Source: Geosiphon pyriformis uo1 (lineage: Eukaryota > Fungi > Glomeromycota). Taken from it: DNA of 64,000 nt. The stretch lies in assembly GCA_016748015.1 (NCBI GenBank), contig JAAOMT010000523.1, forward strand, positions 618,156 to 682,155. Reading direction: 5' to 3'. The notes beneath the pieces are model-generated. The model had not been told where the DNA came from. It saw only the letters and a list, made by a program, of their open reading frames with translations, and did not search any database. The position numbers and the translations under genes are program-made. Below are positions 1 to 64,000 of this stretch, piece by piece (position 1 is the stretch's first letter; the number at the start of each line of letters is the position of its first letter).

Positions 1-1
1 G

Positions 2-652
2 AGCATGGTTTTCGATGGAATAAAGAAATTGAATAAAGGTGAAAAACATTTGAAGATTACTTGTGACAATGCGGGTGGTCAAAATAAAAATAATGCTACC
101 ATTTGATTTTATCTGTATTTAATAATTTGCGGTTATTACGAAAGTATCGAATTAAATTTCATGGTACCTGGACATACCAAATTTAAGTGTGATGGTAGTT
201 TTGGATTGATTAAAAAGCTTTATCGAAAAACAACAGTAGATTGTGTGGATCATATTGTTGAAGTTGTGAAAAAATCAAGTACAGCGGGATTAAACAAAGC
301 TCAGTGCTATGAAAACGGCAAAGGCTTTCAATACTTAGATCTTAATTCCGTGTTGGGAATTTTCTTTAAGAAATTGAGTGGTTTACAAAAGTATCAGCAT
401 TTTCTATTTGAAGCAGCTAACCCTGGCATTGTCAAAGCTCAGCTGGTTGCTAAAGGTACTTATAGTGAATTTAATTTGTTAAAAACTAAAAAAGCAAGTG
501 TTTCTGAAATTACCAAAGAAATTAAGTCCTTTTCAATCCTAGTACTAACCCCTCCTTCTTTGGATGACAGAAGGCAAGAATACCTTTATCACAATATTCG
601 TTCATTTGTTCGGGATGAATTCAAAGATATCACTTGTCCAGAACCAATCTAA
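2..652 (+). CDS. 5'-truncated DDE/DDD transposase-like protein (DNxxGQNKN...GHTKF.CD family); open from the window edge if TGA=Trp
   Basis: Frame from nt 2 reads ...ITCDNAGGQNKNNATI[TGA 104-106]FYLYL...NFMVPGHTKFKCDGSFGLIKK and continues into ORF 161..652. The only interruption is one TGA at a Trp-compatible position. CpGs are retained. Confidence 0.7.
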
Positions 653-703
653 TCTACACTGCCAATAAATAAAACATATTTATATTACCAAAGCTGTAGA
701 AAT

Positions 704-1699
704 ATGAATAATCAAAACAAAATTGATTCCTTTTACACTCTTATCAAAGAACAAATCAAACTCAAAGGGAGAGAATTAAAAATTATTTGTGATTGAGATG
801 AATGTTTACAAAGCAGTAAACCTTTTTTGTTGTGAGAAACGGAAAAGAAAAATTTTTCTTTTAAGGATTATTTTAAAAGATTTTGAAACAAAGCTAAAAT
901 GCCACTTATAGTCTTAAAGATCATGGCTCAGACATTAATGCTGATGTAATAAATTTATAAGAATGATCTTACATTGATAAAGATGATCCAAATGAGAAGA
1001 CAAATATTCAAAGATTAGCTTCTGGAGAATTAAAAAGAATTAGAACAAAACAAGAAGAGCAATATTATAGTAAACAATTTTTTTTTTATGATTGTTCTCT
1101 TTTTTTGTCTATTGTTCAAGGATTATTGCAAGCTTTAAAAAAAGAACTAATTAGTGAATTAGTGATTATAACTGCTTTTAAAAAAAAAAACACTCTAAAG
1201 ATTATCTAGTGGAGAAAAAAAAAAATTTGGCAAAACTTGAGAACAATTTTCACAAGCCAAAGTTGATTTTATTAAAACTAAAATTGTTTTAGAACAAGAA
1301 TTAGTTCAATCTATAAGATAAAATTATATTAAAAAACATTATTTCAATTTTGATTTATATATTAATAACTATCTCTTTTTACTTAAAAAAACTAATGAAC
1401 TTATTCTTAACAGTTTTTATGTATTATCAAATTTTGCTTGTAGTAGATATCTTTAGGCTTCTAATATTTATCATTTTGAAACTAATGCTATTGGTCTCAA
1501 AAATAAAAACTTTGTTATTGCTATCTTAGAAATGAAAAATTACCAGTTAAAAAAAAAGCTAAAATCTCTGCAAACACAAAAGAAAGACAGCTGAGTTTGT
1601 TGGATGGTAATTAATAAATTACTACTTTTTTTTTTAGTTGTTTTAATAGTTAAAATTATAATAGTAATAGTTCAGAAAAAAGGTTTTAGAAAGAACTAA
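704..1699 (+). pseudogene. Code-4 (Mollicutes-like) HAD-superfamily hydrolase with C-terminal membrane anchor, decayed in its 3' part
   Basis: ATG at 704: MNNQNKIDSFYTLIKEQIKLKGRELKIICD[TGA]DECLQ gives an hhhDxD HAD motif I. In-frame TGA at 794, 833 and 884; later TGA at 964 and 1592. FDLYINN near 1350-1370 may be a decayed IDD motif. Ends in a hydrophobic run (LLLFFLVVLIVKIIIVIV) then KKGFRKN-TAA (1697-1699). Frameshift near 900 and TAA/TAG stops downstream. Confidence 0.6.
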
Positions 1700-4600
1700 A
1701 AAACTATAAGCAAAACAATAGCAAAGATCAAATCAAGCCATTATTTTTCATTCTTTTTGGTAAATTTTATAAGTAATTTTTTTTTTGTTTAAATATTTCT
1801 TAAGAATTTTGGTATTATTGATTTTAAAAATATATAAAGCAATTTTTTTTTCTTGAGATTTTTTAGAATGCTTCTAATAGTGCTGTACTTCTTGAATTCT
1901 ATAGTAGATTTAATGTAAATTAGTTTTATATATTTTATTTTTATATAGAGATAATTCTATATTAATCCTGTTATGATTTATATTTATCACATTCTGGTAT
2001 AATAAAGTGAGTATTAAAATTAACAAGTTTATAAGTTATAAATAAGCACTATTATTGTTTTTTAAAATATTATCAATCATACTGGTCAATTTCATAAAAT
2101 TAGTCTCTTATTTATATTATATAATCAAATATTCACTTTAACTGGTTTTATTGCAGCATGCCTTATATAATATTAATCAAAAAATCAACAAAATTTTATT
2201 ATTGTATTTAATTATAATAATAAAATTTTAATTTTCAATTATTAACAACATATTTATTTATTTAATTTATATTGTGAATTGAGTTTTAAATGAATTTTTT
2301 TCAATTAATTCTATAAATATTAAATTAATAAAATATATGTTGATTTGTATAATTAAAATTAATAAGTTTTATTTGCTATATTTGGTGTTTAATAATGACA
2401 AAAAAAATTTTATTTAAAATTCATAATATTTAAAATCCAGTTCTTTTGATACTTATTTTACATGATATGAAACTGAAATGGTAAAAACTCTGACCTGTTT
2501 TCTGGTTTTCTTCTTATATTGTAGTCTTGAAATGTTTGACTTTTAACATCTTGAATAAAAATGATTTAAGAGAATAAAATATTATACATAAATAGTAAGT
2601 AGTACTAAAAAATACCAAATAAGACTACATGACTCTCAAAAAAAGATCAAAGTTCTATTAAACAATTTTTGGTGAAAAATATTCCAGCCCTATTTTCACC
2701 TTTGTGAATTAAAGTTTCAGTTCTGCCAGTTATACACCTTTGATCTTTATATTAGCTATAAGTTTTGGATATAAAAACTTATTTTGAATAACAATACAGA
2801 TTTCTAATTCCTTAGTCTTGGGTAATTAAAAGTAAATAGAAACAATAATAAGCCAAAAAAACATTTCTGAAGTCTTTTTTTCATTTTAAAATTTGTCACA
2901 TCTAACACCTCAAAAGTGAAATGACAATTGTTACAAGTGAAAAATAAGATTGTTTTTCTGTTAATTCTATTCTGTAGACACACAATCTGGGTTTTGAGTT
3001 TCTTATGCTTTAAAATAGAGACAACCAGTTTATACAGGCAAACAATTCATCCAATATTAATCTGAACAAGATTATATTTAATAGTAAACTTTAATATTCT
3101 CAAAAACCAACAAATAAATGTTTTTCTAAAAGACCCAAAACAAGTTTACAGCTCTATTCATACAATCTCTATTAATTCTGATGTTTATACATACTCTAAG
3201 AATGGATAAAATTGGCTCTGTTATTATTGTTTTTATACTTAGTGTTAAAGTATAAAGGCCATAGCAGCATTTATTTTTATTCTTAAAAAAAAAAATTGAA
3301 TTAAAAAAATTTAATCCTAGAAACTAATTTTACAAATCATAATACTTTAATGCAAAAACTTACATAACTATAATGTATTGTGCTGTAATCAATAATATTA
3401 GTAAAACTGTAACTTTGTAAGATGGCTTTACAGATGTTTTTGTTGAAACATCTTAAGCTTTATTTATTTATTTTCTGCCATTTTGCTTAAACATAATACA
3501 ATACTCTTTGTTTTATTTCACTATGATATTAAAAGCAAATTTCAATCATTATTGTGAAAGCTGTTTTTAAGTGTGATTAGAATACATCATGATCAACAAA
3601 GTGTAGTTGAAAGTTTTTTCCAAGTATTATTACTTGTTGTGTACTGTTGTTTTGGTTTTTAAATAACACTTTTTGTTTGTTGTAATACTCTCTTCTATAC
3701 TCTTAGATCTTAAAAGTGAAAACAGTATTAATGGTAAAAATATCTTAAAAAAATTCATACTTGTTAAAGAGAACCATGAGTTTTGTAGAATAAAAATTTA
3801 TTGGAGAGGTTAAAAGCAAGCAAAAGACAATAACAATATGTAAACACAACTTCTGAAATTACTTAGCTTTAAGTCACAGTCATTTAAAATTAACACCTAA
3901 GCTATTGTTCTTAAAAAGTTTGTTGGTAAAGATCAAGAGAAGCAACTTTTGTCATCAGAGATTTTTTTGTTGCTTGGTGTTAAAAACATAAACATAGAAG
4001 TGGTTTTTTTTGATAGTAGAAGTAATAACAGCATTAATCAAAAGTTATTTTGGAAAAAAAATAGAAGAGCAAAAAGAGGTACAGGTATTTATTGTCATGA
4101 TTTTGAACCTAATATCAATATTTTATTAATAGATATTACTCAATAAAAAATAACAGCTGATAATAACACAATTTTTATTTATCAAGCAATAAAGTATCAG
4201 AAATTCTCAGAAAAAAATATTATAAAATTGTTTATTAATGAACAGAATAGCAAAAAAAATGTGAATCTATGTTCTAAGTATTTTAATAGAAAGTTAAAGT
4301 TCATTAATATATAAAAAATTTTCTTGGTTATATCAATATTAACAGATAATAGCATATTAAATCCAAAACAAAAACCAAATTATAAAATACAATTATGTTT
4401 TCTTACAAACAGAAAAAATTTTCACTTTGTATAAGTATAGCCAATTGTTTATGGATAATCAAGATATAAATCATTTCAAATCAATCATGTTATATGTAAA
4501 AAAAACAGTGAAAAATTGGCAATTTTAATAGTTTGAGAAACTGCAATACCAATAGAGTACATCTAGTAAATAACTTTTTTCAAAAAAAATCAGACATTTG

Positions 4601-4884
4601 CTTTATGGCTTTAAAAATTAAGTTGATCATAAAGATTATTTTAAAGTAATAGAGATTTAGTAAGAAGTTTCATATATGATTTTATTTTGGGTTTTCTAAC
4701 CAGATTAGAAACAAAATTTAATGTAAATATTAGTAAATACTTCGAATTTTTGGGGTTTTTAATGATAATATTTTTTATCAAGAATATAATCTTGGATTTT
4801 GGACCAATTTTAGAAAATGAGTTTTTTAGAGACAAAATATGGCTTTAGAAAAAAGTTTTGATTTCAAAAGAACTCTTTTGAAAT

Positions 4885-7800
4885 TTTTGTTAACCATGTT
4901 AATGCAAGATTTTGACATGTTCAAAACAACATTTTTTCAATATTCTAGCAATAACAATAACATTAATTGTCTGTTAACTAGCTTTACCACTATTAAGCAA
5001 GATAATACTAAAGCAATTACTACTTATTTAGAACACTTCCACAGGAATCTGCACCAAATTCAAGTAATTAAAGCTAACTATTTTATAGCACCACAAAGCT
5101 TGAATTAATTTATTTGTGGATTATACAACAGTTTGTTACAACAAATATGTCCAATATACCTAAATACTTTTCAAGATACAGTTACACATGTCAGAGATTT
5201 TAAATTGGCCAAACTCAAAGCCAATCATATGCAAGCCATAAATCTAGTTATAAACAGATTATTTAAATTGGATTTTAAGCTAAAACAATTTAATAATTCA
5301 ATCAACCAAAAATTAAAAGAATATTTAATTAACAATTAAACAATCTATTAATCTTCTTAATATTATAACAATCTAAGAAGTTCAAGTTGCTTTCAAAATT
5401 AGCCACATTTATCATCATTATTATCAAATCAACTATAACAACAAAAAATATGTAATTGCTATTATTGTGATAAACAAAACTATCTAAAAGCAGATTATCA
5501 CTCCAGATTTAATAACTTATAATTAAAAAACCAATATAGAAGCCTTAATTACAGGTTTTAAACTCAGAACTATATCAACAATTTATTATTGGAATCATAT
5601 TAACCCTATTATACACTAATAATATAACAACTTATATATATACTTCTAATATATCAAATTTTAGCACCAGTAATTTATTAGCCACAGTCACAAATAATTT
5701 ATCAATCTTAACAAATTCAAACACCATTCCAACATACTGTGCCAATATTAACCAAAAACCAAAAACTGAGAATTATGCATATCTAACAAAACTAAAGATC
5801 AGCAATGATAATATATTAACTAATCTCTAGTTTATTAAACCAGCCATTAGAATTATGCCAATAGAGTTCAAAAAGTAGGTATATTCAAAATCCAAATTCT
5901 TAGAACTATTGAAGTCTACTAGTAATTCCAGAAATTATAACACCCAAATTACTAGAAACCAATTTAATACTACTTACTAATAATATCTCACTAGTAATTA
6001 TTACAGAAGACAAATTACTAACTACTATCTTTCTATTTGAGTTGGAAAACCAATCAGAAATTCTGTTATTTAATAGAGTCATTTTTAATATCAAACTTAT
6101 TATCATTATATATATTAATGCCAAAGTTAATGGCCAATCTATTAAACTAATCTTTGATAGTAGATTAGTAAACAGTATCATCATTTAACAACTTATAGAC
6201 CAATTAGATTGTTGAGTTGATTATATTGCCAACACCAAAATTATTATAGCTGATAAAACAACTAAAACTCTTATTGGTAAAATTAATAACTTCTCTTTTA
6301 AAATCAATGATATTATTACACTTATTAAAGTTTTTATCATAGAAGCCACACAATACCAAGTTTTTATTGATAATAACTGGCTGTTTAAGACTAATGCCAT
6401 ACTTAACTAAAATACTTAAGAGCTATAGCTTAGTTAAGATAATCAGTATACGCAGATACCAGCCATCTGCAATTATTTCAAAATAACTCAATTACAATCA
6501 TTAATAAAATTTAAAAAAAAATAAACAAACTTATTTAAGAAGCCTATTAAGTTTTATGGGTTAACAATAATCATAATAAACTATTATCAATTCTATTTTA
6601 GAATGACAAAGAAAAAAAAAAATGAATTTTAAACCATCATTTTTACTGAAAAAACAAATAATAATTGGCATATTTTATACTTAACAGAATCAAGAAAAAA
6701 ACTATTTTATATTTTTTTTAGGTGTATTAATTATAAAAAAAGCTTTTTTTTATGAAAGCTTGAATATTGCCTAAAGAAGACTATTATATATGTATTTGCT
6801 ATTATTGTAAAGTATGCTACCAAAAATGCTTTAGTTATTTAAAATGACAAAAAAAGTGTGACAACAAATTATGTTTCACTTATGGGAAAACAATACTTAA
6901 TAAAAGAATATGGAATGACATTTCTGGTTAAAAAAGAATATATAACACATTGTATCAATATACAATTCTTATAAGCGACTGAATAAGTTAAAAAATGTCT
7001 TTTAATGTTATGTAGAACTGAACACTTTTGTATTTGAATAGTTATTTATATAATAAAGATAAGATTTGAAAATAGCAAATGCCAAAATTAAAGGCATTTT
7101 ATCCAGTAAAATACTTATCATAAAAACCAATCCACCAGAATCTATTAAAACTATTTTCATTCTAAATCTAGACATTTTTGTTAACATTCTGAGCAATTCA
7201 AAATAATTCTACAAATACTACCAAGATCTAACATTTACTTGAAAAAAGCAAAAACAATATTTAGAACAATTAAACACTAGACTCTATAAATATTGTCTAA
7301 TTCTTAGTAACTTTAAATATTGTGATAATTGTGATCTTATTTACAATTTATTATTATGTATAATCTATTTAATTCCTGAAAAAAAACCAATTAACAATTG
7401 TACTTTAGAATTAAAATTAAAATTCAATCATAATTCAGACTTTAACAATAACAACAACAATAATTTTAACTTTATTCATAATGGCAACAGCAGTAATAAT
7501 AATCTAAATCTCAATTCTAACTCTAAACAATATATTGTACTTTCAAATTTTTTAATAAAGCAGAAACTTAAATAGTTCAACAATAATGATAAGAATATTA
7601 TGCCAAAATGATTATATAATACTAATGTAGAGTTTAATCTCAGATATCCAGGAAAAATTGTCATTAGATTGGAACTTCATTTGCATACTAGTATAAATTT
7701 AAAAATAGTACTGGAAATTTCAACAACAATAATTCAATTAGCATTTAAATCTAATTTAGCAAAAAAAAGATCAATATTAGAAAAAAAATAATTAACACAG

Positions 7801-10460
7801 AATATATAGAAAATATTATTACAATGTTACAAAATAAATCAGAAAAAGCATATATTATTAAACCAAATAAAAAAATAGCACAGACAATATTCCTATCTCT
7901 AATAAAAATAACTTAATTAATGTTAGTAAAAATAAAAAAAAGTTAGAGATTACAGCAAAAGAAATAAATAGATTTGGATCTATGAATAAAATAGAAATAA
8001 CAGTTAATATGACAGAAGAGAAAATAATTAATAAGGGAGAAATTATTTTTACCAATCAATCTATTTCTATTTTATCATATGATCAGCATATGTTAACTAT
8101 AGAAAGAAAAATAAAGAATCAACTCCAAATTTTTGAAATAAAAGCTACTATTTGTAAATCAGGAAAAATTGTTATTACCAATCTATATATAGCAACCAAA
8201 AACTATAAACACATTAAAATCTCAATATACAATATAACTGAAGACTTTATAAAAATACCAAGTTAAATTATTATTGAATATTTAAGTACTCAAGTTAAAA
8301 ACCAACCACCAATCATCATTTCAGACTTTTATAATTATGTAAATATGTGAACATCATATTACAGACCATATACAGACAAAAAAAATATTATTTGCTATAA
8401 TTAGAACAATTAAAACAAATAAACTTGGAAAATTTAAACCCATTTTAACAAATACAACTTAAAATATTGCTCAACAATTTTACTGATGTTTTTACAAGTG
8501 AAACCAAATTTGGCTGAATTAACATCATTCAACACCAAATTAAAACTGGAAATACAATGTCAATTAAACAATAAACATACAGAGTACTATTAATTAGCCA
8601 CAAAATTACTTGACAAAAAATCAACTAAATATTAGACAATAAGTTAATTCAATTATTAATAAGTCTATGGTTTTTATCAATAATATTTGTTCAGAAAAAA
8701 AATAGAAAAATCTGCTTTTGTGTAAACTACTGAAAACTTAACAGTATTATTTGTAAAGATAGTTATTCAACTTTATGGATCCAAAAACTATTTGATGCTT
8801 TTGAAAAAAAAATAGTTTTCAATATTAGACTTAAATAGTGATTATTAACAAGTAGTCATAAATTCAGTTAACAAAGAAAAAACAATATTTACTATCAGAA
8901 AAAAGAATTTTAAATTCGACATTATGCTATTTGATTTAACTAATATTTCAGCCACTTTTCAATGACTAATAGAAATTGTCTATACAGAATTACTATAGAA
9001 ATTAGTAGTAATTTACTTAAATAACACCAATATGTTTTCCAAGACATTTGATAATCATCTTTATTATCTTTAGTAAGTATTTGAAAAGTTAAAAAAAGCT
9101 AAATTAAAACTGAATATAACCAAATACTTTTTTGAAAAAACCAAACTCAAGTTTTTAAAATATGTCATAAGCAAAAACAGCATAAAAACAGATTTTGATA
9201 AAATTGAAATAATTAAGAACTTTCTAGTACAAACAAACTTGATAGAACTAAGAGTATTTTTGAATTTACTAGATACTACTGTCATTTTATTTAAAACTTC
9301 TTCAAACTGGCTTAATCATTTTACCAGCTCCAAACAAAAAACATTAAATATGAATAAACTAAGACTTACCAAGAAGCTTTTAACATCTTAAGAAAAAAGC
9401 TCATTTAAGCTCCAGTATTAATTTATTCAGATTATAGTAAGTTATTTATTGTTATTATTAATGCATCAGATCAAGTTTTGAGAGCTGTTATCAAAGGTTT
9501 TTGGTCTCTTTTCTTGAATGTTGTTAATGTTTGTTTGCTGTGAATTTATGTTCTCAAGAAGTAGTTAAATCTTCAATAACTAAATTTATTTTTAAATTAT
9601 CTCTTATAATTTGAACTACTGGACTTATAAGTAGAATGGCCAATTTTATGCCAGTTACTTTATGTAGTTATATTGTAGTAAACATTAATTTTTTCTTAGA
9701 AATTGTCTGTCTGAAAGCTTACTAAAATATGTAATTACTTTGCTATAAAAGTCAACTTTTCTACAGAAATTTTGTCTATAGGCTACCTTAATAATTATGA
9801 TAAAAAAAGAAAAGAAAAGAAATATAAAAGAAATATAAAAGAAATAGAATTTTGTCAGAAGAAACGTTTTCTATTCAGGCCTGGAATCACTAACAAATTA
9901 CTGAAATTGGTAGCTAATTAATTTCAAAATATTAGTTGTGTTAAGAAAATTTCAAGTGTAATAATTAAGGATTTGGTTTTCAAATATTTAATTTTTATTT
10001 AAGATGTGTAAAAAATAATTTGTTCTAATTAAGATATCTAAAGTAAGATACTATAGTAAGATATATTTTCTTGAAGAAAAAAGCTTTTCTTTTATACAAC
10101 TTGCTATAGTATTAGTTTTTGAATTTGCACTTTTCTCTTTGCTTTAATTTCGGCAAACTACAAGTTATTTCTATAAACTATTGATTATTTCGGCCAATTT
10201 CTGCTAATTTCGGCAAATTTTTGAATATTAAATGGTTTAGGGTATTGTGTAATTTGATCATCTTAATTTCTATGATACAAATCGGGTTATTAATTGAATA
10301 TTAATATTTGATAATTTGATTAAATAATAAGTAATAATCAAAATAATAATAATATATACTAATTAATAATAGGAATTATGAGGGTAATTTCATGCTAATT
10401 AATAGCTAAAATTTTATTAATAACAGAGTTATATTATTACAAAAAAAATCAGATAAATGA
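4885..10460 (+). mobile_element. Ty3/Gypsy family A copy A (5'- and 3'-truncated: gag-PR-Cys domain-dUTPase-RT-start of RNase H)
   Basis: Gag (SNNNNINCL..TTIKQ; RDFKLAKL), protease remnant (LIFDSRLVNSII ~6150), dUTPase remnant ~7600-7985, RT remnant ~8500-9300. RNase H is interrupted by a solo LTR at 9486-10425 and ends at copy B. Confidence 0.9.
9486..10425 (-). repeat. Solo LTR, family B
   Basis: TGTTA...TAACA termini. Reverse complement of the LTR at 61215-62174. 4-bp TSD GAGC/GAGT. Host RNase H sequence resumes at 10426. Confidence 0.9.
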
Positions 10461-11334
10461 TGTTATTTATAGAAAAATACAAAGAAAAAAAGCTGAAAAA
10501 ACAGAATAAAAAAATAGACTAATAAGAAAATAGTATTTAACACATGAGCACAATATCAAAAACTATAATATATTGTTCAGCAATATGCATAGTGCTAACA
10601 AATTAGAGCATACTGCTCAACAATATGAGCAATATTAGTAAATTAAAACACATTGCTCAAGAAAATGTGAGATCTCATAAAACAAAAAATAGATATATAT
10701 AGCAAGAGTATTAGAAGCAGAAAAAGCAGAATCCATCTTAAAATTAATATCCACAATTAATTAATTATCTCATATTTTTTCTTTTAAAAAGTAGTTTTCT
10801 ACAACTTAAAGTAAAATCCAATTACATATCAATAAAATATCTATTATTACCTGAATTTATGTTATTGTCATTAATTAAAAAATATTAATCATCTTTATTC
10901 TATTAACATTCTATATTAATAGAATCCAATACTTGATCATATTGAAACAATAGCTCTTGATTATGACTATTAATAAAATTTTTATTTTTTTTATTTTTTT
11001 TTATTTTTTTATTTTGTTTCTTTGCTGTTTACTAAATTGATTCAAGAATTAATGTACAGAGTTATTAATATCAAAAAAAACTGGTAAAAGACCAAAAATA
11101 AGAATAAAAACTCAGAATTTGAGAATAGCTTGCCAAAAAAAACTAGCCATCAAGCTGAGAAAGAAATTCACAAAATATATTTTTAAGAGAATATTGAAAC
11201 AACTATTGAATTTTTGTCTATTATATAAAGGACTCAACCAAAAACTTTCAGATATTATTAATACTACCAAGTTATTAAGCACCAAATTATGGATTTGTTA
11301 TTTGTATCAATAGACCAAATAATCATTTGTAATA

Positions 11335-11353
11335 TTTGGTGCTTTTTGTGAGG
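11335..11353 (+). promoter_or_regulatory. Primer binding site (family A consensus TGGTGCTCCCTGTGAGG)
   Basis: Starts 2 nt after the LTR end with TGG. The same site is seen on the minus strand at ~41106-41124, ~47852-47870 and ~58858-58876. Complementary to a tRNA ending ...CCUCACAGGGAGCACCA (Met-elongator or Ile-UAU-like; identity inferred). Confidence 0.8.
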
Positions 11354-14300
11354 TATAATCTAACAGAAAACTAATACCAGCAACAATTATCTAAAACAGT
11401 AACAGAATTAGAAAAAATAGAGACAAATCACTTGAAATTTATGAAAACTTTATTCCAACACTATTAAATTCATTTCAGATTAACAAGTAATCATTAACCA
11501 GCAAAATTAATTTTCAATTTTTATGTTAACAAAAGGATTAAATCTTACTTAGAAGACTAAAAAAATTCAGAAGCAATATTTAACAACTTCTATAGTAAAT
11601 TACTTCAAAGTATTACACTTTCACAAAATCATTTGTTTATTTCAATAATTACAGAAATTAACAGAGAAATTAAGAAACACACTAGACAACAATTTTCTAT
11701 TATTTTTGCAGATAATGAAAAAAAAATTACAAACATCAACAAAAACACTAGAAAAAATACAACTACTTATTTAAAAGAAACCAATAATTGTTTTACTTAT
11801 TTATACATTATATCATTAGATGTCTGAAAATATTATCAATATACTATTAAGAGTCATATTATTATTAGCAAAAACATCATTAGCAAGAATAATGTTCCAA
11901 AGCAAACAAAAAAAAGCCGATTTATTAAGAACTTATAACAATTTTTTTGAAAAATTTAAATTGCGATCACTAATGTCATCAGAATTTTGATTACCATTAC
12001 TTCAACCCAATTTTGAAGCCACTAGTTTTTGAGAAAAAACTGAATCAGAAGAAAAGAAAAACAAAAATTGAGAATTTAATTATCAAAACCCAGAAATTCA
12101 AACCCTAATTGTTTCAACCCAGCAAAACCAAAACAATCCAAATCTCATGCTTATTGTTTTTTAAAACTTATTGCCAGTAATAATAATCAATTCACCACTA
12201 ATTGTACCAATTGCCAAACAACAACAACAGTCATAACACCCACTTCAACCACAACTACAACAATCAATTCTAGTACCAATGGCATACACATTTATTGTAA
12301 AATTGGAAAAATTTTCAGGTAAAGAAAACAATGCCTATATATGGTTAAACAATTTTATTAAAGCCATTATTACCAATAATTGGAATGATGCTAGAGCTCT
12401 TTAAGCCATCCCATATTTTTTCCAAAAAACTACCAACTCATGGTATTAAAGCTTAATTCAGAAACCCTAAATCTTTAATGAGTTTAAAGTTGAATTTTTG
12501 AGATATTTTAATAACAATAACAGCATTAATCACCTTATAACTGTCTTTACTACCATTAAACAAAGAGACACTGAAGCAGTCATTACTTATCTAGAACACT
12601 TCTACAGAAATCTGTACCAAATTCAAATTATTGACACTAATTATTTTATAGTATTACAAATTCTAAATCAGTTTATTTACAGTCTACACAGTAGTTTTTT
12701 ATAATACATATGCTTATTATATTTACAAACACTTCAAAATACAGTCACACACACCAGAAATTTTGAATTGGCCAAGCTAGAAGCTAACTATATTCAAGCC
12801 ATTAATCTAATAATAAGTGAATTATTTGACTTGGACTCTAAGTTGAAGCAATTTAGCAATTCCATAAATCAGAAAATTAAGAGATACTTAGCTAATAATC
12901 AAGCAATTTATTAGTCTCTACAATATCACAATAATCAAAGAAACTCAAATTATTTCCAAAATTAGCTGTGTCTATTATCGTTAATTAATTAACAATGGTG
13001 ACAAAAAATACATAGTTGTCACTATTGTGGTAAACAAAAACATTTGCAAATCAACTGTTACATTCAATTAAATGATTAATAATTGAAAAATCAATATTGA
13101 AATTCTGATTACCAATTTCAAACTCTGAATTTTCAATCAAATTAAGACTTATATTAGCCTCATTACACTCCAATGATGTAATAAATAATATATTTACTAC
13201 CAATTTATTAGACTCCAGCATTAGTAATATATCAACAACAGCCACAGATCATCTATTAACTTCAACTATTTTAAACATTACCACAAAACTCAGCTTAAAT
13301 AACATCCAGAAATTAAATACAGAAAATTACTTATATTTACCAAAACTAAAGATTAGCAATAGTAATACACCAACCAATTCCTAATTTATCAAACTCATTA
13401 TCAAGATCATGTCCAAAAAATTCAGAAAATAGATATGCCCAGAACTCGAATTTTTAGCACTATTTAAGTTTTTTGATTACTCCAAAAGACATCCAATTTA
13501 ATTACCAAGAAATCAACAACAAATCATCTATCAACAACATACTATTAGCCATTATTATAGAAGATAAATTATTAATTATTATATTCCCTTTCAAAATAGA
13601 AGACCTAACTAAAACACTCTTATTTAGTGAAACTACACTAAAAGCCAAACTTATTATTGCCATATATACCAATGCCAAAATCAATAGCCAATCTATTAAA
13701 CTAATTCTTAATAGTAGTTTAACCAGCAGCATTATTATTCATTAACTTATAGATCAATTAGATTACCAAATTAATAGAGCTGCCAGTGCCAGAATTATAA
13801 CAGCCAATAGAGCAATAAAAACTCCAATTGGCAAAATTAATGACTTTTTTTTTGAAGTCAATGGCATTATTGCCCCAATTAAAGTATTTATTATAAAAGC
13901 CATTAAATACCAAGCTCTTATTGGTAATAATTGGCTGTTTAAAACCAATACAGTACTTGATTGAAACACCCAAAAATTATAACTAAGCCAAAATAATCAA
14001 AACATTCAAGTACCAGCTACTTATGGTCATTTTAAAACCACCATTAACAAACAGCCACTAATTAAGTTTAAAGAGAAAAAAGAGAAACCTACTTGAGAAG
14101 TCTATTAAATCTTGTGGGCCAAAGACAACTACAATGAACTATTACTAATATTAGACTAAGAAAACAAAGAGAAAAAAAAGCCAAAAAAGAACCCAAAGTA
14201 ACTATCTCTATGTACATTTTATATAATAACTCTTATTTAAACTTATATTACTATTAACTTAAATTAATTTGCATTAATTGTGACAAAAAATTGTTATAAA

Positions 14301-15023
14301 TGAGTGCATATTGTGGCAATAACAAAAAATAACCAATGACTACTAAATATTACTGTCACTCATACATCCTAAAACAGTTTGAATGACCAAAAAGACAAGA
14401 AAAATGTGACAACAAATCATGTTTTACTTGTAGAAAAACTCTTCTAAACAAAAAAATATGGAACAACATTTTTGGTCATAGAAAAACATGCAACAAATTG
14501 TGTCAATACATGATTCTAATTAGCAATTGAGTAAAAAAAAAATGCCAATAGATGCTGTCTGAAGAAAAACTGTAAAATATTTAAATAGTTGCTCATACAA
14601 CAATAACAAAATCTGGCAAATAGCAATTACCAAAATTAAAGGCACAGCTTCAGAAGAAATAAAAACAATTAAAAACAATTCACCAGAACCCATAAAAACC
14701 ATTTGGATCTTAAATTCTGATATTTTTCTTAATGTTATGGATTTGGAATAATTTCATAAACATTACCAAGAATTAGCACCCATTAGAGAAAAGCAAGAAC
14801 AATGCTTAAAACAGCTTAATACCCAACTATGTAACCACTGTCTAATTCCGTGTAATTTTCAATATTGTAATGATTGTAATATTATTTATAATTTACTATC
14901 ATGCATAATCTACTTAATTCCTAAAAAAAAAGAACCAATTAGCAAATACACATTGGAATTAGAATCAAAATTTAATTTTGATTCAAATTCTGACAATAAC
15001 AACAACAATAGTTCTAACTCTGT

Positions 15024-15736
15024 TGTTACAAGTGATTATTTGGATGGTTTCTGATAAGCTATTCTCAATTTTTGAGTTTCTACTCTTGTTTTATGAGTCT
15101 TTTACCAGTTCTTTCTGATGTTAATATTCTGTATGTTAATTTTTTAATTACTTAGTAAACAACAAAGAAACAAACAAAAAAAGAAGTAAAGTAAATAATA
15201 ATAAAATTAAAAAATTAATATTTTATTAATAGCTGTGATTAAGAGCTATTGTTTTAGTATAGTTAAGTTTTAAATGTTATTAATATAGAGTGTTAATAAT
15301 AGAAAAGTGATAAAAATTCTTAATCAAACAATAATAATATAAATTAGATAATAATAAGTATGTTTTATTTGATATTGTTAATGAATTTATTTCAGTTAAC
15401 AGTAACTATCTGTAAAATAAGGATTAATTAATAGATAAAAAAAAGAATGCTAAAATTTAAACTAAATAGTAATAAAATTAAATACTTTTTTTGCTTTTAA
15501 TACTACTGTTATATATACATATTTTGTATTATACAAGATTTTTAGAATTCTGTAATTCTTTTCAAGAAATCTTGAAATTTTGAGATTCTGAAATTCTACA
15601 ATTCTTTATAAAGAATTCTAAAATTCTGGAATCCTGCAATTTCTTTAGAAGAATCCTGGAATTTCTTTGTTATTACACTTATTTTTAATTAGCTATTTCT
15701 CAGACTATATAATATTTTTAATTTCTATGAGTAATA
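15024..15736 (-). repeat. Solo LTR, family A (internally deleted)
   Basis: TGTTAC...GTAATA termini and a perfect TSD CTGT/CTGT. It splits the Asn/Asp-rich linker upstream of the copy B dUTPase. Confidence 0.92.
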
Positions 15737-15861
15737 CTGTTTATTATGGCAATAACAATAAAAATTCAAACTCTAATTACAACTCTAAACAATATATTAT
15801 ACTTTCAGATTTATTAATGAAACAGAAACTAAAATAGTTCAATGATAATAATAAAGATATT

Positions 15862-16560
15862 ATGCCAAAACATGTGTATAATACTAATGTTAAGTTTGAT
15901 TTTAGATACTTAAGAAAAGCTGTTATTAAATTAAAACCACATTTGCACACCAGTATAGATTTAAAAATAGCATTAAAAATTCTGACAACAAAAATGATTC
16001 AATTATCATCTAGATCTAGTTTAGTAAAAAAAGAGATTAATATTAAAAAAGAAATAATTGATACAAGATATGTAGAAAATATTATTGCAATGCTACAAAA
16101 TAACTCAGAAAAGAGATATATTATTGAACCAAATAAAAAAATAGCACAGGCAATATTTTTGCCTTTAGTTAAAATAATTCAGTTAGTATTAGTAAAAATA
16201 AGAGAAAAGTTAAGGATTACAGCAAGAGGGATAAAAAGATTTGAATTTACAAGTAGAATAAACATACCAGTTAATATGGTAGAGGAAAAAACTATTGATA
16301 AGAGAGAAATTATTTTTACCAATCAATTAGTTTTTATTCTACCATATAACCAATATATATTAATAGTAGAAAGAAAAGTGAAAGACCAGTCTCAGATTTT
16401 TAAAGTAAAACCAACTATTTGTAAATCAGAAAAGATTAAAATCACCAATCTCTACATACCAGCCAAAAACTATAAACACATTAAAATTCTCATCTATAAT
16501 ACAACTGAAGATACTATCAAAATACCAAGTAGAACTACTATTAGATACTTAAACATTGAA
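15862..16560 (+). pseudogene. dut: Retroelement dUTPase plus downstream degenerate dUTPase-like repeat (copy B)
   Basis: Motifs across copies: DVGFDLKYP / AGFNLKYP (motif 1), LASRSSL (2), IIDAGY.GNI (3), EKIAQAIF (4), TARGI.RF (5). These are followed by ~100 aa ending IKIPIYNxT...IKIPxxTTIGYL. Confidence 0.9.
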
Positions 16561-17334
16561 GTTGAAAACCAATCACTAAACACAATTCCAGATTTTTCAC
16601 AACTATGTGAATATGTAAATATTATTTCACAAACCATTTATGGATGAGAAAAATATTATTTACTTCAATCAAAACAACTAGAACAAATAAACTTAGAAAA
16701 TTTAGACTTACTTCAACTTATGCAACTCAAGATGCTACTCAACAATTTTACTAATGTATTTGCCAATAAAAATAAATTTGGCAGAACTGATATCATCCAG
16801 CATTAAATCAAGACTGAAAATACAATACCAATAAAACAATGAACATACAGAGTACCACCAGCAAGTCATGAGATTATTTAATAAGAAATTAACAAAATGT
16901 TAAACAATAGATTAATTCAACCATTTATGAGTCTATGATCATTACCAGTAGTATTAGTCTGGAAAAAGAATAGAAAAATCTGCTTTTATGTAGATTACAA
17001 AAAGCTCAACAGTATTATTTGTAAAGACAGCTATTCAACTCCATAAATTCAAGAATTATTCAATGTATTTAGAGGAAAAAAATGGGTTTCAACATTGGAT
17101 CTGAACAGTGGTTATTGACAAGTAGTTATAAAACCAAAGAATAAGAAAAAGACCATATTTATTATGAAAAAAGAAAATTTTGAATTTAATATTATGTCTT
17201 TTGGCTTAATTAATACTTCAGCCACCTTTTAATGGTTCATGAAAATTGTTTATACTGGATTATTATGGTAATCTGTAGTAGTTTATCTAAATAACACTAA
17301 TGTGTTCTCAAAAACATTTGATAATTATCTACAT

Positions 17335-18179
17335 TATTACTCATAAAATATAGAAATTATATATTAGTACACAAATTAGTCAATCAGAATAAGATATAGT
17401 AAAAGTAGAATTCCAGAATTCTTCTTAGAGGAATTGCAAAATTCCGAAATTACAGGATTTCAGTAGAAAGAATCACAAGATTCCAGAATTCCAGAATTCT
17501 TGGTTAGAAAATTAAGGAATTCAAAGAATTTTATATAACAAAATTTATGTATATATAACAATAGCATTAGAAGCAAAAAAAACAGATTTCCCAGACAAAA
17601 TCATTAGTTTAGAACCTCTAATTCACATTCTCTATCTATTTTTTCATATGATAGTATTCTATAATTTGAAGTAAAAACATCAAATATAAATAAAATACTT
17701 GTTAACACATTACAATTCATTTTTCTACTATCAACAACTCATGTTGATAGTTATTAATACTTAACTACATTAGACCAATAACTTTTGATTATAGTTATTG
17801 ACAGAATATTAACTTTTTCTTGTCTTGGCTTATTTTTTTATTTATTTATTTTTTTTTGTTTTGTTTATTATTTACTAATTGATTAAAGATTAAATACATG
17901 GAATTATCAATGTTAAAATAACTGATAAAAGACCCAGAAATAAGAGTAGAATACTCAGGAATTGAGAATAACTTATCAGGAAGATTACTGGCTATTATGC
18001 TGAGAAAAAAATTGCAATTCTAATAAAACAATCATTGAATTTCTGTCTATTATACAAAGAACTTAACCAAAATCTTTAAATAACCAAAATCTTTAGATAT
18101 TACCAACTATTTTAAGCTATTGAGCACCAAATTACGGGTTTGTTATTTGTTTCAACACCCCAAATAATCACTTATAACA
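17335..18179 (+). repeat. Solo LTR, family A
   Basis: TATTAC...TAACA termini and a perfect TSD ACAT/ACAT. Inserted just after the RT active-site remnant (VYLNNT) of copy B. Confidence 0.93.
17547..17558 (+). promoter_or_regulatory. LTR TATA box (TATGTATATATA), conserved in family A LTRs
   Basis: The motif or a close variant sits immediately downstream of the U3 repeat array in every family A LTR. Confidence 0.6.
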
Positions 18180-21100
18180 ACATTATCTTTAACAAATATT
18201 TGAAAAATTAAGGAGAACTGGATTGAAACTGAATACAAACAAGTGCTTCTTTGGCAAAACAGAACTGAAATTTTTGGAACATGTTGTAAACAAAAACAGC
18301 ATTAAAATAGATCCAGATAAAATCAAAATAGTTAAAAACTTTCCAGTACCAACAAATCTTACAAAGTTAAGAGTATTCTTAAAATTTGCTGGATACTATC
18401 ACTGCTTTATCCAGAACTTTTCTAAATTGGCTTAACCACTTTACCAGCTCCAAGCAAAAAACATAAAATATAAATGAACTGAAACCCAACAAGAAGCTTT
18501 TAATATCTTGAAAAAAAGCTTATTCAAATACTAGTACTGATTTATCCAGATTATAACAAGCCATTTATTATCACCATTGATACATTAGGTCAAGCATTGA
18601 GAGCTGTATTATCTCAAAAAAGATCTGATAAATAAGAACATTCAGTAACATATGCTAGCAAAAGTTTAAGTCCAGTTAAAAAGAACTATGAAACATTAGT
18701 ATTAGAACACTTGGTTATCTATTGAGCTGTTATTAAATAAAAGAAATATTTAAGTCAAAAATTTGATGTGTATACTAATCACAAAGAATTAACATCAATC
18801 CAAAAGCAAAAATTTGGAGATAATTGCCATACAAAATAGAAAATAAAACTATTACTATTCAATTATATAGTACATTATAAAAAGAAAAAAAAATGGAAAT
18901 GCTGACAGTTTGTTATAAATAAAACAAATCTAAAAACATTTTAACCCAAAAATATAACAAAAAATAAACACACAAAAATATCAATAATTTCAATATTATA
19001 TTAATACTCAACAATTCAAGAAGAAATTATTTCAAAAAAAACAAAATAACATAAAACAACAAGCCAAATATTTTATTACTTACCAAGATATATTATATTG
19101 AAAAAACAAAAAATATCCAGATTAGACACTTAGAGTAATTACAAAACCAGAAAAAAAAACAATACTATTTAACATACATTCAGATCTAACAGCAGGACAT
19201 TTTTATAAAGAAGTAATCAGAAAAGAACCAGAAAAAGATATTATTGGCCATCTATATATCTAAATATCATCTAATATATTTAAAATTATGATATTTGTTA
19301 GAAAAGAGAAGGAATAAGATCTAGTGAATCACTAAGACCAATTAAAATAAGACAACCATTTAATTAAATTAGAATTGACTTAGTTGGATCATTAACAATA
19401 ATCAGCAAAGACAATTATTATATAGCAGTAGCTAAAAAGCAAAAGCAATTCAAAAAGCAGATGCAAAATTCATAGCCAAATTCATTTACCAAGATTTGAT
19501 TTGTTAACACAGATGTTCAAAAAAATTATTATCAGATCAAAAAACTTACTTTGTGAACAGAACATTAACAGAATTAAGTCAAAGATTTAGAATTAAAAAA
19601 CTATTATTAATATTATATTATTTATAAACAAATGGCTTAATTGAAAGATTCAACAGAACATTATATAAAGCAATAGCCAAGATTAGCCAAAAAAACCAAG
19701 ACAAATAAGATTTGTTTATATCATCAATATTATTTACTTATTGGACAATGAAGCAAGATATCACACAAGCAATACTATTTGAACTTGTTTATAATAGAAC
19801 AGCAATATTATCAGTTGAGATAAACATCAACATATATCCAATAGAATTAATAACAAAAGCCAACTTTCAAAAAACATTGCTGAAAAAAACATATAAATTA
19901 ATGGAAACTTTAAAAAACAAAAGGCAAAAAACAGCTAATAACATTCAAAAGTCACAAAAAAAACAAAAAAAATGACATAATAATTAATTACCAAATAAAC
20001 CAATTGAATTCAGGATTGGAAACAAAGTACTTTTATATTATACCAAAGCAGAAAAACAATAGAATAGAAAATTTGACCCCAAATGAGACAAACTATTTTA
20101 CATTGAAAAAATTTTAGGAAATGAAGCTTATAAATTAAAATGGAACAACAAAATCTTAGCTAAAATAATACATAGAGATTGATTAAAACTATATTACAAT
20201 ATAGCATTATTATTTGCTAATAATATTTTACAACTGGGAGTACAACAAATATTAGTCTAACCAGATAAATTCCATAAAATCTAGAACCAATCATAATCAT
20301 CAATACAAACACATCAAATTGATCTACAAAAATAGTATATAAAGACACAATAAATGTAATAACAGCAATAATAAAAGATAGAAATTCCAAACCACATTCA
20401 TTCAATGATTCAACAATTATTCTAGGCCATAAATCAACAAAAATTAGACATGAAAATTGTTATCAACCACCAAAAAATTTGTTATTAAAACACAACAAGG
20501 AAAAAAAAATAGAAATAACCTTATATTAACAACTATAGAATCAAACAAAGTATTGGTTAAATAAAATCATAAAAAAAGTAAAGAACATTTTTAGGAAAAT
20601 ACCAAGAATAATTTCAACAAAGAAACTAATCAAAAAAAACTAGAAGCTATGAATAGAACAACTTCCAATAGTATACTGTTATTATCAATTGGGACAAAAG
20701 CTAAATATTTAGAAATTATATATTAATAAATCCAAAAGAATATTCAATTAAGAAAAAGTACAACAGATTGAAGATTTTATTGGAAAAAAAACAAATTCAA
20801 GAATATATATCAAAACAATTTACTGACTATACACTATATTTCAAAACTATTCAAAAATATTACTACATTAAAAAATAAAAACAATAACTGTTAACTAATA
20901 GAAAAGAATGAACAATTCTCAATATAAAGAAATAAGAAACAGAATTGAACAAACAATATTAGAAAAAGAAGTAATAAACTTAATTCAAAGTGAAAATTTC
21001 AATAGAGCTTAATATTAAAAAAAAGAAGATAATATTACTTATAGAAAATACAAAAAAAGAAAGCTGAAAAAACAGATAAAAAAATAGACCAATAAGAGAA

Positions 21101-22254
21101 TAGTACTTAACATGTGAACACAATATTAAAAACTATGACATATTGCTTAGCAATATATATAGTGCTAGCAAATTAGAGCATACTGCTCAACAATGTGAAC
21201 AATATTAATAAATTAGAATATACTGCTCAGCAATATGAACAATGTTAATAAATTAGAGCATATTGTTTAAGAAAATATAAAATCTTGTAAAACAAGAAAT
21301 AAATATATATAGTAAAAGTATTAAAAGCAGAAAAGACAGAATTCATCTTAGAATTAATATCCACAATTAATTAATTATTTTATACTTTTCTCTTTAAAAA
21401 GTAGTTTTTTATAACTTGAAATGGAATTCAATTACATATTAATAAAATATTTATTATTATCTGAATCTATGTTATTGTCATTGATTAAGGAATATTAATT
21501 ATTTTTATTTTATCAACATAAAGTGTTAATAGAATTCAATACTTAACCATACTAGAACAATAATTCTTGATTATAACTATTAATAGAATACTAATTTTTT
21601 TTAATTTTTTTTAATTTTTTTGTTTTGTTTCTTTGCTGTTTACTAAATTGATTCAAGAATTAATGCACAGAGTTATTGATATCAAAAAAACTGGTAAAAA
21701 ACCCAAAAATAAAAGTAAAAATTCAGAATTTGAGGATAGTTTATCAAGAAGAACTGGTCATCAAGCTAAGAAAGAAATTCATAGAATATACTTCTAAGAG
21801 AGTACTGAAACAACTATTAAATCTCTCTCTATTATACAAAGAACTCAACCAAAAACCTTCAGATTATGAAAATTTTTAAATATTACTAATACTATCAAGC
21901 TATTGAGCACCAAATTATGAATTTGTTATTTGTATTAATACATCAAATAATTATCTATAATATAGTATATTATAAAAAATATTTATCTAAATTAATATTT
22001 TATTAATACTTTAATATATAAGTACATTAAACACAATTTTTTTGTCTTACATATATGGTTTATAATTATTTGGTAATTCAAAAATTATTTGTTGTTTTTA
22101 AATATGACTTTTCTGCAAATAGAAATATAAATACAAATATAAGATCTTACTTAATGTTTAAAATTATAAGAATAGTACAATGTTTTTAATCATAAATACA
22201 GGGACCATTAAAAGAAAAATTAAATAATAATATAATATAATATAATGTTTTTAA

Positions 22255-22457
22255 TAATTAAACCTGAGTATATTCATAAACTTCAAATTGAACTTGAATC
22301 AAACTTGTTGTATGTGTTTAGATTTGGTTTAAGTTCAGTAATTTTAAGCCTGATTTAAGTTCAAATTTAAAATTTTACCAAATTTTCTATTCAAGTTTGG
22401 TTTAATTTGATAGTTTAATTAAATCTAAACTGAATTAGACTGAATATTAGAACCCTA
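22255..22457. mobile_element. Possible end of a hAT-like DNA transposon or MITE
   Basis: Array of short AACYGA/TCRGTT-like repeats in both orientations ending in GAACCCTA (reverse complement TAGGGTTC). No partner terminus was found. Confidence 0.35.
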
Positions 22458-25400
22458 TTGTAAAGCATATATAGATTTAATATTTATTACTATTTAACAA
22501 ATTTTTGAATCCAATAAACAAATTTGCAAAAAACATAAAATTTTAATTCCAAATATTTATTTGTATAAAGAATTAATAAGTTTTATATTATATTTTACAA
22601 TTTTAACAACCACTTTATTATATTAGATAATTATTTGAAAATCGAAATTATTTAGAATAATATTTTTTAATAAAAATTACTACAAAAAATTGTAAATTTT
22701 ACAAAAATAATTAGATACTTTTTTTCAAAATTTAATACAATTTTTACTATTGAAAATTATTATGTTGTTCTTGAAAAATTATTTCAAATTAACATAAGAC
22801 AATTGAAACCACAACAATAAAACCAATTCAAACAATTAATTATAGAATATGTTAATATATTTATTAAAAATAACAATAATCTTAAAAGAACTAATCTAAT
22901 TTAACACCAAATTTATACTAAAGATATAAAACTTAAGTAATAATAAGTTTATTAAGTATCATTTGAAAATCACTAATTTATTCGAGAAAAAATGCAATAA
23001 ATACTTAAAAATGGACTCATTTAATTATTAACAAGTTTATAGACTTTATTAATAGTTTTTATTAAGAAAAAAAATAAAAAAATTTGCTTTTGTGTTAATT
23101 ATTGTCAACTAAATAGTATTATAATTAAAAACACTTATTTTTTGTCTTGAATTAATAATATGCTAGATATTTTTAATAGATTAAAATACTTTTCAACATT
23201 AAATTTGGAAAGTAAATATTAACAAGTTATAATAAATTTCAAAGATTATTTTAAAATAGTTTTTACAATCCAAAAAAGAAATTATAAGTTCAATATAATG
23301 CCTTTTGAATTATGTAATATACCAGTAATATTTTAGAGATTTATAGATAATGTCTATATTAGTTTTCTTTAAAAGTTAGTAGTTGTCTATTTTAATAATA
23401 TTAATGTTTATTTATTATTATTTAAAACTTACTTAATTTATTTATAAAAAGTTTTTCAATAATTATAAAAAACAAAATTAAAATTAAACATTAAAAAATG
23501 TTATTTTAGAAAAACCAACTTGGTTTTTTTAGGTTATATTATTAACAAAAAAAAGTTAAATTTGACTTAAAAAAAATTTTAAAATCTTTTAAAATATTAT
23601 TGAATTAAAAAAATTCACAGAATTAGCATCTTACTATCAAAAATTAATTAAAAAATCTTCTGAAATTATTAAACTCTTTAATTATTTGATTAACAAAAAT
23701 ATTGAATACAAATAAACTTTAAAATAACAGAAAATTTTTAATATTCTTAGAAAAAAGTTAACAATAGTCTTAATTTTTGTTTATTCTAACTTTAACAAAA
23801 AATTTCAATTAGCTACAAATGCTTTATATACAACTTTTAGTGTTATTTTATTTTAGCTAAATAATAATAACAATAAGTAAATAATTATTTATGTTAACAA
23901 AACATTAAAGTCAGCAGAGAAAAATTATTCTGTCATTAAATTAGAAACAACAGCAGTAATTTAGATTTTACATTATTTTGTTTTTTATTTTAAGTTTAAA
24001 AAATTTGATATTATTATTGATAATATTGAACTCAAATAACTATAAAACAAAAGCTCTAAATTAAATACCAAGCAAATTTACTAGAATAAATTTTTATAAA
24101 CTACAAATATATTGCATATTACAAACCAAAAAAATTATATGTAAATATTAATTGTCTTTCTAAAATGAAACAAGATTAAAAACTACAATACTATTTAATT
24201 TAATCAAACAGCAACAAATAACAACTAATAAATTCTGAAAACTACAATAATTTCAAACAATATTTGAAAATATTTACAACACTAAAAACTTGGTTTTTTA
24301 ATAAAAAACATTAATTTCAATACCAAACAAAACAATATTTCTTATATAACAATTTTATTTATTACCAAAACTACAAAAATTTAGACAATTTATTTAGAAT
24401 AATCTAAGGAAAATAATTCTATATAATATGTATTCAAATTTTTTATCAACACATTTTAAAAAAAATAGTACAATCTAAAAAACATTAGAACATTATTTTT
24501 GGTCTTAAATAAAAAAAATATTTACTAATATATTGAATTTTGTAATAATTGTCAAAAAAAAAAAAAATACACTCTACAAAATTTCTAAATTTAATTAAAG
24601 TTAAACAATTTTTTAATCAAATTGGTATTAATTTAGTTAAATTATTGCTTATTACAATCTAAAAAAACTAATATATTGTAGTTATAGTAAATTATCTTAT
24701 TAAATAACTTAAAGCAAGAGCAATTTAATACGTAAATATAAAATTAATAACAAATTTTATTTACAAAAACATTATTTGTAAACATAAATATTTAATTAAA
24801 CTTTTATTTAATCAAAAAACACATTTGTAAACAATTTAATACAAAAAATTTGTAAAAAATTTAATGTTAAAAAATCTTTATTTTTACTTTATTATCTATA
24901 AACAAATAGACTTGTAAAATATTTTAACAAAACACTGTGTAAATTATTAGCCAAAGTCTTAATAGATTTTAAGCAAAAATAAGATCTTTTTATTTTATTG
25001 GTATTACTAGCATATAAAATACTAAAACAAAACATAATAAAACACATACTATTTAATTTAACTTATTGAAAAACAATAATATTACCAATTAATTTTATAA
25101 TAAAATTCTATTTAGTTTAACCAATTATAGAAAACAACTTTTAAGAAATACTACAAAGAAAAGCCTATATATTTTTTAATATACTGAAAAAAAAACAATA
25201 AAATACAACTATTTACATAAAATACTCCTATATTTAATAAAAAAAATAACATAATAATAAATTGTCATCAAAGTTAGAAATAAATTTTTCTTACATAAAA
25301 CCAAAACTGAAAAACAATAAAATAAAAAATTTAATCACAAATAAAATAAATTATTTTATATACACAAAATTTTAAAAAATAGATTATACAAGTTAAGATT

Positions 25401-28400
25401 TAATAATAAAATTTTAAAAAAAGTTGCACATAATAACAAACTTAAGTATTATTATTATTTTAAAATCAATTTTAAATTTCTAATTTCACAAATTAATACA
25501 CAATTTTTTTTAGTTAACTTTGAAAATATTCTCTAAAACTTAAAACTAATAGTTATTATTGAACAATTTCTAAATTTAAATTAAATTATTTTATTTTTAT
25601 TTTAATAAAAACAATTCTACCAAAAATAAGTAAAATTACATAAAAAACAAAACAAAAATAATATAAAAAACTTTACATACCAAAAATAATATTATATTTT
25701 ACAGTTTAGTTATTAGGACTGTTTTCTAAAACATTCAATAATTATTCTAAAAATTAATATTAGCCTTAAAAAAATTTTTTTATTATTATATTTTATGAGT
25801 AAGGCTTAAATATTATCTGGCACAATACATTAAACTAAATGATCTAAACTAGACATGAATCATGTATTTTTCATACATAACCAGCCACTTGGACTAATTA
25901 GAACAATATTATGAATTTATTTTAACAGAAATTACACTATCAGTACCAAAAAAGAAATCACAAGGTGTATAAAACCAAAACTAATACTATAAGCTTTAGC
26001 AATGCCAAACAACCTAACAACACTAACAAAAAGTAAAGACAAAGAACCATAAATATCAGGAAGCACAAAATTATTATGGCTAATTAAATCCCACTTTTTC
26101 ATAAATGCTCTATACTTAGTTTTTACCATTTATATATCAATTTAATAAGTCATTTTCAATTCTCATACCAATTCAATAATCTTTATACCAGCAGTTTTGG
26201 CATACTTGAAAACAGACACAGTTTTTAAGTATTATTCTTTGAACACAAAGCCTTTATACAAAGCAGTATATATAGAGTTGTTAGAAATACACAATAAAAG
26301 CAACTATAAAACACATAAAAATGACAAATTCAAATCTAACACAGAACTTTACTAAACAATATACAAATTAAGTAGCTCTTTATAAGCACTAAAGTCTATA
26401 ATACAAACAAAAAAATGATTAAAGAGCTTAATTTTCTTATAATACAGACACAACACACTGGAGTACTTTCTATTATATAAGCATTTTTGGATAGCAATAG
26501 ACAAACAATAATATAAAGCCTTTATAAAATTGGAATGTAGACTAGTAGTAGCTCTATTTATATATTCTGATATTATATGTGAGTTTGGATGCTAAACTGA
26601 TAAAGTTTGAACCCAATCCATATCTCTAATCATGTTTTTACAAATAACACTGGAACCAGGCTCAACTTTCCAATAAGCATGATAAACAGTTCTAAACATA
26701 TCACAAATAAAATGACAAACATTTCCAGACACTATTACTCTATTAGCACTAATATATTACTCCTTAACAAAAACAGAAAATGACAAATTTGAACATAAAA
26801 CTAAGTTGGCCAGCATATTAGCATGCTTATTACCTAAGACACTTAAATAGTCTTTGATTTTGATCCAAGAAACACTGAAATTTTTATATTTGATAAAGTT
26901 TATAAAACTTTATTTTTTAAACCAACAACAGTTGCAAAAATCAAATAAAACTATAATTAATTCTGCAGTATATACATCCAAAATGGCTTGACAATTTGAA
27001 AACACTCTAACACAACTGGAAGCTGAAATACATTCTAAGACCAGAGCAATTGTTTGTAATTTTACCATTGTAAAAGATACCAAACTACCAATTTCAACAC
27101 CAATACCCAGATCCAAATTGGCAAAAAATACAGCTGTATTATATTTTATTCCACAAGTATCCAAGTTTTTCAAAAATCCATCTGTATAGACATCAATAAT
27201 ATCTAAACCAACACTAAAAAACATCATTTAACTAAAAAAAATTTGCCAGTACCAAAAACACTCACTTAAAAATACTATTTAAATTATTTATAACTATTAT
27301 TAAAAAACATATTGATTATACTTAAACAAAATTTGTTACAACTTTAATTACAAATTTACAAAATTACTATCTTTATAAAAAAAATATAAGAAATTATTTT
27401 AGAATTTACTTACTAAAACTTTTAAAACAAGCTTTAAAAGAAAATTTAAAATTTATATTTATTAATATTCTACCAAATACTACTATTTAACAAAAAATTT
27501 AACAGTGTTTTAATAAACAAAACAACAAATACTCTTCAATTTATAGATATTTTTATATTAAAAAAACACTTTATAAAAAAAAACTAAAGCTTAAAACAAT
27601 TAATTTTATACTTAAAGCTATTTAAAAACAAATTTACAATAAATTTAAGGCAGTTATAAACTTAAAATAGCTTTTAGACTCTATAAACTATTTTATACTT
27701 GTAAAAATATTTAATTTTACAATTTTTGAAGATTTAATATATTAGAAAGTTTACAAAACTAAAATTTTAACAATTTTGAATTATTATTTGAAAATTACAA
27801 ATAGTATTTAAAATTTAATAAAGCTCAATTTTAAGAAGAAAATTATGTTACTAACTAAAATTTGAGATATTAATTAACATAAAATTATTTCTATAATTTT
27901 TATTATTAATTAGTATATATTATTATTTCAATTAATTACTTATTATTTTATCAAATTATCTGAATTATTATTTAATTAATAACCCAATTTGTACAAAACA
28001 CAAAAGTAATCAAATTGTAATAATTAAATTATATAATATATTGAACTATATAACATTCAAAATTTATAAAATATTTAGTAATTTAATAAAATATTAAAAA
28101 ATTTACTAAAATAATTTATAATTTACAGAAATAACTTATAGTTTGATAAAATATATTTTTAATTTGCCGAAATATTAAAAAAAAAGTGCTAGATTATAAA
28201 ACAGTATTATAACAAGTTATATAAAAAAAAGCTTCTTTTTTTGAAAAAAATATCTTAGTTAAAATATATCTTATTAATTTATGATATTTTTTCTTAAAAT
28301 AATCATGACAAATTAAATAAAAATTATTTCAAAAAATAAATATTATACTTATTATTGCTTTAAAATTAATAAATTTTTACTAATATTTTGAAATTAATTA

Positions 28401-28610
28401 GCTATTTATTTTAATAATTGTTAATAATTTTTAGATCTGAATTTAAAACAATTTTTTTAAAACATTTTTTATTTTTTTTTAGTTTATTTTTAGTTTATTT
28501 TTTTTATTTTTTTTTATATTATTGGATAGCTTACAGTTGAGATTTTCTGTAAAAAAATTGCCTTTTATAGCAAAGTAATTACACATATTTTAAAAAACTT
28601 ACAAATAAAA
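22458..28610 (+). mobile_element. Ty3/Gypsy family B copy C (very decayed pol plus truncated 3' LTR 27846-~28610), interrupted by a LINE
   Basis: RT remnants (KICFCVNYCQLN ~23080; FNIMPFELCN ~23290), RNase H and integrase remnants to ~25450, a purine tract before TGTTAC at 27846, and an LTR homologous to 59704-60676. Confidence 0.82.
25775..27235 (-). mobile_element. 5'-truncated LINE (RNase H + C-terminal zinc finger + 3' UTR)
   Basis: ORF 26910..27227 has the RNase H motifs DVYTDGFLK...KLQTIALVLE...FSNCQA. CCHC-type VCCLYY..I...HFFVC remnant ~26410-26460. T-tract at ~25775. Tentative TSD YTAAAAAAATTT at ~25767 and ~27232. Confidence 0.85.
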
Positions 28611-28762
28611 TAATTTTTTTTTTTACATATATAATTTTTAATTAATTATTTATATACATATTTTAATATAAATAAACATATTTTAAATAATATATAATAT
28701 AGTTTTAATTAATTTAAATAACTATTTATATATAAACAAAATATAAATTTTATTTATTATAA

Positions 28763-31700
28763 TTTTTTTTATTTTATTTAGAAAGTTTATTGAGTAATGT
28801 TCAATTGTTATCTAATATATAGAACCAAATTAAATGGTGTTACAGATGATTATTTCTGTTGTTGAATTGAATAACAAACCTGTAACTTGGTGCTTTATTA
28901 ATATAATGTTGTTGGTAATATTTGAAGGTATTGTTATCTGAAGGTTTTGGTTGAGTTTTTTATATAATGGACAGAGATTCAATGGTAATAGTAGTAGTTT
29001 TCCTGGAGTCACAATTATACCCAATTTCTTTCTCAGCTTGGCGGCCAGATTTATTCTGGCAGTCATGCCCTTCTGGTAAGCTATCTGTTAATATATATAA
29101 TTCTACTCTTATTTCTGGGTCTTTTACCAGGCTATCCTTGACGTCAATAACTCAGCGCTTAATCTTTTTAATCAATTAGTAAACAACAAAAGAAAATAAA
29201 ATAAAGAAAAATAAAAGAAAATAAAGAAATAAAGAAAATAAAATAAGAAATAAGTGTCCTGTCAATAGCCGTGATCAAGAGCTATTGTGCCAGCAGGTTA
29301 AGTAGTGGATAATAACATGGATTTGAAGATAATGGATAATTTCATTAATATGGGAGTGATTTCACTTCAAGTTATAGTATTCTATCTTTTGAAGGAAGGG
29401 TATTTAATAATTATGACCTGTGAGTCTAATTAACTCTGAGAGTCTTATTGACTCTCAGTCTTCTTAACTTTGAGTCTAATTGACTTTGGAAGTCTATTTG
29501 ACTGCCTAATTTTTCTCCTTTTTTCTAACTTCTGATACTACTGCTATATATACATAATTGAAATTTCTCAATTTCTCAATTCTTCATACCAGGAATCCTG
29601 GAATTTCTAGAATCCTGCAATTCCTTTGAGAAGAATTCTGGAATTCTGAAATCCTGCAATTCCTCATACGAGAATCCTGAAATTTCTGGAATCCTGCAAT
29701 TCCTCTAAGAGGAATTCTGGAATTCCACATTTACTATGTTTATTCTGATTGGCTAATTTATGTACTAATATTTAATTCCTATATTCTATGAGTAACAATG
29801 GCTTAAACTAAATATGATTCACACATTTAATACATGTGACTAGTCACTCAAGCCAAACAAAACAACACTAAACACTTATACTAATATGCATATCACAATC
29901 TAAACCAGAAAAAAAGAAACATGGTCTGTAACAACTAAAACTAACAGCAAAAAACTTGATAATGCCAAGCATCTTAACCATACTATTTGACAGCCTAGAC
30001 ACTAAACTACATAACAAACTTAATATTAAACTATTATCCTCAACCAAACCAGCTTTCTCCAACTTAACCCTATACTTAAATCGTATCAGCCAGGCCATAG
30101 AACAATACAACTTTACTAAAACTCTTATAAAATCAACAACAGCAAAGATAGCTTTTTTTTTTATCAAAAATTTTAAAAGCTTCTGTATATTAATTCTTCA
30201 ACACAAATCTTTTGTACACAACTATATATATGCTAATATTCAAAAAACAGTAAGAAAACATCTTTAAGACAGCAGAAAAGAATATACTATGAGCATCTGC
30301 CAAAGCAACTCATTGTGTAAAAGCTTTAATTAAAATTTCTTTATGAACACCAGTATTCTAAACACAAATGAAAATATAATCTAATAATTTCACTTTACCA
30401 CACAACAAACACAGCACACCAGAATATCTTTTATTATACAATTTTTTTTTAACTGCCATTAGTAACTGTCTGTGCACAGCTTTTATTAAGTACATATAAA
30501 AGTTAAAAGAATTTTGACTAGTAAAGTCAGCAAGCATATGCAAGTTAGAATGCCAAACTTTTACAGTAGCATTTCAATCTATATCTTTAATCAGTATATT
30601 TAAAATTATGTTACAGTCAAGACCAGCTTCCCAATAAGTATAACAAATAGACTTAAATTAATTCCTAACAAAATAGCAGATATTGTTAGATATGAGAGTG
30701 TTTTTAGCTACCAAAAAATGTTTCTGCATTCTTATTGGCAAAGAAAAAAAAAATGAACAGTTTTATCAGCCACAGCATCAGCTTTTACATTACCACAAAT
30801 CCCAAAATAACACTTAATTTTAACCCAATTTACAATAAAATTTTTATTTCTAATCAAATTAGCAATATGTTTTCTTTTTAACCAACATTAATTACAAAAA
30901 TTCAGCACAGCAAATAACATTTCAAACATACATGCATTAATAGCAGCTTGGCTGTTAAGATGCAAAACTATTTTACAAAAAGATAGGACACATTCCAAAA
31001 ACAATCCAACAGTCTGCAACTTGGCCATAGTAGAAAACAAAAGATCATAAACTCCAATACCAATACTTATATCCAAAGCAGAAAAATATGTAGTTGTCTC
31101 ATTAGTAACACTAGCAAACCCAGCATTTTTCAATGAACTATTGGTATAGACTTCAAAGAAGCCAGACCAAATCTCAAGTAAACCATCCTGTATATTAGAA
31201 AACTTTTTGAACTCCAAAATGTTTAAACCAGAGAACCAAATAGACACAGCAGAATCACATGACACAGAACTCCTATCATGCAAATATTTTGACATAAATT
31301 CAAACCAATAAGGCACAAAGTCTCTAAAATCTAGCCTCTTTTATTGACAAAAGGTCTTTCAATCCATCATATTGACTTTTTTGTCAAAAAGCCTATTATT
31401 AAAAGCAATTCCAAAATACTTTAAAGAACAAACTGAACTAAGGAACAAAGTCTCTTTCAAAATTAATAATATTGGAAAACAACCAAAAATACAAAAAACA
31501 TTGAACAAATTGTTTATCAAAAAAAGTTTATTGTTTGTAAAAATTTTCATTATTTCAGCCAAAAAATTGTTTATCAGACTAACATACAACCTAATAGGAT
31601 ACTGCAAAAAGTTTAAAGAAACCCAACTCAAAACTTGCAAATCCAAAAATCTGTGATTAAATAAACACCCAAAAATGCCTAAAGCATTAGAGAAAATGAT

Positions 31701-31979
31701 TAAAGTGACCAGTTTTCTTTTGACTAAACTTGCTCAAACAATTTTAAACCATACAAAAAAAATAATATAAAACTTTATTAGGGAAATCTTGAGGCAAACA
31801 GGCTTTAGACCTGAAGCCCTTTTTAATTATAATATTCCATTTGCAATATACACTTGATAAAACAAAACTAAACTACATCCTATAACTGACTATGGGCTGC
31901 AAAACAGCCAATACCAAATAAGAAAACTGTTTATCTGTGATAGTCTTCCTGAGTATTACATTAACAAAAAAATAAATAT
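28763..31979 (-). mobile_element. LINE fragment (post-RT region, RNase H, CCHC, 3' UTR, poly-A), cut by copy D and by a solo LTR
   Basis: ORFs 30888..31316 (EVYTNSSLK...AKLQTV...LNSQAA) and 30358..30543 (CLLCGKVKLLDYIFIC). T-tract 28763-28770. Confidence 0.87.
28838..29797 (-). repeat. Solo LTR, family A (carries TGACTC module)
   Basis: TGTTAC...GTAACA termini and a perfect TSD ATGG/ATGG, inside the LINE 3' UTR. Confidence 0.93.
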
Positions 31980-32781
31980 TGTTATGGGTAATTATTTGGG
32001 ATCTCAAATCAAATAACAAACTCATAACTTGGTGCTCAATTAATGATGTTGGTAATATCTGTAGGTTGTTTGTATTTGAAGGTTTTTGTTGAGTTCTTTG
32101 TATAATGAACAGAAATTTAATTGATAGTTTTATCTGTAGTTTCCTGAAACTGCAGTTTTATTAATTTCTTTCTCAACGTGATAGCCAGTAATTTTTTTGG
32201 TAAAATATCCTCAATTTCGAGTATCTATCCTTATTCCTGAGTTTTTTACCAGTGCTATATTCTGATGTTAGTACTTCTATGTGTAAATTCTTTTAATCAA
32301 ATTAGCAAAATAACAATAAAAATAAAGCAAGAAAAAGAAATAAAAAAATAAGCCAAGATGATTTGCATGTTAGTATTCCATCAATAGCCATAATTAAGAG
32401 CTATTGTTCCAGTATGGTTAAGTATCAATTACTATCAACATAAAGTGTTGATAGTGAGAAGTAGATTGAGATAGTAAATAATTATTTATTAATATTTGGA
32501 AATAAAAAGATTGCTTAGATCAAATCTAAACTGAGAGGTCTGTCTTTTTTACTTCTAATGCTACTATTATATATACATAATTGAGATTCCTCAATTCCTT
32601 AATTCTTTACACCAGGAATCCTAGAATTTCTGAAATCCTGCGATTTTTTGTATAAGAATTCTGAAATTTCTGGAATTCTGCAATTCTTCTAAGAAGAATC
32701 CTGGAATTCCATATTTACTATGGCTATTTCTGATTGGCTAATTTATATGTTAATATACTTTTTATATTTTTATGAGTAACA

Positions 32782-33455
32782 TTATTCTCTTTTCTTTAAT
32801 ATTGAGCTCCATTGAGATTTCCTAACTCTAATTCTTTGTCTTTGAGTATTTCTTGAACTTTTTTTTTGAGAATTACTTGAGTTATCTTGTTCTGTAATTC
32901 TTCAAATTAGGCATTGGTTATTTTTCCCATTTGGTTGACAGTGATAGTGTTCATTGCTGGATTAAGTAAGATTTCTGGTCAGTCTTGAAATCTAGTATAT
33001 AATCAATAGATAGCTCTTGCTTGTATTGTTAGATTGTTCTTTCTCACAAATTTCTCAAGTTGTTGTAATATTGTTGTATTTAATAATTGTTTTGTTTTAT
33101 CTGTATATAAGTTCTGGATATTCAGATGTTGTTTCAAGTGGAAATAACAAAAGTTTTTGGGAAATTGTTGTAACCACCACTTCCAAGTTTCTTTAGTCAA
33201 TTCTTAATATGGAGTGGCTATTGTTGGTTTTTCTATTGCCAATTTTATTTTTATGAATATTTTGTCGATGGTGTTTTTTGATTTCTTCTGTATTTTGTAT
33301 TTAGGTATCTTTCTGATATCTTTATATCAAATGGTTTGTTGGTTGATAGTAATTTCCATATTTTGTTGTTGAATTAATTGAAAAAGTTGTTGTGCTAGTG
33401 AGTAAATGTCATCAATAATTTCCATTTTTTTGATGTTTTTTGTCATGTTTACCAT
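32782..33455 (-). pseudogene. Extra ORF (ORF3, ~225 codons) between integrase and PPT, unknown function
   Basis: One frame, MVNMTKNIKKMEIIDDIYSLAQQLFQ...ETWKWWLQQFP...ARAIYxLYTRF...SSILKKRE-TAA, broken only by transition-type stops. Homologues at 50543-51215 (-) and ~20320-21032 (+). Confidence 0.7.
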
Positions 33456-36400
33456 GATTTTATATTCTTTTGGTCAATTAATTTGACATGTTTGTGTTGA
33501 TGATAATGATTGGTTCTAGATCTCATGAAATCTTATCTGGTTGGACCAGTATTCTTTGTACTCCTAGTTGTAAAATATTACTGGTGAATAATAACACTAT
33601 ATAGTAATATGGTTTTAGTCAATCACTATGTGCTACTTTGGCTAAAATTTTGTTGTCCTATTTTAATTTATAAGCTCTATTTTTAAAAATTTCTTTTATG
33701 TAAAATGGTCCATTCCATTTGGGATTAAATTTTCCACTCCATTGTTTCTTTGCTTTGGTACAATATAGAAGTACTTTGTTTCCAATTTTGAATTTAACTA
33801 GTTTATTTGGTAGTTGGTTATTGTGTCTTTCTTTTTGTTTTTTTTGTGACTTCTGGATGTTATCAACTGCTCTTTGCCATTTGTTTTCTAGTGTTTCTAT
33901 TAAGTCATATGTTTTTTTCAATAATGTTCTTTGGAAATTTTTTTTTGTTATTGGTTTTGTTGGATATGTTTGTACTTTTATCTCAACTGGTAATATTGCT
34001 GTTCTACTATATACTAATTCAAATAATATTGCTTGTATAGGGTCTTGCTTTATTGTCTGATAAGCAAATAATATTGATGATATAAACAAATCTCATTTGT
34101 CCTGGTTTTTTTGGCTGATTTTGGCAATTGCTTCACACAATATTTTATTAAATTTTTCTATTAGTTCATTGGTTTATGAATGATATAATGATGATAATGG
34201 TCTTTTTATCTCAAATCTTTTACTTAATTTTGCCAATATTCTATTTACAAAGTGAGTTACTTGATTTGATAATAGTTTTTTTGGACATTAATATCAACAA
34301 ATCAAGTCTTGATAAACAAATTTGGCAACAGATTCTGTATCTGCTCTTTAAATAGCTTTTGCTTCTGGCCATTTTGTAAGATAGTCCATGGTTACTGCAA
34401 TATATCTGTTGTTTCTGCTAGTTATGGTTAATGATCTAACTAAGTCAATTCTAATGTGATCAAATAATTGTCTTATTTTGATTGGTCTTAATGATTCACT
34501 GGATTTTGTTTCTCCTCTTTTTTGACAAGCATTACAATTTTGAACATACTGAATGATGCCTGGATACATAGATGGCCAATAATATTTTTTTCTGGTTCTT
34601 TCCATGGTTGCTTCTTTGTGAAAATATTCTACTGTTAGATCTGAGTACATGTTGAACAATATTGTCTTTTTCTCTGGTTCTGTAATTACTCTGATTGGTT
34701 AATTTGGGTTTCTTTTTTCTTCTGGTAAAGTATATTTTGATGGTTGATAAAATATTTTAATTGTTGTTTTATGTAATTTTGTTCTTTTTAAGATAATTTT
34801 TCCTTGAACAATTGGGTATTTATATAATATTAGAGTTGTTGGTATTTTTGTATATTCATTTTTTGCTATATTTTTGGGTTGAAATGTTTTTCAGATTTGT
34901 CTCATTTGCAATAAGCTGTTAGTATTTCCGTTTTTTTTTTCTTTTTTGTAATGTACTGTATAATTAAATGATGAAAGTTCTATTTTCCATCTGACATGAT
35001 GATCATCTCCAAATTTTTGCTTCTGGATTGAAGTCAATCCTTTATGATTAGTATACACATCAAACTTTTGGCTCAAGTATTTCTTTTATTTTATGACTGC
35101 CTAATAGATTGCTAAGTGTTCTAATGCTGATGTTCTATAGTTCTTTTTAGCTGAACTCAAACTTCAGTTGACATATGCTACTGGATGTTCTCTTTCATCC
35201 AGTCCTCTCTGCAATAGTACTGCTCTTAATGCTTGGCCTAATGTATTAGTGATAATGACAAATAATTTGCTGTAATCTAAATACATCAACACTAGAGCTT
35301 GAATAAGCTTTCTTCTTAATATGTCAAAAGCTTCTTGTTGGTTTTTTATCCATTCATACTTGGTGTTTTTTAATTGGAGCTAGTGTAATGGCTGAGCCAG
35401 TTTAGAAAAATCTTTGATAAAGCAGTAATAGTATCTGGCAAATTTCAAAAATGCTTTAAGTTCTGTTAAATTGGTTGGTACTAAAAAGTTCTTTACTATT
35501 GCAATCTTATTTGGATCTGTTTTGATGCCATCTTTGTTTATGACATGTCCCAAGAATTTTAATTCTGTCTTGTCAAAAAAACACTTGGTTGCATTTAATT
35601 TCAATTCTGTTCTTTTTAATCTTTCAAACACTTATTGAAAATGATGTAAATAATCATTAAATGTCTTGGAAAACATATTGGTGTTATTCAAGTATATGAC
35701 TACTGATTTCTATAGCAGTCCAGTATAGACAATTTTCATGAGTTGTTGAAATATGGCAGGAGCATTTATCAAACCAAATGGCATAACTTCAAATTCAAAA
35801 TTTTTTTCTTGAGTTGTAAATACTATTTTCTTCTTGTTTTCTGGTTTTATGGCTACTTGTCAATAACTACTGTCTAAATCTAAAGTTGAAAACCATTTTT
35901 TTCCTCCAAAAGCATCAAAAAGTTCTTGGATCTTTAGAGTTGGGTAGCTATTTTTTTTGTTACTCTATTTAGCTTCTGGTAATCCACACAAAAGCAGATT
36001 TTTCCATTTTTCTTATGGACTAGTATTACTAATGATGACTATGGATTCATTGATGGCCTAATTAGCTTATTGTTAAGCATTTGATTGATTTCTTGATGAA
36101 TGATTTCATGGCTGGCTGGGAGTACTTGGTATGCTCTTTGTTTGATTGGCATTGCATCTTCAGTTTTGATCTGGTGCTGGATTATGTCAGTTCTTTCAAA
36201 TTCGTTTTTACTGACAAAGATATTATTGAAATTGTTGAGTAATATCTTAAGCTGTATATATTATAATGGGTCTAAATTTCCCAAGTTTATCTGTTCCAAT
36301 TGTTTTGGTTGAAGCAGATAACATTCTTCTCATCTATATATTGTTTAAAATGTAATATGTAAATATCCACACAGTTGTGGAAAATTTGAAATAGAGTTTG

Positions 36401-37349
36401 GTAATTGTTCTTTAATTTTGGTGGTTAAATATCCAATGATAGTTTTTTTTGGTATCTCAATGATATCTCCCATGTTGTTGTAGATGGGAATTTTTATGTG
36501 ACTATGGTTCTTGGCTAGTATGTATAGATTAATTAATCCAATCTCTTTTGATTCATAAAAAGTTGTTTCTGCCTCAAAAATCTGAACCTGATCCTTTACT
36601 TTTTTTTCTATGACTACCATGTACTTGTTATATGATAAAATAAAAATTGATTGACGAGTAGAGATAATTTCTCTCTTGTCAATAATTTTTTCTTCTGCCA
36701 TATTAACTGGTATATTTATTCTACCTATTAATCTGAAACTCTGTATCTCTCTAGCCATAATCTTTAATTCTTCTCTTTTTTTCACTGCCACTAACTGAGC
36801 TATTTTTACCAGAAGTAGGAATATTGCCTGTGCTATTTTTTCATTTGGCTCTATGATATAAGCTTTTTCAGAGTCATTCTGTAGTATTACAATAATGTTT
36901 CCTACATATCTTGTATTAATTATTTCTTCTTTGATGTTGATTCCCTTTTTCACTAAACTACTCTTAGATGCTAGTTAAACTATTATTGTTGCTGGGATTT
37001 CCAGTGCTATTTTGAGATTAATGCATGTGTGCAAATATGGTTCCAATTTGATAGTGTTCTTTTCTGGATATTTTAGATTAAACCCAGCATTAGTATTATG
37101 TACATATTCTGGCATAATATCTTCATTATTATTGCTGAACCATTTAAGTTCCTGCTCCTTGATGAGATCAAAAAGTGTGATAAATGTTTCAAAATTTGAA
37201 TTAGAGTCCAAATTGTTGTTATTTTCATTGCCATTTTGAGTGGAACTGAAACTGTTGTTTTCATCATCATTATTGTTGGAGTTTAAATTAGAATTGAAAA
37301 TTGATTCTAATTCTGATGCACAGCTGCTAATTGGTTTTTTTTCCTCTGG

Positions 37350-38020
37350 AATTGTGTAGATCATGCATGATGGTGGATTGTAAATGAGATCACACTCATT
37401 ACAATATTGAAAGTCACAGAAAATCAAACAATGATTATATAGTCGTGTGTTTATTTTTTCTAACTGTTGCTCTTGTTTTTCTTGAGTGGGTGCTAATTTC
37501 TGATAGTGCTTATGGAATTGTTTTAGGTCCATAGGTTCTAGTATAATATCTGGATTTGGGTTCCAGTTAAATTTTATGGGTTCTGGTAAGTTGTTTTTGA
37601 TCATTCTTATTTCTTCTGCTAAAGCTCTCTTGATTTTGGCAAGTGCCATTTACCAGATTTTGTTATCATTGTGTAAACAGCCATTCAAGCATTTAACTGT
37701 TTGTCTTTAGGCAGTGTCTATAGGTGTTTTCTTTCTTATCCAGTTGTTTATAAGAATTGTATACTAACATGATTCGTCACAGATTCCTCCTTGTCCAGAA
37801 ATGTTGTTCCATATTTTTTTGTTTAATAGAGTTTTTTTGCAAGCAAGACAAGATTTGTTGTTCTATTTTTTTTGCTGTTTCAGTCGTCCAAAGCATTTTA
37901 TGACACATGGGCAACAGTAAAATCTTGTTGCTATGTGGTATTTCTTATCATCACTACAGCATGCACTTATTAATAACAATTTCTTGCCACAATTAATGCA
38001 TATGAGCTTTGGTTGGCGAT
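37350..38020 (-). pseudogene. Cys-rich domain of unknown function within pol (between protease and dUTPase)
   Basis: CINCGKKL..ACC..FYCCPC..CLACKK..CDESC..NHCLIFCDFQYCNECDLIY. Present in all five family A copies. Confidence 0.7.
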
Positions 38021-41000
38021 AAGTAGATTATTGTGATGTAGTATAGGTGTAGGAATTATAAGTGGTGGTGCTGGTGGGTATTGTTTCTTCTTCCTTCTCT
38101 TTTCTCTTTTCCTTGTCAGTTTTTTCTCACTCCCAAGTTGATAATTTGTTTGGGTTATTGTTAGTTTCCCAGACTTGGTTGGCATTCCAGGTAAGTTTTT
38201 TCTTTTGTTTTCCTTTTTCATTGTCATTCCAAGAGGGTATTGGCAGTAACTTGTTGTGGTTGTCTTCAGTTCATGACACTTGATAGGCTTTCCAAGTAAG
38301 TTTCTTCTCTTCTTCCTTGAACTTAATAAGTGATGCTGGCATATTGGTGGTCTTGAAATGGCCACACATGGCTGGTATGTATATGTGTCAACTGTTTTGG
38401 CTAAGTTGAAGCTCTTGTGTGTTCCAATCAAGCATTGTATTGGTTTTGGACAGCCAATCATTATTAACAAGTGTTTGATATTGAGTAGCTTCTATGACTA
38501 ATATCTTGATTGGCACAATGATGCTGTTGACTTCTATAAGAAAGTTATCAATTTTGCCAATTGGAGTTTTGGTTGCTCCATCAGCAGTAATGATTCATGC
38601 ATTAACAGTTTGATTAACTCAGTAACCTAATTGGTCCATGAGTTGTTTTGTAATAATACTGCCAGCTGATCCACTATTAAGGATCAGTTTGATAGAGTGA
38701 CTATTAACTTTAGTATTAGTGTACATGGTGGTGATAGGTTTTTTTTAAGAACAGCTCCACTAAATAATGGCATGGTTAACAGTTTCTTGAGTTCAAATGA
38801 GAAAATGGTGTCCAGTAATTTGTTCTCAATGATAGTAACTGGTGGAATATTGTTAGTAGATGTTGGAATGTGATTGGTTTTCTGGTTGTTAGATAGGATG
38901 TCTTTTGGGGTTACCAGAAAACTTAAATAGTTCTGAGAATTAGGGTTTTGGGTGTATCTAACTCCCAAACTTCACTGGTGTGATCCTGATGGGTGATTTG
39001 ATGAACTGGGGATTGGTTGGTAAACCACTATTACTGATTTTCAGTTTTGGGTAACTCTGGATTTGGGGTTTCTTAATGTTATTTGGGTGGGGTTTTGGGG
39101 CAGTGTTTGAAGTTGCTGAGATTGATAAATTACTGGTGGCTGTGATTAATATATTACTTGTGGCTGTGGTTAATATACGGGTGGTTGATAAATAGGCTAC
39201 TGCATTATTGACAGGTAAGTAGATTGATATTGATCTTGATTTGTATAATGACTCAGCATTTGAAGTCTGTGATCGGAATTTCTATATTAATTTCCCGATT
39301 GTATGTTACTATAAGAATGATAGTTAGCTCAAATATGGTCTTGTTTACCACAGTTGTGGTAGACACGCATTTCTGGCTACTATGGCTAATTGGATGATGA
39401 GAATAGACATGGCTGATTTTGGAAATGGTTTGTGTTTTCTTGATTACTGTGTCATTGTGGAGGTTAATAAATTGTCTAATTATTGTTAGCTAAGTATTTC
39501 TTGATTTTCTGATTGATTGAATTGCTGAAGTGCTTCAGTTTAGAATCTAGATCAGATGATCTATTCATTACTAAATTTACAGCTTGAGCATAATTGGCTT
39601 CTAACTTAGCTAACTTAAAATCTCTGGTGTGTGTAACTGTGTCTTACAGGATGGCTGGATGCATTGGTTGTATGCATTGTAAGATGCTGCTGTGTAATCT
39701 GCAAATAAACTGATTCAGAATTTGCACTACTGTAAAATAATTGGCATCAATAGCTTGAATTTGGTGCAGATTTCTGTGGAAACATTCTAAGTAAATAGTG
39801 ACTGTTTCTGTGTTCCCTTGCTTTATGGTGGTAAAGATACTTGTCAGGTAGTTGATGCTGTTATTATCACTAAAGTATCTTAAGAATTCTAATTTAAATG
39901 CATCAAAGTTTTGGGGTTTCTGGATTAAGCTATGATATTATATATCAGCAGTATCCTTGAAAAAATATGGAATGACTTGCATTGTTCTGGCATCATCCTA
40001 GTTATTGGTAGTAATGGCTTTGGTGACATAATTAATCCATACTTGGGCATCATCTTCTTTACCAAAAAAATTTTCCAGCTTTGTGATTGGTGCATATGTC
40101 ATTTGTTGTTGTTGTTGTGATAGTTAAAGTTGTTGTTGCAACTATTAAAGCAGTTGTTGTGGTTGTTGAAATGGTTAAAGCAGTTGTTGAATAGATTTTT
40201 GAAATGGCTGCTGTTGAATCAGTTCAATAATTGGTTCAATTGGTGGCTGATCAATGATGATTACTGAAGATAAGTTTTGCTAATTAATTGTTTCAGGGTT
40301 TGAATTGTTTTGAATTTGCTGGGTTTGAATGTTCAGAGTTTTAACTTCCAGATTTTCTAGGATTGGGTTTTGGTAAGTAAATTCCTGATTCTCACTTTCT
40401 TTTTCTTTTGATTCTGTTACTTCTTATAAACTTGCAATTCCAAAATCTGGTTAAAGTAGTAGTAATCAAAATCCTGATGGCATTGGTGATCATAATTTAA
40501 ATCCTTCAAAATATTCGCCATATGGTCCTAATAACTCTGCTCTTCTTTGTTTACTTTAAAATGAGAATTGTCCAAAGGTTGATGTTACATTTAATGTAGA
40601 TGCATCTGCTAAGGAGATATTGATAGCACTTCTTAGTGTATAATAGTATGATGGATTGGTTGGTGATTCAACTCTGGTTTTTTTCCAAGTGGGTAGTTAT
40701 ATCTTTTTGGGTGTTACCATTGGTGTTTGCAATCTTCCTTTGCCTTTGTCTACATAGGTGATGAGGAATTGTTGTTGGGTGTACTTTTCAATAGTTTGAT
40801 TGATTTTCTTGATAATTGGTGCAAAACTGTAGTTTCTTGGTAAGCTGGTATGTTGAAACAATTCTGTATAGAAATTTTTTTTTGCAAATTCAATGTTAAC
40901 TGTTCCTTTTAAGCAGTCTGTGATTTTATCATTGACATAAAAGTTAAAGGCTAATTCTGCTAAAAAATAATTATTGTTTAATTTTAATTGTTGGCTGTAC

Positions 41001-41904
41001 TGTTAAAACAAAGATTTGGTGAATCTTAAATGATTTGCTCCTATGATTTCTGATTCTGCCACTTTTGGATGATTGTTGTTGGTGCTGGTTTTTTGTAGAA
41101 TTATACCTCACAGGAAGCACCAAATGTTACAGATAATTATTTGGGGTCTCAAATCAAATAACAAAACTCATAACTTGGTGCTCAGAAGCTATTTGCGATG
41201 ATGATAATCTAAAGATATTGTTATTTGAAGATTTTGGTTGAGTTCTTTGTATAATAGACAGAGATTCAATAGTTGTTTATTTGTAGCTTCTTAGAATTGC
41301 AGTTCTGTCAATTTTTTTCTTCAGCTTAATGGCCAGTACTCTTCTGGTAAGTAATCTGTAATTCTTTTATATGCTCTACTCACTCACAGAGGTCTTTTAC
41401 TAGGCAATTTTTAACATTAATAACTCGGCACTTTAATTTTTTAATTAGTATACAACAAAAAAAATAACAAAAAATAAAAGAAATAAAAGAAAATAAAGAA
41501 ATAAGCCAAAACAATAAAGTTAGTATCTTATCAATAGCCATAATTAAGAACTATTGTTTCAGTGTAGTTAAGTATCAATTACTACCAACATGAAGTGTTG
41601 ATAATAGAGAGTGAATTTGAGATAGTAAATAATTATTTATTTGATATTTATAATGTGGAAGGTTGCTTAAATCAAATCTAAACTAAGAAGTCTGTCTTTT
41701 TTTCTTTTAATGCTACCACTATATATACATAATTGATGTTTTATGAGATCATTTACATTTCTGAGTGATGTGCTATAATTTTTTGAGCAATGTGCTATAA
41801 TTTTTGACATTGCTTCACATTGCTAAGCAATGTGCTCACATGCTAACTACTACTCTCTTATTGGTCTACTATTTTCTATATCTGTTTTCTTTTTGTGAGT
41901 AATA

Positions 41905-44900
41905 TTATTTTTGCTTATAATATGTCCCAAGAATTTTAGTTCTGTTTTGCTAAAAAAGCATTTACTAACATTTAACTTTAGTCTTGCTCATTTCAGTTTT
42001 TTAACACTTGCTATAGATGATAAAAATAATTATCAAATGTTTTTGAGAACATTTTGGTGTTATCCAAATATACAACTACTAATTTTCATAGTAATCTAGT
42101 GTTCATTAGCCATTGAAAGGTGGCTGGAGCATTAATTAAGCCAAATAGCATTACTTTAAATTCAAAGTTTTCTTTTCTGGTAGTAAATACAGTTTTTTTT
42201 TTGTTGACAGAATTTATGGCTACTTGCCAATAATCACTATCTAAATCCAGTATTGAGAACTATTTTTTTCCTCTAAAAGTGTCAAATAATTTCTGAATCT
42301 GTGAAGTTAAATAGCTGTTTCCACAAATAATACTGTTGAGTTTTCTGTAATTCATACAAAAATGAATTTTCTCATTGTGTTATAGATGGAAATTTTGATG
42401 TGCTTACAGTTTTTGGCTGGTATGTAGAAATTGGTAATCTTTATTTTTCCTAATTCATAAATAGTTGGTTTTGCTTTAAAAATTTGGGATTGATTCTTTA
42501 TTTTTTTCTTTATTACTAATATGTGCTAATTATATGATGAAATAAAAACTGGTTGATGGATGAAAATAATTTCTCTTTTATTAATAGTTTTTTTCTCTAT
42601 TATATTGACTGATACATCTATTTTACCTGTTAATTCAAATTTATTTTTTTTTCTTGCTGTAATTTCTAATTTTTTCTTGTTCTTACTAACACTAACTGCA
42701 CTATTTTTACCAAAGATAAGAATATTGCTTGTGGTATCTTTTTATTTGGTTTAATAATATATGTTTTTTCTGAATCATTTTGTAATATTGCAATAATATT
42801 TTCTACATATTTTGTATCAATTATTCTTTCTCTGATGTTGATTTTTTTTTACTAAATTAGATCTAAATGCTAATTGAACCATGGTTGTTGCCAGAATTTT
42901 TAGTGCTAACTTCAGATCTATATAGATATATAAATATGGTTCCAATTTAATAGTATTTTTTTCTAGATATTTTAAATTAAATCTTATATTAGTATTATAT
43001 ACTCATTTTAGCATAATACTTTTATTATTATTGCTGAATCATTTTAGCTCTTGCTCTATCAACAGATCTGGGAGTGCAATATATTGTTTGGAGTTATAAT
43101 TGAAGTTTGAATTGCTGTTGTTGTTGCTATAGTAAATAGAGTTGAAATTATTATTGTTATTATTATCAAAGTCTAAATTAGAATTGAATTTCAATTTTGA
43201 TTCTATTGCACATTTGCTGATTGGTTCTTTCTCTTTAGAGATCAAATAGATTATACATAATAATAGATTGTAGATAAGATCACAATTATTACAATATTGA
43301 ATGTTATAGAGAATTAAGCAATGTTAACAAAATTGAGTATTTAGCTGCTCTAAATGCTGTTCTTGCTTCTCTTTAGTGAATGCTAATTCTTGGTAGTGTT
43401 TATGGAATTGTTCTGGATCTATTATGTTGAGAATAATATTGGGGTTTAGGACCCAAATAATTATTTCTGGTTCTAGTAAATTGTTTTTAATTGTTTTAAT
43501 TTTTTCTGAAGTTGTGCTTTTAATTTTGGTGATTACCATTCTTCAGATTTTGTTATTATTGTGTGGACAGTTATTCAAACATTTTACTGCTTTTTACCAA
43601 GCAGCATTTATTGGCATTTTTTTTCTTACCCAATTACTAATTAGAATTATGTATTAGCATAATTCATTACATGTTTTTCTATGATCAGAAATATTATTCC
43701 ACATTCTTTTGTCTAGAAAAGTTTTCCCACAAGCAAGACATAATTTGTTTTCTTATTTTTCTTGTCTTTTTGGTCATTCAAAACATTCAAGAATACATAG
43801 ATAACAGTAATATTTTGTTATTGTTAACCATTCCTTATTTTTACTATAACATATGCCTATTGTTAACAATTTCTTGTCACAATTAACACAAATTAGCTTG
43901 AGTTGACAATAGTTTGGTTGATGTTGAATAGTAATGGTGTATGGTGTATATGTAGAGGTAGTTGCTTGGAGTTTCTTTTCTTCTCTTTTTTTCCCTTTTT
44001 CCTTTTCTTCCCATGTGAGTACTGATAGTAAGTTGTTATGATCATTGTTAGCCCAGGAAACTTGGTAAGCTTCCTAGGTAGATTTTTTTTTTCTTCTCAA
44101 ACTCAATTAGTAGCTGCTTATCTTTGGTGGTTTTAAAATATCTGTAAGTGGCTGGTACTCAAATGTTCTGACTATTTTGGCTTAGTTGTAATTCTTAAAT
44201 GTTTTAGTTGAGCATAATGTTGGTCTTGGACAATCAATCATTACCAACTAAAGCTTAATACTACATGGCTTCTATTACCAATACTTTAATAAATACAACA
44301 ATGCCATTGATTTTAAAAAAAAAGTCGTCAATCTTACCAATAAATATTTTTATCACTTTATTAGTAGTAATAATTCTGACATTAGCAGTGCAATCAACTT
44401 GGCAACCTAGTAGATTCATAAGTTGTTATGTGATAATGCTGTTGGCTAATTTACTATCTAAGATCAGTTTAATGTACTGACCATCAACTTTTGCATTATT
44501 ATACATTGCAGTAATAAGTTTTGATTCAAGAATGGCTCTAGTAAATAAGGATGTTTTGACTGTTTCTTCAAATTCAAAAGGGAAAATAGCAGTAAGTAAT
44601 TTGTTTTTGGTAATTGTTGCTGGTAGAATATTGTGAAAAGTTGATTGAGTTTGATTGGTTTTTGATAGATTAGATGTGGTAATTTTTGGGGATACCAAAA
44701 GACTTAAATAGTATTGAGCAGTTGGGTTTTAGACATAGTTAGTTCCCAAATTTTGCTGTTGAGATCTAGTTTGCTGGGTGGCTAAACTGGAGATTGGTTG
44801 GTGCATTACTATCACCAATTGCCAATTCTGATAGATCTGAATAGTTCTTGGTCTTTGGGTTCTGTTTTAAGATAAGTTCTGTTCTTGGTTTTAATTGGAT

Positions 44901-47900
44901 TAAGGCTGATAAATAATTTAAGACTGGAATAGTTAATAAATTATCAATGCTAATGGCTAATAGATAGGTGGTTAATAAATTGGCTGCATTATTTGAGCAT
45001 AATATAATTGATATTAGTATTATTTGAGTAATTGATTACTGATGTAATTCTGAATTTGAAATTAATAATTGAAGTTTTAATACTGATTTTTTGATTATTG
45101 ATTGCTTAACCATTTGCAACATTCGAATTGCAAATGTTTTTATTTACCACAATAGTAGCAGTTATACATCTCTTGTCACTACTGTTAATTAATTAATGAT
45201 AATGATAGATGCGATTGATTTAGAGACTATTTGAGTTCTCTGGATTATTGTGGCATTGTGGTAATTAATAGATGGCTTGATTATTAGCTAAATATTTCTC
45301 TAGTTTTTGATTAAGAGATTTACTGAATTGTTTCAACTTGAAGTCCAATTCAGATGATTTGTTTATTACTAGATTAATGGCTTAAACATGGTTAGCTTTT
45401 AGCTTGGCTAATCCAAAATCTCAGGCATAAGTAACTGCATCTTAAAAAGTTTGTGAGTATATTAGACATATGTACTGAAAGATACTACTGTGTAATTCAT
45501 GAATAAACTGGTTTAAGATCTGTAATGCTGTAAAGTAATTTGTGTTAATTGTCTGTATCTGGCACAGATTTTTATGGAGGCATTCTAGATAAGTAATAAC
45601 TGCTTCAATGTCTTCTTGTTTGATAGTTGTGAAAGTATTTGTTAAACAGTTAATACTATTATTATTACTAAAATATCTTAGAAATTCTAGTTTAAATGCA
45701 TTAAAGTCTTGGAGTTTTTGAATTAGACTTTAATAATATGAGTTGACAGTATCTTGAAAAAAGTATGAAATTGCCTGTAATGTTTTGGCATCATTTTATC
45801 TATTGGCTGCAATAGCTTTTTTTACATCATTAAGCCATACTTGTGTATTGTTTTTCTTGCCAATAAATTTCTTGAGTTTTACAATTGGTGTGTATACTAT
45901 TGGTGCTAATAGTAGTTGTTCTTGTTATGGTTGTAGTTGTTATTAAAATTGTTGTTGAAATGGTAGTTGTGGCTGTTGTTGTTGCTATTTAGCAATTGGA
46001 GCAACTGGTGAGTTTATCATAATTACTGAAGATAAGTTTTGGGAAACAATAGGGGTGGAGTTTAGATTGTTTGGGTTTTTCTAAGTTTAAACAATCAGAG
46101 TTTGTATTTCTGGGTTTTTTGAAATTGGGTTTTGATAATTAAATTCTTAATCTTCATTTTTCTTTTCTTTTAATTTTATTACTATTCAAAAACTAGTGGT
46201 TTCGAAATTTGGTTGAGGTGATGGTGATCAAAATTTTGATGACATTAGAAATTGTGATTTAAATTTCTTAAAATAATCACCATAAGTTCTTAATAATTCT
46301 GGTTTCTTCTGTTTACTTTAAAATAGAATTCTGCTTAATGGTGTTGTCATGTTTGCTGTAAATGTGTCTGTTAATGTTATATTAATAATACATCTGAGTA
46401 TGTGATAATATAATGAATTAGCTGGTAAATTAATTCTTTGTTTTTTTCAAGTAGATAATTGTATTTGCTTTGGGATTTCTGTTGGTGTTTGTAGTTTTCA
46501 TTTGTCTTTTTCTGCACAGATAATAAGAAATGTTTGTTGGATGTGATTTTCAATTTTTTTGTTGAGTTTAGTGATGATTAAGATAAAGTTGTAGTTTAAT
46601 AATAAGCTAGTATATTGAATTAATTTGTTGTAGAAATTTTTTTTTGCTGATTTGGTATTTACTAGTTTTCCCAAAAAATATTTAATTCTTTTATTAACAT
46701 AAAAATTAAAAACTGATTCTACTGATAGTTGGTTGTTAATCAATTTTAAGTGTTAACAGTAGTGTTGAAATAAAAATTTTACGAATCTTAGATGATGTTA
46801 CAAATGATTATTTGGGGTCTTAAATTAAATAACAAACCCATAACTTGGTGCTCAATTAATATAATAATGTTGATTTCTGAAGGTTGTTTATATCTGAAGG
46901 GTTTTTTTGTGTTGGTTGAGTCTTTTGTATAATAAACAGAGATTTATTTGTTGTCTTCTCAATAGCCTCTCAGAATTGTAATTTCATTGAATTTCTTTTT
47001 TAGTGTGATGGCTGGTAATCTTGGCAGAGATGCCCTTCTGGTAAGCTATCCTTAAATTCTCAATTTCTATACCCTTCCTTTGGGGTCTTTTATCAGGCTA
47101 TCCATAACATCAATAACTTAGCACTTTAATCCTTTAATCAATTAATAAAACAGAGAAATAACAAAGAAAATAAAAGGAGATAAAAAAAAATAAGAAATAA
47201 GCCAAGATAATAAAAGTTAGTATCCTGTCAATAGCCATGATCAAGAGTTATTGTTTTAGAGTAGTTAAGTATCAGTTACTATTAATATAAAGTATTAATA
47301 GTGAAAAGTAGATTTGAAATAGTAAATAATTATTTATTTGATTTTTGAGATGTGGAAAGTTGCTTAGATCAAATCTAAACTGAGAGATCCCAGAATTCTA
47401 ATAATTATGACTTGTGAGTTTAATTGACTCTAAGAGTCTTATTGACTCTTAGTCTTCTTGATTAATTTTCTAGCTTCTAATACTACTGCTATATATACAT
47501 AAATTTTATTGTACAAGATTCCTTGAATTCCTTAATTCTCTAACTAGGAATCCTGGAATTTCTGAAATCTTGCAATTTTTTTGAGAAGAATTCTAGAATC
47601 CTGCAATTCTTTTGAGAAGAATTCTGGAATCTTGCAATTCCTCATATGAGAATTCTGAAATTTTTGTAAGCTTACAATTCTTTTAAAAGAAATCCTGGAA
47701 TTCTACTTTTACTATGTTTATTTTGATTGGCTAATTTATGTACTAATATTTAATTTCTATATTCTATGAATAACAATAGTTTGTTTCTCTTTTTTCTAAT
47801 TCTGTTATTTTTGAATGGTTGTTGTTAATGCTAGTTTTTTGTAAAATTATATCTCACAAAGAGCACCAAATATTACAAGTAATTATTTGGGGTCTCAAAT

Positions 47901-48774
47901 CAAATAACAAATCTGTAATTTGGTGCTTAATAATTGAAGATTGGGTAATATTTGAAGGTTTTTATAATCTGAAGATTTTGGTTAAGTTCTTTGTATAATA
48001 GACAGAAATTCAAATGTTGTCTTAGTAGTCTTTTAAAATTGCAATTCTGTTTAATTTCTGTTTTTAACATAGTGGCCAATTTATTTTAACAGTCATGCCC
48101 TTCTGGTAAGCTATTCCTAAATTCCTAAACTCTATACCTTTTTTTTGAAGTTTTTTACCAGACTATTTTTAACATCAATTACTTAATGCTTAATCTCTTT
48201 AATTAGTTAGTAAATAATTAATAAAACAAAAAAAAAGAAAGAAAAGAAAATAAATAGATAAGCCAAGACAAAAAAGAGTTGGTATTCTATTAATAGCCAT
48301 GATTAAGAGCTATTGGTTCAATGTTATTAAGTATTGGCAACTATTAACATAAATTATTGATAATAAAAAAATGGATTAGAATGGTAATAACTATTTTATT
48401 AATATTTGATGTTTCTATTTCAAGTTATAAAATACTATCATATAAAAAGATAAGTATGAAATTGAAACTAGAGATTTTAAAACTAAGAATTCTGTTCTTT
48501 TTATTTCTAATACTACTGCTATATATACATAAATTTTGTTATATGAGATTCCTTGAATTTTTTAATTCTTTAGCCAGAAAATCTGTAATTCCTTAAGAGA
48601 AATTCTGGAATTCTGGAATTCTGGAATCCTGTGATTTCTTATATAAAAATTCTAGGTTTTTCTGGAATTCTGCAATTTCTTTAAAAAAAATCCTAGAATT
48701 TCACTTTTACTATGTCTTATTTTAATTGGCTAATTTATATAATAATATATAATTCCTATATTTTATGAATAATA
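41905..48774 (-). mobile_element. Ty3/Gypsy family A copy F (5' LTR 47871-48774, gag to RT; 3' half lost; internal deletion at ~42378)
   Basis: PBS at ~47852-47870, gag, protease (LILDSKLANSIIT), Cys domain, dUTPase and an RT fragment ending at KFLGHIISK (41905). Confidence 0.9.
46796..47775 (-). repeat. Solo LTR, family A (carries TGACTC module)
   Basis: TGTTAC...TAACA termini. TSD ATGA/ATAG, both one transition from the ATGG seen at the empty site in copy E. Copy F gag resumes at 47776. Confidence 0.9.
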
Positions 48775-49135
48775 CTGCATAAACAATGTTGATATGTTTA
48801 ATAATTTGAAGTATATTATTGATATAAATGATGATATGTTTTATAATTTGATATCTCTATGGGCATATGAGTCTGTTAATATTAAAATTAACTCTTTGAA
48901 AACAGTTAAATAGTTGGTTGGTTCTTGTAATATTACTTTATTTGATATTATTCAAAAAATATTATCTTTAAATAAGTTTTCTTTTGTTGTATTAATTTAG
49001 CATAACCTAAACTGGCTCAAGTAGCTGGTTACATATAGAAAGTACATGAATTATATTTAGCATTAAAATATTTAGTTTGTTTCTAATTTCTAGATAATAG
49101 TTGGGCTTTGCTTGTTAAATCTAATAAAAAAAAAA
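48775..49135 (+). mobile_element. 3' end of a LINE-related element (shared 3' UTR + poly-A)
   Basis: CTGGCTCAAGTAGCTGGTTACATATAGAAAGTACATGA...TAGATAATAGTTGGGC followed by an A-tract; matches the reverse complement of the 3' UTRs at 25800-25910, 28790-29870 and 49381-49497. Confidence 0.65.
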
Positions 49136-49732
49136 TATATTTGTTTAATAAAATTAAAAGTGTTATAAAATTAAGTTAAAGCTAATTAGTTTGTAATAAT
49201 ATATTATTATATATTTCAAGTTATTAAAACTGTTTTTATTTGTAAATTGATTTTAAAAAAAATAGAATATTAAGATTTTTTTATTAATTAAAAAAAGTTA
49301 TTTTTTTTAAAATAAATTTAAAACTAAGTTAATTAATTTTTACTAATTATATAATCTTTAAAATTAGTAATTTTTTTTTTATGAGTGCAGCCCAACCACT
49401 ATCTAGTATACAAAAACAAATAAGTGAATTAAATTAAACATAGCTTATGTATTTTTTATATATGACTAGTCATTTAAGCCAATTAAAATAGCACTACATA
49501 TTTATAAAAACTTTTACATTATTGTTCAAACCAGAAAAAACAAACATAGATTATGTGAACCAAAACTGACAGTAAAGAATTTAACAATACTAAGCAAATA
49601 AACCATATTTTTAGATATAATACTGAACAAACCATATGACAGACTAAACATTACTTCTGCATCACAAACCAAACTACTTTTTTTATGTCTGCCCTAAACT
49701 TAAATCTCAACAATTACAACTTATTATAATGC

Positions 49733-52700
49733 TGTTACAGGTGATTATTTGGGATCTCAAATCAAATAGCAAACTCATAACTTGGTGCTTGGCTGATCTT
49801 CTGGTGTTGATATTTGAAGGTTTTGTTGTAGAGTTTTTTGTATAATGAACAGAAATTTAATTGATGGTTTTATCTGTAGCTTCCCAAAACCTCAGTTTTG
49901 TCAAATTTTTTTCTTAGCATGATGGCTGGTAATTCTCTTGGTAAGCTATTCTCAAATCTATGAATGTTGTATCCTTGTTTTATAGGTCTTTTACTAGTTT
50001 CTATGACATTTGTATTTCAGCGCTTAATCCTTAATAAATTTAGTAAAACCAAAGAAATAACAAAAAGAAATAAAAAAAAATAAAGAAATGAGTAAAAGCA
50101 ATTACAAGTTAGTATCCTGTCAATAGCTGTGATCAAAAGCTATTGTTCCAGTGTAGTTAAGTATCAATTATTATTAACATGAAGTGTTGATAGTAAAGAG
50201 TGGATTGAAATAGGGAATAATTATTTATTGATATTTGTGAATAGAAGGTTGTTTAGATCAGATCTAAACTGGGAGGTCTGTCTTTTCTACTTCTAATACT
50301 ACTGTTATATATACATAAATAAGATTCCTCAATTCCTCAATTTTTTACACCAGGAATCCTGCAATTTTTTTTGAAAAGAATCCTAGAATTCTAGAATTCT
50401 GTGATTCCTTGTACAAGAATTTTGAAATTCCTGGAATCCTGCAATTTCTCTTGAGCGGAATCCTGAAATTCTACATTTACTATGGCTATTTTTAATTGGC
50501 TAATTTATGTGCTAATATACTTTCTATATTTTATGAATAACATTATTCTCTCCTTTTAATATTGAGCTTTGTCAAGATCTCTTAATTCTAATTCTCTGTT
50601 GTTAAGTATTTTTTGAACTTTTTTTTCAAAAATTATTTGTGTTATCTTGTTCTGTAACTCTTTGAATTGGACATTGGTTATTCTTCCTATTTGGTTAATA
50701 GTGATGTCATCCATTATTGGATTAAGTAAGATTTCTGGTTGGTCTTAAAATCCAGCATGCAATCGATAAATAGCTCTTGCTTGTGTTGTTAGATTGTTCT
50801 TTTCCACAAATTTCTTCAGTTGTTGTAGTATTGTGGTATCAAATAATTGTTTTGTTTTATCTGTGTATAAATTCTGAATATTCAAATGTTGTCCCAAGTG
50901 AAAATAACAAAAGTTTCTTGGAAATTGTTGTATTTACTATATTCAAGTTTTTTTAGTTACTTCTTAATATGTGATAATACTTGTTGGCTCTTCTATTGCC
51001 AATTTTACTTTCAGAATTATTTTTTCAATAGCATTTTTTGTTTTCTTCTGTACTTTGTATTGAGGTATTTTTCTGGTATCTCTGTATCTAATAGTTTGTT
51101 GATTGATGGTAATTTCTATATTCCATTGTTGAATTAATTGAAAGAGTTGTTGAGCTAATGAGTGAATGTCATTGGTAATTTCTATTTTCTGATGTCTTTT
51201 GTTATGTATATCATGTCTTTATATAATCTTTTGGTTGTTCAATTTTATGTGTTTGGTTCAATGATTATAATTGGTTTTAGATCTTGTGGAATCTCATCTG
51301 GTTTGACTAGTATTCTCTGTACTCTTAATTGTGGAATATTACTGGTAGATGATGATGCTATATGGTAATATTGTTTCAGTCAATCACTATGTGCTGCTTT
51401 GGTTAAGATTTTGTTGTTCAATCTTTATTTATAAGCTCCATTTTCAAGAATTTTTTCTATGTGAAATAGTCTATCCTATTTGGGGTCAAATTTTCTACTC
51501 CATTGTTTTTCTACTTTGGTATAATATAGAAGTACTTTGTCTCCAATCTTGAATTCAACTGGTTTCTCTGGTAGTTGGTTGTCATGTCTTTTTTTTTGTT
51601 TTTCTTGTGACTTTTGGATGTTATTGGCTGCTCTTTACCATGTGTTTTCTAGTGTCTTCATTAAGTCATATGTTTTTCTCAACAATGTTCTTTGGAAATT
51701 TTCTTCTGTTATTGGTTCTGTTAGATATGTCTTGACTTCTATCTCAACTGGTAATGTTGCTGTTCTATCATATACTAATTTGAATGGTGTTGCTTGTGTA
51801 GTGTCTTGCTTTATTGTCCAATAAGCAAATAGTACTGATAGTATAATCAAATCCCATTTGTTCTGGTTTTTTTGGCTAATTTTGACAATGGCTTTACACA
51901 ATGTTCTATTAAATCTTTTAACTAACTCATTTGTTTGTGGATGGTATGGTGATGATAATGGTCTTTTTATTTCAAATCTTTGACTTAATTCTGCCAATGT
52001 TTTATTCACAAAGTGAGTTTCTTGATCTGATAGTAGTTCTTTTGGATATCTGTGTTGACATATTAAATCTTGATGAACAAATTTGGCAACAGATTCTGCA
52101 TCTGCTCTTTGAATGATTTTTGCTTTTGGCTATTTAGTAAGATAGTCTATGGCTATTGCAATATATCTGTTGCCTCTACTGGTGATTGTTAATGGTCCAA
52201 CTAAGTCAATTCTGATGCAGTTAAATGGTTGGCCCACTTTGATTGGTTTTAATAGTTCACTTGGTTTTGTTCTTCCTCTTCTCTGACAAGCATCACAATT
52301 CTGAACATATTGAATAATGTCTGGATACATAGATGGCCAATAGTATCTTTTTCTGGTTTTTTCTATAGTTGCTTCTTTATGGAAATGTCCTGTTATTAGA
52401 TCTGAGTGCATGTTGAACAATATTGTCTCTTTTTCTGGTTCTGTGATTACTCTGGTTGGTTGATCTAGATTTCTTCTGTTTTTCTGGTAAAGTATATTTT
52501 AATGGTTGATAAAATATTTTGATTGTTGTTTTATGTTGTTTTGTTTCTTTTGAGATAATTTTTCCTTAAACAATTAAGTATTTATAAAATATTGGAGTTG
52601 TTGGTATTTTTGTATATTCATCTTTTGTTATATTTTTGGTTTGAACTGTTTTTAGATTTGTCTTATTTGCAACAATCCATCAGCATTTCCATTGTCTTTT

Positions 52701-55700
52701 CTCTTTTTATAATGTACTGTAAATGTATATAGTGATAGTGCTATTTTCTATCTTGCATGGCAATTGTTTCCAAATTTTTGATTCTGAATTAAAGTCAAAC
52801 CTTTGTGATCAGTATATACATCAAACTTTTAACTCAAGTACTCTTTCTATTTCATGACTGCTCAATAGATTGCTAAGTGTTTTAATGTTGGTGTTCCATA
52901 GTTTTTTTCAGCTGGACTTAAACTTTTGCTGGCATATACTACTGGATGTTCTCTTCCATCCGGTTTTCTCTGTGATAGTACTGCTTCCAATGCTTGGCCT
53001 GATGTATCAGTGGTGATAATGAATGGTTTACTGTGGTCTGGATAAATCAGTACTGGAGCTTGAATAAGCTTTCTTCTCAGTGTATCGAATGCTTTTTGCT
53101 AAGCTTCTGTTCATTTGTATTTTACATTCTTGGTTTGTAACAGATAAAGTGACTGAGCCAGTTTAGAAAAGTTCTTGATAAAGCAATGATAATAGCCTAC
53201 AAATCCCAAAATGCTCTTAGTTCTGTCAAACTGGTTGGTACTGGAAAGTTTTTTACTATTGCAATCTTATTTGGATCTGTTTTAATGCTGTCTTTGCTCA
53301 CTACATATCAAAAACTTAAGTTCTGTTTTTCCAAAGAAACATTTGTTTGCATTCAACTTTAATCTTGCTCTTCTAAGTCTTTTAAATACTTGTTGGAGAT
53401 GATGTAAATAATCATCAAATGTTTTTAAAAACACATTGGTGTTATCCAAGTATACAACTACTGATTTCTATAGTAGCCCAGTATAAACAATTTCCATAAG
53501 TTACTGGAAAGTTGCTGAAGCATTCATCAAGCCAAATAGCATGACTTCGAACTCAAAATTCTCTTCCCATGTTGTGAAAGCTGTCTTCTCTTTATCTTCT
53601 GGTTTCATGGCTACTTGTCAGTAACCACTGTTTAAGTCTAAAGTTGAGAACTATTTCTTTTTTCCAAAAGCATTGAACAGTTCTTGAATCTTTGGCATTG
53701 GGTAACTATCTTCTTTGGTTACTTTATTTAATTTTCAGTAATCCACACAAAAGCAGATTTTTCCATTCTTCTTCTGGACTAGTACTACTGGTAACAACCA
53801 TAAGCTCATTGATGGTTAAATTAACCCATTGTCAAGCATCCAGTTGATTTCTTGATGAATGATCTCATGGCTGGCTGGTGGTATTCTGTATGCTTTCTAT
53901 TTAATTGGCATTGCATCTTCAGTCTTGATTTGATGTTAGATGATATCAGTTTTGCCAAATTCATTTTTGTTGGCAAAAATGTCATTGAAGTTGTTAAGTA
54001 ATATCTTGAGTTGCATATGTTGTAATAGATCTAGATTTCCTAAGTTTATCTGTTTCAATTGTTCTAGTTGGAGCAGATAACATTCTTCTTATCCATATGT
54101 GGTTTGAGATGTGATATCTACATATTCACACAATTGTGGAAAGTTTGGAATGGTGTCTAAGAGTTGGTTCTCAATTTCTGTGGTCAAGTATCCAATGGTA
54201 GTATTTTCTGATATCTTGATAATATCTCCCATGTTGTTGTAAATGGAGATTTTAATATGACTGTGGTTTTTGGCTGGTATGTGTAGATTGACTAATCCAA
54301 TTTTTCTTGATTCACAAAGTGTTGCTTCTGTCTCGAGAATTTGAACCTGATTCTTCACTTTTCTTTCTATGGTTACTATGTACTGGTCGTATGATGGAAT
54401 AGAAATTGGTTGATGGATAAAAATAATTTGTCTCTTATCAACAATTTCTTCCTCTGTCATATTAACTGGTACATTTATTCTACTTGTAAATCTGAATCCC
54501 TGTATCTCTTTAGCTGTAATCTTTAATTCTTCTCTGTTTTTTACTAATACTAATTGAGCTATTTTAACCAGAGGCAGGAATATTGTCTGTGCTATTTTTT
54601 TGTTTAGATCTATAATATATGGCTTTTCTTAGTTATTTTGTAGCATCACAATAATATTTCTTATGTATCCTGCATCAATTATTCTTTTTTTAATGTTAAT
54701 TCTCTTTTTGGTTAAGCTACTTCTAGATGCTAACTGAACCATTGTTGTTGCTGGAATTTCCAGCACTATTTTGAAATCAATACAGGTGTGTGAATGGGGT
54801 TTCAATTTGATGGGATCTTTTTTTGGATATTTCAGATCAAACCCTACATCAGTATCATGCACATGTTCTGGCATAATACCTTCATTATTATCACTGAATT
54901 ATTTAAGTTCCTGTTCCTTGGTAAGATCAGAGAGTGTGATGTATGTTTTGGGGTTTGAATTAGAGTTCAAATCACTATTATTTTTATAGCCATATTGGGC
55001 AGAGCTGGAAGTGTTGTTTTTGTTGTCATTGTTGTTAGAGTCTAAATTGGGATTGAAAATTGATTCCAATTCTAATGTACAGCTGTTGATTGGTTTTTCC
55101 TCTTCTGGGATTGTGTAGATCATGTGTGGTGGTGGATTGTAAATAAGATCACACTTATTACAATATTGAAAGTCACATGGAATTAAGCAGTATTAACATA
55201 ATCAAATATTCAACTGCTCTAAACACTGCTCTTGCTCTTTTCTAGTGAGTGCTAATCGCTGGTAATGTTCATGGAATTCTTCCAGATCATCTTCAATGTT
55301 ACCAAAGATGTTAAAGGTGAGGACGTATTCAGATTTGGGCAGTGAAAGTGGATTATTCTTAATTTCTAATAACTCATTGGTAGTGGCGTCTTTTACTTTC
55401 ATACTCACCATTTTCCAGATTTCATGTTCATTGTGAAGATATTTTTCCAACTATTGCAATGCTTTTTTCTAGATATTGTTAATTGGAGTTTTTTTGCGTA
55501 CCCAGTTGTTTATTAGGATAGTATACTGGCATGTCTTGTCACACATTTCTCCTTACTTAGGAATGTCATTCTACATTCCTTTGTTGGGCAAAATTGTTTT
55601 ATATGTGAAACAAGATTTGTTATTCTATTTTCCTTGTCTTTTTGGGTGTCCAAACTGTTTTATGACACATGGGCAACAATAAAACTTTGTTGCTGTGGAG

Positions 55701-58700
55701 TATTCCTCATCATTACCACAGCATGTACCCATTGACAACAATTTCTTACCACAATCTATGCATACTAATTTCAGTTAGCAATAGTTAGATAGCAGTGGTA
55801 AAAAGTAAGTGTATGGGCTATAAGTGGTGGTTGGTATTAAACCTTTTTCCTTCTCTTTCCCTTTTTCTTTATTGTTATTTTCTTTCCACTTTTAAGTTGT
55901 TATTTTGTCCTGATTATTGTCAGTTATTCAGACTTGGTTGGCATTCCAAATAGGTTCTTCTTTTTATGTTCTTTTTCTTTTGTCATCCCAAGAGAATATT
56001 GGCAGTAGCTTGTTGTGATCTTTGTTAGCCCAAGATACTTAATAGACTTCTCAGGTAGGTTTCTTTTTTTTTCCTCAAAGTCAATTAGTGGTGCTAGCAG
56101 GTTGTTGGTTTTGAAATGACCACATGTGGCTAGTACTCATGTGTGTTGGCTATTTTGGCTAAGTTGAAGCTCTTGCATTGTCCAGTCAAGTATTGCATTG
56201 GTTTTAGATAACCAGTTATTTTTTACTAATGCCTGATATTGAGTTGCTTCTATTACTAGAACTTTGATAAAAATGATAATGCCATTGACTTCAAAAGGAA
56301 AGTTATCAATTTCACCAATAGAAAATTTGGTTGTTCAATCAGTGGTAATTATGCAAGCACTAACAGTGTGATTAACTCGGCAACCTAATTGGTCCATGAG
56401 TTGTCATGTAATGATGCTGCCAGCTGATTCACTGTCTAGTATCAGTTTGATGGCATGACTATCAATCTGCACATTGGTGTACATGGTGGTAATTGGTTTG
56501 GTGTTAAGAATGGTTTTACTAAATAATGAAACTGGTGTGGTTTCTTTGAGTTCAAATGGAAAAATTGTGGCTAGCAATTCATTATTGGTTATAATAGCTG
56601 GAGGTATATTGCTGGTAAGTAATTTGTTTTGGTTGAGTTTCTGGTTGTTGGGTAAGACATTTTCTGGAATAATTAGAAGACTTAAATAGAGTTGGGCATT
56701 TGGGTTTTGGGAGTATTCAGTGCCCAAATTCCATTGTTGAGATCCTGCTGGCTGGGTTGAGAAACTGGGAATTGGTTGATGAACTATTATCAACAATCTT
56801 CAGCTTTGTTGTGTCATTTTCAGCTTTTGGGTTCTATTTTGAGATAGGTTTTGGGGTGGTGTTTAGATTTGTTGAGATTGATAGATTACTTGGAACTGTA
56901 ACTGATAGATAGGCTGAGACTGCGGTTGATAAATCACTGGTGTTGTCAGCTGATAAACTGGTGGTTAATAGATTGGCTGCTGCATTATAAGTAGATAATC
57001 CAGTTGATATAGTGCTGAGTTGGATTGGTAACTTGAAGTTTGAAACTGGTGATTGGGGTTTTGATATTAATTTCCCAATTATTTGTTATCTATTCTTAAC
57101 CTGTAGTCAATTCTCAAATGTTCTTGTTTACTACAGTAGTAACAAACATGCATCTTCTGCTGCCATTGTTAATTGGTCAAGGATGATAGACATAACTGAT
57201 TCTGGAAATGATTTGCATTCCTTTGGTTATTGCATTATTGTGAAAATTGATAAATTGCCTGATTGTTAACTAAGTATTCCTCTAATTTTTGGTTGATAGA
57301 ATCACTGAATTGTTTCAACTTAGAATCCAATTCAGATAATCTGTTTATTACTAGATTTATGGCTTAAGTGTGGTTAGCTTTGAGTTCAGCTGCTTCAAAA
57401 TCTCTGGCATTCATAATTGCGGCTTGAAGATCTACTGGATGTATTGGGAGTACATACTGAAGAATACTACTGCGTAAATTTCTAATGAATTGATTTAAAA
57501 TCTGTGATGCTGTAAAATAATCAGTCTGAATTGCCTGAATTTGGCACAAATTTTTATGAAAGTATTTTAAGTAAGTGGTAACTGCTTCATTTTCTCCTTG
57601 CTTAATAGTGATAAAGATGTTTGTTAAACAATTAATACTATTATTATTACTGAAATATCTCAAGAATGCAACTTTAAATTCCTGAAATGTTTGAAGTTTG
57701 GCAACTAAACTTTGATACCATAAATTGGCAGTATTTTGTAAGAAATAGGGGATGGCTTGGAGTGCTCTTGTGTTATTTTATCCATTGGCTGTAATGGTCT
57801 TTTCAATGTTGTTAAGCCATATTTGGACATCATTTTCTTTGCCAGTGAATTTGTCAAGTTTTGCTATTGGAGCATAAGTCATTGGATCTAGGTTTGGTTG
57901 TTGAAGTTGTTGTTGCGACTGTTGAAGCAGCTATTGTGGTTGTTGAAGTGGTTGAAGTGGTTGTTGTTGAATTGGTTCAATAATCAGTTCAATTGGTGGT
58001 TGATCAATGACAATTACTGGAAGTAAGTTTTGCTGATTAATTGTTTTGGAATTTGTAATGTTCGGATTTTGAGGAGTTTGAAAGTTCAGAGTTTCAATTT
58101 CCAGATTTTCTGTAATCAAATTTTGATAATTAAATTTTTAATCTTCTTTTTTCTCTTCATCTGATGCTATTATCTCCCAGGGACTTGCAGTTTTGAAATC
58201 TGGTTGAGATGGTAGTGATTAGAATTCTGATGGCATTGGCAATCGCAATTTAAATCCTTCAAAATATTTGCCATATGGTCTTAACAATTCTGCTCTTTTT
58301 TGTTTACTTTGGAATAAAAAATGTCTAAAGGTTGATGTTGCATTTGATGTAGATGTGTCTGCTGATGAGATATTAATGGCACTTCCAGGGATATAGTAGT
58401 AAGATGGGTTGTTTGATAACTCAACTCTGGTTTTCTTCCAAGTGAGTGGTTGTATCCTTTGGAGTGTTACTGCTGGTGTTTGCAGTTTTTTTTTTCTTTA
58501 TTGGCATATGTAATTGGGTATTTTTGTTGGATGTGATATTCAATTTCTTTGTTGATTTCCATAATGATGGATGCAAAATTGTGGTTTGTTAGTAGACTAG
58601 TGTTTTAAATTAATTTGTTGTAAAAGATTTTTTTTGCTGACTCAGTGTTTATTGGTGTTCCTAACAGATAGGCAATTTTCTTGTTAACATAAAAATTAAA

Positions 58701-59696
58701 GACTGATTCCACTAATATGTAATTGCTGTTTAATTCCAAATGTTGACAGTAGTGTTAAAATAAAGATTTTGTGAATCTTAAATGGTTTGCTCCTATTGAT
58801 TCTGATTCTGCCACTTTTGGATGGGTGTAGTTGGTGCTAGTTCTCTGTAGAATTATACCTTACAGGGAGCACTAAATGTTACAAGTAATTATTTGGAGTC
58901 TTAAATCAAATAGCAAACCTGTAACTTGGTGCTTGGCTGATCTTCTGGTGTTGATATCTGAAGGTTTTGTTGTAAAGTTCTTTGTATAATGAACAGAGAT
59001 TTAATTGATGGTTTTATCTATAGTTTTCTAAAACCTCAGTTTTGTCAAATTTCTTTCTTAGCATGGTGGCCAGTAATCCTTCTGGTAAGCTATCCTCAAA
59101 TCTATGAGTGTTTTACCCTTGTTTCATAGATTTTTTACCAGTCTTTATGATGTCTGTATCTTAGCACTTAATCTTTAATAAATTTAGTAAAACCAAAAAA
59201 ATAACAAAAAGAAATAAAAGAAAATAAAAAAAGATAAAGAAATGAGTAAAAGCAATTGCAAATTAGTATCTCATCAATAGCCATAATCAAAAGCTATTGT
59301 TCCAATGTGGTTAAGTATCAATTACTATCAACATAAAGTGTTGATAGTGGAGAGTAGATTGAGATAGTGAATAATTATTTATTGATATTTGTGAATGGAA
59401 GGTTGCTTAGATCAGATCTAAACTGGGAGGTCTGTTTTTTCTACTTTTAATGCTACCACTATATATACATAAATGAGATTTCTCAATTCCTCAATTTTTT
59501 ACACCAGAAATCCTGCAATTTTTTTTGAAAGAAAGTCTGAAATTATGAAATTCTGTAATTCTTTGTACGAGAATTCTGAAATTTCTGGAATCTTGCAATT
59601 CCTCTTGAGAGGAATCCTGGAATTCCACATTTACTATGGCTATTTCTAATTGGCTAATTTATGTGCTAATATACTTCCTATATTTTATGAGTAATA
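49733..59696 (-). mobile_element. Ty3/Gypsy family A copy E, structurally complete (9964 bp; LTRs 49733-50542 and 58877-59696)
   Basis: Colinear LTR pair, perfect TSD ATGC/ATGC, PBS, PPT (50543-50557), gag 57364, protease LILDSESAGSIIT 56404, dUTPase 54629, integrase 52130 and 51635. All frames are broken by stops. Confidence 0.96.
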
Positions 59697-59703
59697 ATGC
59701 TCA

Positions 59704-60676
59704 TGTTACTGGAGGTTTTTGGTCTCTTCTTAGCTCTTGTATGTTTGTTGTAATGCTGTTAATTCACGACTATGGGAAGTGTTTAAACCTCTGATAACTG
59801 AATTTATCTTTAAATTATTTCCTATAATTTGAACTTGCTGGGCTTATAAATGGAATGGCCAATTCCTTGCCAGTTACTTTGTGTAGTTACATTGTAGTAA
59901 ACATTAACTCTTTCTCAGAAATTGCTCATCTGGAAGCTCACTAAAAATGTGTAGTTACTTTGCTGTGAAAGTCAACTCTTCTACAGAAATCTTATCTGTA
60001 GGCTACCCTAATGATTATAATAAGAAAATAAAAAAAATAAAATAAAAAAAATGTAAAAGAAATAGGATTTTATTAAGAAAAACATTTTCTATCCAGGTCT
60101 GGAGTTACTAACAGTTTACTTAAATTGGTAGCTAATCAATTTCAAAATGTTAGTTGGGTTTTGAGGATTTTCTATGTGTAATAATTAAAGAATTTGGTTT
60201 TTTCGAATTATTTGATATTTATTTCTTTTTGTGTATAGGAATAGTTCTAAGTGATAAATCTAAAGTAAGATACATTTTCTCGAAAAGAGAAGCTCTTCTT
60301 TTATACAACTTGTCATAACACTATTCTATAAACTTGAACTTTGCTCTTTTCTACAATTTTGCTGAACTAAAGATACATTTCGGCGAACTACAAGTTATTT
60401 CTGCGAACTATTAAATATTTCGGTGAACTATCAATTATTTTGGCAAATTTCTACAAATTTTGGTGAACTCTTGAATGTTACATAGTTCGGGGTATTGCAT
60501 GATTGATCATTACAATTAGGTTACATTTGTGTTATGTACAAATTGGGTTATTAATTAAATGATAATTTCAAGTATTTTGCTAAATGTAATAAATGATAAT
60601 TTGAAATGCTAATTAATGATAAAAATTATAAGAGTAATTTCATGCTAAGCAATATCTCTAATTTCGTCTGGTAACA
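59704..60676 (-). repeat. Solo LTR, family B
   Basis: TGTTAC...GTAACA termini and a perfect TSD CTCA/CTCA. Confidence 0.93.
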
Positions 60677-61214
60677 CTCATTAACCATACAGTAAATGAA
60701 ATTAACTACTATTAAAACAGTTCTTTTTCTATTCTTAAAAGTAGATATCACTTCTTTCACTCATTTCTTAAAAACAAAATTTTTGCACAAGACTATATAA
60801 ACACCAACATCTAAAATGCCCAAAAAAAAAGTTTGCAATACTTAGAATGATGATGGAGAGTATTCCTCTATTAGAAATTTCCACAAATGAACATAACCAA
60901 AGATAATATTAAAATGCATAAAAACATTTTTCAAGTAAGTAAAAGCATAATCAGACAACTCAATGTTATCACACATCAAGCACAAAATGCCCAGATAATT
61001 TTTGTTATATAGTTTCTTATAAACAGTGACTGGTAATCTTTTGTAGATAGTTATCATCATATATATACATAGAGCAGTTGACTTTTTACCAGTAAACCCA
61101 AACAATATATGAGAGTTTAGATACTAAACTAAGGCAGTACAACTCCAATTTACACACTAAATAAATGATCTATCCAAAACATCTATATTAAGACCTGCTT
61201 TTTACAAAGCCTAA

Positions 61215-64000
61215 TGTTACTAGTAGAATTTTAGCTATTAATTAGCATAAAGTTACCCTTATAATTTCTATTATTAATTAGTATATATCATTATCATTTT
61301 TATTATTACTTATTATTTAATCAAATTATTAAATATTATTATTTAATTAATAACCTAATTTGTACCATAAAAATTAAGATAATCAAATTACACAATACTT
61401 TAAACCATTTAATATTCAAAAATTCGCCAAAATTAGCAAAAATTGGCCGAAATAATTAATAGTTTGTGAAAATAACTTATAGTTTGCTAAAATGTATCTT
61501 TAGTTTGCTAAAATTAGAGCAAAGAGAAAAATACAAGTTCAAAAACTAGTACTACAACAAATTGTATAAAAAAAGAGCTTTTTTTTTCAAAAAAATGTAT
61601 CTTATTTTTAGATATTTTAATTAAAACAAATCATTTCTTATACATTCTTACAAAAAGCAAATAAAAATTAAAAATATTTGAAAACCAAATCCTTAATTAT
61701 TTTACTTGAAATTCACAAAAAACCCAATTAACATTTTGAAATTGATTAACTACCAATTCCAATAATTTGTTAGTAACTCCAGGTCTGAATAAAAAACGAT
61801 TCTCTTGACAACATTTTATTTTTTTTATATTTTTTTATATTTTTTTTACTTTTTTTATTATAATTATTAGAATAGTTTACAAACAAGATTCTTGTAGAAA
61901 AGTTAACTTTCACAACAAAGTAACTACACATTTTTTAGTAAGCTTCTAGACAAACAATTCCTAGAAAAGAGTTAACATTTACTACAATGTAACTACACAA
62001 AACAACTGGCACAGAATTGGTTATTCCACTTATAAGTCCAGCAGTTCAAATTATAAGAGATAATTTGAAGATAAATTCAGTTATTGGAAATTCAACTACT
62101 TCCAGAAAACGTGAATTCACAACAAACAGACATTAACAACATTAAAGAAAAGAGACCAAAAACCTTCAGTAATATTTGGTGCTTTCTCATAGAAACAACA
62201 CAACAACAACAAATTCAAAGTGGTAACTCCAGTAGACACAACAACTTTAGAATATTATTAGTTAATTTACACCTACTGCAAACAAAGATTCAACATCCAA
62301 GACAGAATTGAAATTTTTAAGAAATCACTATACCAATACATTGAAAACTGCATCAATAATTATCTCTTTGAAAACTACAACATTTTAGAAATCAGAAGCA
62401 ATCTCTATAATAATTTATTGCACTATTCACACTTGAGAACTGAAAACCTTAACAGTAAAACACTTAACACCTACTTTCAAGAATTCAACTTTAATATTAT
62501 TCAATATTGTAAAAAAAAATACCTAATACAGTCCAAATACTCTCTTGACTTTAAATTAGAACCAGAAAATAGCAACAACAAAAAGCAAAAAAAGATACTT
62601 TGAATTAGTCATACAATTTACAACACACCAAAAACAACTGCCAAACACTTACAAATACTTGAACAAAGAACCAATGTCAAATTACTACTTTCTATTACAT
62701 CATTTTCAATTTCACTTGCTCAATCACAAACTCCAAATTCACCACTTATTCAGTTCTGAAAACTAGAAGATTTTCAATCACCCAAAAGTTTTACTTAACA
62801 GCAAAAACCAATATTAACCAGCACTAATCTTCTTGATTACTTAGAAAAAAATCAAAATAATTATTTAAAAAACTTAGAAAGTAAAGAAACCAAATCAGAA
62901 CAAAAAAAAACTACAGAAAACAAAAAAAAAATAACAACTACATACATTGCAAAAATCACTGAATTTACAAGAAAAAATGTTGATACCAGTCTACAAGAAT
63001 GGCTTGACAAAGTTCAAAAAGTGCAAATGGATGGACTGCAGCAAAAATGCTAAAAGCAATCTCATATTTTCTCTAAAAAACAGCAGAAGAATAGTTTGAA
63101 AACTTGGATGCACCTTTTGAAAACTGGCAAGCATTTAAAAATGCTTTTTTACAACAATTTATTAACAACAACATATTTATTATACTCCAAAACTGATTCC
63201 AAAACATCAAACAAAAATCATTTGAATTTGTCATAATTTATTTTGGAAAATTCAACAAACTCTTTTGACAAATTTAACAATTGGAAACCAATGAATATTA
63301 TTCCAATGCCCAAATTTTGATTAGTTTATTGCAGGATTAAAAGATAAATTAATTAAGAAAATTTGCTTCCATGCTTCAAAAAACTTAGCTATAGTCATCT
63401 AACATGCAAAAAACTATGAAATAACTATAAAAGAAACAAATCATACAAAGTTTGTAAACTTTATAATTAAAAAAACCAGTTTAACAGCTGAAAAAAAAAT
63501 TGACCAATTCACAAAAAGGATTAAAAATTATTTCACAAATCAACAATAACAGCAACAACTACAAAGATATCAGCCACTTCAATAATGCAATCAAAACAAC
63601 TACCTTTTATTAACCAACAACCAATCACAAAACTGTCACTATTGTAAAATTCCAGGACATTGGAAACAAGATTGTAGAAAACTACAACAAAACCAACAGA
63701 ATAGGAGTAATTAACATTACTTTTCACTACAGCAATCTTATTATCAAACTTTACAACCATCTGCCTATTACTTTCTAAGATCCCAGCAACAAAACAATTA
63801 CTATCAGCCTGTTCTATAGTAGTAATATTAACAACTTATGCCAAAATTACAGTATTAGCAATTACCTTCAGCTTAACAATATCAAGTATCTGCAAAAAAA
63901 TTAGGACAACAAAACTAATTCATACCACAAAATCAGTTCCAAACCCAGAACAACCAAACAAATATTAACAATTAATTAGTTTCCCGAAATCTGATTCAAC
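61215..64000 (+). mobile_element. Ty3/Gypsy family B copy G (5' LTR 61215-62174, PBS, gag; runs off the window)
   Basis: TGTTAC start at 61215; TTTGGTGCT PBS at 62175; gag remnants YIAKITEFT..QEWLDKVQK..ENWQAFKNAFLQQF and a decayed zinc knuckle (CHYCKIPGHWKQDC ~63635). Confidence 0.9.

Follow-up and report, generated by a model that had tools for sequence, protein, structure and literature searches.

The closest described relatives of the locus reported here are the nuclear multi-copy DUF7869 elements of Rhizophagus irregularis, R. clarus, and Gigaspora (e.g., GLOIN_2v1484099, 660 aa). Their proteins share ~40% identity and the same length with that of our element, and the motifs C-x-C-x-C (N-terminus), HxSxDxAQ, DNxxGQNKN, and GHTKxxxD are common to both. 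The R. irregularis element consists of an intact, intronless ORF of 660 codons in which tryptophan is encoded by TGG only, whereas about two thirds of the tryptophan codons are TGA in the clade of our locus. A second relative, an insertion sequence of Moeniiplasma, belongs to the same TGA clade, with ~52% protein identity and a related terminal sequence (ATATG.G.CAT...). It is a chromosomal, one-gene element of ~1.85 kb whose gene is split by a frameshift, whereas the clade of our locus is nuclear and combines a fused ORF1 with an ORF2. Multi-copy elements with 32–38% identity over the catalytic half occur in Desulfocicer vacuolatum DSM 3385, Desulfobacterium (seven matches, one partial), and Thiomargarita; these bacterial DUF7869 elements apparently use the standard bacterial code and form a distant outgroup. 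IS21 IstA, Tn7-like TnsB, and retroviral integrases resemble the ORF1 model in structure, without detectable sequence similarity.

Transposons and DNA transfer from endosymbiont to host are both well known, the latter from Wolbachia in insects and from NUMTs. Like such transfers, the locus appears to be DNA suited to bacterial translation that resides and decays in a eukaryotic chromosome. Unlike them, it is a discrete transposon with dozens of independent insertions, common to several fungal orders and selected in an alternative code. A full-text search of the literature, which was not exhaustive, retrieved no description of transposons that populate a nucleus and are selected in the code of an endobacterium. 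Mollicutes-related endobacteria have been reported to exchange genes with the fungi that host them (cited in PMC5982333).

The window, i.e., the whole analyzed stretch of 64,000 nt from Geosiphon pyriformis, begins within one copy of such an element. The copy very probably represents a nuclear multi-copy transposon that is encoded with TGA as tryptophan and under selection. The fuller statement, which includes this description and adds expression of the element in endobacteria and its insertion into the nucleus, is the reading we favor, with moderate confidence.

The element and its copies in the Geosiphon nucleus

The first 1,000 nt of the window were searched against the assembly from which it derives (128.3 Mb, 792 contigs). 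At least 43 matches with 70–97% identity were found on many contigs of up to 2.7 Mb. The copies are homologous from ~1,126 nt before window position 1 to window position ~2165–2177. The 3' two thirds of one ~3.3 kb copy occupy window positions 1–2164, and this copy begins ~1.1 kb before the window; the upstream third of the element is described from full copies elsewhere in the assembly. The unit of ~3.3 kb contains two genes, ORF1 (~585–610 codons) and ORF2 (~326–346 codons). Their layout is operon-like: the genes are intronless, lie 51 nt apart, and occur two or three in series. The features of the window are compiled in Table 1.

Table 1. Coordinates of the features assigned to the window
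Feature	Position (nt)	Strand	Remarks
ORF1, 3' part	2–649	+	C-terminal 216 codons, frame 2; ~370 N-terminal codons upstream of the window
ORF1 terminator	650–652	+	TAA
In-frame TGA, ORF1 Trp site 403	104–106	+	Motif GQNKNN..I-W-FYLYL
ORF2	704–1699	+	ATG at 704, terminal TAA at 1697–1699; subfamily-specific accessory gene, ~330–346 codons
In-frame TGAs of ORF2	794–796, 833–835, 884–886	+	Trp positions D-W-DECL, LL-W-E, RF-W-N
3' non-coding end of the element	1700–2164	+	
Inverted copy of the subfamily left-end motif (TATATAGGATTA...)	1941–1962	+	
Decayed right terminal inverted repeat	2127–2164	+	
Young part of the mosaic	1–946	+	CpG-rich
Old part of the mosaic	947–2164	+	Without CpG, GC 19–22%
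Flanking nuclear DNA	2165–64000		AT-rich, CpG o/e 0.08
dUTPase remnants of LTR retroelements	15862–16647 and 36345–36953		Flank
Integrase core remnant of an LTR retroelement	51635–52009		Flank

The initial annotation had described a pair of co-oriented genes 51 nt apart, interrupted only by TGA up to nt 900 and rich in CpG, alongside eukaryotic retroelement DNA. These observations were reproduced and exceed by far what chance would give. On the plus strand, frame 2 contains a single in-frame TGA between 2 and 649, and the ORF2 frame only the three TGA codons at 794, 833, and 884 before its first TAA or TAG at 947. The CpG count is 11 in 1–650 (o/e 0.64), one in 651–946, and zero in 947–2170, compared to an o/e of 0.08 in the remainder of the window, while the GC content falls from 33% in 1–650 to ~20% in 947–2170. 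The flank is indeed decayed and CpG-depleted, with dUTPase and integrase remnants. Of the proposed gene pair, the TGA-coded frames held; they are, however, two genes of a single transposon copy that extends to ~2164.

A perfect pair of 45-bp terminal inverted repeats (TIRs) was found in one relative (L127) and a 41-bp pair in another (L056); the right end of the L127 type recurs in L039, L040, L044, and L031. The left end of the window subfamily differs from those of other subfamilies, and an inner inverted repeat was seen in L005. No clear target-site duplication was detected at the ends of L056, L127, L039, L040, and L044, the flanks of which are A+T-rich. Judged by its sequence, window segment 1–2164 is a copy of a DNA transposon, probably of the type with terminal inverted repeats, and not a piece of a bacterial chromosome.

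Positions 1–710/823 are 95–97% identical to six other copies (L004, L007, L017, L018, L027, and L028), and positions 947–2164 share 83–87% identity with an older lineage. Between 947 and 1699, ORF2 is interrupted by TAA, TAG, and TGA stops, and G>A plus C>T changes are in excess relative to copy L002 (81 vs. 18). The window copy is a mosaic of a young part (to ~820/946) and an old part (947–2164), and it is dead, whatever the code.

In the family as a whole, intact copies show CpG o/e ratios of 0.6–1.4, compared to 0–0.2 for decayed copies and 0.08 for the flanks. The highest pairwise identity among 32 nuclear copies was 95.2%; the dN/dS ratio of that pair is 0.11, with mostly synonymous differences. 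A burst of copying within the nucleus would leave near-identical copies with neutral differences; the copies seen here look as if they had been drawn one by one. That no nuclear pair exceeds 95.2% identity suggests independent sampling of a selected pool outside the nucleus.

Window positions 107–649 match Pfam DUF7869 (PF25273) with 36.1 bits (cut-off 26, E = 6.2e-9), and all close relatives bear this domain. The window part of ORF1 aligns to positions 369–584 of the family reference ORF. Public data contain more than 3,000 members of the DUF7869 family, among them some from animals and from true bacterial chromosomes. Sequence searches with ORF1 gave no match in PDB or NCBIfam. An AlphaFold model of a close relative (P0227) reached a mean pLDDT of 89, and its top Foldseek matches were IS21 IstA, TnsB, and retroviral integrases (modest E-values of 6e-4 to 1e-2, probability ≤0.98); TM-scores were low (0.2–0.5), as only the core aligns. 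The model indicates that ORF1 encodes a DDE-type transposase with an RNase-H-like core. D311, D390, and D432 (P0227 numbering), invariant in 48 sequences, are candidate catalytic residues only. For the pieces of ORF2, no Pfam family was found, nor was a homologue detected in the Rhizophagus, Gigaspora, Ambispora, or Moeniiplasma loci. This accessory gene differs between subfamilies.

TGA as a tryptophan codon

Codon counts were based on a stop-free guide with X at stops, which was aligned to ~40 copies; translation with code 4 was applied only to trees, dN/dS, and codon counts, and searches were run with stop-free segments or with proteins from databases. At the five tryptophan sites of ORF1, TGA was found 77 times, TGG 48 times, TAA seven times, and TAG not at all. 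Genes readable only with TGA as tryptophan had been proposed for this locus from the outset, and these counts bear the proposal out. TGA and TGG both occur at every one of the five sites, depending on the copy. Eleven copies, with 473–585 aligned codons each, are free of stops except TGA at tryptophan sites (36 TGA in 6,085 codons). Stops at non-tryptophan positions of decayed copies are distributed differently (TAA 66, TAG 32, TGA 27), and against this background the finding that all four in-frame stops of the window before nt 947 are TGA has a probability of p ~ 0.002.

At the codons of these four TGAs, other copies have TGG or TGA; those at 794 and 833 in ORF2 are TGG in L031. Site 403, located at window nt 104, is TGA in 23, TGG in six, TAA in one, and TAG in none of 39 copies in the DNA alignment. 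In distant full-length homologues, this site is occupied by W (9/46) or Q (22/46), site 212 by W (40/46), and site 312 by F or Y. Homologues had been suggested as a check for tryptophan at the TGA positions, and they do carry tryptophan or an aromatic residue there, with W or Q at site 403. Furthermore, ORF2 is intact in code 4 in L008 (346 codons, six TGA and one TGG), L005 (310 codons, eight TGA and no TGG), and L031 (326 codons, three TGA and six TGG).

Pairwise dN/dS ratios of 14 copies (91 comparisons) ranged from 0.03 to 0.2, with dS from 0.18 to saturation; the proteins are thus under strong purifying selection. The TGA share of tryptophan codons is 0.64, and A-ending codons for Lys, Glu, Gln, Leu, and Arg account for 0.61–0.80 in the same genes. 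Similarly, Moeniiplasma chromosomal genes have a TGA share of 0.74 vs. 0.72–0.83 for A-ending codons. Termination is by TAA and not by TGA in both ORFs, and the ORF1 terminator has the same position in the copies listed. For the element, TGA is by all these measures a cost-free synonym of TGG. Neither a mutational artefact nor weak read-through nor the inheritance of nonsense mutations can explain its use. The β-tubulin gene of the host contains introns, encodes tryptophan as TGG, and ends in TAA. A LINE-like ORF adjoining one copy has nine TGG and no TGA.

Relatives in endobacteria and other fungi

In quick maximum likelihood trees, for which SH-aLRT support only was calculated, the TGA-coded clade is well supported and has the standard-code clade of Rhizophagus and Gigaspora as its sister. 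Members of the family occur widely in Glomeromycotina. The TGA clade has two parts, subclade A of the Moeniiplasma type and subclade B of the nuclear type.

Subclade A includes two proteins from metagenome-assembled genomes (MAGs) of Candidatus Moeniiplasma glomeromycotorum, P0285 (MCE8163216.1) and P0373 (I3273_07265). One copy, on a contig of 124.8 kb, is enclosed by restriction-modification genes of type III on one side and type I on the other; a second copy lies on another contig. The former has TIR-like ends and five TGA codons, four of which are located at the five tryptophan sites of ORF1. A soil-metagenome contig of this subclade (L056, with the 41-bp TIRs) carries cargo ORFs that are all in code 4, and a short ORF in its flank also requires TGA as tryptophan. 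A 4.8 kb Ambispora contig completes the members noted. In the Moeniiplasma (L125), soil (L056), and Ambispora (L055) contigs, a conserved A10 run with a –1 shift splits the transposase, a trait of bacterial insertion sequences. In subclade B, this frameshift site is replaced by the in-frame sequence TTATTAAAGAAG..., and ORF1 is fused; the site lies upstream of the window.

Subclade B comprises the Geosiphon nuclear copies, copies from Ambispora leptoticha and Diversispora eburnea, a Gigaspora rosea protein, and many metagenome contigs. Intact copies of D. eburnea and A. leptoticha share 86–88% DNA identity with Geosiphon copies, a similarity across fungal orders which implies that a single common pool has spread horizontally. 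No bacterial genes were found next to the subclade B elements in L117, L127, L128, L129, L130, and L131. The flanking ORFs of L117, L127, L128, L130, and L131 are in standard code with TGG only; the DNA around the Ambispora copy L129 is AT-rich and depleted of CpG. The window copy is flanked by retroelement DNA, and other copies lie in large nuclear contigs; only L125 and L126, both of the sister clade, adjoin restriction-modification genes. A scan of species representatives of bacterial genomes returned nothing with one protein and 55 loci with a profile, none of them in Mollicutes. The MAGs that bear the element are absent from that collection, so the blank for Mollicutes says little.

The initial annotation had assumed a Glomeromycotina host with Mollicutes-related endobacteria, and Geosiphon is a known carrier. 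It had also pointed to the Ca. Moeniiplasma genomes for comparison, and there a relative of the sister lineage was found (P0285, P0373). Its claim of endobacterial DNA is upheld insofar as this relative resides in a Ca. Moeniiplasma chromosome; the nuclear clade itself has so far been seen in no bacterial chromosome. As only the sister clade was found there, we infer the endobacterial origin of the window copy.

Site of expression and implications

The sister element in endobacterial chromosomes points to mobile DNA that moves between the symbiont and the host nucleus. The element would be translated and functionally maintained inside endobacteria that read TGA as tryptophan. Transposase-bound element DNA would be set free into the fungal cytoplasm and insert into nuclear chromosomes, where the copy could not be expressed and would decay by loss of CpG and drift toward A+T. 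A diverse pool in the endobacteria would have supplied the nuclear copies one at a time, and they would not be the product of a nuclear copying burst. The matching code, the Moeniiplasma sister lineage, the operon-like and intron-free layout, and the pool common to fungal orders argue for expression in endobacteria, as do the CpG-rich intact copies as opposed to stripped old ones and the upper limit of identity between nuclear pairs. Against it stand the lack of the A10 –1 frameshift site in clade B, of any clade B copy beside bacterial genes, and of a known route by which a bacterial transposase–DNA complex reaches a nucleus. The GC3 of clade B ORF1 (0.27–0.42) also speaks against it, being nearer to host tubulin (0.30–0.40); genes of one Moeniiplasma MAG have a GC3 of 0.21–0.26, and GC3 could not tell host and endobacterium apart.

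Some of the same observations would suit an element that lives and transposes in the fungal nucleus, with the fungus itself reading UGA as tryptophan through a suppressor tRNA or recoding. There are dozens of nuclear copies, several of which are intact in code 4 (L031, L039, L040, and L044), and intact copies adjoin standard-code ORFs in four other contigs. The GC3 nearer to host than to Moeniiplasma genes and the fused ORF1 without a bacterial-type frameshift site fit as well. Nevertheless, we consider decoding by the host unlikely. With three to eight UGA per ORF and no common leaky context (the bases following the window TGAs are T, G, G, and A), near-cognate read-through would give almost no full-length protein, and the lack of a selective cost of TGA relative to TGG would require efficient decoding. 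Neither the window nor any of nine full elements encodes a tRNA. A partial search of the assembly revealed no UCA or tRNA-Sec-like tRNA, and hits of the tRNA-Sec model were limited to tRNA-Ser and tRNA-Leu. The polycistronic layout is ill-suited to eukaryotic translation, and the near-identical copies expected of nuclear bursts are absent. A hidden cytoplasmic UGA-to-tryptophan route of Glomeromycotina, with a dedicated tRNA or factor and exploited only by these transposons, is quite doubtful. Stop-correcting A-to-I RNA editing is known in some ascomycetes, and editing of UGA to UGG in nuclear transcripts would restore the tryptophan codons and account for the tolerance of TGA alone. This mechanism is very improbable here: known fungal editing prefers an A after U (UAG), yet tryptophan sites lack TAG, and the Moeniiplasma chromosomal copy, in which editing would be needless, has the same TGA usage.

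Besides decoding by the host and RNA editing, the other rivals of the reading we favor are improbable even when taken jointly. The initial annotation had pictured a fragment of an endobacterial chromosome pasted into the nucleus. A single NUMT-like integration of this kind would be compatible with code-4 genes and a relative in the Moeniiplasma chromosome, but it is contradicted by at least 43 dispersed copies that have terminal repeats of their own, common to all, and differ in flanks and nuclear context. As no bacterial housekeeping gene adjoins the copy and the flank is CpG-depleted retroelement DNA, such an integration is a remote prospect. It is hardly credible that the copies are ordinary pseudogenes with TGAs inherited as meaningless nonsense mutations from a dead master copy. 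All copies are indeed broken in the standard code, and a single transition leads from TGG to TGA, but TAG is equally reachable and never seen at tryptophan sites. Moreover, subfamilies differ in which of these sites carry TGA, dN/dS is ~0.1 across copies that all contain TGAs, and the TGA share equals the synonymous A-ending share. An assembly chimera or endobacterial contamination, conceivable in a fungus that carries endobacteria, has next to nothing in its favor given copies within assembled contigs of 0.2–2.7 Mb, many independent junctions, and host-type CpG decay of old copies; under a stricter filter, the assembly yielded no 16S of bacterial grade, and the filter makes this result a floor. 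Fungal mitochondria use code 4 and thus also read TGA as tryptophan, but expression of the element in this organelle is scarcely plausible: mitochondrial-type rRNA hits fall on contig C703, which contains none of the 43 matches, and no relative was found in an organelle context, whereas one is known from Moeniiplasma.

Public gene models splice around the TGAs (e.g., P0007) and are wrong at these loci in these fungi. If the fungus decodes UGA as tryptophan, two codes operate in one nuclear genome. If, as we favor, the element is expressed in endobacteria, these transposons would be a natural DNA vehicle between bacteria and fungal nuclei, and between fungal orders. They would provide a mechanism by which Mollicutes-related endobacteria and arbuscular mycorrhizal fungi exchange genes, as has been reported, and would explain part of the repeat load in these fungal genomes.

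The window copy, its flank and the public gene models

The transposon copy in the window was found to be a mosaic, in which a young, CpG-rich 5' part (1-946) is joined to an old 3' part (947-2164) decayed by transitions. Its make-up suggests that older and younger copies exchanged sequence, through either recombination or gene conversion. The ORFs with dUTPase and integrase-core domains elsewhere in the window are remnants of dUTPase-bearing LTR retroelements, and the CpG observed/expected ratio across the whole window is 0.08.

At loci of this transposon, public Geosiphon gene models (P0007 and P0009) bypass TGA codons by invented introns or fuse fragments. The annotated proteins at these loci are therefore artefacts. 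Beyond the right end of one copy (L035), a tRNA-Gly(GCC) gene was located at a distance of ~150 nt.

Split and fused transposase frames

In the endobacterial-type copies (Candidatus Moeniiplasma L125, soil-metagenome contig L056, and L055), the transposase is divided into two frames connected by a -1 shift, whereas the frame is fused in the nuclear-type clade. The junction is a conserved run of ten A. It looks like a site of programmed frameshifting or transcriptional slippage of the kind known from bacterial insertion sequences.

Coordinates of features in the window and in related loci
Feature	Location	Context
Ten-A -1 shift site	L125:10020-10045	endobacterial-type copy
Ten-A -1 shift site	L056:1445-1460	endobacterial-type copy
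Ten-A -1 shift site	L055:1380-1395	endobacterial-type copy
dUTPase-domain ORF	window 15862-16647	LTR retroelement remnant
dUTPase-domain ORF	window 36345-36953	LTR retroelement remnant
Integrase-core-domain ORF	window 51635-52009	LTR retroelement remnant
7.6 kb family member	L127:6320-13915	nuclear-type clade
TnpB/Fanzor-like ORF	L117:3-911 (-)	metagenome contig
Adjoining cargo ORFs	L056:2834-3733	metagenome element
tRNA-Gly(GCC) gene	L035:3139-3209	

Additional genes and neighbours

The 7.6 kb member, bounded by perfect 45-bp TIRs, carries additional genes between its left end and ORF1, among them a Crinkler-domain gene, a type typical of Geosiphon's fungal group. In L128, L130, and L131, the ORFs upstream of ORF1 write Trp exclusively as TGG, and those downstream contain TGA; the upstream ORFs of L128 and L131 are kinase-like. 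Contig L117 holds an intact TGA-coded element and, ~4 kb upstream of it, a standard-code TnpB/Fanzor-like ORF with a zinc-ribbon motif. The cargo ORFs of the L056 element adjoin with zero gap; one contains an HExxH motif (HELTHAL), and a 796-codon cargo ORF (eight TGA, two TGG) gave a faint Lon_C match.

DUF7869 genes in bacteria

True bacterial chromosomes hold DUF7869 genes (L063, L065-L068, L099, L111, L085, L088, and L101). The domain is present in Desulfocicer vacuolatum DSM 3385 and in Thiomargarita, and a 7.85 Mb Desulfobacterium chromosome has seven matches, one of them partial. The DUF7869 family is not eukaryote-specific.
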